DNA of 63,415 nt, filler included, from Stramenopiles sp. TOSAG23-2 (taxonomy: Eukaryota), in assembly GCA_900128395.1 (NCBI GenBank). It is 9 parts of 9 records of this genome, joined end to end, with 100 filler letters (N's around TTAATTAATTAA, not from the genome) between each part and the next. Parts side by side here need not be neighbours in the genome. Positions count along the whole stretch, not along the records: positions 11,476 to 22,814 come from LT649940.1; 8 more parts are not named here. One strand, given 5' to 3'. The position numbers and the translations under genes are program-made. Shown here piece by piece: positions 1 to 63,415 of the stretch. The number at the start of each line of letters is the position of its first letter. Positions within the stretch are counted from its first letter, which is position 1. The notes beneath the pieces are model-generated. The model was given only the letters and a program-made list of their open reading frames with translations, had not been told where the DNA came from and searched no databases.

Positions 1-695
1 ATTTTATTTATCTACCTATCGCAATATATTTTATTTTTTTTTTTTTTTTTCGTTTTGGGCTCTCTAAATTCGTATCGACTGTGTGCAACTTTTAAAAAAA
101 AGGCACTTGAAATATTACACCTGCTAGATCCCTAGTAATAGTAGTCCAGGTAGTGTGCACGTGTTTTGATGAATTATTACAATTTGTATTTTTAACATTT
201 TTTTATTAATAAATAATAGTGCCCAACCACCTTAACCTTGTGTTAGTATGAGCCTTGGGCTAGCCCAGCTAGCACTATATATAGCACTAATACTCTTCCT
301 TTTTGCGGATGCTGTGAGGTTCGTAAGAAAAAGAGGCAAGATCAAAATTGCGTGTTCTTATATTATTATTATTATCATAGCCTATATGATATAATCCACA
401 TGTATAATAATAATGTATATATAAGGAAAAGAAGGTTGTGGATGTGTTTGTTTTATTTAATATTTTTTTAAAATAAATATAAATGGTTTTGACTGTTGTA
501 ATATAAACGTATATAATATATAATATATTTTATTTATGTAAAAAAATATGTGTAAAATGTCTTTTTCATTTCTTCTTCTTTTACAACCAGACTTCTACAC
601 TATCTGACTAATTATAGATTTATCTCATCGCAAGTTCCTATGATGTTATACTATTTTTTTTATATTACATATCTCATAATTTTCATAATTTTCAC

Positions 696-1202
696 TTATC
701 GTCGTCCTGGCTTTTGATATTTAGGATCAAGTGGGCAGAATGGTTCACGATCATATAAATTTTGCATCCAACTACATACAGCATGGGCAGGGCATGGTTT
801 GACCCATTCCCATTGGTCATTTGCGCCTTTCCTTTGGCAACCATAATTAATCCAATATACTTGATTTTCTAACCACCACATCATACTAATTAATGCACTA
901 ACACAGGTTTGTTGATATGCTGGATCTTTAAGACCACGGCATAAAAATGGTTGGTGCATTTGTTTATTCTCAACTACGTATACACATACTTCGCAACCAC
1001 CTGCACCTTTAACACTAACACCTGAAGCGACTTCAAGGAATGATGAACCACTAATATGACTACGAAGACGAGGTGTCATCTGTTTGGCCCCGTACTTTTC
1101 GTATAACTCTTTAAAAGAAGGTTGTTGTTTATCGGCTAATCCGCAAACAACTGTCATTAAGAATAATAAAGCGATACTAGTAGTTGTTGAAACTCGCAAC
1201 AT
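696..1202 (-). CDS. Secreted cysteine-rich protein, saposin-B-like cysteine spacing
   Basis: Signal peptide; CEVC...LC...TC...PAHAVC...FC pattern resembles a saposin fold. Confidence 0.55.
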   Translation of the reverse strand: MLRVSTTTSIALLFLMTVVCGLADKQQPSFKELYEKYGAKQMTPRLRSHISGSSFLEVASGVSVKGAGGCEVCVYVVENKQMHQPFLCRGLKDPAYQQTCVSALISMMWWLENQVYWINYGCQRKGANDQWEWVKPCPAHAVCSWMQNLYDREPFCPLDPKYQKPGRR

Positions 1203-2517
1203 ATTTTCTTTAGTTTATATTATTATTTTATTTTAAAATTTAAAACAGTACAATAATATTAATATATCTCTGTGTATATATTCTATATATGTATGTTCTA
1301 TATATATTTCTACACTTCTGTTTGTTATATATATTAAAATATACTGTCTTATAATACATTTTATTGTTATATTTAGTTAGTTAAAACAAATTTCTAATAC
1401 TATTTACTTGCTATTTGCTACAATGGCTGTAGCATTCGTCCCCCCCCTCCTTTTTTAAGAAAAAGTTTCTTTCAAACTCGATCGGTTTTTTATACTCGCT
1501 ATGCTACATCTGATAGGGATATAGTGCTATATATAGTGCTATGTCTATGTTATTTTAAATTTATAAATTTTATACAAAATCTGAGATCCTCAGCTAATTA
1601 AAATACATGTTCCGTACTGTGACAATACCTGTGGCCAGTACCTTAATTAAGTAAAGCGGCGAGGCACTCGACTAATATGATCTACCTCTAAAAAAATTGA
1701 GAAGACGATTTAGATTGACTAATTTAAGGAAATGTGTACTTCTTGTTTTTTAAACTTCATCAATTCATCATCAAAATAAGGTTAATTGGAACTGGAAAAA
1801 AATTCAGATGAGAAAGAGTCGTGGTGATTATATTTACACATGTATAGATATATATGTAATATATACCATGGATTAGAACTTAACGCAATTATTATTCGAT
1901 TACAAAGTAATGTTTTGATATGATCTTATGTATAATGTTTTCACAGATGTGATCACAGATGTGTGTGTATTTTAATAAAATATACACATCACATGAGTGG
2001 TATTTGCACATTTGCACATTTCATTTTTAATATATGCGTTTGTTATACATAATAATACTATAATAGCTATAATACGTTTATACCTATGTATAATAACAGC
2101 AGTGCAGGCCTGATGTATCCAATGGTGTGTCCCTTCTGGAATTTCACTGTTGTTCTTTTTTTCTTTTTCACTCCTCTTGGTGCCCTTGCCCGGCTTGCTA
2201 AGGCTTGCCCGGCTTCTTGCATGAATTGCAACTGCACAACTCTTCTTAATAAAAAATAATAAATTACTGTATCGATAATATATACGACGTATGTGTGTAT
2301 ATAGTATTTCCAAACAATTCATTTGTAAACCGCCTGCAACAATAAAAAATTGCTAAAGAAATTAGTCAGGTTTTTCATTTTAGCGGCATTTGGATTCACA
2401 TTTATATCTATCCAATTATATATATATGTAATATTGTTGAAATAAAAAAGGAGGTATTTATTGTACTATATTATCACTCCTAATTTTGTTTAGTAACTAT
2501 CGAATTATTTTTTTGAA

Positions 2518-5238
2518 ATGTTCAACTTTGCTACTGTGTTGATATTATTACTGCTTTCAATTTTTCCACAAGTAAACTCGTTTCTGTATTTAACCGTTCC
2601 AAATCCATTTACCGATACTGGCCGTGGATGCAGAGTCTATTATTTTGAAAATAATGAACAATTATCATTGCGAGAAGTTCCATGGGAATGTAGTGTAGTT
2701 TTCTATGAATCTCAATTTTGGAAACCGAATAATGTGTCGTTATTAGAACGGGCTATAAAGCGAGAGGAAATAGCTGAATTGTCTAATTTCATAACAATAT
2801 CGTGTGGTGATAGTCAATCTTTGCGTACGTTTGCGGTACATGAGAAGATGGAAGTGTGTTTGTTTGTAAATTCTGAAGGTAGCATTGATTTCGCATGGTC
2901 TGAAATATCTCCAAAAAATGAATATAATAGCAATTCGAAATCTCCTAAATCAACAATTCGCCGATATGGTGCAACAAAGTTATATTGGCCTGGTAGACGT
3001 TTAAGTCGGGATCCCAAGGGTTTGTTTCTTGCTGCAGGATTTGATGGTGATTCTTTGCATATTGTTGCTACAAGTCGATACAACAACCATATGATGCATG
3101 CTGAAGCATTTGTAGGTGATATATTAAATTCATTTTCAAAAAGAATAGATTATGATAATAATAATATGAAGAAGAATGATAATAATGAAAAAACGTTTTT
3201 TTTATTTCAACAAACCGTAAATAATGTGCCAAGATTGGCACCTGAAAATTATCGATCTTGGTTTACAGGGCCGGGTAGATACAAACATGTTCACGGTCTA
3301 AATAAACGACCTGGAACGCACTGTGTGCGTTCTGGGGTCGATCGTTTCATTGAATCTGACCAGAAACAAAAGTATCATGGGGAAAGCAATGAAGAAAAAG
3401 ATTTAGAAAAACCTAATGTAATTGATAAACAAGATGAGGATGAATCCCATCATAATGCTGACAATAATATTGACGTAGAGGAAGAATTTGAAGCATTTGG
3501 TATGCACAGTGGTGGATATGAACCAGATGTAGTCTCAAAAAATATTGAACTTGAAACAGTAGAATTAAATAAAGCTATGGAGCTGTTTAGGGGAAACAAT
3601 TTAAAAGAATCAAAGAAAATATACGAACGTATATTGAATTCCAGAAAATTCAATCGCGTTAATGCACATAATACACAAGCAGCAAGGTTTAATCTTGGAA
3701 GTGTTTTGTACCGTCTGCATTCATATGAGGAAGCAGTGGGTCGTTTTGATGATTTAATGCGAGATCATAAACATTTACTGCAAATGGAAAAAGATGAGCC
3801 ATCTGATCCACCAAATCAATTTGAGTATATGCAACTAGTATATAATTTACTTGGTGATATGTTATTTTATCGCTCACCAAATATTGCAAAGGGATTGGAT
3901 ATTTTATATTATGCTAAAGACAATGTACACAATGGTGATATAAAGATGATTAATCATATAAATGCAATTATTCAAAAATGGTCCATGTATTGGAAAGAAG
4001 TAGCTGATAAAAACGTTGATCATGTGATGGGATTAGCCAATGCTGGAACTTTGTTGTATGAAATTGGCCAGGTAAAAGAGGCTAAAACGTTATTGCAACG
4101 CGTCCAAACATTAAATCCAAAACACTCGTTTCCAAAGGCCTATTTCAATCTAGCGATGATTGAAATAAATGCGAAAAAATATACTAAAGCACGCAGATAT
4201 TTGTCCCGTTATACAAAATTGAAAAAGAAATCATATATCGGTTGGATATGGCGCGGTCGGGCGGTTAAATATGATGCAAAGAATGGTAAAGATTATGAAA
4301 CAAGCTTACGATTATTTGAACGTGCAAGAAAATTAGAGCCACAACGACACGAAGGATATGTAGAGGCTATACAAATATTACGAAGACATGGTGATAAATT
4401 AAATTCAGTGCAAAGCAAAAGCAACAATGATAATAAAAATAAGGAAACAAATGTAGTGAAAAAAAAGAAGACATGGAGTGAGGCAAAATTGCAAACAATG
4501 ATAAAGCAAGCTATAAAACATGGTGCTTTGCAACATTCAAAACAATACCCAATGCATTTTGTAAAAGGTTTACCAAGTAAACCATGGTATAGTCGAAACG
4601 ATTTGTTGGAGATGGGTGCATCTAGAATTGTACATATGTTGGAAACTAAGTTTCATGTAATACAAGATGAAGTGTTACAAGCATTTAAAAGTGGTAAATT
4701 AATTAATGAAGGCATCGATGACACGGAAGGCTTAACTACAGAAGGAAAATGGACAGAACTGAATTTATATCATATGGGGAGAAAATTTGAAAAAAATTGT
4801 AACATCTTGCCAGAAACAACTGCCGTATTAGAAAGAATGCCTGAAATTGTCAGTCAAGTGAAAGGCGCAACGAAAATATCAGTATTACAACCTGGTACGA
4901 AAATAAGAGAGCATAACGGTCCATCAAATACACGTATACGACTGCATTTAGGAATTCAAGTTCCGGATGGTGCAAGTATAACTGTCGGTGGAATAAAGAA
5001 GACGTGGAAAGAGGGAAAATTATTAGCATTTGATGATAGTTTCATACATTCTGTTGAACATAATGGCGATACTCCTAGAATCGCTCTAATAGCCGATATA
5101 TGGCATCCGTTAATGACAGAACATGATATTATTAGTTGTTTAGAAACAAATGAAGAATTGGAAAGATATTTGTATCGACAATCACTGTTTAGCAGTGAAA
5201 CTGGAGTTGAATTAGAGGAGGAAGTTGCTCTGTGGTGA
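2518..5238 (+). CDS. TPR-containing aspartyl/asparaginyl beta-hydroxylase-like protein
   Basis: Signal peptide, TPR helices, C-terminal AspH domain (LQPGTKIREHNGPSNTRIRLHLGI...FDDSFIHSVEH...DIWHP). Confidence 0.9.
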   Translation: MFNFATVLILLLLSIFPQVNSFLYLTVPNPFTDTGRGCRVYYFENNEQLSLREVPWECSVVFYESQFWKPNNVSLLERAIKREEIAELSNFITISCGDSQSLRTFAVHEKMEVCLFVNSEGSIDFAWSEISPKNEYNSNSKSPKSTIRRYGATKLYWPGRRLSRDPKGLFLAAGFDGDSLHIVATSRYNNHMMHAEAFVGDILNSFSKRIDYDNNNMKKNDNNEKTFFLFQQTVNNVPRLAPENYRSWFTGPGRYKHVHGLNKRPGTHCVRSGVDRFIESDQKQKYHGESNEEKDLEKPNVIDKQDEDESHHNADNNIDVEEEFEAFGMHSGGYEPDVVSKNIELETVELNKAMELFRGNNLKESKKIYERILNSRKFNRVNAHNTQAARFNLGSVLYRLHSYEEAVGRFDDLMRDHKHLLQMEKDEPSDPPNQFEYMQLVYNLLGDMLFYRSPNIAKGLDILYYAKDNVHNGDIKMINHINAIIQKWSMYWKEVADKNVDHVMGLANAGTLLYEIGQVKEAKTLLQRVQTLNPKHSFPKAYFNLAMIEINAKKYTKARRYLSRYTKLKKKSYIGWIWRGRAVKYDAKNGKDYETSLRLFERARKLEPQRHEGYVEAIQILRRHGDKLNSVQSKSNNDNKNKETNVVKKKKTWSEAKLQTMIKQAIKHGALQHSKQYPMHFVKGLPSKPWYSRNDLLEMGASRIVHMLETKFHVIQDEVLQAFKSGKLINEGIDDTEGLTTEGKWTELNLYHMGRKFEKNCNILPETTAVLERMPEIVSQVKGATKISVLQPGTKIREHNGPSNTRIRLHLGIQVPDGASITVGGIKKTWKEGKLLAFDDSFIHSVEHNGDTPRIALIADIWHPLMTEHDIISCLETNEELERYLYRQSLFSSETGVELEEEVALW

Positions 5239-5756
5239 ATCATACGACGTAAAACTGTTTGCAAGAATACTTTAACAAAATAATTATATATATATATATA
5301 TATGAAGAATTCGTAACCACCTGGTGTGGTAAAACATGTGTGTATATATAGAATATGTGCGTATAATATTTATTGATATGTGCATATCTAAAGACACAAT
5401 ATATAAAACTTATTTAAGTATTTTTAATATATTTTATGTACATATACTATATATATTCGAATTCCCCACACAATAGCCTGTTAGGGTAGGATGGGGGATT
5501 AGTATACGAAACATGTACGAACTGAGTTTTATGTTTTATGTAGCAATACTAGTACATAGTATACATTAATCTTCAGTTGGTTTTTTTTATCAGTTGCGGA
5601 AATTAGGTAACAATAAATACTGTACTAAAATATATAACTATTACCCTTCGCACTAGTAGAGACATAATATATTAAACCATTCTTAAAATTTCAGTAGGGG
5701 GTATTTAAAAAATTGAAATTAATCTTTTTGTTGTATTTCAACCCAACGAGATCATT

Positions 5757-7745
5757 ATGGGCAATGTAAACACAATTGATAAGCAACATGTTCATGATTT
5801 AGAAGAATTTACAAAATGGACGTTACAAAATGTCGAGGCAGCCTATGCCAAATTTGTGAAGGCCAAAGCTGATAAAGGTTTTACAGGTGATTTAGTTATG
5901 AGCAGGCGTGAATTCTGGGAAACCTTCACAGATTATGCTACCGTTGTAAATGGGGAGTTTCTATCTTTGCCTGTCGAAATGTATAATTTGTTTGATAACA
6001 AGGGTAAAGGTAAAGTTTATGCACTTGAAATATTTGTAGTATTAGGTATGCATTGTTGTAGTAATATAAGAAATAAACTACAGTTTTGCTTTCAATTGTT
6101 TGATTTCGATGGTAGTGGTACCATATCTCAAACTGAAATGGTTATGTTGTGTAGGTGTTTAAGCCGCGGTTTATTCGCAATCGGTGTTATCGATAACTTG
6201 CATGAATATCAACATTTAGAGAAAGTAGCAACAGAAACCTTTAATGAAGCAGATACAGATCATAACAACGAAGTGTCTGAAAGTGAATTTACACAATGGG
6301 CAATTAGTAGTTTACATACAAAATCCTTTGTTACCAAATTTAGTCGTCATCCAGAAGAACATCTGAACGAAGCAAAAGCAAAAGGCGATCATAAGGAAGG
6401 AGTTAAAATTCATGGGGAAAAACGATCGTTACATGGTGCAAAACCGAAGAAAATATATGATGAGTCCAGTTTGAAAAAAAGAGAGCATAAAATTAATAAA
6501 AATGCGGATCATATTTTAAAAATGAAAAGACGCAGAATGATAAATAAAGTTGCATCCAAACAAGTACTAAGAAGTTTAGTTGCCGAAACTGGTTTGAGGT
6601 TAAGCGAATTACGTGGTTTATCTTCTGAATTTGGTAAATTTGCATGGGATACAAAAGGGGTATTGAAGCATGATGATTTCTTGCGTGTCCTAAGCCACAA
6701 ATACCCAGAGTTAAAACAAAACCCTGAATTAACTGATCGTCTATTTATTGTGTTTGATGAAGATAAAAGTGGGTCAATCAGCTTTAAGGAATTTTGTTTA
6801 GGAGTAGGTAAATTACTTAATGGTACAGTAGAAGAAAAGTTAACATTGCTCTTTGATATGAATGATGCGGATGGAAATGGTCAAATGGATGTAAGTGAGA
6901 TACTAAATGCAATTAAAAATGCCGATGAGTCATTTAGAGCACAAGCCCAATTTGCAGCTCACGTTTTGCATTCTTTAGACTTAAATCATGATGGTGATGT
7001 ATCGCGTGTTGAATTTCAGAATGTTTTGAAAAATGATTTTACGTTAATGGAAGCATTTTCTCGTACAATGCCAAAGAAGATGGAAGATGCTTTATTAATG
7101 TTAACAATGGAAGAGCCAGGTAATAAATTAAACTTTAAAGGCTTAGTTGAATTTTGGGCACATCAAAAAACTGATCCAAAATGGCATCATCAAGAAGATC
7201 ATCGTCTTACCATACAACAATTTAGGGAAATAATGCGAAATGATCTCAATTGTGGTGAAAAAACGGTTACTTACTGTGAAAAGGTATTCAACAAATTAAA
7301 TACACGCGAAAGTGAAAATGAAACTGTTGAAATACGTGTTTTAATGAACGGTCTTTGTCACATTGTGCCTGCCAAAGATGGTGAAAAAGCTGGGTTTTAC
7401 TTTGATTTATATGATTACGATAATTCTGGACATATTGATCCAGGTGAACTATTAAAAATGATATTAGAAGCACATGAAGCATCTACACAAGATACAAAAA
7501 AATTAATTGAAATTGTGAGAACGATGGATGAAAGCAAAGATGGCACTTTAGATAAAACAGAATTTATTGAAGCGATCAAATCTAATCCAGAAATGTTAGA
7601 GTTATTTGGTAACATTTTTTCTGTGACTCATTCTACGTTTAATCCTAATGCAACTGCAGAGGTGCGTTCAACTGAAGCTGGTCCAAATTTAAAGCAAGTT
7701 AGAGCAGAATATGCTAAATTGACAAAAGGTATTAAAAAGATTTGA
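5757..7745 (+). CDS. Multi-EF-hand calcium sensor (tandem calcineurin-B/NCS-like modules), predicted N-myristoylated
   Basis: MGNVNT start; many EF loops (DFDGSGTISQTE, DTDHNNEVSESE, DEDKSGSISFKE, DADGNGQMDVSE, DYDNSGHIDPGE). Confidence 0.88.
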   Translation: MGNVNTIDKQHVHDLEEFTKWTLQNVEAAYAKFVKAKADKGFTGDLVMSRREFWETFTDYATVVNGEFLSLPVEMYNLFDNKGKGKVYALEIFVVLGMHCCSNIRNKLQFCFQLFDFDGSGTISQTEMVMLCRCLSRGLFAIGVIDNLHEYQHLEKVATETFNEADTDHNNEVSESEFTQWAISSLHTKSFVTKFSRHPEEHLNEAKAKGDHKEGVKIHGEKRSLHGAKPKKIYDESSLKKREHKINKNADHILKMKRRRMINKVASKQVLRSLVAETGLRLSELRGLSSEFGKFAWDTKGVLKHDDFLRVLSHKYPELKQNPELTDRLFIVFDEDKSGSISFKEFCLGVGKLLNGTVEEKLTLLFDMNDADGNGQMDVSEILNAIKNADESFRAQAQFAAHVLHSLDLNHDGDVSRVEFQNVLKNDFTLMEAFSRTMPKKMEDALLMLTMEEPGNKLNFKGLVEFWAHQKTDPKWHHQEDHRLTIQQFREIMRNDLNCGEKTVTYCEKVFNKLNTRESENETVEIRVLMNGLCHIVPAKDGEKAGFYFDLYDYDNSGHIDPGELLKMILEAHEASTQDTKKLIEIVRTMDESKDGTLDKTEFIEAIKSNPEMLELFGNIFSVTHSTFNPNATAEVRSTEAGPNLKQVRAEYAKLTKGIKKI

Positions 7746-7906
7746 GAAAAAACTGTAAAAAAAATAATTAAAAATATATACTCGTACGAAGTTCGTATAT
7801 TTTATTTTTATATTACGAGTATATATCAGATATTCACATGTATTATCAACGATTCGTATATATATATAATAATATATGATATGAAACATCTAATGCACCT
7901 ATCAAC

Positions 7907-8080
7907 AAAAAAATAAAGAGATTTAAAATGATTAATATTGATACATCTGCTGTATGTTATGATATGATATGATAAGAAGTCGTATCATATCATACGTCAA
8001 AAAAATAAAGAGATTTAAAATGATTAATATTGATACATCTGCTGTATGTTATCATATATATGATAAGAAGTCGTATCATA
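7907..8080. repeat. Two-copy ~90-bp tandem duplication downstream of the EF-hand gene
   Basis: aaaaaataaagagatttaaaatgattaatattgatacatctgctgtatgttat occurs twice. Confidence 0.85.
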
Positions 8081-8789
8081 CGATTTATAAAACAAGAAAA
8101 AGTATCAATACGCTTCTCGGTACGAAGTAATTATTATATATCCTTCATATTGGTAATTCTCTTTTCTGAGAATATTAATACCCTAGTTTGAGATATGATA
8201 GATATTATTGTCTCAATTATCTTGTATTCTTTTGAAGAGTAGGAATTATCAAATGAGTAGCAAATAATTTTAGCCGTACCAGGTTTTAGACCTTCATCTT
8301 TCTTAGAATTAGGGTTAGAGAGAAACAGTAGTGTTGGGTACTAATAAGTATAATTTATGATTAATATACCTATATAAATGTATTTAGTGCTGTGTCTATA
8401 TAAACCTCGATTTCTTAAGAATCATCAAGTTGGAAATTATTGATACAAACGTTGAATAACATACAAAACAAAAACACTCTACCCAATCAATTTATTATTT
8501 GTCATATGGGATGTAAAAATCATATTCTGCACGAGCCTGCACGTAAGGGACATGTATTAGGTGGTGTATATACATATTCTTTTGAAGAGTAGGAATTATC
8601 AAATGAGTAAAATTTAAAAAATACGCCGTGTTAAATTATATGATGATTCCGTAAATTAAATTATATGAAGCGTTCGCGAAGTAAAATTTTACGAAAATAT
8701 TTTTATATGTATCTATATAAAAACACACACACACAAACAGAGAGATTAAAGTATGGCAATCATTTTACCAAAACATTTTTTTTGCTGTC

Positions 8790-8980
8790 AGTGCAGAGGT
8801 TGTATGTTTCGTTCGCTCGCATTCGTATGATATCTCAATACTTCGTATATTATTTTTACGTACTACCACTACTACTACCATTGGAGTGCAGAGGTTGTAT
8901 GTTTCGTTCGCTCGCATTCGTATGATATCTCAATACTTCGTATATTATTTTTACGTACTACCACTACTACTACCATTGGA
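8790..8980. repeat. Two-copy 95-bp tandem duplication including the stop codon of the 8951-10438 gene
   Basis: Exact direct repeat gtgcagaggttgtatg...ctaccattgga. Confidence 0.9.
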
Positions 8981-9401
8981 ACCGCCACCAAATGCGGTAC
9001 CTTTTCCGCCGCTACGACTACTTGGGCTCATCATATTACTATTGTTGCCTCCCATGAATAACATACGTTCAATGCCTTCATCCCTAATAACTTCAGTTGG
9101 TACACTAACTAAATTATCCATACCTTTCACATATAAATAATGTACACCAATCATCATTCCCTTTTCATTTGTCTTAGCCTCCTCAAATGCTGCTACAGTA
9201 CAAGTTCTGTGTCTTTTTCCTTTAAATTTTCTTGCTTCCTTTTCTTCTTCCTCTTTCTTTATTCTTGCAGCTTCTGCTTCAGCAGCTTTTTCCTCTTCCG
9301 TTTTCTCTGGTGGAGGTGGCATAATAATTTCTTCCTCAATTATTTCTTCCTCTTCTTCCTCCTCTTCTTCTGATTCTTCCGATTCTTCTTCTTCCTCCTC
9401 C

Positions 9402-9436
<35 letters not shown>

Positions 9437-10438
9437 TTCTTCACCAGATTCTGATTCCGATTCTTCTTCACCTGATTCTGATTCCGATTCTTCTTCACCA
9501 CTTTCTTCCTCGCCACTTTCCTCCTCACTACTTTCTTCTTCGCCACTTTCTTCTTCGCTACTTTCTTCTTCGCCTTTTTCTTTCTTCTTCCCTTCTTCCC
9601 CTTTATCTGTTTTTGTCTCCTCGTCGCCTTTTTCTTTTTTTACATCATCACCTTCTTTTTTCTCGGCAACTTCGGCATTTTTATCATCTGGTTTCTTTTC
9701 TTTTTCCTCATTATCGCCATCTTCTTTTTCACCACTTTCTTCCTTTTCAGGTACTGCAGTTTCTGTTGTTGTTGTTGTTGTTGTATTAGTAGGAGTAGGA
9801 GTAGGAGTAGTAGTAGCATTCGATGTTGGTTCTGATGTCGAAGATCCACCATCTGTATCCGTCTCTTCCTTCTTGTCAGCTGTTGCTTTAGTAGCAGCTG
9901 CTGGTGGTTTCGCTGATATTTTGCGAATTTTTGGTGGTGGTTTTGGTACATTTGGTGGTGAATATGGTCGTTTCTTTTTACGAATACGGCCACTACCACC
10001 GGAACGAGGCGATGGGGCGCTTGTTGCCCCTGGTACGATATAATTTTTAATAACTTTAAATTCTTGTGTTGATAATTCAATCGTTCCTGTAATAGAAAAT
10101 TTACCAAATTCATTCGAGCCAGTTCCTTTTACAGTAATAAATCGTTCTGGAGTATTTCTATGTTTTGTACACTTTAATAAAACATTTTTTTCTTGATGTT
10201 CAGTTGGACCGGTAGGGTTTGCCATTGTAAATGTTCCAGCATATTCACCAGTACCCGGCAATTCCACCTTTAACGTATCACTTGCGTGACCACATCGCAC
10301 TGGATCCATACCATCTAACGATGTATACGTAAATGTACTTTTAAGATCCGGTGTCCCTATTACATTCCATTGACCTTTTATTGTTATTTTATTACTATTA
10401 TTTGGGTCTTGAGTGACTGTACCTACTAATTCTGCCAT
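8951..10438 (-). CDS. Uncharacterised protein with N-terminal beta-rich domain, basic motif and long acidic tract (probably nuclear)
   Basis: 495-aa ORF; globular N-terminus (KGQWNV...GTGSNEFGKFSITG), RIRKKKR, poly-Glu. Confidence 0.75.
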
Positions 10439-10451
10439 ATTAAATGTTGCT

Positions 10452-10666
10452 AATAAATATTATGTATATGCGTATATTTACCTACTATATCTGTATATGT
10501 ATATATATACAACAACAACAACAACAACAGAAACTGCAGTACCTGAAAAGGAAGATGGCGATAGTGAGGAAAAAGAAAAGAAACCAGATGATAAAAATGC
10601 CGAAGTTGCCGAGAAAAAAATAAATATTATGTATATGCGTATATTTACCTACTATATCTGTATATG

Positions 10667-10674
<8 letters not shown>
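10452..10674. repeat. Inverted copy of an internal CDS segment (source ~9656-9785) between ~56-bp direct repeats
   Basis: 10508-10619 is the reverse complement of the source with an 18-bp deletion and one substitution; flanks 10452-10507 and 10619-10674 are duplicated. Confidence 0.85.
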
Positions 10675-10704
<30 letters not shown>

Positions 10705-11293
10705 GTTACACTAATAATAATGCCACCGCTAGTATTGTTTAATGTATATATATATAATATATATATATATATTTGTATATATATTTGTATATATATTATG
10801 TATATATGTATTATTTATATTTGTGCTCTATAATTATGTTTATTCATTGTTACTTTAACAATTTTTGGTCTAATAATAATTATATTGGTACTGCAGGTCA
10901 ACTTAAATTTTATGTGTGGTCTGGGTGGTGGCTCTCTGGACTCTGGACCAGGAAATGACTAGGTTAAGGTATTATAGGTAGTAGTAGTAGACGACTAGTA
11001 ATAGCTTCTTTAGAATTTGATGATTTTAATAATGATAACCAGTATACTGGTATGTATACCGTCCTATAACACAGGTGTTCTTTTGCATGCACTTTTCTTT
11101 ATCTCCTCCTTCTTCTTTCTTCTTCTTTCTTCTTCTTTTTAATATTGAATGATTGTACTGTATACAGTATGTCTTCTTCTTCGTCTAACGCGGAAACAAA
11201 CACAAAAAATAACTAGCTCTATATATATATTGAGAAGAAATATATGTACTCTTCGTGAAATTTTAATTTATTATTATTATACATATAACAAGT

Positions 11294-11375
11294 ATGACGA
11301 CGAAATATGATGGCATTGTGAGATTTGAAAGATTATTTAACTTCAGAGATTTATCAACCGCTACAGGACATATTT
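11294..11375 (+). CDS. 5' fragment of a gene cut by the contig end, possibly tyrosine-phosphatase family
   Basis: MTTKYDGIVRFERLFNFRDLSTATGHI; NFRDL resembles the Y_phosphatase3 N-terminal motif. Confidence 0.35.
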
Positions 11376-11475
11376 NNNNNNNNNNNNNNNNNNNNNNNNN
11401 NNNNNNNNNNNNNNNNNNNTTAATTAATTAANNNNNNNNNNNNNNNNNNNNNNNNNNNNNNNNNNNNNNNNNNNN
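11376..11475. other. Artificial contig linker (also 22815-22914, 34251-34350, 45687-45786, 57115-57214, 58691-58790, 60266-60365, 61841-61940)
   Basis: Identical N44-TTAATTAATTAA-N44 blocks with stops in all frames; segments sorted by length. Confidence 0.98.
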
Positions 11476-11480
11476 CAGTC

Positions 11481-14400
11481 ATGTGGCGTATTGTTGAAGT
11501 AGTAATGGCTGCGGAAGAACCAATACATGTCGAAGCATTGGATTATTTAATACAATGTAAAGCAAATGAACGTAAAGTAGCAGTTGCTAAATTATCATTA
11601 TTATTTCCAATACGCGATCGTAAATTACATGTCTTTCATAAAAGTGTGAAAGATTGGTTGGTGGATTTGGGGCGTAAAGAAGAGATATGTTATGTGAAAT
11701 ACAAAAAGGTGCATAAATTGTTGGGAAAACGATGTAAAGAGATTTTAGAAGAGGTAAATGGAATAGAGGATCAGGATGATGCAGAAGATATGTTGGAAGC
11801 ATCAGTATATTCATTGAAACATTGTGTAACACATTTATGTAAAGGTGGTATGGTGAAAGTTGCACGTGATTTAATGTTTCAATTTGAATATTTATTGGAA
11901 CGAGCAAAATTAGGACCGGAACATATGTTGGTGAAGGATTGTTTGCGAATTGTTAGTAGTGGTGGGGAGGGTATTAGGAAGGATCGTGCGTTTCATTTGT
12001 TGTATAGTGCTTTACGATTGTCACAGAGTGGATTGAGAACGAGTCCATTGCAAATTGCTGGCCAATTGTATGGTAGATTAATGGGTTATGGGAGGGGGAA
12101 AGTTGGAGGTACTGGTGGGGGAGATGGTGGTGATGGCCAAGGAGGTAGTAATGAAGGAAAGAAGACACATGTTAAAGATATTGATGAATTGTTGCAAAAA
12201 GTTAAAGCATGGAAAGGACCAAAAGGTGGTAAAGGATGGTGGTGTCCAAAACAACAAACATATGAACCAGCTGGTGGTAAATGTTTACATACACTTGTTG
12301 GGCATAAGGGTGGTGTGAATTGTAGTGCATTTAGTAAAGATGGTACAAAGATCGTATCTGGATCGCAAGATAATACAATACGTGTATGGAATGTTGATAC
12401 TGGTGAATGTATATTAACATTGAAAAGTCATACAGGTGAAGTCAACTCAGTTGTATTTAATCATGATGGTACAAAGATTGTATCTGGATCGGATGATAAT
12501 ACAATACGTGTATGGAATGTTGATACTGGTGAATGTATATTAACATTGAAAGGTCATACAAGTTATGTCACATCAGTTGGATTTAATCATGATGGTACAA
12601 AGATTGTATCTGGATCGTATGATCAAACAATACGTGTATGGAATGTTGATACTGTTGAATGTATATTAACATTGAAAAGTCATACAGGTGGTGTCACATC
12701 AGTTGGATTTAATCATGATGGTACAAAGATCGTATCTGGATCGAATGATAATACAATACGTGTATGGAATGTTGATACTGGTGAATGTATATTAACATTG
12801 AAAGGTCATACAGGTGAAGTCAACTCAGTTGTATTTAATCATGATGGTACAAAGATTGTATCTGGATCGAATGATAAAACAATACGTGTATGGAATGTTG
12901 ATACTGGTGAATGTATATTAACATTGAAAGGTCATACAAAGGATGTCACATCAGTTGGATTTAATCATGATGGTACAAAGATCGTATCTGGATCGTATGA
13001 TGAAACAATACGTGTATGGAATGTTGATACTGGTGAATGTATATTAACATTGAAAGGTCATACATGGGGGGTCAACTCAGTTGCATTTAGTAAAGATGGT
13101 ACAAAGATTGTATCTGGATCGAATGATAAAACAATACGTGTATGGAATGTTGATACTGGTGAATGTGTGTTGACATTGAAAGGTCATACAGGTAGTGTCA
13201 ACTCAGTTGGATTTAATCATGATGGTACAAAGATTGTATCTGGATCGTCTGATAATACAATACGTGTATGGAATGTTGATACTGGTGAATGTATATTAAC
13301 ATTGAAAGGTCATACAGATTATGTCAACTCAGTTGGATTTAATCATGATGGTACAAAGATTGTATCTGGATCGGATGATAATACAATACGTGTATGGAAT
13401 GTTGATACTGGTGAATGTATATTAACATTGAAAGGTCATACACGTGATGTCATATCAGTTGGATTTAATCATGATGGTACAAAGATTGTATCTGGATCGT
13501 GGGATAATACAATACGTGTATGGAATGTTGATACTGGTGAATGTATATTAACATTGAAAGGTCATACAAAGGATGTCACATCAGTTGGATTTAATCATGA
13601 TGGTACAAAGATTGTATCTGGATCGAAGGATGAAACAATACGTGTATGGAATGTTGATACTGGTGAATGTATATTAACATTGAAAGGTCATACAGGTGAT
13701 GTCTACTCAGTTGGATTTAATCATGATGGTACAAAGATTGTATCTGGATCGGATGATAGAACAATACGTGTATGGAATGTTGATACTGGTGAATGTATAT
13801 TAACATTGAAAGGTCATACAAGTGATGTCACATCAGTTGTATTTAATCATGATGGTACAAAGATTGTATCTGGATCGATGGATGAAACAATACGTGTATG
13901 GAATGTTGATACTGGTGAATGTATATTAACATTGAAAGGTCATACACGTCATGTCACATCAGTTGTATTTAATCATGATGGTACAAAGATTGTATCTGGA
14001 TCGATGGATGAAACAATACGTGTATGGAATGTTGATACTGGTGAATGTATATTAACATTGAAAGGTCATACAGGTGAAGTCAACTCAGTTGTATTTAATC
14101 ATGATGGTACAAAGATTGTATCTGGATCGAAGGATGAAACAATACGTGTATGGAATGTTGATACTGGTGAATGTATATTAACATTGAAAGGTCATACACA
14201 TCATGTCACATCAGTTTTATTTAATCATGATGGTACAAAGATTGTATCTGGATCGAAGGATGAAACAATACGTGTATGGAATGTTGATACTGGTGAATGT
14301 ATATTAACATTGAAAGGTCATACACATCATGTCAAATCTAGTCTGCGTCGTCAGCCTCTTTCGACTCTTTCGAAAGAAAGATTCTATGTCACATCAGTTG

Positions 14401-15092
14401 GATTTAATCATGATGGTACAAAGATTGTATCTGGATCGTCTGATAATACAATACGTGTATGGAATGTTGATACTGGTGAATGTATATTAACATTGAAAGG
14501 TCATACAGGTGAAGTCAACTCAGTTGTATTTAATCATGATGGTACAAAGATTGTATCTGGATCGAAGGATGAAACAATACGTGTATGGAATGTTGATACT
14601 GGTGAATGTATATTAACATTGAAAGGTCATACAGGTTGGGTCACATCAGTTGGATTTAATCATGATGGTACAAAGATTGTATCTGGATCGGGTGATAAAA
14701 CAATACGTGTATGGAATGTTGATACTGGTGAATGTATATTAACATTGAAAGGTCATACAAAGGATGTCACATCAGTTGGATTTAATCATGATGGTACAAA
14801 GATTGTATCTGGATCGAAGGATGAAACAATACGTGTATGGAATGTTGATACTGGTGAATGTATATTCACTGGCAATCAATTAGAAGATACATTACGAAAT
14901 GAATTTAATAGAACATTACAAGTAGCACCATTAAAAGAACATTTTAATTACGATACAAAATCGATCATTGGTATGTCAGGTGAAGGTCAAATTACCAATC
15001 CAGAAATGTATATTGGTAAAAAACGTGGAGAAAAATTAGTATGTGTAATAAGAGATGAACACCGTGTACATATAATGGAACATTGTTGTTGA
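11481..15092 (+). CDS. NLR-like STAND (NACHT/NWD-type) WD40-repeat protein, 5'-partial
   Basis: Winged-helix/helical region typical of NWD proteins (VFHKSVKDWL...YSLKHCVTHL...FEYLLER) then 20 WD40 repeats; NTPase domain inferred beyond the contig edge. Confidence 0.85.
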   Translation: MWRIVEVVMAAEEPIHVEALDYLIQCKANERKVAVAKLSLLFPIRDRKLHVFHKSVKDWLVDLGRKEEICYVKYKKVHKLLGKRCKEILEEVNGIEDQDDAEDMLEASVYSLKHCVTHLCKGGMVKVARDLMFQFEYLLERAKLGPEHMLVKDCLRIVSSGGEGIRKDRAFHLLYSALRLSQSGLRTSPLQIAGQLYGRLMGYGRGKVGGTGGGDGGDGQGGSNEGKKTHVKDIDELLQKVKAWKGPKGGKGWWCPKQQTYEPAGGKCLHTLVGHKGGVNCSAFSKDGTKIVSGSQDNTIRVWNVDTGECILTLKSHTGEVNSVVFNHDGTKIVSGSDDNTIRVWNVDTGECILTLKGHTSYVTSVGFNHDGTKIVSGSYDQTIRVWNVDTVECILTLKSHTGGVTSVGFNHDGTKIVSGSNDNTIRVWNVDTGECILTLKGHTGEVNSVVFNHDGTKIVSGSNDKTIRVWNVDTGECILTLKGHTKDVTSVGFNHDGTKIVSGSYDETIRVWNVDTGECILTLKGHTWGVNSVAFSKDGTKIVSGSNDKTIRVWNVDTGECVLTLKGHTGSVNSVGFNHDGTKIVSGSSDNTIRVWNVDTGECILTLKGHTDYVNSVGFNHDGTKIVSGSDDNTIRVWNVDTGECILTLKGHTRDVISVGFNHDGTKIVSGSWDNTIRVWNVDTGECILTLKGHTKDVTSVGFNHDGTKIVSGSKDETIRVWNVDTGECILTLKGHTGDVYSVGFNHDGTKIVSGSDDRTIRVWNVDTGECILTLKGHTSDVTSVVFNHDGTKIVSGSMDETIRVWNVDTGECILTLKGHTRHVTSVVFNHDGTKIVSGSMDETIRVWNVDTGECILTLKGHTGEVNSVVFNHDGTKIVSGSKDETIRVWNVDTGECILTLKGHTHHVTSVLFNHDGTKIVSGSKDETIRVWNVDTGECILTLKGHTHHVKSSLRRQPLSTLSKERFYVTSVGFNHDGTKIVSGSSDNTIRVWNVDTGECILTLKGHTGEVNSVVFNHDGTKIVSGSKDETIRVWNVDTGECILTLKGHTGWVTSVGFNHDGTKIVSGSGDKTIRVWNVDTGECILTLKGHTKDVTSVGFNHDGTKIVSGSKDETIRVWNVDTGECIFTGNQLEDTLRNEFNRTLQVAPLKEHFNYDTKSIIGMSGEGQITNPEMYIGKKRGEKLVCVIRDEHRVHIMEHCC
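12280..14870 (+). repeat. Coding tandem array of 20 x 126-bp WD40 units
   Basis: Near-identical nucleotide units; unit 17 carries a 57-bp insertion. Confidence 0.97.
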
Positions 15093-15099
15093 AAAACAA

Positions 15100-15375
15100 T
15101 TTTGTAAAATCTATCTCTACATCAGTAGCACATAAGAAATAGAACACAAATAAAATAGTTGGAGCGTATTACAATATTTGTTTTTACCGATTCTTAGCTT
15201 TTATAAAAAGAATGTTTTTTTTTTATTAATTGGTGGTTTTGTAAAATCTATCTCTACATCAGTAGCACATAAGAAATAGAACACAAATAAAATAGTTGGA
15301 GCGTATTACAATATTTGTTTTTACCGATTCTTAGCTTTTATAAAAAGAATGTTTTTTTTTTATTAATTGGTGGTG
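15100..15375. repeat. Two-copy 137-bp tandem duplication just after the WD40 gene stop
   Basis: Direct repeat ttttgtaaaatctatctc...ttaattggtggt. Confidence 0.9.
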
Positions 15376-16162
15376 CAATAGAATCGCTGGAATGTGGTTA
15401 AGAATGTTCGTATTGTATTGCGGCGTCTAATTTCTAAAAAAGAACTAAACTGTGTTCGTCTCTCCAATATTTTTTTACCAAGATCCTCGGTATATGATAT
15501 ATGATACTTTTTATAACCACATTTAAAATATTTAAAAATTGGGTAATATATCTGGTGTAATCTGGTGTAAATGTGAAATATGATACGTATCATAACCACA
15601 AAATGTACGAATACCGTGTGGTAATTAAAATATTTTTTTTTTATTTCGGGGTGTGTAAAAAATATTTTATTTTTTTCCTTATTTTGTTAAAATACACACA
15701 TCACTTTTTAAAATATCTCTCTCTATCTACGAATGTATCTCTCTCTAATCTAATCTCTCCGGTCTCTCCCCCCCTACATTCTTTTCTTCTTCTTCTTCTT
15801 CTTCTTCTTAGTACGATTATTTCCTCCTCCATAATTATCAACATTATGACGGCTTTTTCTTTTTTTATTACTCATCATCATCATCATCATCTTCTTCCTC
15901 CTCCTCTCCTCCTCCCCTCCTCCTCCTTTTTCTTCTTGTGATCTTGCAGTGTATTATAAATTTGATTTCTTGTCTTTTCGCCATATAATAATTTGACCTC
16001 ATTTAAATATTTGTTGTCCTCTATATTATTATTATCGTCCTCCAATACATTATTATGAAATAATTGTATAACATTTAATAATAAAATCCAAATACAATAT
16101 TCATTGTACATACTTGCATCTATTAATAAAATTTTTATTTTTTCAACCCATGAATTAAAGGT

Positions 16163-18553
16163 CTATGAATTAAAGGTCTTAATTTTTTTATTTTTACTTG
16201 CAACTTCAAATTTAAATTTGTCATCTCCACGATGATTAAGATTGTTATTGATGTCCATTCCACCTATCAATGTTGGAATCTTATCATTTTTTATCCTTCT
16301 TTGTTCATGATTTATATTTGCAAGTTTAGATTCAAATTTGCCATCTCCACGATGGTTAAGACTATTATTGATGTCCTCCATTCCACCCTTTAAACGCAAT
16401 ACTACTTGCAGCGTTGATTCTTTTTTAATATGACAGTTACCAACTGTATTTGCGTCGTTTAAATCTTTTCCGCCAAATATTAACCGTTGCGCACTTGGTG
16501 GTATGCCAGTTTTATCTTGAATCAAATGTTTCAAGTCAAAGATTGTATTGCATGCAATAATGCTGTCCAACACAATGATTTCGCCATTTAATGTTTTAAC
16601 AAAAATTTGAAATGCATTGTTATGACTCCTATTTTCACAATACCCAACATCGTATTTATGGCTCTTTTGGAGTTTTTTATTGCCTTGCTTTTGAAAACTC
16701 ATATCTAATCGTAACACTAACGTTGATCTGTTTTGAATATTATACGTTGAGGTTGGTTTATCATCCTGTAACATTCTACCAGAAAACTTTAAACCGTGTT
16801 GTTGTTTCAACGGAATATCTGCTATGTCTTCAATCATCTTCTTGACTTCTTTAATTGTGGTAAAGTGTGTAACATTTCCTAATGTAATCCTTTTATTACT
16901 AGGTATTATCATTACAACAATCGAAAATGTAAATGTATTATTGCATAAACCCAACAATACATTGACTTTATGTATCGTTGCATTTATCCTTCCATTAACT
17001 TCACTTTTGTCTTTAGAAAGCTGTGATTTTTCATCATTGGATGGTGCATGTTCTAAATTATATAAATTGATAATTTCTTTTCTATAATCCTTTAATTTAT
17101 ATTTTCGCTCTAACAGTTTCTCTTTTATGTTGTCTGGGGGTGTAATAGTGATATGGTAATTTGCTTCTTTTGAAAAAACACGACCTATAAACATCTTAGG
17201 TGCTCTTACACCAACTCGTCGTACTGTAATTGCAAATGAAGAATTATGGTTTGATTTACTGCGCGTATATTCATGATACAATGGTTTTACCCCATTTAAC
17301 ATTTCTCTATCATAATCACGCCGTTCATAAATAACAAAACATACGGCAACGATATGTGAATTTCCATTGGGAAATCTGAATTCTTTTCTCTCTAATGCTT
17401 CTTCATAAATTAAATGATAGTTTTTTGGCAACGTCTCATTTTTAGATTTTCGTTGCCCATATTTTTGCGGCACAATAAATGCTATAACATCAGCATTTAA
17501 TTTTACCGTTTGACTAAAAAACGCTTCAATTAGTTTAAATGGTGGGTTTCCAATGAAAATAATACGTTTCCTTTCTTCCTTATTCATATTTTGAAAATGT
17601 TTATATTTTGAAAGGTCCCATTTTAAAAAATCTTGTTTTTCAATGTATGGTAATTTTGGATCAATGTCCATTGGTATGACATTGGCTTGATTAATACTTT
17701 TACATTGAAGCATACGATCAGAAAATGATCCATTTCCTGCACTTGGTTCAATAACAATATCCGTACTTTGAAATCCATTTATTACTGTTTCTATAATATT
17801 AAAATACGATATTGCATCTTTTTCATCTGTGTAATATTGATCTTTTTCTTTGTAGCTTTTCATTTTCAACATATCGTCTTTTGAAATACTAGACTTGTTC
17901 GCTACCGTTTCTCTGCGTTTTTTTTTGCGTTTTTTTGCACCACCCTTCAGTCTTAACATTACTTCGAGTTCTACACCTGGTTTAAGCTTACATTCAAAGA
18001 TCGTTTTTACATTATTTAATTCTTTCCCATTGTATTTTAAACGTTGGTCAGTCGATGAAATACCTATTTTATTTTCAACTTTTTGCTTTAATTCAAAAAT
18101 TAAATCGATATATGTTACCATTAAAGTAAGCTGCTTGCCACATAATGTTTTCAACGAAATTTGAAAGTTTTCTTGAAAATAATCATTGGCATAATAATCA
18201 ATAAAATCAAAATAATATGCACTTCCACAATTTAATTCACCCGCACCACTGTCATTCATAGTATGCATTTGTCCATGGCAAATATCACCTGGATATGAAA
18301 TGGATGTAGGGTTTGCTGTTGTTTTACGATCAACCATAACAAGAAGTGGTTCTTTGACTTTGTTTCCTACGTCACCCATTGTTGACATTGTTTGTTTTGC
18401 TCTTGTTTCTTCTTCTTTTTTTTTTGCTTTTCTAATAGCGTCTTCAACCATTTTATCATCCTCTCTGTCCCACTTTAGAAAATGTTGACTCCCATTTTGA
18501 CGTTTTGGCGGTTGCTTACTTGTTTCTTTTTTTCTGCCACTGTTATTCTTCAA
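16163..18553 (-). CDS. Fusion of three ubiquitin-like domains with a phage/NCLDV-type N6-adenine DNA methyltransferase
   Basis: Ubl1 aa130-205 ending LRLKGG; MTase motifs [39 protein letters not shown]; Ubl2 without GG; Ubl3 ending LRLKGG. Start uncertain (first in-frame ATG at 18451; frame open ~60 codons upstream of 18553). Confidence 0.85.
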
Positions 18554-20528
18554 TGCAATTGTAACAGTATTGTTGCAATGGATGTATCTAAATCCACCGT
18601 TGGGTGTCTGTATTAAGCAGCATTTAGCAATAGCTTGAAACGAAACCGAATTCGCTTGCGGTGCACAACCATTTTTAACTACAAAACTGTATGTGTTTTT
18701 TGGTGATAAATCTAAGTCATCATTATTATTGTATTATTAATGGTGTTAGTTGAATGTTTTGTTGTTTATATATATATATATATATATCGATGTATGAATT
18801 AGGAACATTTTCAATCGATGTAATATCGAATCATTTTGTCGTTGGTTCTATACGTATGTAGCGTCTGCGCGGACATCTATATCTACATCTATGATATATT
18901 TCTCTATTTTTATACAAATTTTAAATTTTTCAATTTTCATTTTTTTTTTCTAAATTTTTTTTCTATTTTACATTCTATACATTATTCTTTTGATATTTTG
19001 AGCTTATTATAATAAATAGGCTTGTAAGGGACCTTTTCAATCGATGTAACATTAAATCATTTTGATCTCATCGATGCGCGCACCTATACATCTATCATCT
19101 ATATATCTACATTTCTATGAATTTTTATTCAATTTTTAATTTTTTTTGTGTTGGATGATATTTCGTTAAGTATACTAAATAATTGTACTAAAATCATATA
19201 TATGCCTATATAAATACTATTTATTTCTCGTTTTTTGCTCCAAAATGTTGTTATCAGAGACGCATAGAATTGTGTTGGTGATTTGTGTTGTTTTTCTAAT
19301 CGTAAAACTATAAATCATATTTACTTCTTCCATGTGTTAAGAGGCAGAATAATTAATGTATACATACGTAGAACCATAAAATCAGTATACACGATAGATG
19401 AATCGACATTGACGGTAATATTGGTATTTTATTTTCATAAAGTATACATAGAAACTTTCGATGTATGTGTGAATTATCGCAAAGGTGTAAATGTGATAGA
19501 TATATAAGCCTATTTATATGTTATTTTGGTTACTTACCAAATGCTTCTTTTGATTTTGTTGCATTAATATTAAGTTTATTCATATTTTAATAAATATATG
19601 TATATAATTGAATAATAAGTTTGTTTATTTATTGATAAAGGTATCGTCGTTGTTTGAAATAGTAAATCTTTTTTGTTATTTTGTATTTGTTTGTATATAC
19701 TTCTGTTTGTTTAGCTATATATCTTTTGTATTCTATTGTATTTATCTATGTCGATATATAATTTTTAAAAATATATAGTGTTATTCCATGTTATTTATTT
19801 GTAATTTTGTATGTTGATGTATTGAAATAGTGAAAAAGGTTGAAAATATTAAGAGGTATTTAGTACTGTGTACCTGTTAAATTTGTTAAAAGGACTAAAA
19901 AAATGTCTCAATGAAATGATACAAGGCGTACATTTTAAAGGAAATCAGTTCTATTTCCATGCTATTTCTACAAAACACCTTAATCACCTCAATGAAAAAG
20001 AACAAAAACAAAAAGTAAGGAATTGCTATGCTATCCCCATACTATTCCAGTTAATGGACAATATTTCCCATTGAAATTTATGTGTACAGTAAATTGGATA
20101 AATAGAAATAGCAGAAAATGGATGATAGAATATTAATAGGTGCATAAAATGGATAATAGAAATATAATAGAAACTTCTTCGGAAACAATAGCGAATACAA
20201 ACAACAGGGTTTGAAAAAGTCCAAAACGTAAGATCATAATCTAAGTGCAATTTTAAGTATAATTTTCCCGTCTTTGATAGCTCTTACATTTTCGTTTTCT
20301 TGAGTTTGATGAAGATAGCAATAAGGAAGGTAATAGTATACAAAAAAGCCTAATTTAGTACAAAGTCTTCCTGTCTGAAAAAGAAAACGTAAGAACAAAA
20401 TAAAATAAAATCACCGCAAAAAGTACAGTATTACCATAAGGACAAGCGTAATTAGAGTTAGCTATTCTCGCATCGTAAGATATAGAAATCATTATACTAT
20501 TTTGCCTTTATTTAGTATAGTTTACTAC

Positions 20529-21108
20529 TCCATGTCCTAGTTGTATCATTGAAATTATTGTGAAAAAAATGGACAAATTGATAGATCGCGTTTACGTTTT
20601 TGTTGCTCCTCGTGACTCGTGACTCTACAGTAACTCGATTCTCTCGATGACAACACAACAACCAACAATCTAAATCTAGAATAAAGAAAAATGATGTGCT
20701 GCTGATGCTGATGATCTCTTCCATGTCCTAGTTGTATCATTGAAATTATTGTGAAAAAAATGGACAAATTGATAGATCGCGTTTACGTTTTTGTTGCTCC
20801 TCGTGACTCGTGACTCTACAGTAACTCGATTCTCTCGATGACAACACAACAACCAACAATCTAAATCTAGAATAAAGAAAAATGATGTGCTGCTGATGCT
20901 GATGATCTCTGCATGAGCCTCAGCTTACATTGTGAAAAAAATGGACAAATTGATAGATCGCGTTTACGTTTTTGTTGCTCCTCGTGACTCGTGACTCTAC
21001 AGTAACTCGATTCTCTCGATGACAACACAACAACCAACAATCTAAATCTAGAATATAGAAAAATGATGTGCTGCTGATGCTGATGATCTCTGCATGAGCC
21101 TCAGCTTA
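20529..21108. repeat. Three-copy tandem repeat, 181-191-bp unit
   Basis: attgtgaaaaaaatggacaaattgatagatcgcg... at 20557, 20748 and 20929. Confidence 0.92.
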
Positions 21109-21362
21109 CTGGCTTACCTTCATACACTCCATACATACCATAATAATATGTAATTCGAAGACAAAAAATACACATTTTCTTTGATATTTTTAACACATAG
21201 CGTAATAATAATCTAAATAAAGATATTATAATATATATATCACGTCCATTCATAAGATCATACATACTTTTTCATTATTACTATCTTATTTCATTTGTAA
21301 AATGAGATACAAACGTAGCGCAGAGAAGAATAGCCTACAACATAAATAATATTTAAATAATC

Positions 21363-22814
21363 ATGTTTGATGGTGATGACAACAATAATAATCTATTCGA
21401 TCATCATGGTTATGACAATCAAACCCAAAAACAGGAACCGGAGGAGTATATATTAAAGATACAAATTACAAAGATTACTCGTGCACAACTATGCTCACTG
21501 TCTCGTGATGAAAGTAATGGTAACGGAGGGAATGAGTTTGCTTTACGTGGAAATCTAGGAAGAGGTGATTATCAGATGCATGGTATATTGAGTGACTTGA
21601 ATAATAATATGCAACATGGAACAATATATTGCATTACAAATAATAAACCGCCGTACCCCCTTTCCTTACATATTGACACCTTATTACCATTTTGTACTCG
21701 TAACGATCACAAAAATGGCAAAAAGAGAAACACAAAAAGGTTTTATTTTCAGAGTCAATTCGAAGAGGATAAACCTATAAGCTTCCAGATATACGATTTT
21801 AATGACATACCCTTATCAAATCATAAATTTCAAACCTTAATTGTATATAAAGCTGAACGCTTTCAAGAATTAGGTACTAATTTAACAATCAACAACAACG
21901 GTATAGTTTCATTCCCAAATGCAAATTTAAACATAAGTAGTAGCAACATATCACAGAAATTTGATACAATACATGTAAATAATGCATATATTGCCCAAGC
22001 TATTGTTGATCAATTACAAGTATTATCTGATTCTGAATTGAAAATAATACAGACAGATACTCCATTTCCAGATGACGTTTTAGAGCAAGTATTCGGCTTA
22101 AACTTGCATATTTACAAATGGATTAGTAATGGTAATTTGGATGCTGGTTATATAGCAGAAGATTTATTGGAAATAGGTACAAACTTACAGATTCCATTAA
22201 TACACTATGAAAATCCAAGCATAAAAGTAACTCGTGAAAATATGAACGATCGTGTAATCAAAGATGAAAGTGGAATTCCGATTTTAGATAAAGATGGACA
22301 AAAACGGATTAAAAAAGGAAGACGTTTAGTTGTTAATTCCAATGCCATACGTGCATTATTAATTCGAAGTATTCAAAACCTATTCAGTAATCAAAAAGAG
22401 TTGTCCACAAAAATGAATGAACATTTGGAAGGATTAAAAATATTTTATTATGATATTTATGAAAAACATATCAAATTAGAGCAAAATATTGATGGCTTAA
22501 ATTGTCGAGTTGATGAACTAGAGCAACAACAACAAAATCAACAGAATAAGGGAGAATTAACAATAAAAAAAACGGTAGAAACGAGGTCGGGGAAACAGAT
22601 AGTCGAGTATTCAGGTGATGCAAAAAAAGTATTGCTTGCAAGGCAAGAAAGCTTCGATCGTAATAACAATAACAATAATAACAGCAACAACATTACAATA
22701 AATACCATGGGTGTCAGCGCATCATCTAAGAAAGAAAATAAGAAGAAAGAAAACAATACATTTATTATAGTAACAATTGTGATTAATAATGAAGCAATTG
22801 TTGCAATAGATTTA
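21363..22814 (+). CDS. Protein with peptidase S74 / intramolecular-chaperone autocleavage domain and coiled coil (MYRF-like or tail-fibre-like), 3'-partial
   Basis: LSDSELK (Ser-x4-Lys), LHIYKW, AGYIAEDL, LVVNSNAIRALLIRSIQNL, RVDELEQ follow the ICA consensus order. Confidence 0.7.
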
Positions 22815-23453
22815 NNNNNNNNNNNNNNNNNNNNNNNNNNNNNNNNNNNNNNNNNNNNTTAATTAATTAANNNNNNNNNNNNNNNNNNNNNNNNNNNNNN
22901 NNNNNNNNNNNNNNGTGCTATGATAGTGCTAATATCGGATATTTATATTGCCACATATCCATTAGTTTTGTAATTTCGGTCAACTGTCAATAGCTTTTTG
23001 CTCAAAATATGGTATATCAGTGCTGTGTAATGCTAATAGCTATTGCCAGTAATTTATCTGGGACTTTTCCATGCTTGGATCTTAATCTTCTGCTTAGCTG
23101 CTGAGCTGCTGAGCTGCAAAATTAAAATGTGATCACTGGAGATGATGCATGTAATAAATACTACAGGTATTATTCACTACTACTATTATTATTATTATCA
23201 ATTTGAATAAATTATTATAAAATATATCAATCAATATAGAATATATAATATTCTGAACAATGCGGAGAGAGAGAGATTAAATACATATACATATATATAT
23301 ATAAGAAAGATATATAGATATATATAGATATATATTATATTTGTGTTTCACTGTATATATATATATATATTGTAATTTATATAATATTAGTAGTTTTTGT
23401 GCTATAAATATACATAGCAACATTTATCCACCACTCCTTCTTCATTTTTAAAG

Positions 23454-26400
23454 ATGGAAGATGGGGAACTAAGTGATAATAGGCGTGATAGCTTTGATCG
23501 TCGTGGGAATAATAATCGAGATGGGGATAGAAATCATCCACCACAGCATCCGCGTGATGGTGGTGGACGATGGCCTGCAAGAGATAATAGGCGCGATCGG
23601 TACGATAACAGAAATCGCAATCCTAATCCAAGAGATTCCTTTCATAGACGTGATAGTTTTGATCGTCGTGGAAATAATAACAATAGTAATAATAATAGTT
23701 TTAACAACTCCAGGTTTGACCGTGGTCCACCTGCAGGACATAATAATATGGGACCGAATGAATTTAGACGTTCCTTCAGTGATCAACAACCACGCCAACA
23801 CGGTAATGGTCCCCGTGGGCAATCTGGACCACCATCACAAAAGCCAATGCCAGCAAATCGTATGATGCCACGAGGTGTTAGCCGCAAGCAATCCTGGGGG
23901 CATAATAACAATAGTAATAATAATGATAATGGCCCTACACCACCACCACCACATAATAACTCCCTTCGACGTGTTACAAGTGAACCATGGGGTGGGAATA
24001 GTAACAACAACAACAGCAGCAACAATAATAATAATAATAATAATAGGAATCCAAATGTATTACCGCCACCGCCACCACCACCAAAACCACCACCAAAACC
24101 ACCACCACCTTCAAATAAACCACCACCACCACCACCTTTGTCAAGACCACCACAACAAAATGTACGACGTTTAAACAATAATAACCTTAGTTTTACAAGA
24201 CCAAGTCAAATTCCTATTGGCTCCCCAACTTCGTTTGGTAGCATACGCCATCATTCTTCCATGATGCGAGTAACGACTCCAAGACTGGAACCACCACCAT
24301 CACCAATGGTTGCCGCTGATAAAGAGAAGAAAGAGAAATTATTGAAAATCATGGATGCATTAGATTTAGCTGTGAATAGGGCAGAATCAAATTTAGACGC
24401 TTTGCAAATGAAAAAAGAGGAAATGGAAAAAGAACTAAATGTGAAAGCAGTGGAAGATACAGATGCAACAATGAAAGTTATGGATCAAAGCAATCAAGAA
24501 AGTGGTGAACAAACTGCAGAAGAGCAACAAGCAGCATTAAGTATGGAAATAGCGAAAAAAATAAAGGCACATCGTAAGAAAATTTTGAAAAAAGTTATGC
24601 CTATTGGTGATATTGTGGAAACTGTGAAGGAAGCAAATAGGATGCGTGCATTTGCTGCTAGAGTTGGTTTAATGAAAATTTCAATGACCCCTGGTCCTGG
24701 TGTACCAAATAAAGAATATTTAGTCGGCGGTCCACATATACCAAATGAAATGACGTATGAAGATTTATTAGATACGAATGATGTTCCATTGTATCAAAGC
24801 CCGATGGAAACACCACAATGGGCATATAATGAAGCACGCCATAATCAAATTTTTTCATATGTTTTAAGTGCAGTTGCTACACGCAGAGCTGGGGTTGCAT
24901 ACCATGGCCGTGCCATGCGAAATACATATAATACTGCGTTGGAAAAATGGAGAAAACGCGTGAAAATGATTGAGGACGAGGAAAGATTGAAACAGATGGC
25001 AAAAACTGGACAATTGCCACCACCACATATGATGATGGCGGCAACGAATGGTAATAATAGTAATAATCTTAACAATAATACTAATAATAATATAAACAAT
25101 AATAACAATAGCGATAGCAACGGTAATAGTAACAACAATAACAATAGTGCTGCTTCATTTGGAAATTCATCAATGCCACCACCATTAACACCAGGTGGAA
25201 GCTTAGCAAAAACAACTCGTTTAACGCGAAACACGTCCGCAGACATTGTCAACTCAGAAGCAGAAGTGTTGCAAAAAATTAAAGAGTTAGAAGAGGAGGA
25301 AATGAGAAAAGAACAATTCCGTAAAACATTAGCAGAAATTCCACCAATGATTTTTGATAGGAGGGATAGACGTTCGAAAATGATGCTTGCTAATATGAAT
25401 GGTTTAGTGCATGATGTGATACAAGATGAAAGACAACAACGTTTGAAAAATCCATGGAGTGATGTAGAAAAACTTATTTTCTTAGAAAAGTTTTTACAGT
25501 TTCCAAAAGAATTTTGGAAAATTGCAAAATATTTGAAAAACAAGTCCACAAACGATGTTGTAGCATTTTATTATAATACAAAGCATCAAATGGATTATAA
25601 AAGCTATTTGAAGCAACATATGGGTATCCGAGCAAGGCAACGCGCTGGGAAAGATGTGGATGGCGATGAGACTAGATATGGGCCATTGTCATTGGATAAA
25701 ATTGGAAAGCCACCGCCAAAGAAGGAACCGGAAAAAATTGGAGGTGGAAGGTGGCCTAAGAAGAAACCTCAACCATCACCAAGTGGTAAAAAGAAAGATG
25801 GATCGTCAAATTTATCAAAAGCTGAAATAGATGCCAAATTACTGAAGGAACGCATGCAGGTTCAACCAGAATTGTTATGTTCAAGTGTATGGGCATTGAT
25901 ACGGGAAATGGCGTCAAAATTGGGGATTAAAATTCCAGCATATGGTTCAAACCCAATTATAAGTGGTGGGGGCAGCGAAGGGGAAAAATCATCTTGTTTA
26001 TCCTTGGGCGAATTGGCATTAGATTCTAGTTATTCTGAATGGCCTGAGGACCATTGGTCCAGATTCATGCCAATACCATATGATTTCACGCAGCAACCAT
26101 TAGCAAATGAGCGATTTAAAGAAGAGCCAAGATGGGCTGATTGTAAATGGGTACGATTAGAAACCAATCCTGCCTATGATCAACCGACTGATTATTACCA
26201 ATATCGCCTAGTTGCTGCCGCACGTTCTTGTGTAAAGCCAAATAATCGTCCAATGTCAAATGTCATGCAAACATTAGCAATGGTAAACGTTCGTTGGAAA
26301 GGGCAGATGGAGGAAAGTATCAAAGCAAGGAGGAAAGAATTAAATCGCCGTAGAATTGAAATTTTAAAACGTGCACATAATATGCGTCAATCAAATAATC

Positions 26401-27521
26401 GTCGGAGTCAATTAGGAAAGCGTGGTCGTGGCCGTGGCCGTGGAAGAGGACGAGGTCGTAAACCTGCAAAGAAATTAAAGAAAAAAGGCAAAGGAAAGAA
26501 AGCAAAACCAGGTAAGAAAAAGAAGCGATTGAAGCCAGGTCCAAAGCCGAAGAAAAAGATACCAGAGAAGCCAGCGAAAAAAAAGAGAAAATATAAAAAG
26601 CGTAAGAAACCAAAAGAAGAAGACGAGGAAGAAGAGGAGGATGATGACGAAGAAGATTCAGATGAGGAAAGTGATAGTGATTCAGATTCAGATTCTGATT
26701 CAGATTCAGATGACGATGAAAATTCACGTAAGAAGAAAAAAGCTAAGAAAGATACATTTGTAATTGATAAAAAACTTGTAATCAAAGGACCTGCAAGTAA
26801 TAAATGGGCCCAGGAAGAGAAAGAAATGTTTTTGGTGCATTTGCGTTCATTTGGGAAGGATTGGCCACGTATTCAAACGTACATTCAAACAAAAACACAT
26901 GCACAAATACGTAACTTTTATCAAAATTACAAATACAAATTAGATTTACCTGGAATTTTACAACAGCGTGAAAATGATATTGCAAAGAAAAAGAAGAAAG
27001 AAGAAAAGGAAGCAAAGAAAGGAAAGCGAAAGCATAAAGAAATGTTGAAAGAGCAAAAACGATTGAAAAAATTGCAAAAACAACAAGAGCTGGAGCAACG
27101 TAGACAGGAAGAAGATGAACGGAGAGAAAAATTAAAAGCAAAAAGACAACGTGCTAATGAACTCGCGGAAGAAGGAACACCAGATGATAAAGAAAAGAAT
27201 GGAACAAGTAGCAAATCTTCAACTGGTAGGCGTGTAGGCAGACCATCCGGTAGTGGAATCAATGGACCACGCCCTAGTTCAATCAATGCAAAATCCATTA
27301 GCGCTAATAGTAGTACTGGATTAACTTTAAGCGGTAGCCAAAGTCCTGGTAGTCCATTGGGTGCAACACCGCGTGCATTAAAAGAAGTACGACGTTTATT
27401 TCATACTGGGCGTATCACACCAAAGACCAGCCCAGATGGTGACAGTGTTCCAGGTATTCGTAATACTATTGGTAGTGAAGTGAAAGGTGGTGGTAGTAGT
27501 TTAAATCCAAATAAGAAGTAA
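23454..27521 (+). CDS. NCoR/Snt1-like double-SANT corepressor protein
   Basis: SANT1 NPWSDVEKLIFLEKFLQFPKEFWKIAKYLKNKSTNDVVAFYY; SANT2 KWAQEEKEMF...GKDWPRIQTYIQTKTHAQIRNFYQN. Confidence 0.88.
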   Translation: MEDGELSDNRRDSFDRRGNNNRDGDRNHPPQHPRDGGGRWPARDNRRDRYDNRNRNPNPRDSFHRRDSFDRRGNNNNSNNNSFNNSRFDRGPPAGHNNMGPNEFRRSFSDQQPRQHGNGPRGQSGPPSQKPMPANRMMPRGVSRKQSWGHNNNSNNNDNGPTPPPPHNNSLRRVTSEPWGGNSNNNNSSNNNNNNNNRNPNVLPPPPPPPKPPPKPPPPSNKPPPPPPLSRPPQQNVRRLNNNNLSFTRPSQIPIGSPTSFGSIRHHSSMMRVTTPRLEPPPSPMVAADKEKKEKLLKIMDALDLAVNRAESNLDALQMKKEEMEKELNVKAVEDTDATMKVMDQSNQESGEQTAEEQQAALSMEIAKKIKAHRKKILKKVMPIGDIVETVKEANRMRAFAARVGLMKISMTPGPGVPNKEYLVGGPHIPNEMTYEDLLDTNDVPLYQSPMETPQWAYNEARHNQIFSYVLSAVATRRAGVAYHGRAMRNTYNTALEKWRKRVKMIEDEERLKQMAKTGQLPPPHMMMAATNGNNSNNLNNNTNNNINNNNNSDSNGNSNNNNNSAASFGNSSMPPPLTPGGSLAKTTRLTRNTSADIVNSEAEVLQKIKELEEEEMRKEQFRKTLAEIPPMIFDRRDRRSKMMLANMNGLVHDVIQDERQQRLKNPWSDVEKLIFLEKFLQFPKEFWKIAKYLKNKSTNDVVAFYYNTKHQMDYKSYLKQHMGIRARQRAGKDVDGDETRYGPLSLDKIGKPPPKKEPEKIGGGRWPKKKPQPSPSGKKKDGSSNLSKAEIDAKLLKERMQVQPELLCSSVWALIREMASKLGIKIPAYGSNPIISGGGSEGEKSSCLSLGELALDSSYSEWPEDHWSRFMPIPYDFTQQPLANERFKEEPRWADCKWVRLETNPAYDQPTDYYQYRLVAAARSCVKPNNRPMSNVMQTLAMVNVRWKGQMEESIKARRKELNRRRIEILKRAHNMRQSNNRRSQLGKRGRGRGRGRGRGRKPAKKLKKKGKGKKAKPGKKKKRLKPGPKPKKKIPEKPAKKKRKYKKRKKPKEEDEEEEEDDDEEDSDEESDSDSDSDSDSDSDDDENSRKKKKAKKDTFVIDKKLVIKGPASNKWAQEEKEMFLVHLRSFGKDWPRIQTYIQTKTHAQIRNFYQNYKYKLDLPGILQQRENDIAKKKKKEEKEAKKGKRKHKEMLKEQKRLKKLQKQQELEQRRQEEDERREKLKAKRQRANELAEEGTPDDKEKNGTSSKSSTGRRVGRPSGSGINGPRPSSINAKSISANSSTGLTLSGSQSPGSPLGATPRALKEVRRLFHTGRITPKTSPDGDSVPGIRNTIGSEVKGGGSSLNPNKK

Positions 27522-27813
27522 AAAAAAATACGAAAGTAGTAGTATAATTTTTCATTTTATACCTGTATTATTATGTATGTAGTATATTTAATAATAATAC
27601 CACTTAGTATATAGCTATATTTAGTACAGTATTGCACTATTATTATACAATAAATAATACATACAAATAAAAAATATAATCATCATGGTAAATATAGATA
27701 TATATATATATATACATGTATATATAAGAATATACACAACAATCAGAACCAACATCTCCGTTACTTCCTGTTTTCATTTGTAAGATATCTATTAGAAAAA
27801 TAGAAATATTGCA

Positions 27814-28761
27814 ATGTTCAAGGTAAATAGAAAGAATAATAGCAATAATAATAAAAATAATAATCATAAAAGATGGCAGAATAATAATGTATTTTTATTA
27901 TTATGTGTATTTTTTATGTTAAATGTAATAAATATTCATGGAAAACGTAAAAAAAATAACAGACGGGATAGAAATAATATGGATGATGATGGGCCGACGC
28001 TAATAGCGGGTACATATTGTGCCTCGCAACGACAATTTAAGTTTGACCCTGTACCACCTGTATTGAAGGCAAAGAAAGCACCAAAGGAAACTACGATGTC
28101 ATTTTGTACACAATTTAAATTCAATACTTGTTGTAATCGAACACATACAGATTTTGCATTGTTACGTGATAGACAAGTTGCTGCAGCTAGAATGAATGGC
28201 GAATGTAGGAGGCAGACAGAGTATGTGCATTGCTCGCATTGTCATCCGGAGGTAGGCACGAAGAAAATCAAGGGTATATGTAAATCATTATGCAATAACT
28301 GGTACAAAGCATGCAGTATTGAATTTTTTAGTGGTGGTAGTCTTTCTGCTTTAACGCCATGTATGGATACCTCTTTAATCTGCTCTCGATTAGATAATAT
28401 TGTTTCTAATGGGGAAGACTTTTGTAAACGTATGGGATACGTAGTTTTTGAGGATGATAATAAAAATGGAGAGAGATGTTACGATGGATCTGTACCACAA
28501 ACTATTGGTGTCCCTGATCCATCAGAAATCAAAAGTGTATTTGAAAGATATCATACCAATTATGATCAAAAATATTCTAAATATATTTTTGCTATTGCAT
28601 GGAGTGTTGTTGTAATATTTGCCAGTGGATTTATTTATAATAAATTTATTGTTAAAGATGATGATGATGATTTTTTAAATATGAATGATGATTTTTCATC
28701 ACCAATAAAAGGAGTGGCAACAACAACAGGATCTACAACAATATCATCTAGTAATAAATAA
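27814..28761 (+). CDS. Folate-receptor-like cysteine-rich membrane protein
   Basis: FCTQFKFNTCCN, CSHCHP, ICKSLCNNWYKAC motifs; N-terminal hydrophobic segment and C-terminal TM. Confidence 0.8.
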   Translation: MFKVNRKNNSNNNKNNNHKRWQNNNVFLLLCVFFMLNVINIHGKRKKNNRRDRNNMDDDGPTLIAGTYCASQRQFKFDPVPPVLKAKKAPKETTMSFCTQFKFNTCCNRTHTDFALLRDRQVAAARMNGECRRQTEYVHCSHCHPEVGTKKIKGICKSLCNNWYKACSIEFFSGGSLSALTPCMDTSLICSRLDNIVSNGEDFCKRMGYVVFEDDNKNGERCYDGSVPQTIGVPDPSEIKSVFERYHTNYDQKYSKYIFAIAWSVVVIFASGFIYNKFIVKDDDDDFLNMNDDFSSPIKGVATTTGSTTISSSNK

Positions 28762-29381
28762 TGTGTACGAAGGAGTAGTAAGAGGAGAGTGTATGTGTTT
28801 TTGTGTTAAAAATTAAATTCGTACACTCGGTAAAATATATATATATATTCATTAATAGAGATATTTACCTCCTCGGTAATTCCTGTTATCGACACATATT
28901 GTGAGATACGTTCGTACGTACGAAACGTATTTTAAATATGTCAGCTTTTCGTTAAGTTCTTCTTTTGAGAGTAGTATAGGAATTATCACGAGTAGAAACA
29001 AAAAATTAAGACACGCATCATGTGCAGATATATATATACGCTTCTTCGTAGGATATGTACTTCATACGGAGAGTAAATTAATACAGTAATGAATATTATA
29101 TTTTTTTTAAAATAACAAATTCATTTTTTTTATCTTAGCTAATTCTTTAATATTCTTTCGAATGAAAATTTTAATATTTTTTAAAAAATACATGTACACT
29201 CATCTAACATGTGTTAACAATGCAATATTATTTTGTTCAGAAAAATACTACTAACCCTAAACAATTACATTATCATACATACACATGTATCTAAACGTCG
29301 AACATATCCATAACCATAGAAAAATATTTCAACCTTTCCTTTTAAAAACATTCATAACAATCTAATACTATTATAAAAACA

Positions 29382-29445
29382 GCAATTCGCATATCAGCCA
29401 TTACTATACCCTGAAGGTTTCGATAGTAAAGCTTCATTCGCGTGC
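29382..29445 (-). promoter_or_regulatory. SECIS element (type II-like) in the 3' UTR of the PDI-like selenoprotein
   Basis: Minus strand gcacgcga-ATGAA-GCTTTACTAT-cgAAAccttcagggt-ATAGTAATGGC-TGAT-atgcgaattgc: AUGA/GA core, ~10-bp helix II, apical AAA. Confidence 0.88.
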
Positions 29446-29761
29446 GCTTTTCCCGGTGATGCTTGGGAAAATTATAATTATAATATATGTATTAATCTAT
29501 TATCAATGATAAAGTTTAACCATCAATATACGCCAATAAATACATACATACATATATATATGATTCATAAAGTATAATACTATATATACTATACTTCATG
29601 AACCAAAAAAATATATCATATTCATATATATATATATGTATTTTCTTGTTGTAACATATTGATAGTAAAAAAGGTAACTCAACACTATATTGTTGACTTA
29701 TCAAAAACCTACATTTAGCAACCGACAAAATGAATGATGAAAAATTACTAACCAATATGAT

Positions 29762-30412
29762 TTACAAATCAGATTTCTCGCCTCCTAATTTAATGGATTT
29801 AAGCATACCTAATGGTTTTTTGTGTTCTTTAATACCAGAATCACGTTCTTCTTGGTTTTTTTCATATGTTGCTTGAAGTTCTTTTAATGCTTCATCAAAA
29901 TCATCGTTCAATTTTTTAATTGCATCTTCATGCTGTTTGATTTCTGCTTTAAGCTCTTCTGGTTTTGCATACCATTCTTTCATGAAAGTGATTTGTTCTT
30001 CACTGCACAAATCTTCATTGTCTGGGTATGTGCATGATGGTCCTAAGTTTTCATCTGCAAATTCTTTCATTGCGTCATAATCGCGGCCACCTTCGTAGTC
30101 ACTCCATTCACCGTTTACGTAGTATTTAACGGTTGGGTATCCTTTAACGCCATGCTCACTGCAAAGTCCTTGATGTACAGTGCAGTCAACATCTCCGATA
30201 ACAACGGTCTTGGAATCTTTAAAAGCATCACCTAATTGGTCCCAAGCTGGTTTCATACGTTTACAGTGACCTCACCAAGGAGCAAGGAACTTAACAAAAG
30301 CTCCTTTACCTGAGGAAGTGATTTCACTATCAAAGTTATCCGGGTTCAAATCAACTGCACCGGCATTAGCAGTAGCAGCAATAGCTGCGATAATTAATAA
30401 AGTACGTAACAT
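29762..30412 (-). CDS. PDI-like thioredoxin-fold selenoprotein (UGHC active site), 216 aa, ER-targeted
   Basis: ATG 30412, signal peptide MLRTLLIIAAIAATANA, FVKFLAPW-TGA(30272-30274)-GHCKRMKPAW in frame with the listed 164-aa ORF; C-terminal KSDL; SECIS downstream. Confidence 0.93.
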
Positions 30413-30790
30413 TATTTCTTTAATAAAATTCTTATTATTCTATAGATAACAATAATATAAAAATATATATGTGTGATATATATGTTCTATATTGTATATA
30501 CGTTGCGACGGACGTTCATCCATACCATCTCCATCTTATACATTTTTCTAACAAGAAGATTTACAAGTTGTTGGTAATGGTATTTACCTGCTAATTTGAT
30601 GAAGATTAAAAACAAACTCATCCTCGTGTTTTAGATAGTATACCGAATGAAAAAACTACCTTGGATCCAACGACATCGTTTTCCTCGTTTAATATAGAAA
30701 TAGCATTATCAGATATTGTTGTAAGTTTGCAAACTCACGTCCACACAATTCGCTAAAACCGTGTAATCTGGTAATCCGCCGCGTGTCAAT

Positions 30791-31110
30791 TCTAACACAC
30801 AACTATGAAACATTTTGACGCTTGTATCCCTTGCTGTGTCAATGCTATTAATTAGCAGATACATAGCAACGGATATCCATCATGTGAGTGCTATCTCGAT
30901 ACTATTGTATTAGCAGGTGCATAGTGGGGGGAATCTATATAAAATCATTTTTGCCTTTTGATAGGAAGCTTATACTTGTTAGTGATCAATTATTTCTATA
31001 TAAATCACGTCCCAATTTTCCATCCATTTTCAATGCTATACACCTGCTAATTAATAGCATTGACACAGCAAGGGATACAAGCGTCAAAATGTTTCATAGT
31101 GTGTGTAAGA
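30791..31110. mobile_element. MITE-like fold-back element with 57-bp perfect inverted repeats
   Basis: 30802-30858 is the reverse complement of 31044-31100; 185-bp spacer. Confidence 0.5.
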
Positions 31111-31599
31111 TTATAGGGAATGAACTGAAATTGGTGCCTTGTTGTTGCCTCTTGTTATGGACTTGTGCTGATGTATTTTGCTTTGTGCTGCGGTGGCCAT
31201 GCTTGCTTTTGCGGGCTTGATTCAGATTTGCTCAAAATATAACATCAAATGCTAGTACAGGTATTATCAAGCACCTATAATATTTATATTGTGCATTGTG
31301 CTAAAACCGAAAGTGCCAAAAAAAGATATTTTGGTGCTTTTTTTGTGAGCTTCTTGCAGCGGTATGGTTGGCAGGGCAGGAGGCGAGCTTTTTGATGGTT
31401 TAGTAGGAAGTAAGGCATGCTGTGTACTGTAACTTCTAGTAATGATAGTCGATCCTTCGACACTTGATATCATAACTATTGTATATGGCTGTTAATACTG
31501 GTATTACAAATGAAGACAGTTGGTGGAGTGCCGTAGGCTGGAAATACCATTGGTATAAAGTAAATGAAAATAAAGAAGGGGAAAGTGATTAGATAAACT

Positions 31600-31639
<40 letters not shown>

Positions 31640-32294
31640 GTGTCCCTTTCTTCTGTTTTCTTCTCTCAAGAAGACTTAAAAATATAACATAATTTTTAGG
31701 TTTGAAAGGGAGGGGGAGGTCTTGAGCAGTAGTATTGATTTCAATACTGCTGTTCGAGGCCACCTTAGCCCAATTTATAATATACTGTAATTTTATAAAT
31801 CGTGGCTTAGGTCGATTAGACTAGGTCTAGAGACTTGGGCCAGGTCCATCACTACAATTCAGCATGGGGATAGGGGGGGGGGTTCAATTCCCAACGAATG
31901 AGGCAAAAATCTTATTTCTTGTGAAAAAAGAACGTGTGAATATCTTACTCCTCCTCCCACATCAAAGTATACGTACTAGTACGATGAAATACACTCCTAT
32001 ATTCAATACTATGTATATATTAACATCATTATTGATAGGGGAAACAAAGAACTATTTCACACAAAAATCATGCACAAATCGCACGTTTCTTCTGCCGTAT
32101 GCCGTAGCCGAATAAAAAAAGATGTAAGACATAGAATAGAAGAATGAATGTGAAGTAGATACAAAATGTAACCTATCCTGTAACAAGTTATTGCAAAATC
32201 ACGAAGAATATTTATATACAAAAACAACAAAATTCCTATTTCATTCATTGATTTATTTATCTATAGTTTTCACTATAAAAAATTTCATAATTAT

Positions 32295-33959
32295 ATGACA
32301 TCCTTTGTAGAAGATTATTTTTTCACATATTTACATGAAAAAAAATATCATTTAAATAATATTATATTACATCCAGATTTATTTACTGGAAATATACATA
32401 CATTGTTATCAACACATTCATTGTTGCAATTATCAATGGTATGTAAAGCGTATTATAACGTAACGCATGTTGATGCAGTGGTATGGACACCCGTTTTATT
32501 AGAAAAATATGGTAAAGTAACACCAATACATAAAATATTCAATAAATTATATCCTTCACCTTTTAATGTTATCAATAAAACAACAGAAGTTTTAGATAAA
32601 TTTCATCCTACACATGTTATTGAAATTGATTTATTATTGAAGCATGGATATGATATTAATGAGGAAGATGTTAATACAGGTAAAACACCTATATATCGTG
32701 CTGCTGAAATGAATTTACCAAATGCCATGCAAATTTTAATGAATCGTGGTGCAAATGTAAATTATATAAATAAAAAAAGAGGAAATTTTAATTTAGCAAT
32801 AGCAGCAACATATCGTGGTGCAATTAATAGTTTAGAATTTTTAATGGAACTTGATTTTAATGGAACTATGAAATCAAAAGATAAATGGGGAAATACATTA
32901 CTTGATGTTGCAATTTATCGTAATAAACAAGATATTGTTGATTTTTTAATTTTAATTGGTAGAAAAAAAGAAATAGATGAAAAAATACTTTTATTTGATA
33001 GAATTAATTTATCGAAGAAGAAGGGAAAAAAAGTAAAAAATGATGAGGAGGAGGAGGAGGATGAAGAAGAAGAAAATGAAGAAGATGAGGAGAAGGAGAA
33101 GAAGGAGGAAGATCATGCTAAAAATAATAATAAAGAAAATCATGAAAAAGAAGATGTTGATGGAAGCAATAATAATAATAATAATAATAGTGATGAAAAT
33201 ATACCTTCCACAAATGTTGAATTAAATTATAATCAAAAAGTACGAAAACATCGTAAACGATCTATTTCAGATAATAACGATAAAGCATTAACCGCATTAT
33301 ATGAAAAAATGAAAGAAAAATATAGTACATCAAAACCATTAGTTAATGCTGCAAAAGATAAAAATTGGGAAGATGTATATATCATGTTAGGATTGGATAA
33401 TATTAATGATAGTTTAGCTGATACATATTTTTATTCACAAAACAAGAAAAAAAGTAGTAATGATGATGATAAAGCAGCATGTGAAAAAAATCGTGGTTAT
33501 GGTAATCATAATATTAATAATCCTAATATACAAAATAAATTTGGTTTAAATAATGATAATTGCGAAGTGGATATACGTTCACAATTTTTTCATATAAATG
33601 ATAAAAATTCATTTGGATTTACAGCTGTACATTATGCAGCGATAACAAATGATATAAATCATTTAATTTTTTGCCATCGTAATGGTGCTAATTTAGGATT
33701 ATTAGGTAATTTTGGGAGAACGCCTACAATGCTTGCATCAATGAATGGACATTATGAACCACTTGAATATTTATTAATATATTCCCCAGAAACTATACAT
33801 ACAAGATATGATCATAGTAAAACTGCTGCTACGTTTGCTACTGGTTTTACAAGTTGTTTAAATTTAATCAATTCATATAAAGGATGTGATTTAGAAACGT
33901 ATCATTCATGGGAAGGATTTGCATATACAGGGTTGGTTATAAATCGTGAGTCGATGTGA
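32295..33959 (+). CDS. Ankyrin-repeat protein with F-box-like N-terminus
   Basis: LLQLSMVCKAYY...VVW; GKTPIYRAA, GNTLLDVA, GFTAVHYAA, GRTPTMLAS. Confidence 0.85.
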   Translation: MTSFVEDYFFTYLHEKKYHLNNIILHPDLFTGNIHTLLSTHSLLQLSMVCKAYYNVTHVDAVVWTPVLLEKYGKVTPIHKIFNKLYPSPFNVINKTTEVLDKFHPTHVIEIDLLLKHGYDINEEDVNTGKTPIYRAAEMNLPNAMQILMNRGANVNYINKKRGNFNLAIAATYRGAINSLEFLMELDFNGTMKSKDKWGNTLLDVAIYRNKQDIVDFLILIGRKKEIDEKILLFDRINLSKKKGKKVKNDEEEEEDEEEENEEDEEKEKKEEDHAKNNNKENHEKEDVDGSNNNNNNNSDENIPSTNVELNYNQKVRKHRKRSISDNNDKALTALYEKMKEKYSTSKPLVNAAKDKNWEDVYIMLGLDNINDSLADTYFYSQNKKKSSNDDDKAACEKNRGYGNHNINNPNIQNKFGLNNDNCEVDIRSQFFHINDKNSFGFTAVHYAAITNDINHLIFCHRNGANLGLLGNFGRTPTMLASMNGHYEPLEYLLIYSPETIHTRYDHSKTAATFATGFTSCLNLINSYKGCDLETYHSWEGFAYTGLVINRESM

Positions 33960-34918
33960 AAAAAATATGATGTGTGCGTGGGCGTGTTTTTGTAGAAGGG
34001 GCGGGTAGTGTACAGTAAAATGTGTAAAAATTTGTTTTTTCATTAAAAATAGACGTATGATATGATATGAATATCTCTTTAGATAAAAATACGAAAAGCG
34101 TAACGTCTTATTTTTTTATAACACACAAACACCACACGTCCCTTTTCTAAACTCCAAACTTCGCATAATTAATTCGATGTACACATACCAGAACTCGTAC
34201 TTCTTCTTAATAGCTCCCTAAAAAAAATAATCCATATCGTACACCACTATNNNNNNNNNNNNNNNNNNNNNNNNNNNNNNNNNNNNNNNNNNNNTTAATT
34301 AATTAANNNNNNNNNNNNNNNNNNNNNNNNNNNNNNNNNNNNNNNNNNNNAAATTCTGCTATCCCTAATTTCTGAAAACGTGAAATGTCAAAATTATTTT
34401 GCCATTTGATAGGAAAAATGGTATACTAGTGGAGACTAACTTTAAAAAGGTATTTTCAATGTTTTTCCTTTGTTTTCATGTAATGAAATGAAAAATCCAT
34501 CATCATAACAAGGAATTATAAGAATTTAGGTTGAAAATGTTGAAAATGATGAAATTTTAATGAAAATATGCGAGTTTTAATGGTATGTAGTTATAAACAC
34601 GTGATTAAGGTTTTCAGCATGCTTTTTGAACAACAAAGGTTCCAAAACCATCTAATACTAATTATAGATTTTAGCAGATGATAGATGAAGTGCCCACCTG
34701 CCCACATTACAAACAACTGTATTAAAAAAATAACATCTATAAAACAACTAAGACAACAATGATGTAAAAACGATTAAATGTAAAATCAATCGTTCTGTCA
34801 ATTTCTTTTTAAATTGTTCTATATATTATTTGCTAATTCGATTAACGGTCCATTTCATATTGCCATTTTTTTTTGTATAAGAATATATATATATATCCCA
34901 CTGGTAAGAATCAAAAAC

Positions 34919-35314
34919 ATGGAAACATCACATCGTCATCATGAAAAACATAAAACGCATCCAGTAAAATTTAGTATTATACAATTTACAGGAGAGGAAA
35001 GTGGATATCCAGTCACGGAGCTTCAATATTATACGGATAATACAAAAGGATGGTTATCACCAAGATTTTGCGATTATCCTCAAGAAATGGTATTACAATT
35101 TCATCATCATTGCCGTATGAGTTCAATACAAGTTTTATCACATGAGTCAAAAATTGCAAATAAAATTGAAATATTCATTTCCGATGGTAGAAATGCAGAC
35201 CCGGATACATTAGAATGGACTCGTTTAGGATTTTTTACGCTTGGCGATAACGAAGATACAAAATGGCAAGCTCGTGAATTGAAAACGGTTGATGTTGCTG
35301 GACAATTACGATAA
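34919..35314 (+). CDS. CEP104-like N-terminal jelly-roll domain, truncated
   Basis: GWLSPRFCDYPQEMVL, VLSHESKIANKIEIF, RLGFFTL, QARELKTV; premature stop. Confidence 0.75.
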   Translation: METSHRHHEKHKTHPVKFSIIQFTGEESGYPVTELQYYTDNTKGWLSPRFCDYPQEMVLQFHHHCRMSSIQVLSHESKIANKIEIFISDGRNADPDTLEWTRLGFFTLGDNEDTKWQARELKTVDVAGQLR

Positions 35315-35316
35315 AT

Positions 35317-35970
35317 ATGGATAATGCCAAGGATGAGAAACCTGCAGCTACAGCTGGTAATATTATAGCAAAATATATTCCAATAGATGCAGAAGATGTA
35401 AAAATCAGAAAGTTGTGGGATAAAATGGATGCAGATCAATCTGGCACTCTAAATCACGCCGAGCTTAAAGAAGGATTTAAGATGCTTGTGAAGGATTTAT
35501 CTAAAGATCAAGTCACAAAATTACAAGCTGGTCTAGATAAGGACAAATCTGGTAGTGTAAATTATTTAGAATTTAAAGCGTTCTTTCAAAGGCACATAGG
35601 AAGTGGTAAGAAGAAAACAAAAGACGATGCGAAGGCTGATGAGCCACGAACCGGAGTGCAAACCAATGAAAATACGGACAACGCGGTACCCAATCTAATT
35701 GAAATTCATGTTACAAAGGGTTCATTAGGTATACAGTTAAACAAAATACCCGGTAGAAAAACAAGCTTATTAATCAAAAAAATAGATCCAAATGGCCCAT
35801 TAAAAGACAAAAAAAATTTAAAGCTTGGGTATGTGTTATATAGTGTAAATGACGAGCAATGTTATGAGAAGACGTCGATGGAGTGTATGCGTCAACTTAA
35901 AAGTGCTGGTAGACCAATCAAATTGAAATTTTGTCCTTTGAAGAGCCTGCCTACCACACCTCGCAAATAA
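35317..35970 (+). CDS. EF-hand pair plus PDZ-like domain ORF (possibly the 3' part of a larger gene)
   Basis: DADQSGTLNHAE, DKDKSGSVNYLE; GSLGIQL...LKLGYVLYSVND...RPIKLKF. Confidence 0.75.
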   Translation: MDNAKDEKPAATAGNIIAKYIPIDAEDVKIRKLWDKMDADQSGTLNHAELKEGFKMLVKDLSKDQVTKLQAGLDKDKSGSVNYLEFKAFFQRHIGSGKKKTKDDAKADEPRTGVQTNENTDNAVPNLIEIHVTKGSLGIQLNKIPGRKTSLLIKKIDPNGPLKDKKNLKLGYVLYSVNDEQCYEKTSMECMRQLKSAGRPIKLKFCPLKSLPTTPRK

Positions 35971-36139
35971 ATTAAATGATAGGGAGAGACAGAGGGGAGG
36001 GTATATTTTAATTTATTTCGTATCATAAAAAATTATTTTTTTTTTACGAACACTATAAATTATTACGTATTGTTGTACAATTGTACCATGTAGCATAGCT
36101 TATAACGATCTCATACGTTGTAACATTTTCTCGTGTTTT

Positions 36140-39100
36140 TTACAGTACCATCTTACTTAAGTCAAAAATATCAAGACCAAACTTTTCAATCTCTTCCACA
36201 AGTACTTCTGGCTTTCCTTCTGATGCTTTTCCAAGACCAAGGTACACATTTAAAAAGTAATTTACTAATTGTAAATCTTCTATATCATCTTGGGTCTCTG
36301 GGGGATTGCTGGTAGTTTTTAGATGATCAAAACACATACTTAATATATGCTCTTCTTTTGCCAATATATAGGCCAAACATGCACCAACTCGCCTTGAAAA
36401 TTTAAACCTTTCCGTCTTTTTCTTTTCAATCATCTCAGCATCAGACTGAGGTTTTAAGCCCTCAATAGTTGCAATCGAGGGTATGATAAATGGCAAACCA
36501 TATTTAATGCCTATTCCAGCACCAAATTGAAACAAAGTTGTATCATCAGCCTGTACACCCAAAACATCCCTTCTTTGGCAGTTTAATGTTTGTGATGTCA
36601 ATGCATCATAATATGCTATAGGATCTTGCCACATATTTGCTTGATATCCGGTACCTAACGTTTTGTTAGAGTTCACAGATGTACTTGATACACCTTTTGT
36701 ATTATCACTCATTCCCCCGTTACTCTCTTCCTTAACATCTTTCTCCGTGGCGTCATCAACTTTCTCTGAAAGATCATCGACTTTCTTTGCAGTGTCATCG
36801 ACTTTTTCTTCCTCATCTTCTTCTTCCAAATCATCACTTCCAAGAACTGGTAAGGGGCCCACACCATTTTTCAAACTTCGTTTCCATTCATCGTCTAATA
36901 ATTTCAATATATTAACCCATCCATCTAAACTGCCATTATCATTCTTTTTCTCATACGCCTTGAATGCCTTATTTACAATTTTAAACCACTTTTCATGACC
37001 ACCCTTAGCTTTATCAATACTAGTTTCACCAGTATTGATATCTTTGAAAGAGAATGCATCTTTCAACCCGCATGCACGTTCCATGTCAGCAATTTTTAGC
37101 TTGTTTCCGCTCGACGATGCAATAAAATACTTACATGCATGTTTGACTTGATCAGCATTTGTCAAACGTCCACTTATAATGTACGTCTTGATTTCTTGAT
37201 TTTGTTGTGTCTGAAGCTGATTATATTCATTTCTATCAACCACTTTTAGCAATTTCCTTTTGTCTGGATATTTGACGTAATCTTTAGCCAACGCAAAATC
37301 TCGATTCTTCCATAGATTGTTTTTTACACTCATCATATTAAGCCGAAATTTACGATAGTTAACGATTCCTTTCTGCATCTCAACTTGGGCCATTTTGTAG
37401 TCTAGCTCATTATAATATTGTACGCCAGTAGTAACATTAACTAAATCAATTCGATGTTTTGGTAATAAATTTATGCCAAGATAAATTTCGGCAAATACAA
37501 TTGGAAAAAATTCATGTCCCGGCCCCTTAATGGTCGAGCCTTTGCTAGTGCTACTGTACTCTCTTACATTTTCTTTTAATCGTTGAGTTAATAGCTTTTT
37601 CAATTTTATTTTCCTTGTAGTGTCAAGGGTTTTTTTGGATGGTTTCTTTTCTTGTACATCTTTCACCTGAGCTTTCAATGCTTTTGGAGTTGAAGGATTT
37701 CCTTCAAAACGCAACCTCTGGAGCCTCCAATTAGCAACTAGCATCATTGCAACCGACAAAGCACCTTCATCTTTAATTTGACACTGAGAGATGTCCAAAT
37801 CGGTTAATCCACCATGTTTAGAGCTAAATCGGTTATGTCGGTGACAAAGCGCCCTTGCAAGAACATGAGCCCCCCTGTTTCCAAGTGCCACACTTCGCAG
37901 CGATAAGCGTTTCATGGTTGATCTACCAGCAACACTGTGTATTAAGGCATTTAAACCATCCATTCGACCAAAACCCTTTGTAACTAATAAGTCTGCAATA
38001 TCATTTTCATCCATGATTAAGCTTTCCAAGCGACAACTACGACTACGTGGTTGAACTTCAACAACAGAACCAGGACTAATATACGTGCCTGTAAGAGAAC
38101 GTATTCTATATCTTGTTTCTTTGGCTGGTACGTCTCATTATTATTACCCTCTATCAAATACTCATGTGGAACCCATTCTGACATTTCATCGTCCGTCGTC
38201 ATTTGAATTTTCATGGAGCTTTCGTTACGACATGTGCCACGAAATTCTATATATCCTCCAGGCATCTCCTTAGATTCATCACCTTCAAATAACCCTAAGG
38301 GTACCAATTTGGACGCATAAGCGGGGTTTCGTTTGTATTTATTATATTCGGTTTTATCATAATATAGATATTCAGCTTTTGCTTGAGTTGGATCGTTCGC
38401 AATAACTACATCATCAATACGCTTAGTTATTATCTTCAAATACATTACCTGCGCCATTCCTTGCTCATTATCCCTTAAGGAACCATCGTCATTCTTTAGT
38501 ATATAAGCTTGTCGGCTGTGGCGTATGCGCACACGCAAATTGTGCTTTACCATGTAAGAGGAAGGCAAGGAAACACAGCTTCTCTCAACTATAGGATATA
38601 TCTGTTCATTAGTAGTGTCGTAAATCTGCTCCCCCCATTTTTCACGCCATTTTGCATCTGTTTTTGTCCATATGGGCATGACTTGCACATTTCTCCCATT
38701 ATCAAGCTCCCGTATTACTTCACAACGAATGTATCCTGGGCGCTGCCGTCTTACAAACACAGTATCACCAGGAGAGTTACCTTCTCTCGGTTTCAATACA
38801 ATTAAATCGTATGGTATACCAGCCATATAGGTTTTATCCTTCAGCTGAACATCTAGTGATTCGTTATAATCTACAAGGTTATAGAATGTTAGTATAGTTG
38901 CGGTTAAAAATAGCAGTAGTGTTAACAATGTCAGAATATGGTAAAGGAATGTGGGAAATTATTTTATAATACCTACCTTTAATAATTCCAATTTGATATT
39001 GTGCAATGTTCTTCGCTAACATTAAGGCACCTAAACCTGTAATGGCATTTCCTCTTAAATCTAAATGCTTCATTGACGGTTGGTTAGATAACACTCGCGA

Positions 39101-42100
39101 TAGTTTACTGACACCTTTATCACTTAAATTATTAGCGCCAAGATCCAGAGACGTTACCGTTTGATTTGTAAACAAGCCTTTTGCCAGAGCATCGATACCA
39201 TTAATACCTAGACCACACGCTCTTAAACTTAACGTAGACAACAGTGGTTGCGGTTTCAGAAATACAGACATAACCGGAGCTTTGAGGGTAGAATACTTCT
39301 TGTAAAAAGCTTTTACTTGTTCTTCAACTAGTGCATCTTTGCTCTCTTCCACACTTTCGTCCGTATCAAAAGCTTCTGTACCCGAATTAATAGAAATACC
39401 AGTAAGCAAAACTTGTAGAGCTTTTGCACCATGTACACCTATATCCGTATAATTCAAATTTAAATGAGTAATCAAAGAGCGACATTGCAAGAATAGCTCC
39501 ACCATGGATGACTTATCAAATTCCTTCGCTTCAGCTGTTTTGACAGCTTCGACATCTTCTGCTGGCACGGTAATCGTCTTCTTGATATCCTTGCCGTCCT
39601 CTATCGCCCGTAAAGTTTTCGCTGTATCACGTCGGACGTCATAGGTACCATCATTTACTAACATGACCGTTCCATTTTCTTTACGGTGTACCCAGCCTTT
39701 CATCCCCTCTTTTAAATGGGAAATAGCATATGGTGTAACTAATGATAAACTTCGTTCCCATACTTTTGTTGCGCCTTCTAACACATTTATATTTTTCAAC
39801 GTTGTCATTCTTCTATTAGGTGGCAATTGTCTAAGAAGCCCCACTACCCTGCGCAATGCACAGAATGCTACAAAGAACATGTGCTCTCGTGTTGAATTTT
39901 TATACTCACTATAAAAATTAGAATTCATCTTCTCAAACTCTGTTGTTTCACTATCCGTCAGCAAGAACGAATAATTGTTGTTCCATTGCCACAATTGATC
40001 TTCTACATAAATATTATAACCACTTCTAAAGTCACCCGATCCATGCATACGCAAAAACGTTTGCAACGTATTATTGAAGTTATTGTCTTTAACGACTTTC
40101 TCCTCGTTCCCGTAAACCGCTTTCTGAATAAAACAAATCATGGGAACAAGATCACCATTTGCATGCTTCCATTTGGTATTAACAAATCGACCATTTTTAT
40201 CGGGATTATTCACAAATTTTTTAATATTCATTAAATTATCTTGACTGACAGCCTCCTCTTTCCCCGTTTCCATGTTGTAGAACAAACACTTATGCTTCCC
40301 GAAGTTCCGAGCTTTCGACATACTTTTAATGCTATTTTTGATACTATTCGTATCCATATCATCTACACTCGTAATCAAACATTCCGCACCTTCTAAAATG
40401 AACCTGGTAAGATTTTCGGCACGCCCAACGTCATCGCTAACAGTAGAAGTGTCCTTACTCATGAAGATTTCCCATACTTGAAACTCTAGCATTGGCCTTC
40501 CGCCTTCAGATTCAACTCGTTTATACTTTTTGAACCAGGAGTCACCACCGCCATTACCACCAGCGCTTTTTTTTCTACCTTCCTCCACGTCATAATCTAC
40601 CATATCACTGTATAACGAAGGCATATTACCAATATAAGGTCCTTGCAAGGTTATATTTGAGCTTGCATCAGACCACGTTTCTTGTGTTGGAGGTGGCACT
40701 TCAGTCCATGCTGATCTCTGCCTTTGTGGCTCTGATCGTAAACGATCCTCTTTTTCCTCTTTTAACATATAATATTTTCCGTTATGATATACAATATCAT
40801 GTTGGTTGTACTCTCGCGACTCAATATCCGTGTTATAATTACCTTTAAATGACAACGTACTTTCATACATTTGATTTTTGAATTGAGAAAGAAATTCTTG
40901 TGAAATCCCTCTGCCTTCGCCCTCTTCTGCCGCCATTTCTGGGTCTATTCCAAACGGATGTACAATTACAATAATTGGTATATTACTCAATTTTTGTTTG
41001 TCATAATCAGAAAGATTTCTGTTTCTAGCAAACACCCTATCGTTCTTGAAAAATTCACATGCATTATATCTATGATTTGAGTCCGAATTAGACTCATTTC
41101 TTAAATTCATGTTGTCAAATTCTATCCTATAATGGTATAGCGGAATCGGTTTTGTAACAGTTGCCTCTGGCATTTTATTTTGATTTTCGTCCTCATCCTC
41201 TAAATTCAAATCAAGGAGCTCATCCATAGATGGTATTTCTATTTTTGGAATTTCAAGAGGTGGCATCATCTCCTCACCCAGTTGAAACGTAAAATCTAAA
41301 AGCTCATTCGTATCACTTGCAAAGGCACCGTCCGGTTTATCATATGGGATAACGTTTAAAATAACGCAAGTTCGCAAATGGCCATCATTCCCACCAACTT
41401 TTATTGCAGCTCTGGCACCTGGTTGTGGCAAACATATTGACATAGGATCACAATTTGTAAGTATTTCACCTGTGCTCAATAACTCGACGTCAAAGTCATA
41501 TTTTATGGTTTCCATTTTGCTTACTCGTTTTGCCTTCAACATGTTCGTTCTTATAGAGTTTTTTGTATCGCTTTTGGATTTGATGCTTTCATTGATTTGT
41601 ATCTTTTTCACGCTATATGACATTGGTAGTTTACACCACTTATTTTGTAACGCTAAAGGAACGCGGATACCACTTACAGTACACTCTTTCATTTCCTGTC
41701 CAGCATACTTTCTACACCACCTTGTCCCGTACGTAAAACTAGTGGTTAACACTTCATCACCTGGAGCTAGCACGTAAATTTGATGTATATTTGTGCGTCC
41801 ATCAATATCTAAGGTAAAACCTTTATTTTTTTTGTGTGTCTCTTGGTCGTTGTTTTCTCGCTCATCCAAATGTCGACATTCAACAGTGTATATATCTGTT
41901 TCTTTGTCATACCCAATAACATGGCCGTAAAAATAATGATATGGAAATTTTGAATCAGCTGTAAAACGGCTCCGTACATGAACCATCGCCTTATTTGTAG
42001 CCTTTAAAGTATTTGGATCAATTCCAGGATTTCTTGTTGAGTCAGCCTTAACATCACCTTTAAAAATAATAGACAATAAGTTTTGTTAGTAAGAAAGTAT

Positions 42101-45100
42101 AAAAATTTAAAGAAGTGTATTTCAGAGGTATCATATACTATTATGGATCTTGAGGTTATACTTACATGGCCATAATTTAAGTGCAGACACTTTCTCCATT
42201 GTAAAACCGTTTTCGAATCGAATGTCATACAGATATTGATATGGCATATCCGTCGGTTTGTTATGTCTTTTTACAATCTTTGCTTTATCACTTAATCGGT
42301 ATCCTTCTAAATTTGGATTGGCTGGCTTCGAGTCCAAATATTTATGCACCATTTTCAATTTACGTGCAGAAATCGCAGATATAAGATCATCTTCAGGCAA
42401 TTGCGTCTGCTCCAACTCGAATTGTACTTTCAACGTATCTTTTCCAAGAGCTTGAATTTTCTGTGTCAACTTATTTTCGCTTTCATCATCGTCATCTTGA
42501 TCTTCTTCTTCACCACTCATTTCTTCGCCATTCAAAAATTTATATTCGATCTCTTTATCAATTGAAGGGAAAAGTCCATATGGACGCGAATGGGCAGGTC
42601 GAAATTCATTATTTGTACATACGTAACCATCTATTTCTGTAATATCGTACTCCTGCAACACATGAAATGGTGGTAATGGGTAATAGGCTTGAATGTCATA
42701 CCCACGCTTACAATTTTCAAATATTTTGCCAACAAGTCCCTCAAGATTTGGACAACTTGAAGTAGGTCTATCAATAATCTCCACATTATACTTCCAATGA
42801 GTAAATGGGATCAAACCAAAAATATCATGGTAAAGTCCTGGTCCTATCATTTCTGATTTATCCCCATTTGTAATTTTTATTATTCTTGCTATTGCAATCC
42901 GTTTACCATTTTTTGGATCTTTCTCCCCAAGATCATTTAATCGTATTAATACATGTCGGAAATCATCCTCGTCATCAGGTATTTCATTCTCATCTTCTCG
43001 CAACATTGGATCTGGCGGGTATACACTTTCGTTATTTGCTTTGTCGTAAAGCTCCTGGTCTTCCTGTAGCAATTCCACACTGATGGCACTAAATTTTAGC
43101 TCTAATTCAGGATTTAACCAAATATCCTCGCGTCTCACGCCACTTTGTTCTTCCCCATTACCCAAGAGGAGATCGTAAGTATTATTATTTACAATACGGA
43201 TACGAGACGGAACGCAAATGTCACCATAATCACGAACGCGGATAGTGTCATTTCTTTTTAACCCGGGCATAACACGAATCCAGCTACTTTTCGCAATTGT
43301 TGTTGAGGTTGATTTACTTTCTTCCCTGTCACCAAAAGCGTTATTATCAAGTGGTAATAAATCGTCATCGAAAAATTTTTCGGTGGCATTTAACTTCAAA
43401 AGTCCTTTACCGTTTTCTTTGTCTTTTGTAAACATTACATTTTCAAACGCCTTCATACGCCTGTAGTAGTGAAACGAGTAGATTAGATTTATTATGTGGT
43501 ATATAATATAAAAAGTATGTATTTATATTGAGGGTTAGTAAGAAAAAGATATTTTCTGAGTATTTTTGGATAATATTTAGGCGATTTATTTATTTATGTG
43601 TGTGTGTGTGTGTAATAATTAAACATACAATTGATCCCATTCATTTGTTCCAGGGCGAAGTGGTGCTGCACGCGTGTAACTTGGCGGTCCAATTTCTGTT
43701 GGTGCTTTTTTTTCTGAAAATATGACACAATCACGCTTACGTTCTAAGCTGTAGGGTAAAAAACGTTTCTTAATAGCATACATATCCAATTCAATCTTTT
43801 CATCTCCCACGTCATCCTTATTTTTACTATTGGTATTATTCTCATCTTTTTCTATCACGGCAAATCCACCTTCCGTGAATCCTTGATCCAATCCACCAAA
43901 TTGCAATGCAAGACGATTTACGTTGTAGCTTATACAGCCATCATGATGAATAATATCATGAACACTTCGCTGCATTCCTTCTTGTTGATCTAAACCAGCA
44001 CCTTTTGGTTTACGAATATCCAATACTATTCCTTCATACTCATCTTGCCTTTTCAGGTTGCTCTCAATAACATCAGCATCTTCCGCACGAGCTGCAAGAA
44101 CTTTAGCCTGGCGCATCTCCATATGGCGTTTTAGCTCTTTCATCCAAGGATTACTCCCTCTCCTTGTCACGCGCAAGTTAGCCAATAAATACTTTAACGG
44201 CACTGGGTACACGACACCTTCATGGTCTTGTGGTGTTAAGGAAACACTTTCAATACCTTCGGCTTCGAATACAGAGATTCCGAAGCCAATCCCAGCAGCC
44301 CCACCATTTAACTTGCGTTTTTCCATATATAGTTTTTTCAAATCTATTTTCAATTGTCGCTTTAATTCATCTGCTTTGGAATCAAAGTCATCATTTTTCG
44401 CTGGTATGAAACTTTTTTCATCTTCGATCCATATTAAAAATACAAAACAGCGTGATTGCTGATCCCACCATGAATCTTTTTCCGTTTGACTTTCGGCATC
44501 ATTTAAACGCACGATATACGATTTTTTTCGCAATCCTAAATTTAATATTTTACACGTCGCTATTGTATCAATCAACTCACCCACAGAGACCAAACGAGTT
44601 CCAAATGCATTTTTTACTTCAATCATAACTTTCGCAACAATACTTCCAGCAGGCACAAAAACTTTCACATCAGAGACCAAAGGTACTAATCTTTCCCTAG
44701 CATTTAATCCCGCAGTGAAGAACCCATGATCCTTTCTTCTGCCCATTTCGATTTTTGACGCCAAGCGAATCACCTTTTGTCGAATATTCTTCTTCTTTTT
44801 ATTACTGTTACTACTTACGCCAAATCCTTCTTTTGCTAAATTATCTGATACACCAAATTTTTTTTCCATGAGAGATAATTTACAATCATTTTTTTCCTCA
44901 TCATGAAAGGAACACGAAGATGATGGTACGCCAGGGAGAAATTCACCATTATTCAGCATTACATTGAATGTATGATTTGGTGCACGTGCAACTAAAATTT
45001 GGACAGCTTGAAAGACTTTTAATCCTTCACTCCCGCCGCCTAAAGATAATGGCAATTTTGCTCTGACATGAGAAAATGGTGTCAGTACATTCGTTGTATT

Positions 45101-45634
45101 TTTATTGGACGTATATCCTTGTTGCTCATATCGATATGTTATTGAAGCTTGGTATGATAAATCAATTTCTTTAATATTACACTTTAAAGGATGATTGGCT
45201 TTCTCTTTGCTGGCATTGATATTTTGCGGCAAGTAGCGCAACGCAGTTGCAATGGTGTAAATAGCATCTGCGCATATAACTTGATCTTTGTCGCAATGTT
45301 TGGTGGGATCAAATTTAGTTGTATTTGTATCGTTAGATATAATATTTAACAGTGCTTTGTCGAATAATTTATTAGGCTCCCGATTGGATAATATAGCTAA
45401 GGAAGCAACCATTCTGTCTGTATAATCATCTTCATCGCGTATGATCGTTTGGTATTTTTCACGGTTCAGAAAATATTCATATGGCTTCCTCCATGTTTTT
45501 GGCGGTATGACGTGTCGCGATGAGCTTGTTGATGGCATATTATCATCCAAAAGAGCACCTAAAAGGGATATTGAGTTATTATTATCCTTTCTTTCTAAAC
45601 CATCCTTATTTGTTGTTGATGTAGTTGTTCCCAT
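36140..45634 (-). CDS. Single spliced ~3017-aa protein with RI-like leucine-rich repeats interspersed with Tudor/SH3-like barrel modules (exons 45634-43629, 43460-42166, 42057-38977, 38870-38148, 38088-36140)
   Basis: Four GT-AG introns join five ORFs in frame; LRR motifs LSTLSLRACGLG, VTSLDLGANNLS, MKHLDLRGNAIT, LTDLDISQCQIK; MGTTTS start. Confidence 0.8.
38089..38147 (-). other. Putative 59-nt intron (or an indel frameshift)
   Basis: GTAATA...TTACAG restores the frame; no TACTAAC. Confidence 0.5.
38871..38976 (-). other. Spliceosomal intron, 106 nt
   Basis: GTAGGT...TACTAAC(38894-38888)...TAG; joins ORFs in frame. Confidence 0.88.
42058..42165 (-). other. Spliceosomal intron, 108 nt
   Basis: GTAAGT...TACTAAC...AAG; joins ORFs in frame. 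Confidence 0.88.
43461..43628 (-). other. Spliceosomal intron, 168 nt
   Basis: GTATGT...TACTAAC(43540-43534)...CAG; joins ORFs in frame. Confidence 0.88.
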
Positions 45635-45786
45635 AGTTAATTGTCTTTCTTTCTATATATATATTACAATATGATAGATGATGTGTNNNNNNNNNNNNNN
45701 NNNNNNNNNNNNNNNNNNNNNNNNNNNNNNTTAATTAATTAANNNNNNNNNNNNNNNNNNNNNNNNNNNNNNNNNNNNNNNNNNNN

Positions 45787-46360
45787 TCTTCAATGTCGGC
45801 ATAATTTTTCATTGCATTGTATATGCAATGAAATGATTCTTTGTTATTCAAAAGATATAGACGATTATCATCTTCCGTTTTTGATGAGGATGTTGCTAAT
45901 AAACTAAATGCTAAGCATGTACAACATCATTGTTATCTTTACAAAGCCAACGTAAAACTTCTCCAGAATATTGAATTGTATGAATGTCTTGTACGAATGT
46001 TTTCATTCTGTATAATATTTGTTCATATGCATTATTTTCAATCAATGCTTTTCGTCTAGCATCATTTTCAGCAAAATATATCAGTGACTTTATGCAATAT
46101 GAACATGCTCGTACATTGTTGATTGACTTCAAATCATTTAATACTTGTACACTACCGCTATCATTAAAGGTGTAGTTCTTTCGTTGTTAAATTTCTAATG
46201 AAACTTGAATCATTTTATGCGGATTACATCTTCTAGAATATTTATGTTGTGCGGATCTCAAACTACCCAGAGATCTACCGAAAACAGATAATCTATTGGA
46301 CCAATTGTGAGACATTGGTTCTTCTTTTGGTGGTTTTTTCTTTATAATACGTATAGACAT
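45787..46360 (-). pseudogene. Disrupted ARM-repeat-like gene
   Basis: ATG 46360, in-frame TAA at 46187-46189, helical repeat-like reading continues, frameshift near 45912, runs off the contig. Confidence 0.5.
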
Positions 46361-46436
46361 ATAGATAAAATAAAATAGAATTTATATAGATAAAAAAGTA
46401 ATTGAAATTCTATGCTGAAACTATTTTTAAAATACC

Positions 46437-46694
46437 TTAATTATACAAAGAAGTATATTGAATAAGTCTATCATGATATAAATCATAACATTCTTTGTGT
46501 GCAGGGTTTTCCATGTTATTCACATGCTGACTACAGAAATTGTAAATTGTAGTCCATCGTCTATCCATAATCTCTGGTGCCGTATGTGCTACCGAATCTG
46601 CCATTCTGTTTAAGGTATTTGTCATTTCATTGTCTTTTAATGCTTCTCTCATTAGCCGTAAAGTTTCTAGAATGTATAAACGCTTATTATCCAT
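46437..46694 (-). CDS. Small hypothetical protein (85 aa)
   Basis: Clean ATG-TAA ORF with protein-like composition; no family recognised. Confidence 0.55.
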   Translation of the reverse strand: MDNKRLYILETLRLMREALKDNEMTNTLNRMADSVAHTAPEIMDRRWTTIYNFCSQHVNNMENPAHKECYDLYHDRLIQYTSLYN

Positions 46695-46833
46695 TTAATT
46701 AAAGCCATAGCTCTTATATACGGCAAAATAAAAAATTGTCATAATACTAATTCCATGTTAATTAAAAAGCCATATACTAATTTTCTCTATATAAGTATAA
46801 ATGGACATCATAAAAAAATATTTTATTTTTTTT

Positions 46834-46892
46834 AAAAAGTTAATGCCGCCCACCACGTATCTTAGATACGTGGTGGGCGGCATTAACTTTTT
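46834..46892. repeat. Perfect palindrome, 29-bp arms with a 1-nt centre
   Basis: aaaaagttaatgccgcccaccacgtatct-t-agatacgtggtgggcggcattaacttttt. Confidence 0.97.
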
Positions 46893-46974
46893 GTTTTTTT
46901 TTTCATATGATTTTTATATTTTATATATTATATTATTATGGGAATAGTATTATACCATGGCTATAGTATTATTA

Positions 46975-47892
46975 TTATGCAACCATTTTTGCTTTTAAGG
47001 CAGATTGGTGTTCATAACCCTTTAATTTAATCTCTGAAAAATTTACATCCCTTAATCCATCTTTCTTTCTATGGATGGCGATGGTAGGTAATCCGTATGG
47101 TATACGTTGTGTTTGTATGGTAGCCACACCAACATGGTTCTCATAAATATGTGCATCTCCTATAACAATACGGACCGACCCTACTTGAAGATCACATTCA
47201 TGTGCTATCAAATGGACCAGAAGGGCGGTGGATGCTATATTGAAGGGTAGACCTAAAAAGACATCTGCTGACCGTTGGTACATTTGACAGAATAATTTCC
47301 CGGATTGGACATAGAATTGATACGACACATGGCAAGGTGGTAAACACATCTCTTCTTCGTCCATTGGATTCCATGCCGATAAATAGATTCTCCTTGAATG
47401 TGGATTGGTCTTTATCATATGAATAATCTTTTCAATTTGATCAATCCCTTGTCCAGTATAATCCTCTTTGCAGGAGATGTAGTCTGCTCCAAAATGTCTC
47501 CATTGGAACCCGTAGACAGGACCAGCATCAAAATTTCTATCCTTTGTATTGCCATCCCATATATGATTGTTGTGTTCATGGAGTTCCGTCACATCAGTGG
47601 ATCCTCTGAGAAACCACGCCAATTCGGTGACAATACCTTTAAAAAACATCTTTTTGGTGGTCAATAAGGGGAATCCTTTGTTTCGCAATGGTTTCACATC
47701 CTGTATTTTTTTCACAGCAATATGATCTTTTAACACATCGACCATGATGCGGGTCATCTCCAAACTGAGCATGTTGAAAAAATCTTGGAACTCCACATAC
47801 GATAAAGAGTTTGACTGTTGTAATTTTTCGTGTTGTTTCGTAAAATTATTACACTTGTCACAACTGTTTCGTAAAATTATTACACTTGTCAC
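46975..47892 (-). CDS. thyA: Thymidylate synthase (ThyA type), stand-alone, with non-homologous N-terminus
   Basis: GFPLLTTKK, GPVYGFQWRHFG, SAWNP, LPPCH, YQRSADVFLGLPFN, GDAHIY; DRTG motif and DHFR domain absent. Confidence 0.85.
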   Translation of the reverse strand: MTSVIILRNSCDKCNNFTKQHEKLQQSNSLSYVEFQDFFNMLSLEMTRIMVDVLKDHIAVKKIQDVKPLRNKGFPLLTTKKMFFKGIVTELAWFLRGSTDVTELHEHNNHIWDGNTKDRNFDAGPVYGFQWRHFGADYISCKEDYTGQGIDQIEKIIHMIKTNPHSRRIYLSAWNPMDEEEMCLPPCHVSYQFYVQSGKLFCQMYQRSADVFLGLPFNIASTALLVHLIAHECDLQVGSVRIVIGDAHIYENHVGVATIQTQRIPYGLPTIAIHRKKDGLRDVNFSEIKLKGYEHQSALKAKMVA

Positions 47893-47956
47893 AACTATAT
47901 CTTCTTTGGTATTTGTACTTTTCCGTAGTGTTATGATAGGAAGTAAAGAAAAGTTG

Positions 47957-48200
47957 TTTTAGAAATGTGTTAATAAACATACTAAATATACAACGGCGTA
48001 TGCTATATCAAGCAGGTGTTGTTCACAGGGATATAAATAAATAATGTTGGTGGTTGGTTTTATTTAAATTTGAATTTGAATCGGTTTAGAGGTTGATATG
48101 TGTGAGTATGTGTGTAAAGTTTATACTTAACTCTACAACACTACTACTTTTGTGTTCCTATCATATTAGAAAACGGGGAAATATTTATACTTGATAGTAT
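47957..48200 (+). repeat. Dispersed repeat copy, homologous to 56750-57003 (inverted) and 57061-57114 (direct)
   Basis: Shared ttttagaaatgtgt...aaatataca...agcagg...gatataaataaat...tttgaatttga...gatatgtgtgagtatgtgt. Confidence 0.75.
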
Positions 48201-48905
48201 AACATTAATTTGTTTGTTTTGCCTATGGGACTACTACGGCTTATTTGGATTTAAAAAAAAGCTTGTTTTGTCCTTTTCAGGAGTCTTTGCCGAGACGTGT
48301 TTTTTTTTTTTTTTTTTGTATAGTGCTATAATATAGAATTACTATTATTATATGATTTTTTTAATTTTTAAAAAACACACACCCTTTCCTCTTCCAGTAA
48401 TAATGTTGTGGCGTAGTAGCCTTTTCTCCTTCGATGCTATTGTACTGCTATAAAAACAGTAAAATAACTAGCCTTGCGGCTTGTTTGATTGGTGTGTACC
48501 TGCTGTTTCTGCCTGTTTGTTCCTTGTGTATATAGATATATTGTTAGTTTTGTTATTGAAAACACTGCTGATGATGTACGCCCCCCACTTTTTTAGAAGA
48601 TATTAGCTACTTTTTAACTTGAACAGTGGTTTAATTTTTGGTATTCTAATTACCATTTTAAGTATAATTTATGATATTTTGATAGGTGTTTTAGGTAGAT
48701 CACTTGATTCCACATTCCACATCAGGCACGCGCTCAGCATTAAGCATTAATAATTACTACAGAGTATAAAGTAGTAACTATAGACGTATAAACATATATA
48801 ATAGAGATACAGTTAACAGTTCGACAGCTTTTAAACGTCAAAACAAACAAACAAAATCGAAACAAAAAAATATACACAAGCAACTAAGGAGAGACAAACG
48901 AAGCA

Positions 48906-50654
48906 ATGTCAGATACCGTGAAACTCAACGTCAAATCCGGTGGAAAAAAAGGAGGTAATTGGGCGCCGAACCCGTTGGAAACGGCACGCCCTTCTGCCGT
49001 TGATCGTCAAGCCACACACAGGAAAAAACCATGGGGCCGCAGTTCCTGGAAAGATGCTGATGCACAGGAGAGGCTTTCCAATGTCACAAGAAGTTCTTTT
49101 ACCGAAAGTTTTGACGCTGATGGGAGAGCGAGAGCGAAGAAATGCCAAGATATTACTTACTCAGTAGTTTTGTTAGCTGTATGCGTTACGTTTGTGCTTG
49201 CTCTAACTTTGGAAAGCAAAGTTGCACGTGGTGGAATGTGTTTGTTAATGATGGGAATTATTTGGGTCACTGAGCTTGTGAAGCTTGAACTGGCTGGTTT
49301 AGTTCCCATCTTCCTTTACCCAGCTGCTGGAATAGTGAAAGCTAAAGTAGTCGCAGGAAAATTCTGGAACGGGACTTCGTTCCTTTTCTGCGTTGGTTTC
49401 CTCATGGGTATTGTTTTGGAACGTTGGAACATGCACAAGCGCATTTCTATGAATATGGTGTTACTGGCAGGGAACAACGTTTCTTTGCTTCTTTTCATGA
49501 TGATGCTTGCAGTATACCTGCTTTCGATGTGGATATCAAATACGGCTACGATTCTTTGCATGCTTCCAGTTGTAAAATCGTTTTTAGCCACAGTACCTGA
49601 AAAACACAGACCTTTTAAGGGGGCGATGCTTCTTGCGGTGGGATGGTCTGCTACAATTGGCGGCATGAGCACGCCTGTAGGCACACCAACAAATACGCTA
49701 TTCCTTGGAATTTATGAAGAAAATTGGGCTACGAACGAATCGTTTGGTTTTGGCCCATTTATGGCATTTGCAATTCCTCTATCATTTATGCTCCTAGTGA
49801 CCGCCTGGGTCCTTGTTTGCGTATGGCACGTGTGGACTGCAAAAGAAAAAATTGAAGTGAACCTGGACGTTTTTAGAGAAGTAAAAAAAGATATTGGTAA
49901 AATGAGATGTGAAGAGTACGTCGTCACTATTTACATGCTCATTCTTATTGTCTTTTGGGTCTTTCAAAAAGATCTTAAAAAGGCTTTCAATCTTAACATG
50001 ATGAATACCGGTGCTGTCGGTATGCTTTTTACCTTTCCTTTGTTTTTTATCCCAACGATTAACAAAAAACTTGAACTTTCCAAAAACGGAAAAGATATGG
50101 TACCGGTAGAACACATTTTAGACTGGAGTTATGTGCTGCCTAGATTCAAATGGCAAATTCTTTTCATATTCGGGGGAGGTTACATGGCGGCTTTTGGCAC
50201 CCTTGAAAGTGGTTTTGCAAAGCATTTGGCGTCTCAAATAACACCAATGCCGGAGTTTTCACTGGCCGTGCTTGTAATCTTTGTCATTTGTTTCTTGACA
50301 GAAGTTATAAGTAATATGGCATGCGTGCAAATATTTGGTCCGATATTAATCACAATTGCCGGTCAAATGTGTTATTCACCATTGAAATTCCTTTTAATCG
50401 TATGCTTTGCTTCATCATTTGCGTTTATGATGCCAATGGCTGGTGGCCCAAATATGATGGTGTTTGGAACTGGCGAAGACTTTGATTTGAAATTTATGGC
50501 CAAGCATGGTTTTGTATTAAACATCCTTGCATGTTTAATAGGTATGATTTACCTCAACTTTGTCATGCCACTTATTCTGAGCCCAGATCAGTATGGACCC
50601 CCATTGCAGTTTGCAGATAATGCGGGACCAAATGCCACAGTTTTATGCCCGTAA
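48906..50654 (+). CDS. SLC13/DASS sodium:sulfate or dicarboxylate symporter
   Basis: LSMWISNTAT, IGGMSTPVGTPTN, LTEVISN, ASSFAFMMP motifs; multi-TM. Confidence 0.92.
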   Translation: MSDTVKLNVKSGGKKGGNWAPNPLETARPSAVDRQATHRKKPWGRSSWKDADAQERLSNVTRSSFTESFDADGRARAKKCQDITYSVVLLAVCVTFVLALTLESKVARGGMCLLMMGIIWVTELVKLELAGLVPIFLYPAAGIVKAKVVAGKFWNGTSFLFCVGFLMGIVLERWNMHKRISMNMVLLAGNNVSLLLFMMMLAVYLLSMWISNTATILCMLPVVKSFLATVPEKHRPFKGAMLLAVGWSATIGGMSTPVGTPTNTLFLGIYEENWATNESFGFGPFMAFAIPLSFMLLVTAWVLVCVWHVWTAKEKIEVNLDVFREVKKDIGKMRCEEYVVTIYMLILIVFWVFQKDLKKAFNLNMMNTGAVGMLFTFPLFFIPTINKKLELSKNGKDMVPVEHILDWSYVLPRFKWQILFIFGGGYMAAFGTLESGFAKHLASQITPMPEFSLAVLVIFVICFLTEVISNMACVQIFGPILITIAGQMCYSPLKFLLIVCFASSFAFMMPMAGGPNMMVFGTGEDFDLKFMAKHGFVLNILACLIGMIYLNFVMPLILSPDQYGPPLQFADNAGPNATVLCP

Positions 50655-51586
50655 GCGGCCTTGTCAGCTTATCGACTACACAGCTACTATCCGATAAACG
50701 AACAGCAGAAGTCATGACTGGATTAAAAAAGTAGCATCATGAATCATTTAAAGAGATAAACCGTGACCAAATGCCACAGGTTTATGCCCGTGATACATCA
50801 TAATCTCACATATATATCATATGAAATATGAGAATATCAACACACTAGTGTGATATAGATATTATTGTCTTCAGTCCTTGTATTCTTTTGGAAGAGTAGA
50901 AATTAATCGTGAGAGTAAATTATTAATTTATTACTCGTATGCATATAAAAAATAAAAAATAAATATATAGATGCATTGTAAATTAAATTAATGCAATTAC
51001 CGAATATTTTTTTTACTTTTATATTTTTATAAAAATTCTCTTATTTATAATTTAAAGATTTTATTTACTCATATTGTATATATATATGTATGTAATTACC
51101 AGAAATAATAATTAAAGATATAACTAAACCGGAAAAACCTGTGAAAGAATTATTTATATTGTTTAGATCCAGGGGAAGCAAAAACAATTTATATTTATAT
51201 ATATGATATATATGTGTTTTTCTCTTACTCATTTATATATATATATTTATGTACGTAAATAAAGTTAAAAACTGTACGTTGTATTTTGCTTTTAATTTTT
51301 TAATTCCTTCTCTCATGGATGACAATAATTTACTAATTACTCCTCGTACAATTATTTCTTCGAAAATATACATATCATACATTTTTAGTGAGTTACCTTT
51401 TGTGAAGACGAATATTCACAAATAGTCAATAGTCAATCGTAACTTTTTTGCCCACGTTCACATTCACAAGTATAAATTATGAGTAGAATAAAGAAATATT
51501 TGATAGGCACATGGCAGCAAAACACTTAAAATCAGCAACAAAATTCTGGCATTTGTTGAATTGATGTAATACTATTTCTATGTTAA

Positions 51587-52180
51587 AGCTGTCGAACTAT
51601 CTTATGTGCCATTATACCATGCTGTGTACTCGCTATATGGAGCTTTTTTTGGTATTTTCCATTACCCTAATGTCTATCTTTAGTGTAAGATAGCATTAGC
51701 CGGGGACAATTTGTCCCCAGGAAAAATGGACATCTTGACAACTCGCAATATTTTGGACGATATGGGACACATATTTCGGATATTTTAAATATGTAATGAT
51801 ATTCTGTACAAAATAAATGACGTTTTTGACTATTTTATTAGAAAATGTTTAAAATATGGAACTATATCCTCCCATTATTATCCATTATAAATACTATTTT
51901 CTATCCTCTTACGGTAATTTAAACCTAATTCTATCATTAATGATATATAATTATAATAGTATACAATGTTGGTATAAATTGATAGGAAAATTATCTAAAA
52001 TCATGTTCTAAGAATTATTTTGGAAAAACACATATTTTCAGAATTTTGTAATTTTCTTGCTTTTGGAGGCCTTTTCGCGAATATTTTTCATTGTAAAACT
52101 TGTTTTCGGATGTTTCGAGGCATGTTCCTACCATGGGCTTAGCATTAAATTAACACGTATAACAAGGTAGTTCGACAGCT
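51587..52180. mobile_element. Candidate non-autonomous TIR element (~594 bp)
   Basis: 13-bp inverted termini agctgtcgaacta / tagttcgacagct; third copy of the motif at 48818-48829. Confidence 0.35.
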
Positions 52181-52384
52181 ATAAGCTGCTGTGTATCCAA
52201 AATACATATATAATATGATATTGTAAAGTATATATACTATACAAACGAGGGTATACATATGATATATATAAATGTTGAGTATTGAGCATATTATTTTCCA
52301 TAAGAAGTAAAACTATTATATAACTTAGATTTTAACATATCATAATATTATAAACGTTAATAGAAGATTAAATACAACAACACA

Positions 52385-53338
52385 ATGAATACTGAATGTG
52401 CCTCTTCTCGCAATCAATTAAAACTCTCAACGTTGGAAGCGTTACAAGAACAACCTACACGGAAAATCCAGATTGGTATAATGGTTTTGCCAGCTGGAAT
52501 CGAGTCAACATGTGGAATTATGTCCAATATATTGCAATATTTGGATATTAAATCCTTGTTGCGTGTGAAGGAATCTTCTTTAATCTATCAATTTAGAAAT
52601 GCTTTTCGATCCGATGATTTCGACCGTATACGTGATATTGCATTGGATCGTAAATATAATGGTCCGAGAAGTATAAATGAGATGATACAGATACATCCAG
52701 CGAGAAGACTTTACTTATTAATTGAACAATATCAAGAAGAGTTTCCAAATGGAACGCCGTTTATTGTGGCATGTGAAAAAGGATGTATGGAGGATGTACA
52801 ATTGTTTGTAAAACTACATCGTTTTCATAAATATGTTAAGACAAATGGTGTGAATGAACGTGGTATGACATTAAAAGAAATGGTGAATCAAGTCGGTAGA
52901 AATAGCAGCGGTAGTCGTCGTAGCCGTGGTCGTAGTGGTAGTGATTGGACACCTTTAACAATCGCAGCAAATAATGAACATTCCAATATAGTTCAATATT
53001 TAATTGAACAAGGTGGAGCTGATCCTAATATTACAAATAGTATTGGAATGAATGCATTGCATTATGAAGCAAGTTACAATAATACAAGCACTGGTTGTAT
53101 CCAAGTATTATTAGCGCATATGACTATTACCAGTATCAATCAAAAGCTTGGTGGATACACTCCATTAGACTACGTGTATGATTATAACCATAGTGAAGTT
53201 AAACAAGAGATTATTGCACTTATACGTTCAGTAGGTGGAAAAGCAAATTATTATAATGCAAATGGTATTCGTGTAGGAGATGGTAAAGGTGATTTAAATG
53301 ATGAAAATGGTAGTACGTCATCATACAACCACAAGTAA
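52385..53338 (+). CDS. F-box-like plus ankyrin-repeat protein
   Basis: IMSNILQYLDIKSLLRV; GTPFIVAC, WTPLTIAA, GMNALHY, GYTPLDY. Confidence 0.85.
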   Translation: MNTECASSRNQLKLSTLEALQEQPTRKIQIGIMVLPAGIESTCGIMSNILQYLDIKSLLRVKESSLIYQFRNAFRSDDFDRIRDIALDRKYNGPRSINEMIQIHPARRLYLLIEQYQEEFPNGTPFIVACEKGCMEDVQLFVKLHRFHKYVKTNGVNERGMTLKEMVNQVGRNSSGSRRSRGRSGSDWTPLTIAANNEHSNIVQYLIEQGGADPNITNSIGMNALHYEASYNNTSTGCIQVLLAHMTITSINQKLGGYTPLDYVYDYNHSEVKQEIIALIRSVGGKANYYNANGIRVGDGKGDLNDENGSTSSYNHK

Positions 53339-53421
53339 AAATACTGAAAACATGAAGATTGGAGGGAGGAAAAGGTATGATAAATGTTATGATTGGATGT
53401 AACATGACAAGGAGGGGTATG

Positions 53422-53740
53422 TGTTACGAAGTTCAAAGTGTGTTTTTAAAACAAATTACGAAAGTTCAAAAAGTGTGTTTTTATAAAAAAAAAAATCTTA
53501 CGAAGCGTGTATTGTGTACTTCGTGTAAAATTTTTGAAAATTGTTTCCTTTTTTAAGATTATCAACATCAAGTAGGAAAAGAAAACGAAAAGAAAAAATT
53601 ACGAAGAGTTCAAAGTGTGTTTTTAAAACAAATTACGAAAGTTCAAAAAGTGTGTTCTTTAAAAAGAAAAAAATCTACGAAGCGTGTATTGTGTACCGTA
53701 CTTCGTGTAAAAATTTTTTTTAAAATTGTTTCCTTTTTAA
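53422..53740. repeat. Diverged two-copy direct repeat (~130 bp) downstream of the ankyrin gene
   Basis: gttcaaagtgtgtttttaaaacaaattacgaaagttcaaaaagtgtg... occurs twice. Confidence 0.8.
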
Positions 53741-54012
53741 AAAGTACGTATATTTTACGAAGTATTTTTACTAAAAATATTTTGTGACCGACACACTCTT
53801 TAATATGCATAGGTCAGAGGAGAGGGTGCTCCACGTAAAAAATGCTCTTTCCTTGTTTCTTTTTTTTGTGTTTTACTACGTGTGTGTACAAAAAATAAAA
53901 AGTAAAACCTGGAACGTAAAAAAATGTATAATCATACTACCAAAAGATTTTAGTGTATACGATTCCGTAAAAAAAATATTTAAAAACACAGACTCGTCCC
54001 CATCATACAAAA

Positions 54013-55566
54013 TCAGACGGCAAACTTTTGTTTATTACATGATGATTTTGTATTTATATCTTTCACTGGCATGGAATAACAGAGTGGAAATTTATCATTT
54101 ATTGATGATGATGATAATGGCTTGTTTTTATCTTTTCTATAATCATTTATACCATTCGGCGTTATGACATATTTATATGTTTGTGGTATCCAATTTACAT
54201 TATGACCACCTTTTTTAATACCATCATTAAATGGATTACCAAATGTTTTAAACAATTGATGGATAAGAAATGCAACATGATGATGATTAGTAGTAGTAGT
54301 AGTAGTAGTAGCAGTACTATGATCATCTTGCGAGTGTTGTTTTTTCCTCGTTGTTGTTTCATCTGCTGACATTACTACATTCTTGTTATCATTATTATTG
54401 TAGCTGTTATGATCATCATCATAAAAATTATAACAACTATCCATCCAACCAAGGCAAACCATTTGTGCAATACTATCTTTAAATTCTATATTATGTACAA
54501 ATGAAAAAAATGAATCAATTCCAATACCATTAATATTTTGTAAAACTTTATGTAATTTATTATATTTTTTTGTTGAAGACAATGACATGAACAATCGATT
54601 GAAAAATGTATTTGAAACAATAGCACCTTTTGTTAATGCAATTGAATTATACGGATATGGTGAATAATAGGATGATTGTGATTGTTTTTGAATATTTTCT
54701 TCTGTCAATACGATACCATGAAATCCAACAATTGAATGATCTTTATATTTCATAAATTTTCGATATGCAAATTCTAACGCATTACATGAATATAATGTTT
54801 TCAAATTTACTACAAAAATTGGATTTTGTTCAATATCATCATTATTATCTACGTTTTTTGTTTTAAACAAATGATTTATTTTAAAATAATTTAAAATATC
54901 CATGTTGTTATCATTCTTATTATTATTCATATTCGTATTAAATCGTATGGTAATATTATTATTATGATCACCATTATGATGATTGGTGTGAAAAACATTA
55001 TTGATATGATCAAAATAATTAACAACAACCTCATCACGATTTCGATTTGTATTATTATTATTATCAATAACATTTAATATATCATTGTAAAATTTTATAT
55101 TTGGATTCTTATACTTATTATTATGATGATGATTCTGTTTATTGTTTCCTTCTTCATCTTTAGATGATGTTACAGATAATGGATAATTCACGATAATACT
55201 TGCAACAATATCACATGTTTTCCAATGTGAAATATGTTTTTTAACATATAAATCATCTTGTTCGTTTTTCTTATTCAAAAAGGATGTAGTCAATGGAAAT
55301 TCAGGGACAATTAATATATTTAATTTACTATACAAACCATGAAAATATTGATGCCGTACATGATTTAAATATGTTTGTTTCTTTTGATATTGCTGTTCAT
55401 ATTCTTTTGATACCATACGCTTTGTAAAAGTAACAAAAGAATCGATTGATAAATCATATTGACTTGTCATCGTTGCAAGTAATATTGTTGATATGAAAAA
55501 CATGCATATTAATATGAGAAAATATATACGTATCCTATTCATTATGATATACGTAGTTGTCGTCAT
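54013..55566 (-). CDS. Type II membrane glycosyltransferase family 64 (EXTL2-like), degenerate
   Basis: N-terminal TM; LEFAYRKF...IVGFHG...YNSIALTKGAIV; DxD motif not evident. Confidence 0.6.
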   Translation of the reverse strand: MTTTTYIIMNRIRIYFLILICMFFISTILLATMTSQYDLSIDSFVTFTKRMVSKEYEQQYQKKQTYLNHVRHQYFHGLYSKLNILIVPEFPLTTSFLNKKNEQDDLYVKKHISHWKTCDIVASIIVNYPLSVTSSKDEEGNNKQNHHHNNKYKNPNIKFYNDILNVIDNNNNTNRNRDEVVVNYFDHINNVFHTNHHNGDHNNNITIRFNTNMNNNKNDNNMDILNYFKINHLFKTKNVDNNDDIEQNPIFVVNLKTLYSCNALEFAYRKFMKYKDHSIVGFHGIVLTEENIQKQSQSSYYSPYPYNSIALTKGAIVSNTFFNRLFMSLSSTKKYNKLHKVLQNINGIGIDSFFSFVHNIEFKDSIAQMVCLGWMDSCYNFYDDDHNSYNNNDNKNVVMSADETTTRKKQHSQDDHSTATTTTTTTNHHHVAFLIHQLFKTFGNPFNDGIKKGGHNVNWIPQTYKYVITPNGINDYRKDKNKPLSSSSINDKFPLCYSMPVKDINTKSSCNKQKFAV

Positions 55567-56055
55567 TCACATCTAGAAAATATATATCTATATCTGTTCA
55601 CATCCAAAAAAGAAACTATATATCGATCTGTCCACACTGTTCACCTCCAAAAAAACTATATATTGATCTGTTCACCTCCAAATATATATATATATATTCA
55701 CAACGGCAATCGTCGTCTACTGATGTGTCTCTTGCTCAGAATTCCGGGGTACTGTCTATGGGCTGTAATTATGCAGAAAGGTGGTACAAAGTATAGTTTT
55801 ACAATGTAGAAAGGTGATACAAAGTAATTTTACAGTGTACTTTGGCCTACGAAGGGACGACCGCGGGTAGCTACAGGACAGTATCAATCTCGTCTGTATT
55901 GGTACATCTTGTATCTATCTATCTATCTACCTGTCTGTCTGTCTGTCATGTAGATCCATTTTTGAAAAGGTACATATATATGTACATATTATTTGAAATT
56001 ATTTATATGAAATTTATATGAAATTTATTATAAAATGGTGTCTGATGTGTGTAGT

Positions 56056-56370
56056 AAAACTGTAGAATCGTAGTCTGAACCTTTCATTCCTCCTATATAT
56101 AAAGTTGACTGTGACAAAATTGGCATAGAATAGCATATAAATAACATTAAGCTTATTCATAAAACTGTAAAATCGTAGTCTGAACCTTTCATTCCTCCTA
56201 TATATAAGTTGACCGTGACAAAATTAAAATTTGGCATAGAATAGCATAGAAATAACATTAAGCTTATTCATAAAACTGTAGAATCGTAGTCTAAATATTT
56301 CATTCCTCCTATATATAATAGGTTATAAATGGCATATAAATAATTAAATAACATTAAGCTTATTCATATG
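56056..56370. repeat. Three-copy tandem repeat, ~105-112-bp unit
   Basis: taaaactgtagaatcgtagtct...ttcattcctcctatata...aataacattaagcttattcata repeated. Confidence 0.88.
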
Positions 56371-56749
56371 CTAAATAGGTACAAAATCGATGAAAAACCT
56401 TAGAATTTATTTAGTGTGTGTCGGCACCGAAAAACCATCCTTAATCTCTCTGGAAAAACACTTGATTTTTGTCCCTTATTTAGCATATAAATAACACTTA
56501 ATATACTTGATCTTATTTGTATGCTAATTTGTGCCAATATTTTATCCTTTTTTCAGTCAACTTTTATTAATAATTAATTATTACATCACAACGTCGCTTA
56601 ATGTGGTCAAAAATGGCCTTCAGCTCGCCATTTTTTTTTTTTTGAAAGATCACAATGATACATACCTGCTATTTCGCCCATATAGAAAATTTAGACTACA
56701 AAATAAGTACAAAAATGTTGTTTTTTTTTTTTCTTATTTTCGACTCCTC

Positions 56750-57114
56750 TCTTACCGTATATTGGAAGTATAAACCTGTTTTTCTCCTATCAAAACATCA
56801 AAACATGATAGGATATATGTACCGTAGTGTTAAAATATTAAGTACACATACTCACACATATCATCCTTTAAACAAAGTCAAATTCAAATTCAAATATAAA
56901 CAACCATCAATATCATTTATTTATATCCATATAAACAACGCCTGCTCCCATGTCCTATCTTCGATGTATATTTGGTATGTTTTTATGACACATTTCTAAA
57001 ATATTACAATTTTGACTGGCCTATCACAAGAATACAATTTAGTACAAAATACCGTTGTAATATTTTAGAAATGTGTTAATTACACATACCAAATATACAA
57101 CGAAGTATGCTATA
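56750..57114. repeat. Head-to-head copies of the dispersed repeat forming a fold-back
   Basis: 56961-57010 is an imperfect inverted repeat of 57055-57105. Confidence 0.7.
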
Positions 57115-57214
57115 NNNNNNNNNNNNNNNNNNNNNNNNNNNNNNNNNNNNNNNNNNNNTTAATTAATTAANNNNNNNNNNNNNNNNNNNNNNNNNNNNNN
57201 NNNNNNNNNNNNNN

Positions 57215-57787
57215 CAATTGAAAAAACTTGATGCCGGTATTGAAAGTTTATTTCTATTTTCATTGATTTGGTCTGTCGGTATTACATGTGTTGAAAGTGG
57301 TCGCAAACGTTTTGACAAATATTTCCGCCTAGAAGCGCATTCAAATAATGTCGCCATCCCATTTCCAAAAGAAGGCTCTGTATATGATTATACCTTTGAT
57401 ATAGAATCCGGGCGTTGGGTGGAATGGATGTCTACGTTGGAACATTCGTTTGAATACAACCCAAAAGCAAACTTCAGTGAATTGGTTGTACCGACAAATG
57501 ATAGTGTGCGGAACAAATATATGTTGCATTTATTGCTTACACAAGGCAAACATGTTATGATGGTAGGTCCAACCGGTACTGGCAAAACGGTAAATATTCA
57601 AGAATATTTGCTACGAGAAATGTCGGATAAATACATGCCATTGACGTTATCATTTAGTGCCCGTACAAGTGCAAATCAAACGCAAGATATCATGGATGCA
57701 AAAATGGAAAAGAGAAGAAAAGGTATTTTTGGCCCACCATTAGGAAAACACTACATTATTTATGTAGATGATTTTAACATTTTATAA
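57215..57787 (+). CDS. Axonemal dynein heavy chain fragment (AAA2 lid to AAA3)
   Basis: [39 protein letters not shown]. Confidence 0.92.
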
Positions 57788-57983
57788 AACGTTGACACGC
57801 GCAGGTACATTAAGTACTACTGGTCATAGTACCAACTTTGTTTGCTGGGTGGAATTACCAAGTGCGGAACCAACTATATTTAGGGACAGTTTAGTATCGG
57901 AAACAAATCAAGCCGTTAAATTAGCCGATGCAGAGAAATGGATCAAAGCAGGTGTTGCATTGTTTTGTCAATTGAGGTTTTAA
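57780..57983 (+). CDS. Axonemal dynein heavy chain extreme C-terminus, out of frame with the preceding fragment
   Basis: [20 protein letters not shown]...ELPS...[12 protein letters not shown]. Confidence 0.85.
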
Positions 57984-58790
57984 AAAGTAAATTATATATT
58001 TTATATAAATATATATATCTATGCGTATATCTTACACAAATAAAATAACATTAAATAGATATATTAATAGGTAATTGTACTTATAAGTATACAAATTACA
58101 TTATATATTCTTTTGACTTTTGACTTTTCAATAAGGAAGGCTGGAAGGCCAGAAGGCAACAGAAGGCACGTTTTTTGCTGTTCTATTTTCCTTTTCTATC
58201 TTTCTGTGCACGTATGCAAATCCACTATTCCACATAATCCACTATGCTATTCGTACCGTAGCCGAAGCGTTTTCAAGTCCTTTCTTAACGATTTCAGAAA
58301 AAATTTCAGAAATTTTTCCACACTTTGTGTAACATAAGATCAATAAATTTCATCCAGTTCTCATCTTCACCAAAATTGACCAAACTTATTACATCTCATC
58401 ACTTTACTTACTCATTAATGAACAATTAATACATGAATTATAATTATTTAGTATATTTTCGTATTCGTATCAAAAAACGTGCCTGATTTAAGGTCAATAT
58501 AACTTCCAGTCGAAGAACGATCGATCGATATTTTATTATTATTATCAAAATAACACTACTAACAATGGGGAAAACTCCAACAACAAATTTTGATGCACGT
58601 ACACATTTACATTGACTATCATCCCGATATAATTTTTACTGTGCCGGCGAGTCGTACATTTTCGGTACAAATTGTTTATTATACTTAGACNNNNNNNNNN
58701 NNNNNNNNNNNNNNNNNNNNNNNNNNNNNNNNNNTTAATTAATTAANNNNNNNNNNNNNNNNNNNNNNNNNNNNNNNNNNNNNNNNNNNN

Positions 58791-59406
58791 AATTTTCCCA
58801 GTCTCCAGCATCACAACCAAGTATTTCTCCACCGGAATGTTGAGAAAATTTGAAAAATCCACTGAAAAATATAATTATGCTAGCAACTGCAACTGGCCAA
58901 CCAACAAGTTTCTTCAACATATTAGCAATAAAAGTTATTTCAGGGGCTATTGTTGATTCTAAATCGCATACAAACTTCGGATTCATATTACAAACTTCTG
59001 ATACATTACCTGACACCAATGGTAACTCATTTTCTGCTAAACAACCAATCTTTTGTACACCTTGGTCAATTGTTGCACACGAACTTCGCGCCTGACATGT
59101 TCGAACTGTTTGAATTGTTTGGTCAATTTGACAACAACATTGTTGTGGTGTTGGGACACAGTCTCGATCTGACATTGGCATAATTTTCCCCCAATTGAAA
59201 CCCATTTGCTCTACAGAAAAGGAACATTTGCGCTCACACAACCCAGGCATATTTGTAAGGCACGTTGCTAACTTAGCATCAACGTCATTTAGTTTAATTG
59301 TAACACCAGCTTCTACATTAAAGAAAATGATATATAATCCGGCGAAAAAGGCAATCATTGCTGCTATGATGGTGCAACAAGCACTACAACCACCAAGTGG
59401 GTTCAT
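58791..59406 (-). CDS. Cysteine-rich two-TM membrane protein, 3'-partial
   Basis: Two hydrophobic segments flanking a Cys-rich loop. Confidence 0.65.
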
Positions 59407-60033
59407 ATTTCTTTTCTTTTCTTTTTCCTCTTTCTTTCAAGTAGTTAATTATCTATTAAATATTCTATCTTCTAAAAGTATCTAGTATTATAATAAATCC
59501 GTATCTACACGTCTAACTATGATGATATATCATTCGTATAATATATATGGATCGCGATATGCACCGTGCATATATATAATATAATAATACGAGGACGATA
59601 CAGTACCTGGTATGCTGATATCCTGGTATGCTGGTATGCTGGTATGCTGATATTGTATGCCTGGTATTAGTAGCACGTATCTAGGAAAAAAATTGATGCA
59701 CGCTGAAACCTATTACCTATGATACTTCTATCTTCTATCACATCTTAAGACCTTAAATTCATTTTTACTTGGGAGATGTGGGAGAGAGGTTAATTTTTGT
59801 GTGACTCAAAATTAAGTCTTACATTGTAACAGCTTTCTTCTCAACTCCCAACTGTATAATATTCGGTATATAGCTATAACTTATATATTTATAGATATAA
59901 TCAATACGGCACGACACATCACATACAATATACATATCATAAATAGAACAAACATCATATCATATCATATCATATAAAGCATATAACAATAATATAAAAT
60001 AAAAAAGATAAAGTGTAAAAAGATAAATACATA

Positions 60034-60265
60034 ATGGAAAATATAGATGAAACATATGTATGGTATTCGCCATCAAATAGGGATGAAATTGGGGATTGCA
60101 TACCAGCGAAAGTTTTATCCACGCCTGATAGTGACGGTTGTATCATGGTGGAAATTATAGATGAAGATGGTGATAATGAACGCATATCAATGAACGCAAA
60201 TGATCAGCCTTTGTCATATGTTAAAAAGTTAAGTTTACAAGGAGTTCCTGATATGATTGATATTG
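60034..60265 (+). CDS. Probable myosin N-terminal fragment (SH3-like segment into head)
   Basis: YVWY...IPAKV...GVPDMIDI at the contig end. Confidence 0.55.
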
Positions 60266-60365
60266 NNNNNNNNNNNNNNNNNNNNNNNNNNNNNNNNNNN
60301 NNNNNNNNNTTAATTAATTAANNNNNNNNNNNNNNNNNNNNNNNNNNNNNNNNNNNNNNNNNNNN

Positions 60366-61113
60366 GCTCGGGCCCTGTTTGTTCATTAACCCACAATGAG
60401 ATAGATGAGTAATTTTTCCAAAATATGTCTTCGATTACCTCAGTAGGCGCGCATTTTTGTTTGGACGATGATGGGTAGAAATGACAAGGTAAAATAGTGA
60501 TTTCAACTGCTGTATACACTACATCTTCATACGTACCAACAACTTCTTCGCTGTCAAGGCAATATCCATATCTTTCATTGCTGTGCCTTTTCAAGCTACA
60601 TTTTGTAGGCGATAGTTTCACTTTCTTTTCGCAGTCATTGGAATAATATTTATGATTTTCGTCACATTGTTCAGATTCATAAATTGTTACATGGTTTGCT
60701 ACAACTGTATAATAAGCCGGGTTGTACATAAAAGGTTTTTCACCTATTGAATTATCTGGGGATATAAACAATTTTGGCGTTTTAAACGAAATATCTGGCC
60801 ATTCTCCTGTAGCTTCAAATGTATGCTTGTCTATTTTTATTTCATTGATGGGTTTTATATCCCTATTGATTTGTATTTGTCCCTCGACAGCATTAAAAAC
60901 TAATTGTATAAAACCTTGTAAAACAAACAATCCTGCTAGTATTGTTAAACATCCACCGATCGATGAGCTATGCCTAAAAGCTGGTTCATCATATCCAAAG
61001 ATGTCAACCCTTTTCATGTTATTTTGCATTAATGCTAATGCATTTTTGCTTTTTGTTGTGTCTTTCCCCTTATTTCTACCACAACAGTTGAAAGATTCTC
61101 CTACGGCATGCAT
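60366..61113 (-). CDS. Uncharacterised protist membrane protein, 3'-partial
   Basis: KRVDIFG...SSIGGCLTIL-TM header followed by a Cys-containing luminal domain. Confidence 0.65.
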
Positions 61114-62400
61114 CTTTTCTCTTTATGCTTTGTATTTTTTTGTTCACGGTTGCGGCTACTGTATGAAAGTAACGCAAGACAACAGAAATGCAAATCCGTT
61201 CGCATATTTTATATAATACCAACGTATATCCCGCATATACATGTGCACTCCTACATGTGCACTCCCAGCACTCATGTTTTTCTAATATATATGCATGTAC
61301 ATATATATATTTCGAAATTATATTGTTTTTCACTGACCCGGCAATTAATTGGACAATTTTCGGTATTTATAATTTTTCAGTATACTTAAACACTATACTT
61401 TACCCATCAAATACACAAATTAATCCGAAACCCAAAACTCACGCCAACACGATATATACACCATTGAAAACTTGAAAACTTGAAAAACCGATTAAATTAT
61501 GTATTTGATAGGTAAATATACCGTTTAAGTATACTAAAAAACATTTATTCACACGAAAATTGTCACAATAATGGCCGATGAAAGGAGAAAGGAGTTTGAT
61601 CGAGTTTGGCATGGAAATAGCATTGTAATATAGTTGTGTAGTAGGGTTTCATATGTTCCGAAATTGATCGAAATGATAGTCGCGGAACCACACGACGCTT
61701 AGCTAAATAGATGCGATAGAAATAGTATTTTGTTCCATTTATGAAATATTTCGGGAGTATAGAAATAAAAAAAAAAAGAAGTGCAAAAGCAACAACCGTT
61801 ATCCAAAAAATAAATTGAAATAAATATATATATATACCTANNNNNNNNNNNNNNNNNNNNNNNNNNNNNNNNNNNNNNNNNNNNTTAATTAATTAANNNN
61901 NNNNNNNNNNNNNNNNNNNNNNNNNNNNNNNNNNNNNNNNATATATATATAAGATGCAAATTGTTAAATATAAATATGTGAATGATTTTTCTGGTGAATA
62001 AAATTGTAAGGAGTTAAAATCTCTTTTACGACATTCTATAAACTTCTACACATATGTCAATATATAATTTATATTTCTTTTATCCTGATTTATTCATTTT
62101 TACCTGTACATTTTGATTTTTACATGCGTAAAACGCCGCGGTTTATAACCCTAATCCCACCACACATGGTTTAACGGAATGGCTTTAGTGTACGAAATGA
62201 TAGGGGAAATCCATACTTATGTGGAACCAATCACCACCAAATTGATCACATCCAAAAAGCCTTTCGCGTGCTTTCCAGCTTTCCATCAGCTAGCTAGTCG
62301 AGACCCTCGCCTCTTCGCTTACTGGCTTACCATCTGTATTGACTTTCCAGCCTTTTCCAGCACTCCAGCACTCACTATAACTACCACTGGTGGTAATTAC

Positions 62401-63414
62401 TCAGAAGGGATGATGTAAATAAATCGTCGTTCCTACTAATTTTAAATGATACGTATTGCAATTGTATTTCGATGTCAATCCTTTCCCAGATCGTAAATCA
62501 AAGGAAAATAAATGTTGAGGGCATGATACCATTGGCCATGGTTCCACTGTTGTTGAATTTTTCCTCCCGCCATTACTATTTTTTGTACTACTATCAGTAT
62601 CCACCGCCAATACATTTGCAAAATCTTCAATATCTCCTTTATCTAAATCACCACCTAAATGTGGACAAGTTGCTTGTATGGCATAAAATTTACCACGAAC
62701 ATAAAATATACATACGTCATCTTTCTTATTACCCATTGAAACACGATGTGCTGCTCTCCAATTTTCTTCTTTGTCATCTTTAAAAAAAAGTTTCTTTTCT
62801 TCCTTTGTTTGTAATTTAAAATAATTTCCAACGAAAACTGGGAAATCAGTATTAATATCACAAATTGGTATGAAATCTTTTGGTATCATCATTTCCATAA
62901 ATTCATTTGAAATAACTCCTTCATTTAAACCTTTGCCAAAAATAAATATTTTCGTCCCATTTAAATCTAATAAAGATGAATCTTTTGCATATAAAAAATT
63001 ATCAAAATTTGTCATTGTTTTCTTTTTATTATCATTTACGTTATTAACAGCATCATCATCCACAATAACATTACTAGCTTTTTCATTGTTGTTATTTTTA
63101 TTCTTAATTGGATATACTTTTAAACCGGTAACAAATGATCCTTCACAATAATAATTTCCAACATAATTTTGTTCTACTTGATATGATGAAGAAGTGCCAT
63201 TATTATTATTATTATTGGAAACAATTAAATCTTCTTCTGCACCAACAGCAAAATAACCTTTTATACGAAAAACTGGATTCGTTATATCTAATAACATTTT
63301 TTCCAACCATGGAAGAATTTTACTCATATAAACACAACCTTTTTCAACTAAACAAATACTTTGATATGTACGATCATGTCCTTTCATTCTTACGATACTT
63401 TTTAATTTTTGAAA
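62401..63414 (-). CDS. Rieske [2Fe-2S] domain protein, probably 5'-partial
   Basis: FYAIQATCPHLGG and VSCPQHLFSFDLRSG; frame open to the window edge. Confidence 0.8.
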   Translation of the reverse strand, partial: FQKLKSIVRMKGHDRTYQSICLVEKGCVYMSKILPWLEKMLLDITNPVFRIKGYFAVGAEEDLIVSNNNNNNGTSSSYQVEQNYVGNYYCEGSFVTGLKVYPIKNKNNNNEKASNVIVDDDAVNNVNDNKKKTMTNFDNFLYAKDSSLLDLNGTKIFIFGKGLNEGVISNEFMEMMIPKDFIPICDINTDFPVFVGNYFKLQTKEEKKLFFKDDKEENWRAAHRVSMGNKKDDVCIFYVRGKFYAIQATCPHLGGDLDKGDIEDFANVLAVDTDSSTKNSNGGRKNSTTVEPWPMVSCPQHLFSFDLRSGKGLTSKYNCNTYHLKLVGTTIYLHHPF

Positions 63415-63415
63415 T

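Follow-up and report, generated by a model that had tools for sequence, protein, structure and literature searches.

HNWD-type fungal receptors are the best-studied eukaryotic example of receptor diversification by repeat shuffling. In Podospora anserina these proteins (the products of het-d, of het-e and of het-r) have a HET-NACHT-WD40 layout, with WD40 units of 42 residues that are very highly identical to each other. The selected codons of these units, namely 7, 9, 25 and 27, flank the conserved codons 8 and 26 and fall in the d-a loop and the b-c turn, according to the accessible text of PMC1805685, in which RIP, described as fungus-specific, is a proposed source of mutation. A three-part layout is also found in the fungal HeLo-like-NACHT-WD40 NLRs (Dyrka et al. 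2014, PMC4986451); the available part of that work proposes that the fungal helical domain forms pores, and reports that 21.6% of fungal NLR WD repeats are highly internally conserved and that their number goes up to 21, which would suffice to build a triple propeller. Highly-Repetitive WD40 proteins, defined with an internal identity cut-off of 0.7, retain diversity at their hotspot sites (Hu et al. 2017, PMC5587647), and the supplementary list of that catalogue includes protist entries under the organism codes AURAN, CHOCR, GUITH, EMIHU and PARTE. Within the accessible parts of the catalogue the protist entries come with no NLR context, codon-level analysis or population data, and the term 'NACHT' is absent from the supplementary list (one file). 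Literature listings and abstracts contain no description of a hypervariable receptor of this kind in protists.

How does the present locus, from Stramenopiles sp. TOSAG23-2, compare with these systems? It is a genuine NLR-like receptor from outside the fungi whose repeats are hypervariable in the fungal style, and as a whole it is best explained, with fairly high probability, as the C-terminal half, bearing the sensor, of an NLR-like STAND NTPase of a marine eukaryote. With HNWD proteins it has in common the 42-residue WD40 unit and very high internal identity, variation at the residues that flank a conserved Val (d-a loop) and a conserved Asp (b-c turn), and a genome region shared by more than one member of the family. 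The contig starts inside the gene, and an upstream NACHT domain is seen in relatives that are 75-94% identical. The differences are that the relatives have no HET domain but an N-terminus composed of ubiquitin-like and MLKL_N-like parts, that positions 4 and 10 are additionally variable, that the host is marine and probably unicellular, with no hyphal fusion, and that the NACHT of the family shares only 28-31% identity with fungal proteins that bear the name HET-E-1, a level at which common descent does not appear to be supported. The protein is thus best described as HET-E-like in behaviour, not in descent. The layout of the fungal HeLo-like NLRs is likewise the same, although the lineage is different, there is an extra ubiquitin-like domain and an M-G-x-x-x-S/T start, and the helical domain matches Pfam MLKL_N, above threshold in one relative. 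Compared with the Highly-Repetitive WD40 proteins, the internal identity is far above the cut-off and the structural tetrad is intact in every blade.

Layout of the gene and its variable codons

The window, that is the whole stretch of DNA analysed (63,415 nucleotides, filler included), consists of separate contigs strung together with linkers, a feature that the first-pass annotation missed. The linker N44-TTAATTAATTAA-N44 at 11376-11475, one of eight such in the window, is artificial and joins two unrelated contigs. The gene-bearing contig follows at 11476-22814, and the ORF with the WD40 array occupies 11478-15092 on the plus strand. Because this ORF begins at the contig edge (11476), the window DNA 5' of it is unrelated, and because the same edge cuts the gene the STAND NTPase is absent from the window. 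What is left of the 5' part (11478-12299, plus strand) comprises a winged-helix and helical arm, which is post-NACHT in relatives, then a linker rich in Gly and, before the array, a strand with the motif G-K-C-L-H-T-L-V that resembles the d strand of a blade. The array itself, delimited with Tandem Repeats Finder, Pfam and in-frame reading, contains 20 units of 126 bp (42 codons) at 12300-14876 on the plus strand, and is followed by a conserved C-terminal tail with the stop codon (14877-15092, plus strand), the same tail being found after the arrays of P0003, L001 and L045. Aligned as a degenerate 21st blade, the tail scores 28 where shuffles score 22 +/- 4.3; the difference is not significant and this assignment was rejected; it may simply be remarked that 20 units plus tail in the window and 6 units plus tail in L001 would be multiples of seven if the tail were a blade.

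A second family member starts 7.6 kb downstream of the array gene on the same contig, where its first 36 codons (22707-22814, plus strand) are cut by the contig end; they encode an M-G-x-x-x-S start and the first part of the ubiquitin-like domain, and a stretch of 45 bases has 91% nucleotide identity to the gene in metagenome locus L002 at its N-terminus. When the contig downstream of the array gene is compared with 68 loci there is no DNA match except for the tail in L045. An Rfam scan of the window gave no match and the matches from PADLOC are driven by WD40 only. Elsewhere in the window, a thymidylate synthase at 46978-47958 has marine proteins as its best matches.

Within the array, Tandem Repeats Finder detects a period of 126 bp twice, at 12339-14338 with 15.9 copies (93% matches) and at 14388-14866 with 3.8 copies, and Pfam finds 20 WD40 stretches in the ORF (E 6.6e-250). 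Units were read in frame from G-H-T, and interior units were compared as a set of 17 with units 1, 7 and 20 excluded; units 1 and 7 depart from the scaffold, as does unit 20 at its end. The hypervariable codons of each unit are 4, 5, 7, 10, 23 and 25. Among the interior units there are 20 variable nucleotide columns, which take up 17 of the 18 bases in these six codons and 3 of the 108 bases elsewhere (Fisher 4e-17). Since the six codons were chosen after inspection of the data, a control was run in which 20 variable columns were placed at random 200,000 times, and there the best six codons capture 8.9 columns on average and at most 14. The claim of the first-pass annotation that 20 near-identical 126-bp units contain six strongly variable codons is borne out, with mean pairwise identity at the nucleotide level of 58% inside the six codons and 99.5% outside. 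The residues that it listed are correct for the two sites after G-H-T, for the V/G/A/L site and for the positions before (Q/D/Y/N/S/W/K/M/G) and after (N/Q/K/E/R) the Asp, and its N/T/I/Y site is right with the addition of a K that depends on the repair of unit 17. The recurrence of front cassettes with differing backs is also as described, GE-N-V occurring with DN, NK and KE, and KD-T-G with YE and KE.

The variation is of a kind that changes the protein. Over all 20 units the six codons comprise 39 codon types that encode 37 residue types, and among the interior units pN/pS is 3.7 inside them, where there are only 3.5 synonymous sites, against 0.47 outside. This amino-acid excess was established by counting; recombination between units breaks the assumptions of formal site tests. 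The Asp-His-Ser-Trp tetrad (codons 2, 20, 24 and 30) is invariant, with one codon type each. The synonymous variants that do exist tend to be specific to an array: the Ile18 codon is ATT in 17 of the 20 window units, ATC in five of six units of L004 and ATA in five of six of L006, and Val9 is encoded by GTG in four of the six L006 units and all three of L028, a distribution consistent with homogenisation within arrays.

The variable codons are so sharply bounded that they look 'written', and DGR-diversified putative sensors are known in multicellular bacteria (available text of PMC10907252). Could a dedicated mechanism, for instance a diversity-generating retroelement like those of bacterial STAND sensors, have introduced the codon variation in place of selection on recombining repeats? 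Against this, the variation goes beyond adenines and involves all base types, extending to all three positions of codon 4 (majority GGT); it is present in twenty separate units rather than in a single variable region with its template; the Pfam matches of the ORFs on the contig include no reverse transcriptase; and the accessible text of PMC1805685 explains the Podospora pattern without any targeted mechanism. Targeted mutagenesis is accordingly regarded as extremely improbable, and selection on recombining repeats is preferred.

One unit of the array is interrupted. An in-frame insertion of 57 nt in the d-a loop of unit 17 (14336-14392, plus strand), overlooked in the first-pass annotation, is absent from all other units and loci and includes a palindrome, TCTTTCGAAAGA. 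Where exactly it sits within 14328-14397 is ambiguous. Of the possible placements, one (14341-14397) starts with GT and ends in AG, as an intron might, but leaves a worse unit (9 mismatches to the consensus versus 6). One unit of L001 contains an in-frame TAG, and together with the unit-17 insertion this means that some copies may be defective or mis-assembled.

Variable residues on the propeller

The top-face hotspots of WD40 proteins can be located with the rule (V/L/I)-R1-R2-(V/L/I) (PMC3419727). Applied to V6-x7-S8-V9, the rule places R1 at position 7, R1-2 at position 5 and D-1 at position 23, and by this rule positions 5, 7 and 23 are canonical top-face hotspots. The HNWD-type signature suggested in the first-pass annotation is supported, in that positions 5, 7, 23 and 25 correspond to HNWD codons 7, 9, 25 and 27 and here flank V6 and D24. 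The expectation that the variable residues cluster on the top face is upheld for five of the six, located in the d-a loop or the b-c turn; it fails for the sixth, position 10, which is in strand a. The best PDB match to units 2-8 is 2ymu_A (E 2.5e-194), a repetitive propeller of solved structure. A single-sequence AlphaFold model of the WD region has a mean pLDDT of 51.8, and was used only as a rough strand map for this reason; with the second AlphaFold model, of the L002 N-terminus, similarly poor (50.2), the top-face placement rests on sequence rules.

These positions bear on whether the array is an immune receptor at all. A housekeeping or signalling STAND protein, or an adaptor, with a very recent repeat expansion could contain positions that simply tolerate change, and highly repetitive protist WD40 proteins have been catalogued with no immune link in the accessible parts of PMC5587647; the receptor function proposed here is, moreover, a prediction from sequence. 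However, recent expansion with tolerance predicts low diversity everywhere, not the observed 58% in six codons against 99.5% in the rest, and the six codons show many two- and three-base differences that are almost exclusively amino-acid changing. The variable positions also coincide with canonical binding hotspots, and relatives combine the array with NACHT and with an MLKL_N-like or TIR module. A non-immune scaffold is therefore judged unlikely, and the receptor reading is retained.

Upstream domains and environmental recurrence

The 272 residues that precede the repeats are 75% identical to P0002 (aligned to its residues 680-973), and the corresponding DNA has 93.9% nucleotide identity to L002. 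Scanned alone, this part gives weak, sub-threshold Pfam matches to HTH_TANC1 (E 0.0048) and APAF1_C (E 0.16). Directly upstream of it P0002 and L002 have an NPHP3_N/NACHT P-loop NTPase (E 6e-28 and 1e-25, respectively), and NPHP3_N (E 6e-28 to 1e-25) with NACHT is found in P0002, P0005, P0004 and L002. The single ORF of L002 combines NPHP3_N (E 1e-25) with five WD40 stretches, and both a Walker A motif, G-A-G-M-G-K-T-G, and an acidic Walker-B-like motif, L-I-D-A-L-D-E-C, are legible in it. The three-part architecture of NLRs, with an NTPase of the NACHT clade, is present in the family (L002), and the gene in the window represents the post-NACHT arm and repeats. The full family architecture, read from relatives 75-94% identical to a window gene that itself has neither NTPase nor effector, would consist of an N-terminal Gly (in the context M-G-x-x-x-S/T in relatives), a ubiquitin-like domain of the beta-grasp kind, an MLKL_N-like helical bundle, an NPHP3_N-type NACHT, a winged-helix/helical arm, the WD40 array and the tail. 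No HET domain is present in Pfam scans of P0002, P0005, P0004, L001 and L002, and no HeLo family in scans of the N-terminal parts of the relatives.

The clearest match of the helical module is in P0155, where MLKL_N scores 35.9 bits against a Pfam cut-off of 27 (E 6e-9) just before the NACHT, accompanied by a weak RPW8 match. Over 601 residues P0155 shares 47% identity with L002, and the part of it that matches MLKL_N is co-linear with residues 200-353 of L002; in P0005, L002, L001 and P0283 MLKL_N is sub-threshold at 21-23 bits. When the L002 N-terminus is compared with PDB sequences the five best matches are MLKL four-helix bundles (E 0.11-0.28), and a profile of nine family members against PDB sequences gives no MLKL at E <= 1, WD40 matches being dominant. 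The nearest named Atlas clusters have MLKL_N in 22-36% of members (scores 0.92-0.94). In the AlphaFold model of the L002 N-terminus, built from nine sequences, residues 14-95 are usable (pLDDT about 80), and Foldseek matches them best to ubiquitin-like proteins (E 3e-3, TM 0.6-0.7); the helical part, which is poorly modelled, gave no Foldseek match. The helical module is similar in position and length to those of MLKL, plant MLKL and RPW8-type executioners, but it is fused to a NACHT-WD40 receptor rather than to a pseudokinase and its membrane activity is putative. Searched against 1.84 billion representatives, the N-terminal module has only 41 matches at E <= 1e-3, mostly fragments, and is therefore rare and lineage-restricted. 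Marine proteins are among the closest relatives, the nearest named one is a EukProt protein from a MAST-4 stramenopile, and another relative, P0008, has the precomputed families TIR_2 and WD40.

The array does not stand alone in the sea. Nine independent metagenome contigs contain 33 further units that share the scaffold and carry different residues at the variable positions, and the pooled 53 units comprise 51 distinct six-residue combinations, with an entropy of 1.8-3.6 bits at the six positions against at most 1.33 elsewhere. Sampled words of the stretch have a share of 0.22-0.31 in 12 metagenome runs, marine, seawater, aquatic or unlabelled, from nine studies. Runs were compared in detail through k=31 contigs of four public runs, of which X3 is the only one among those 12. 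Contigs of X1 and X2 match 11639-12365 exactly, save one differing letter in X1, and match 14895-15400 (X1) and 15003-15400 (X2) except for one copy of a 137-bp duplication; the array is covered patchily in both and no piece bridges units, and the uncovered bins, one of which contains the start of the 57-nt insert, carry no information. In the polyA metatranscriptome X16, contigs with at least 95% identity over 11476-12056 hint at transcription of the gene or of a close relative. Five other RNA runs have word shares of 0.13-0.18 only, to which no evidential weight is attached.

Such recurrence also bears on whether the array, or its cassette combinations, is a short-read mosaic of loci, cells or chimeric products. 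The source assembly is fragmented, with the contig cut at the 5' end of the gene; the number and order of units come out wrong when such arrays are assembled from Illumina data, according to the available text of PMC12222747; the palindrome-bearing 57-nt insert is odd; and two runs from the same coded organism depart from the window within 11476-11668, in one case at 8 places and in the other at 4. Site-specific amino-acid diversity on an invariant scaffold is nevertheless beyond what an artefact can create. The front and back cassettes of a unit together span 66 bases and a back with the next front 90, lengths that fit inside one read of 100-150 bases, if the library used such reads, and the pattern is repeated in the nine independent contigs and echoed in the word shares of the 12 runs. 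An artefact therefore threatens the count and order of units rather than the phenomenon; as an explanation of the pattern it is very improbable.

Proposed mechanism and meaning

The first-pass annotation proposed non-self recognition through repeat shuffling in a flagellate host, and this may describe the protein. Recombination between units, whether as unequal crossing-over or as gene conversion, and purifying selection on the scaffold would between them keep the array near-identical in DNA, with diversity retained at five residues per blade in two top-face, ligand-binding loops and at one linked residue in strand a, such that every blade would present its own small binding patch. Binding of a non-self or modified-self ligand would free the NACHT domain to oligomerise, and oligomerisation would in turn cluster the N-terminal MLKL-like domain, leading to membrane damage and a cell that is killed or arrested. 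In this scheme the ligand binding, the oligomerisation and the cell death are all inferred, as is the type of non-self to which the receptor responds. A more tentative proposal, possible but judged less likely than not, is that uncultured marine heterotrophic protists related to MAST-4 maintain a population-wide, combinatorially shuffled NLR repertoire, with a five-residue patch per blade and an MLKL-like executioner, for single-cell suicide or arrest against viruses or parasites, and that this strategy, in which the scaffold is homogenised and the face diversified, arose independently of the fungi.

The findings suggest that single-celled eukaryotes diversify immune-type receptors as fungi do, and the presence of the signature, at codon level, in a marine eukaryote that is not a fungus and is apparently unicellular suggests that the strategy is either much older or convergent. 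Since the units are widespread in ocean metagenomes, there is a culture-independent route to their study: long-read marine metagenomes and single-cell genomes could supply the repertoires of units, which could then be set against the viruses that occur alongside. Finally, the family adds a candidate NACHT-to-MLKL-like cell-death module in a unicellular eukaryote, and thereby bears on the question of why single cells retain suicide pathways.

Repeat anatomy and codon variability

The eight linkers of the window (N44-TTAATTAATTAA-N44, at 11376-11475, 22815-22914, 34251-34350, 45687-45786, 57115-57214, 58691-58790, 60266-60365 and 61841-61940) separate nine contigs, five of them close to 11.3 kb long and four close to 1.48 kb, so that contigs adjoining one another here are not thereby neighbours in the genome. 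The WD40 gene lies on the contig at 11476-22814, and the DNA before 11376 belongs to another contig that is unrelated to it. Its frame is open from 11478, in the contig's first bases, with the first ATG at 11481 and the stop at 15090-15092, and the gene is therefore truncated at its 5' end. A 126-bp period is found by Tandem Repeats Finder at 12339-14338 and 14388-14866, and Pfam matches 20 WD40 stretches in the ORF, which in the G-H-T register form an array of 20 units of 42 codons at 12300-14876 on the plus strand.

The variability of the array is concentrated in codons 4, 5, 7, 10, 23 and 25 of each unit, and the residues that the first-pass annotation had listed for these sites all agree with the in-frame units. 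Among the 17 interior units (units 1, 7 and the last are divergent and were left out) there are 20 variable nucleotide columns, made up of 17 of the 18 bases in the six codons and only 3 of the 108 elsewhere. As the codons were picked after the data had been inspected, a control was run in which 20 variable columns were placed randomly 200,000 times, where the best six codons captured a mean of 8.9 columns and a maximum of 14. Identity among the interior units is 58% inside the six codons against 99.5% outside, and pN/pS is 3.7 inside, over only 3.5 synonymous sites, against 0.47 outside. Across all 20 units the six codons comprise 39 codon types for 37 residue types, with many of the differences involving two or three bases, and the tetrad codons 2, 20, 24 and 30 (His, Ser, Asp, Trp) do not change anywhere in the array. 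In unit 17 there is an in-frame insertion of 57 nt containing a 12-base palindrome, with no counterpart in the other units or in the environmental loci.

Scanning metagenome contigs gave 68 loci, 9 of which hold 33 further WD units, a unit being counted where 16 or fewer of the 108 scaffold bases mismatch. Pooled with those of the window, the 53 units display 51 distinct six-residue combinations. Entropy at the six positions is 1.8-3.6 bits, and no other position exceeds 1.33 bits, codons 3 and 42 coming next. Some synonymous variants are array-specific (Ile18 as ATT, ATC or ATA; Val9 as GTT or GTG), as would be expected from homogenisation within arrays. No synteny was found with the loci, which may be alleles, orthologues or paralogues.

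Position of the variable residues on the propeller

Where on a WD40 propeller do such residues lie? Three hotspots of the top face can be defined from sequence alone, as described in PMC3419727: R1, which together with R2 has a V/L/I residue on either side where strand a begins; R1-2, two residues ahead of R1; and D-1, directly before the tetrad Asp. With V6-x7-S8-V9 and S22-x23-D24 as the landmarks, positions 7, 5 and 23 are predicted to be these three hotspots, and positions 4 and 25 adjoin them in the d-a loop and b-c turn. The AlphaFold single-sequence model is poor (pLDDT 51.8), such that placement on the top face comes from these rules and not from the model; among solved structures, units 2-8 match the repetitive propeller 2ymu_A best (E 2.5e-194). 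Position 10 falls within strand a, ahead of its final aromatic residue, and is mostly small and hydrophobic. It covaries with position 7, the combination GE-N-V being seen four times, and since the two travel together the variation at position 10 may reflect linkage rather than selection. In the Podospora HET-NACHT-WD40 (HNWD) family, codons 7, 9, 25 and 27 are reported to be under positive selection, flanking the conserved codons 8 and 26 and sitting in the d-a loop and b-c turn (PMC1805685), and the spacing of codons 5, 7, 23 and 25 here matches that of these selected codons exactly.

If a d-like strand before the array is counted with the tail (14877-15092) as an extra blade, the window gene would have 21 blades (12300-15089) and the metagenome locus L001 would have 7 (L001:6820-7700), both multiples of seven; the likeness of the tail to a WD unit is not significant.

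Upstream domains, relatives and host

In the window gene itself, the part before the array has only weak matches to HTH_TANC1 and APAF1_C, and its 272 residues as a query matched 12 proteins. One of these, P0002, is 75% identical to it, the window aligning from P0002 residue 680. The metagenome locus L002 has 93.9% nucleotide identity to the window contig, starting at the contig's first base, and holds in a single ORF the whole upstream part, then the pre-array arm (window 11478-12299) and then the same WD units as the window. It starts with M-G-G-G-A-S-K, followed by a ubiquitin-like domain (residues 14-95; pLDDT about 80; Foldseek ubiquitin-like folds, E 3e-3), a helical domain and an NPHP3_N/NACHT domain (E 1e-25) with the motifs G-A-G-M-G-K-T-G and L-I-D-A-L-D-E-C. 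Where the start is seen, all N-termini in the family read M-G-x-x-x-S/T, a putative N-myristoylation context, the exception being P0002 with Ala at that place. The helical domain is MLKL_N-like at 21-23 bits in P0005, L002, L001 and P0283 (cut-off 27) and above the cut-off, at 35.9 bits, in P0155, a protein that shares 47% identity with L002 across 601 residues and has a co-linear MLKL_N region. PDB sequence matches of the L002 N-terminus are MLKL bundles, though only at E 0.11-0.28, and Atlas evidence also points to MLKL_N; the family profile did not retrieve MLKL from the PDB sequences.

Locus L001 has six units between an arm and a tail that match those of the window. One of its WD units is interrupted by a TAG in frame (L001:7072-7197), and its tail is not followed by a stop but reads into an ankyrin array of about eight repeats (L001:7702-8787; Pfam Ank_2 E 6e-57), near-identical to each other apart from a few variable positions. 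The related protein P0003 has the architecture and tail of the window family with diverged WD repeats.

For the NACHT region, a MAST-4 stramenopile protein from EukProt (E 3e-131) is the nearest relative that has a name. Coral proteins come next with about 38% identity, then bacterial TIR-NACHT-TPR proteins with about 30% and fungal proteins named HET-E-1 with 28-31%. The remaining contigs of the window encode eukaryote-type proteins, and a share of 0.22-0.31 of the stretch's sampled words occurs in 12 metagenome runs, labelled marine, seawater or aquatic or carrying no label, that come from 9 studies; one of them, X3, is among the four runs compared below. The host is thus likely a protist, and only possibly a flagellate as the first-pass annotation had it. 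As a taxonomic marker the thymidylate synthase (46978-47958, minus strand) gave no named relatives, its best relatives being stand-alone marine proteins of about 275 residues with up to 91% identity.

On the WD40-gene contig a second family member starts at 22707-22814 (plus strand) and is cut by the contig end. Within 21363-22814 (plus strand), an ORF of 448 codons, with abundant Asn runs and only a weak Peptidase_S74 match (E 3e-4), precedes the 22707 start in frame with no stop between. This ORF may represent a separate gene upstream, extend the N-terminus of the family member or be open by chance. A 762-residue protein (16163-18451, minus strand) has three ubiquitin-family stretches (Pfam E 5e-43). 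Pfam gave no match to its central region, which contains motifs resembling those of a SAM-dependent N6-adenine methyltransferase (E-P-S-A-G-N-G-S-F, N-P-P-F).

The array as assembled and its relation to known systems

Four sequencing runs were compared, all as k=31 contigs. Two of them, X1 and X2, from one coded organism, match 11639-12365, X1 with one differing letter, and also match the 3' flank minus one copy of a 137-bp duplication. Within 11476-11668, X1 and X2 show 8 and 4 differences from the window, 4 of which are common to both, and over the next 700 or so bases X2 is exact and X1 has its one differing letter, which suggests alleles, paralogues or a chimeric contig start. None of the four runs has a contig piece bridging two WD units, and the order and number of the 20 units therefore stand only as assembled; Illumina assemblies of such repeat arrays are described as unreliable (PMC12222747). 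PolyA metatranscriptome contigs over 11476-12056, at identities of at least 95%, hint at expression of the gene or of a close relative.

Intergenic tandem duplications, whose repeats measure 92-191 bp, number 2-3 copies and are 90-100% identical, occur at 15100-15374, 7906-8080, 8790-8980, 20529-21109 and 56055-56318. The first, directly 3' of the WD40 gene's stop, consists of perfect copies and is single in the X1 and X2 contigs, where the joint skips 137 bases; this could also come from k=31 collapse.

Highly repetitive protist WD40 proteins were catalogued in 2017 (PMC5587647), in the sections drawn on here without an NLR context. The hypervariable array of the window is a real feature, and it behaves as the WD40 domain of Podospora HNWD (het-d/het-e/het-r) does, and as that of the fungal HeLo-like-NACHT-WD40 class described in PMC4986451. 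The initial description of the protein as HET-E-like therefore holds for the behaviour of the array, but not for ancestry, as no HET domain appears in the Pfam scans of its close relatives and the gene falls outside the fungal HNWD family by descent. We infer that the window gene would function as an NLR-like receptor.

What the first reader, a model, noticed from the sequence alone, without database searches (positions are those of the whole stretch)
16163..18553. Ubiquitin-punctuated polyprotein carrying a virus-type N6-adenine DNA methyltransferase
Seen: Ubl1 (76 aa, 18166-17939) ends LRLKGG and is followed at once by AKKRKKKRR. Next come an MTase with motif I (EPSAGNGSF), catalytic NPPF (17548-17537) and an RRVGV tail, then Ubl2 (no GG) and Ubl3 (16612-16382, LRLKGG). 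Known: GG|AKKRKKK is the ubiquitin-ribosomal protein S27a junction that deubiquitinases cleave, and this MTase motif set is typical of phage and giant-virus MTases, not METTL3/AMT1. Inference: host DUBs would release an MTase that starts with an NLS and still carries Ubl domains. This could be a captured viral methylase repurposed as a processed nuclear effector for antiviral, selfish or epigenetic roles. I do not recognise this architecture from described proteins.
Basis: partly seen in the sequence, partly recalled or inferred. Interest (0 to 1): 0.85.

Follow-up and report, generated by a model that had tools for sequence, protein, structure and literature searches.

The report
Ubiquitin-flanked adenine methyltransferase fusion gene
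A marine protist gene joins the ubiquitin leader of a ribosomal-protein gene to an adenine methyltransferase of a kind common in giant viruses, phages and bacteria, followed by two more ubiquitin-like domains, an arrangement not found elsewhere whose processing and target remain untested.

Summary
One open frame (16163-18553, minus strand) encodes an N-terminal extension, Ubl1 ending [15 protein letters not shown], a Rossmann adenine-N6 methyltransferase (MTase) with motifs X, I and NPPF, Ubl2 without GG, Ubl3 ending LRLKGG, and a 72-aa tail.

- **Junction:** it matches only ubiquitin-eS31 (S27a) fusions in the PDB.
- **Family:** no local Pfam model hits the MTase. Its relatives carry PF26055 (Mtase_EDM2) and are about 270-aa proteins of giant-virus MAGs, phages and bacteria, 25-37% identical.
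- **Origin:** unresolved. The window protein sits on a very long branch between a viral clade and a prokaryote grade.
- **Substrate:** unresolved. The nearest solved structures are rRNA adenine MTases (KsgA, Erm, METTL5), but relatives are fused to true DNA MTase domains.
- **Host:** eukaryotic, since a canonical intron lies in the window.
- **Support:** an independent metagenome contig spans the Ubl1-MTase junction. RNA-library contigs from three studies, one polyA, match parts of the frame.
- **Architecture:** 0 of 61 long relatives carry ubiquitin.

Cleavage by deubiquitinases (DUBs), nuclear import and catalysis are inferred, not shown. I read it as a new variant of known kinds, of moderate interest.

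The parts
16163..18553 (-). Whole open reading frame, 796 codons from the first TTG plus the stop at 16163-16165. The frame stays open upstream to 18733. The first ATG is at 18451-18449, so the 5' end of the gene model is uncertain.
18167..18451 (-). N-terminal extension, about 95 aa from the first ATG, with no recognisable domain
   Evidence: no Pfam family there; an RNA-library contig lies on 18247-18396
17939..18166 (-). Ubl1: divergent ubiquitin domain, 76 aa, ending LRLKGG. By my count of the printed alignment it matches ubiquitin at about 30 of 75 positions. Ubiquitin positions L8 and I44 are C and K here.
17912..17938 (-). Basic stretch AKKRKKKRR directly after GG. It is the ubiquitin-eS31 (S27a) junction and a putative NLS.
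   Evidence: 18 of 18 PDB matches are Ub-eS31 fusions, with [13 protein letters not shown] aligned. NLS function in yeast eS31: PMC5027506.
16979..17842 (-). Adenine-N6-type Rossmann methyltransferase domain (P0001 residues about 238-525), related to PF26055 (Mtase_EDM2) proteins. Motif X DQYYT lies at 17842-17828, motif [10 protein letters not shown] at 17749-17723, motif IV GNPPF with NPPF at 17548-17537, and RRVGV at 17221-17207.
16691..16927 (-). Ubl2: ubiquitin-like domain without a C-terminal GG (ends LRLDMS)
16382..16612 (-). Ubl3: the most ubiquitin-like domain, about 43 of 76 positions identical by my count. It keeps L8, I44, V70, K48 and K63 and ends LRLKGG, followed by M.
16166..16381 (-). 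C-terminal tail of 72 aa. It holds a 120-nt tandem duplication (16190-16256 and 16310-16376, 85% identical) that repeats a GG|M(E)DINN junction.

Best explanation
This is a real, expressed nuclear gene of a marine eukaryote, built as a mosaic. Its 5' part comes from a ubiquitin-eS31 (RPS27A-type) gene: the ubiquitin plus the first basic residues of eS31. The eS31 body has been replaced by an adenine-N6 nucleic-acid methyltransferase of the PF26055/EDM2-like family, which is otherwise found as a stand-alone protein of about 270 aa in giant viruses, phages and bacteria. Two ubiquitin-like domains and a short repeated tail follow.

Most likely mechanism (all steps inferred):
1. The precursor is cut by cellular ubiquitin C-terminal hydrolases after the LRLKGG of Ubl1, as Ub-eS31 is. 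This frees an enzyme that begins with the eS31-type basic NLS.
2. It is also cut after the LRLKGG of Ubl3, which removes the tail.
3. The product, NLS-MTase-Ubl2-Ubl3, enters the nucleus and methylates adenine N6 in nucleic acid. I slightly favour DNA over RNA, roughly 50:40, with about 10% for no activity.
4. Ubl2, and Ubl3 if it stays attached, serve as interaction modules.

Shown: the sequence architecture, the homologies, the junction identity, the eukaryotic context, an independent DNA contig across the Ubl1-MTase junction, and RNA-library contigs on parts of the frame.
For: **Reality of the gene**
- The stop-free frame is 856 codons, against at most 181 in 20 shuffles.
- Codon usage correlates at r 0.91 with the pooled neighbouring genes, against 0.64-0.66 for its own off-frames.
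- The stretch is held by 12 further DNA runs of marine or seawater metagenomes besides 2 possible source runs.
- A 1073-nt contig of an independent DNA run covers 17712-18754, across the Ubl1-MTase junction.
- Contigs of three RNA libraries from three studies, one polyA-selected, match 16331-16645, 16502-16769, 17183-17348, 17380-17539, 18049-18199 and 18247-18396 with 0-1 differences each.

**Eukaryotic host**
- A 106-nt GTAGGT...TACTAAC...TAG intron joins two ORFs in frame at 38976-38871.
- Neighbouring genes look eukaryotic.
- The stretch is not in IMG/VR, although a search pattern fitted its own motif I.

**Ub-eS31 origin**
- The NLS function is taken from PMC5027506.

**Retained GG**
- Ubl1 is only about 40% identical to ubiquitin, yet it keeps LRLKGG, as Ubl3 does.

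**MTase competence**
- 37 of 48 columns that are at least 85% conserved in 41 relatives are kept. These include motif X, motif I, the acidic DI.P and GNPPF.
- The AlphaFold model is confident: pLDDT 81.4, pTM 0.75.

**DNA leaning**
- Relatives are fused to DNA MTase domains: N6_N4_Mtase in P0265 and L094, Eco57I or N6_Mtase in P0283, L091, L092 and L119.
- Others are fused to Rho_N/SAP-like or C2H2 domains.
- In phage nieznany the gene lies between primase/helicase and DNA polymerase.
- CamA and MmeI align over 230-250 residues at Z 12.1-12.5.
Against: **Transcript and processing**
- No RNA contig bridges a Ubl-MTase junction, so a single transcript is not shown. RNA libraries can also carry DNA.
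- No cleavage, localisation or activity data exist.
- Ubl1 has C and K at ubiquitin positions L8 and I44. Many deubiquitinases contact these residues (recalled), so cutting there may be poor.

**MTase divergence**
- Its branch length is 1.8-1.9, against a median of 0.28-0.46.
- It has lost 11 of 48 conserved columns; relatives lose a median of 3 and at most 23.
- The losses include a 4-aa deletion right after NPPF, FQxW changed to FVIY, and most of the C-terminal NTVGPxSISK motif. The enzyme may therefore be inactive or retargeted.

**Substrate**
- The nearest solved relatives are RNA enzymes. By profile search: Ta1320 2e-6, METTL5 7e-6, ErmC' 2e-5, against M.TaqI 0.02. By VIA-align: KsgA and ErmC' at Z 15.8, against M.TaqI at 13.1.

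**Possible frame breaks**
- Short metagenome fragments 83-89% identical (P0136, P0137, P0139, P0140) carry locally frame-shifted stretches, including over motif I in P0137.
- One RNA contig has an extra T in a T6 run at 17421-17426.
- These may be errors or broken alleles.

**Conservation**
- No orthologue with the same architecture was found, so neither conservation nor dN/dS could be measured.
Confidence: 0.5

Rival explanations
1. The enzyme is an RNA adenine-N6 methyltransferase acting on rRNA or mRNA, not a DNA methyltransferase. The architecture and processing are as above, but the substrate is RNA. The ribosomal-protein leader might even take it to the nucleolus or to pre-ribosomes.
For: - PDB profile hits are best for the METTL5 family and Erm.
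- Foldseek and VIA-align rank KsgA, Erm, Dim1, PH1948 and METTL5 above DNA MTases.
- Weak sub-threshold RrnaAD matches occur in several relatives.
- JGI names some relatives 'predicted RNA methylase'.
- PF26055 is the EDM2 domain. Rice EDM2 is cited as an m6A writer (PMC9674322 and PMC10871907, passages).
Against: - Relatives are fused to DNA MTase domains in 6 proteins.
- The phage copy sits in a replication module and is annotated as a DNA MTase.
- The family is common in phages, giant viruses and sporadic bacterial loci, where DNA MTases are the rule (knowledge).
- The Z difference is small (15.8 against 13.1-13.3), and the RNA enzymes are simply smaller.
Confidence: 0.35
2. The ubiquitin-like domains are permanent, uncut domains, as in Rad23-type or parkin-type UBL proteins. 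They mediate binding to the proteasome, to ubiquitin receptors or to chromatin. There is then no 'polyprotein'.
For: - Ubl2 has no GG.
- Ubl1 lacks the L8/I44 surface.
- All three domains begin with F at the position of ubiquitin's M1 and are 26-43% identical to each other, so they are old, diverged domains.
- Internal and C-terminal ubiquitin domains occur in other protist fusion proteins (PMC6332867, section 4).
Against: - Two of the three domains keep the full LRLKGG despite strong divergence.
- One of them keeps the exact Ub-eS31 cleavage junction.
- Ubl3 keeps L8, I44, V70 and the tail. Linear GG-X bonds after a ubiquitin fold are normally cut unless X is proline (knowledge).
Confidence: 0.2
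3. It is a decaying chimeric relic: a chance fusion of a ubiquitin gene copy and a horizontally acquired MTase that no longer has a function.
For: - A very long branch and 11 lost conserved columns.
- Frame-disturbed fragments in other samples, and an indel in one RNA contig.
- No orthologue was found elsewhere.
Against: - An 856-codon open frame in DNA of about 31% G+C, where shuffles give at most 181 codons.
- The catalytic and SAM motifs are intact.
- Codon usage is native-like.
- RNA-library contigs come from three studies.
- The indels lie in a homopolymer or in short, low-depth contigs.
Confidence: 0.12
4. The gene belongs to a giant virus or to a recently integrated viral element, not to the host's own gene set. 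It would be a viral gene that exploits host deubiquitinases.
For: - 492 IMG/VR stretches encode relatives, and 31 of the 80 loci kept are named GVMAG.
- Giant-virus loci also encode ubiquitin: 2 of the first 165 loci held at that time (L001-L165).
- The AU test does not reject the window protein joining the viral clade, p 0.467.
Against: - A spliceosomal intron and eukaryote-type genes lie in the same window.
- Spacers beside the gene are 1-2.8 kb.
- No flanking inverted repeats or LTR-like repeats.
- No viral hallmark family appears among the 20 large ORFs scanned.
- Codon usage matches the neighbours.
- The stretch is absent from IMG/VR.
- The recalled mimivirus promoter motif is not enriched, 14 against 14.6 expected.
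Confidence: 0.07

Closest known systems
Ubiquitin-eS31 (RPS27A / yeast Ubi3) fusion precursor
   Same: A ubiquitin fold ending L-R-L-(R/K)-G-G, followed directly by AKKRKKK. In the known precursor this bond is cut by cellular hydrolases, and the basic extension is an NLS (PMC5027506).
   Different: The eS31 zinc-ribbon body is absent: no ribosomal family appears. An MTase takes its place. The ubiquitin is only about 40% identical to canonical ubiquitin, lacks L8 and I44, and carries an N-terminal extension.
PF26055 Mtase_EDM2 family (the ELP domain of plant EDM2, and stand-alone viral and bacterial proteins)
   Same: It shares the motifs DxFYT, EPSAGNGxF, DIxP, GNPPF and RRVG. Relatives score up to E 1e-20 to 4e-25. 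The nearest Atlas clusters carry PF26055.
   Different: Identity is only 25-37%, and the branch is very long. There is a 4-aa deletion after NPPF and a degenerate C-terminal motif. The flanking domains are ubiquitin-like, not the PHD fingers described for EDM2 (PMC7529245). I could not compare it directly with plant EDM2.
Gamma-class DNA adenine MTases (M.TaqI, M.BseCI, Eco57I/MmeI-type, HsdM)
   Same: The motif order is X, I, IV, followed by a C-terminal beta-rich part. Structural matches reach Z 12-13.3. Relatives are fused to such domains.
   Different: No Pfam hit to N6_Mtase or Eco57I at E up to 10. The protein is much smaller, and no DNA activity is shown.
rRNA adenine MTases KsgA/Dim1, Erm and METTL5
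   Same: These give the best structural matches (Z 14.9-15.8, 152-162 residues aligned) and the best profile matches. METTL5 also has NPPF (recalled).
   Different: Only the Rossmann core aligns, model residues about 27-213. No RrnaAD hit was found for the window protein. The family's occurrence in phages and its fusions point to DNA.
Diverse ubiquitin fusion genes of protists (Bigelowiella natans, Guillardia theta; Sibbald et al. 2019)
   Same: Ubiquitin occupies N-terminal, internal and C-terminal positions relative to unrelated partners, and the genes are expressed (PMC6332867, abstract and section 4).
   Different: No methyltransferase appears among the partners listed in Tables 1 and 2. 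Here three diverged domains flank one enzyme.
Cellular ubiquitin inserts in cytopathic pestivirus polyproteins
   Same: A captured ubiquitin provides a host-hydrolase cleavage site in front of an enzyme domain.
   Different: That is an RNA-virus polyprotein with near-canonical ubiquitin. This is a cellular gene with diverged domains.

Membership tests
Ubiquitin family (PF00240) | Match to the family HMM above the gathering score | tested here: met
   145 bits against a cut-off of 25.4, in 3 stretches. Each domain aligns to PDB ubiquitin.
Ubiquitin family (PF00240) | C-terminal diglycine tail LRLRGG that allows processing and conjugation | tested here: met
   Ubl1 and Ubl3 end LRLKGG. Ubl2 does not; it ends LRLDMS.
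Ubiquitin family (PF00240) | Near-identity to canonical ubiquitin, with the L8/I44/V70 patch | tested here: not met
   Identity is about 40% (Ubl1), 46% over 65 columns (Ubl2) and 57% (Ubl3), by my count of the midlines. Ubl1 has C8 and K44. Ubl3 keeps L8, I44 and V70. These are ubiquitin-like domains, not ubiquitin.
Ubiquitin-eS31 (S27a) fusion | The GG|AKKRKKK junction | tested here: met
   18 of 18 PDB matches of the 34-aa junction peptide are Ub-eS31 chains. The E-values are weak (0.015-2.3) because the query is short. The 30 aa after GG found nothing when searched alone.
Ubiquitin-eS31 (S27a) fusion | The eS31 zinc-ribbon body after the basic extension | tested here: not met
   No ribosomal protein family in the Pfam scan of the whole protein. 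The MTase begins about 30 aa after GG.
PF26055 Mtase_EDM2 | Match to the Pfam HMM above its gathering score | not testable with these tools
   The local Pfam copy appears to lack PF26055: proteins with a precomputed PF26055.1 hit gave none. Indirect support comes from many relatives carrying PF26055.1 and from 18 of 30 Atlas hits forming that family set, best score 0.97.
PF26055 Mtase_EDM2 | The family's conserved motifs | tested here: met
   37 of 48 columns that are at least 85% conserved are kept, including DxFYT, EPSAGNGxF, DIxP, GNPPF and RRVG. 11 are lost.
Amino-MTases with (D/N)PP(F/Y/W) | SAM-binding motif I and the catalytic NPPF in a Rossmann fold | tested here: met
   See, and the fold matches.
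Gamma-class DNA N6-adenine MTases (N6_Mtase, Eco57I) | HMM match | tested here: not met
   No Pfam or NCBIfam family at E up to 10. PHROG 799 'DNA methyltransferase' scores 1.6e-10 and PHROG 5172 (unknown function) 1.3e-23.
Gamma-class DNA N6-adenine MTases (N6_Mtase, Eco57I) | Methylation of adenine in DNA | not testable with these tools
   There are only contextual hints from fusions and phage gene order.
rRNA adenine dimethylases / Erm (PF00398) and METTL5 | HMM match and the RNA-binding C-terminal domain or partner | tested here: inconclusive
   The window protein has no RrnaAD hit. The family profile hits ErmC' at 2e-5 and METTL5 at 7e-6. Only the Rossmann core aligns structurally.
MT-A70 (METTL3, AMT1) | HMM match | tested here: not met
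   No Pfam family at E up to 10.

The most novel reading that the evidence does not exclude
After the tail is trimmed, the enzyme ends in a near-canonical ubiquitin (Ubl3) with a free LRLKGG, K48, K63 and the I44 patch. The cell's E1-E2-E3 cascade could then attach the whole methyltransferase covalently to target proteins such as histones or ribosomal proteins. That would make it an enzyme delivered and anchored by its own ubiquitin. The released N-extension-Ubl1 would be a second, orphan modifier.
Probability: 0.07. Interest if true: 0.85.

Novelty: new variant of a known kind. Interest (0 to 1): 0.5.

Why it matters
If the reading holds, three points follow.

- A foreign-type nucleic-acid methyltransferase would have been domesticated by grafting it onto the ubiquitin plus NLS leader of a ribosomal-protein gene. 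That gives it a ready-made module for expression, processing and import.
- It would add an enzyme partner to the short list of natural ubiquitin fusions.
- It would give a tractable eukaryotic member of the little-studied PF26055/EDM2-like family, whose substrate (DNA 6mA or RNA m6A) is still debated.

It bears on how adenine methylation systems enter eukaryotes, but only one locus in one organism is known so far.

Tried and rejected
**Searches that found nothing useful**
- Own genome: none is held.
- Local Pfam and NCBIfam on the MTase part: no hit.
- phmmer of the MTase part against the PDB: only a chance hit, E 0.84.
- Search for an orthologue or another Ubl-MTase fusion:
  - Near-length and longer-length searches gave 14 and 1 distant hits.
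  - The representative library gave only short fragments 83-89% identical.
  - JGI metagenome contigs gave 5 distant loci.
  - None of the 61 long relatives scanned has ubiquitin.
- Cluster look-up of 10 relatives gave no names.
- Ubiquitin next to the MTase in viral loci: ubiquitin-like hits in L035 and L056 only, of the first 165 loci held, and not adjacent.
- The linker after GG searched alone against the PDB: no match.

**Viral-origin test**
- FastTree places the window protein on the prokaryote side. IQ-TREE leaves it unresolved. The AU test does not reject a viral placement. I therefore make no claim of a donor.

**Tests for a mobile or viral setting**
- Transposon or viral-island reading of the locus: there are no inverted repeats. 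Only local tandem repeats were found.
- Mimivirus-type promoter motif (recalled): not enriched.
- No Rfam family and no tRNA in the window.

**Read coverage and literature**
- No RNA or DNA contig of the four runs laid lies on 16774-17041, and no RNA contig lies upstream of 18516. The tool warns that holes prove nothing.
- The DAM-retrotransposon preprint (10.64898/2026.05.21.726589, abstract and section 5) concerns another MTase family.
- Literature searches for a ubiquitin-MTase fusion found nothing relevant.

**Steps not carried out**
- A second structure job and a second Atlas search were not accepted, so no full-length model exists.
- Earlier findings were not open.

**Correction of my own reading**
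- My first statement that the C-terminal family motif is deleted (35 of 48 columns kept) came from cutting the query at residue 501. With the longer query the motif is degenerate rather than absent, and 37 of 48 columns are kept.
Full report
**The observation**

The minus strand holds an ORF at 16163..18553, 796 aa from a TTG. The frame is open from stop to stop for 856 codons, 16166-18733. The first ATG is at 18451. The longest stop-free run in 20 shuffles of the window was 181 codons.

Pfam finds the ubiquitin family at E 5.7e-43 in three stretches. Against PDB ubiquitin:
- Ubl1 (18166-17939) scores 36.6 bits per unit and ends LRLKGG.
- Ubl3 (16612-16382) scores 67.4 bits and ends LRLKGG.
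- Ubl2 (about 16927-16691) scores 27.5 bits and ends LRLDMS.

Ubl1 is followed at once by [22 protein letters not shown] (17548-17537) and RRVGV are present and are conserved family motifs.

**The ubiquitin parts**

A 34-aa peptide across the Ubl1 junction matches 18 PDB sequences. All of them are ubiquitin-eS31 (S27a) fusions, with [13 protein letters not shown] aligned to [13 protein letters not shown]. The E-values are weak (0.015-2.3) because the peptide is short. The 30 residues after GG find nothing on their own. No ribosomal family is present. So only the ubiquitin and the first seven to nine residues of eS31 survive.

In yeast the eS31 N-terminal extension carries a functional NLS, and cleavage of the precursor may be co-translational (PMC5027506, abstract and passages of section 20).

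By my count of the alignment midlines, identity to ubiquitin is about 40% for Ubl1, 46% over 65 columns for Ubl2 and 57% for Ubl3. Ubl1 and Ubl3 share 33 of 76 residues. All three domains start with F where ubiquitin has M1.
- Ubl3 keeps L8, I44, V70, K48 and K63.
- Ubl1 has C at position 8 and K at position 44.

The 72-aa tail contains a 120-nt tandem duplication that repeats a GG|M(E)DINN junction. It looks like the remains of a further unit.

**The methyltransferase**

Local Pfam and NCBIfam give nothing at E up to 10. PHROG 5172 (unknown function) scores 1.3e-23 and PHROG 799 (DNA methyltransferase) scores 1.6e-10.

Relatives found:
- In the 5.8-billion-protein collection, 388 proteins of 162-518 aa match at E up to 1e-3. 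They are typically about 270 aa and 30-37% identical. Many have a precomputed PF26055.1 hit, and some are named 'predicted RNA methylase'.
- The representative library gives 1198 hits at E up to 1e-3.
- The Atlas names PF26055 as Mtase_EDM2 and puts the query next to such clusters, score 0.97, with 18 of 30 hits in that family set.

The local Pfam copy seems to lack this model, since proteins with the precomputed hit scored nothing. I could not compare the protein directly with plant EDM2.

The alignment shows the family pattern DxFYT ... [10 protein letters not shown] ... DIxP ... IGNPPFGRQSS ... VPCVFQIW ... RRVGxxAGK ... SHYFIK ... NTVGPxSISKxEL. The window protein keeps 37 of the 48 columns that are at least 85% conserved in 41 relatives. 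It loses 11, whereas relatives lose a median of 3 and at most 23. The losses are:
- a 4-residue deletion directly after NPPF;
- FQxW changed to FVIY;
- a G-to-P change in AGK;
- most of the C-terminal motif, which aligns only after a 13-aa insertion and keeps S, K and E.

An earlier count of 35 of 48 used a query cut too short.

An AlphaFold model of residues 206-501 is confident: pLDDT 81.4, pTM 0.75.

**Substrate**

The family profile hits Ta1320 (2e-6), METTL5 (7e-6), ErmC' (2e-5) and only then M.TaqI (0.02). Foldseek ranks KsgA, Erm and Dim1 first, at E about 1e-7 and TM 0.35-0.41. VIA-align gives:
- KsgA and ErmC' at Z 15.8;
- PH1948 at 15.0 and METTL5 at 14.9;
- DrdV at 13.3, M.TaqI at 13.1 and M.BseCI at 12.9;
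- CamA at 12.5 over 230 residues and MmeI at 12.1 over 250 residues.

Reviews cite rice EDM2 as an mRNA m6A writer (PMC9674322, PMC10871907; passages). The Arabidopsis literature calls the domain 'N6-adenine methyltransferase-like' (PMC7529245, passage).

On the other side, relatives are fused to true DNA MTase domains:
- N6_N4_Mtase in P0265 and L094;
- Eco57I or N6_Mtase in P0283, L091, L092 and L119.

That includes 4 of the 11 long bacterial proteins scanned. Others carry Rho_N or C2H2 domains. In phage nieznany the homologue lies between primase/helicase and DNA polymerase and is annotated as a putative DNA N6-adenine MTase.

I conclude that this is an adenine-N6 nucleic-acid MTase whose substrate is open. 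DNA is slightly favoured for the family. The window protein may have been retargeted.

**Origin**

Relatives are encoded by 492 of the 584 IMG/VR stretches that matched a search pattern. Of the 80 loci kept, 31 are named GVMAG (that this label means giant-virus MAGs is recalled). Relatives also occur in 212 phage records and in 135 of the 166 stretches that matched in prokaryote genomes. All are 24-37% identical.

In trees of 168 and 54 rows the window protein has an end branch of 1.8-1.9, against medians of 0.28 and 0.46.
- FastTree puts it in a mostly prokaryotic set.
- IQ-TREE leaves it at an unresolved fork between a viral clade and a prokaryote grade.
- The AU test does not reject joining it to the viral clade: log-likelihood difference 0.01, p 0.467.

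The 54-row tree used every third or fourth row of each group. A viral capture is therefore possible but not shown.

**Setting and reality**

The window is eukaryotic.
- On the minus strand a 106-nt intron (GTAGGT at 38976, a TACTAAC-like branch site, TAG ending at 38871) joins two ORFs in frame (own arithmetic).
- The neighbours include WD40, EF-hand, Myb, ankyrin, a transporter and thymidylate synthase.
- The spacers beside the gene are 1.07 and 2.8 kb.
- No flanking inverted or LTR-like repeats were found.
- Codon usage fits the neighbours at r 0.91, against 0.64-0.66 for off-frames, so this test is weak in AT-rich DNA.

Of the 24 listed runs, 20 hold the stretch or part of it:
- 2 possible source runs;
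- 12 further DNA runs of marine or seawater metagenomes, holding 0.45-0.86 of the words;
- 6 RNA runs, holding 0.10-0.21 of the words.

Laying four of these runs (contigs only) gave the following:
- a 1073-nt DNA contig lies on 17712-18754, across the Ubl1-MTase junction;
- RNA-library contigs from three studies, one polyA, lie on the N-terminal part, Ubl1, the MTase, the Ubl2-Ubl3 linker, and Ubl3 plus the tail;
- none of the RNA contigs bridges a Ubl-MTase junction;
- one RNA contig carries an extra T in a T6 run.

Fragments 83-89% identical from other samples contain locally shifted stretches. These may be errors or broken alleles.

**Comparison and novelty**

Ubiquitin fusions with N-terminal, internal and C-terminal ubiquitin are known in protists (PMC6332867, abstract and section 4).

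None of the 61 long relatives of the MTase that I scanned carries ubiquitin. Three literature searches found no such fusion. These searches cover only the held library.

I therefore rate the finding as a new variant of known kinds: a ubiquitin-fusion precursor and a PF26055-like MTase.

- Shown: the architecture, the homologies, the junction, the host type, one independent DNA junction, and partial matches in RNA libraries.
- Inferred: cleavage, nuclear import, catalysis, substrate and biological role.

Noticed in passing
window 11481-15092 (+): A 1203-aa protein with more than 20 nearly identical 42-aa WD40 repeats (GHT..V.SV.FNHDGTKIVSGS.D.TIRVWNVDTGECILTLK). One repeat is interrupted by an unrelated stretch (HHVKSSLRRQPLSTLSKERF). 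This looks like a very homogeneous repeat array.
   Followed up: no
window 38871-38976 (-): A canonical spliceosomal intron of 106 nt (GTAGGT ... TACTAAC ... TAG) joins ORF 38879..42076 to ORF 38017..38928 in frame. A third ORF, 36140..38029, abuts them without an obvious intron. Together they may form one very large LRR-containing gene.
   Followed up: partly
window 20529-21091 and 15100-15373: Tandem repeats: three copies of 191 nt (100%, 100% and 88% identical) upstream of the gene, and two identical copies of 137 nt just after the WD40 gene.
   Followed up: no
window 46975-47958 (-): The thymidylate synthase ORF matches the Pfam profile only from position 37. The conserved N-terminal part was not seen in any ORF upstream, and no DHFR domain was seen. 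There may be an upstream exon, or the gene may be truncated.
   Followed up: partly
window 21363-22862 (+): The divergently oriented neighbour has a weak, sub-threshold match to Peptidase_S74 (chaperone of endosialidase): E 3.9e-4, 21.1 bits against a cut-off of 22.
   Followed up: no
P0283 (1133 aa) and P0002 (588 aa), metagenome proteins: These proteins string two or three MTase domains together. P0283 has an Eco57I-like domain plus two EDM2-type domains, and P0002 has two EDM2-type domains, the first with GKPPF. They look like multi-specificity methylases.
   Followed up: partly
window 18554-18733 (-): The frame of the gene stays open for 60 codons upstream of the TTG and 94 codons upstream of the first ATG. 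An ACTAAC...TTAG stretch lies near 18750-18712. An upstream exon is possible but none was found.
   Followed up: partly
L087, L089, L093 (one 'Bacteroidetes' MAG, three short contigs): Three separate short contigs of one bacterial MAG each encode a family member, and one of them groups inside the viral clade. Some 'prokaryote' rows may be mis-binned viral contigs.
   Followed up: no
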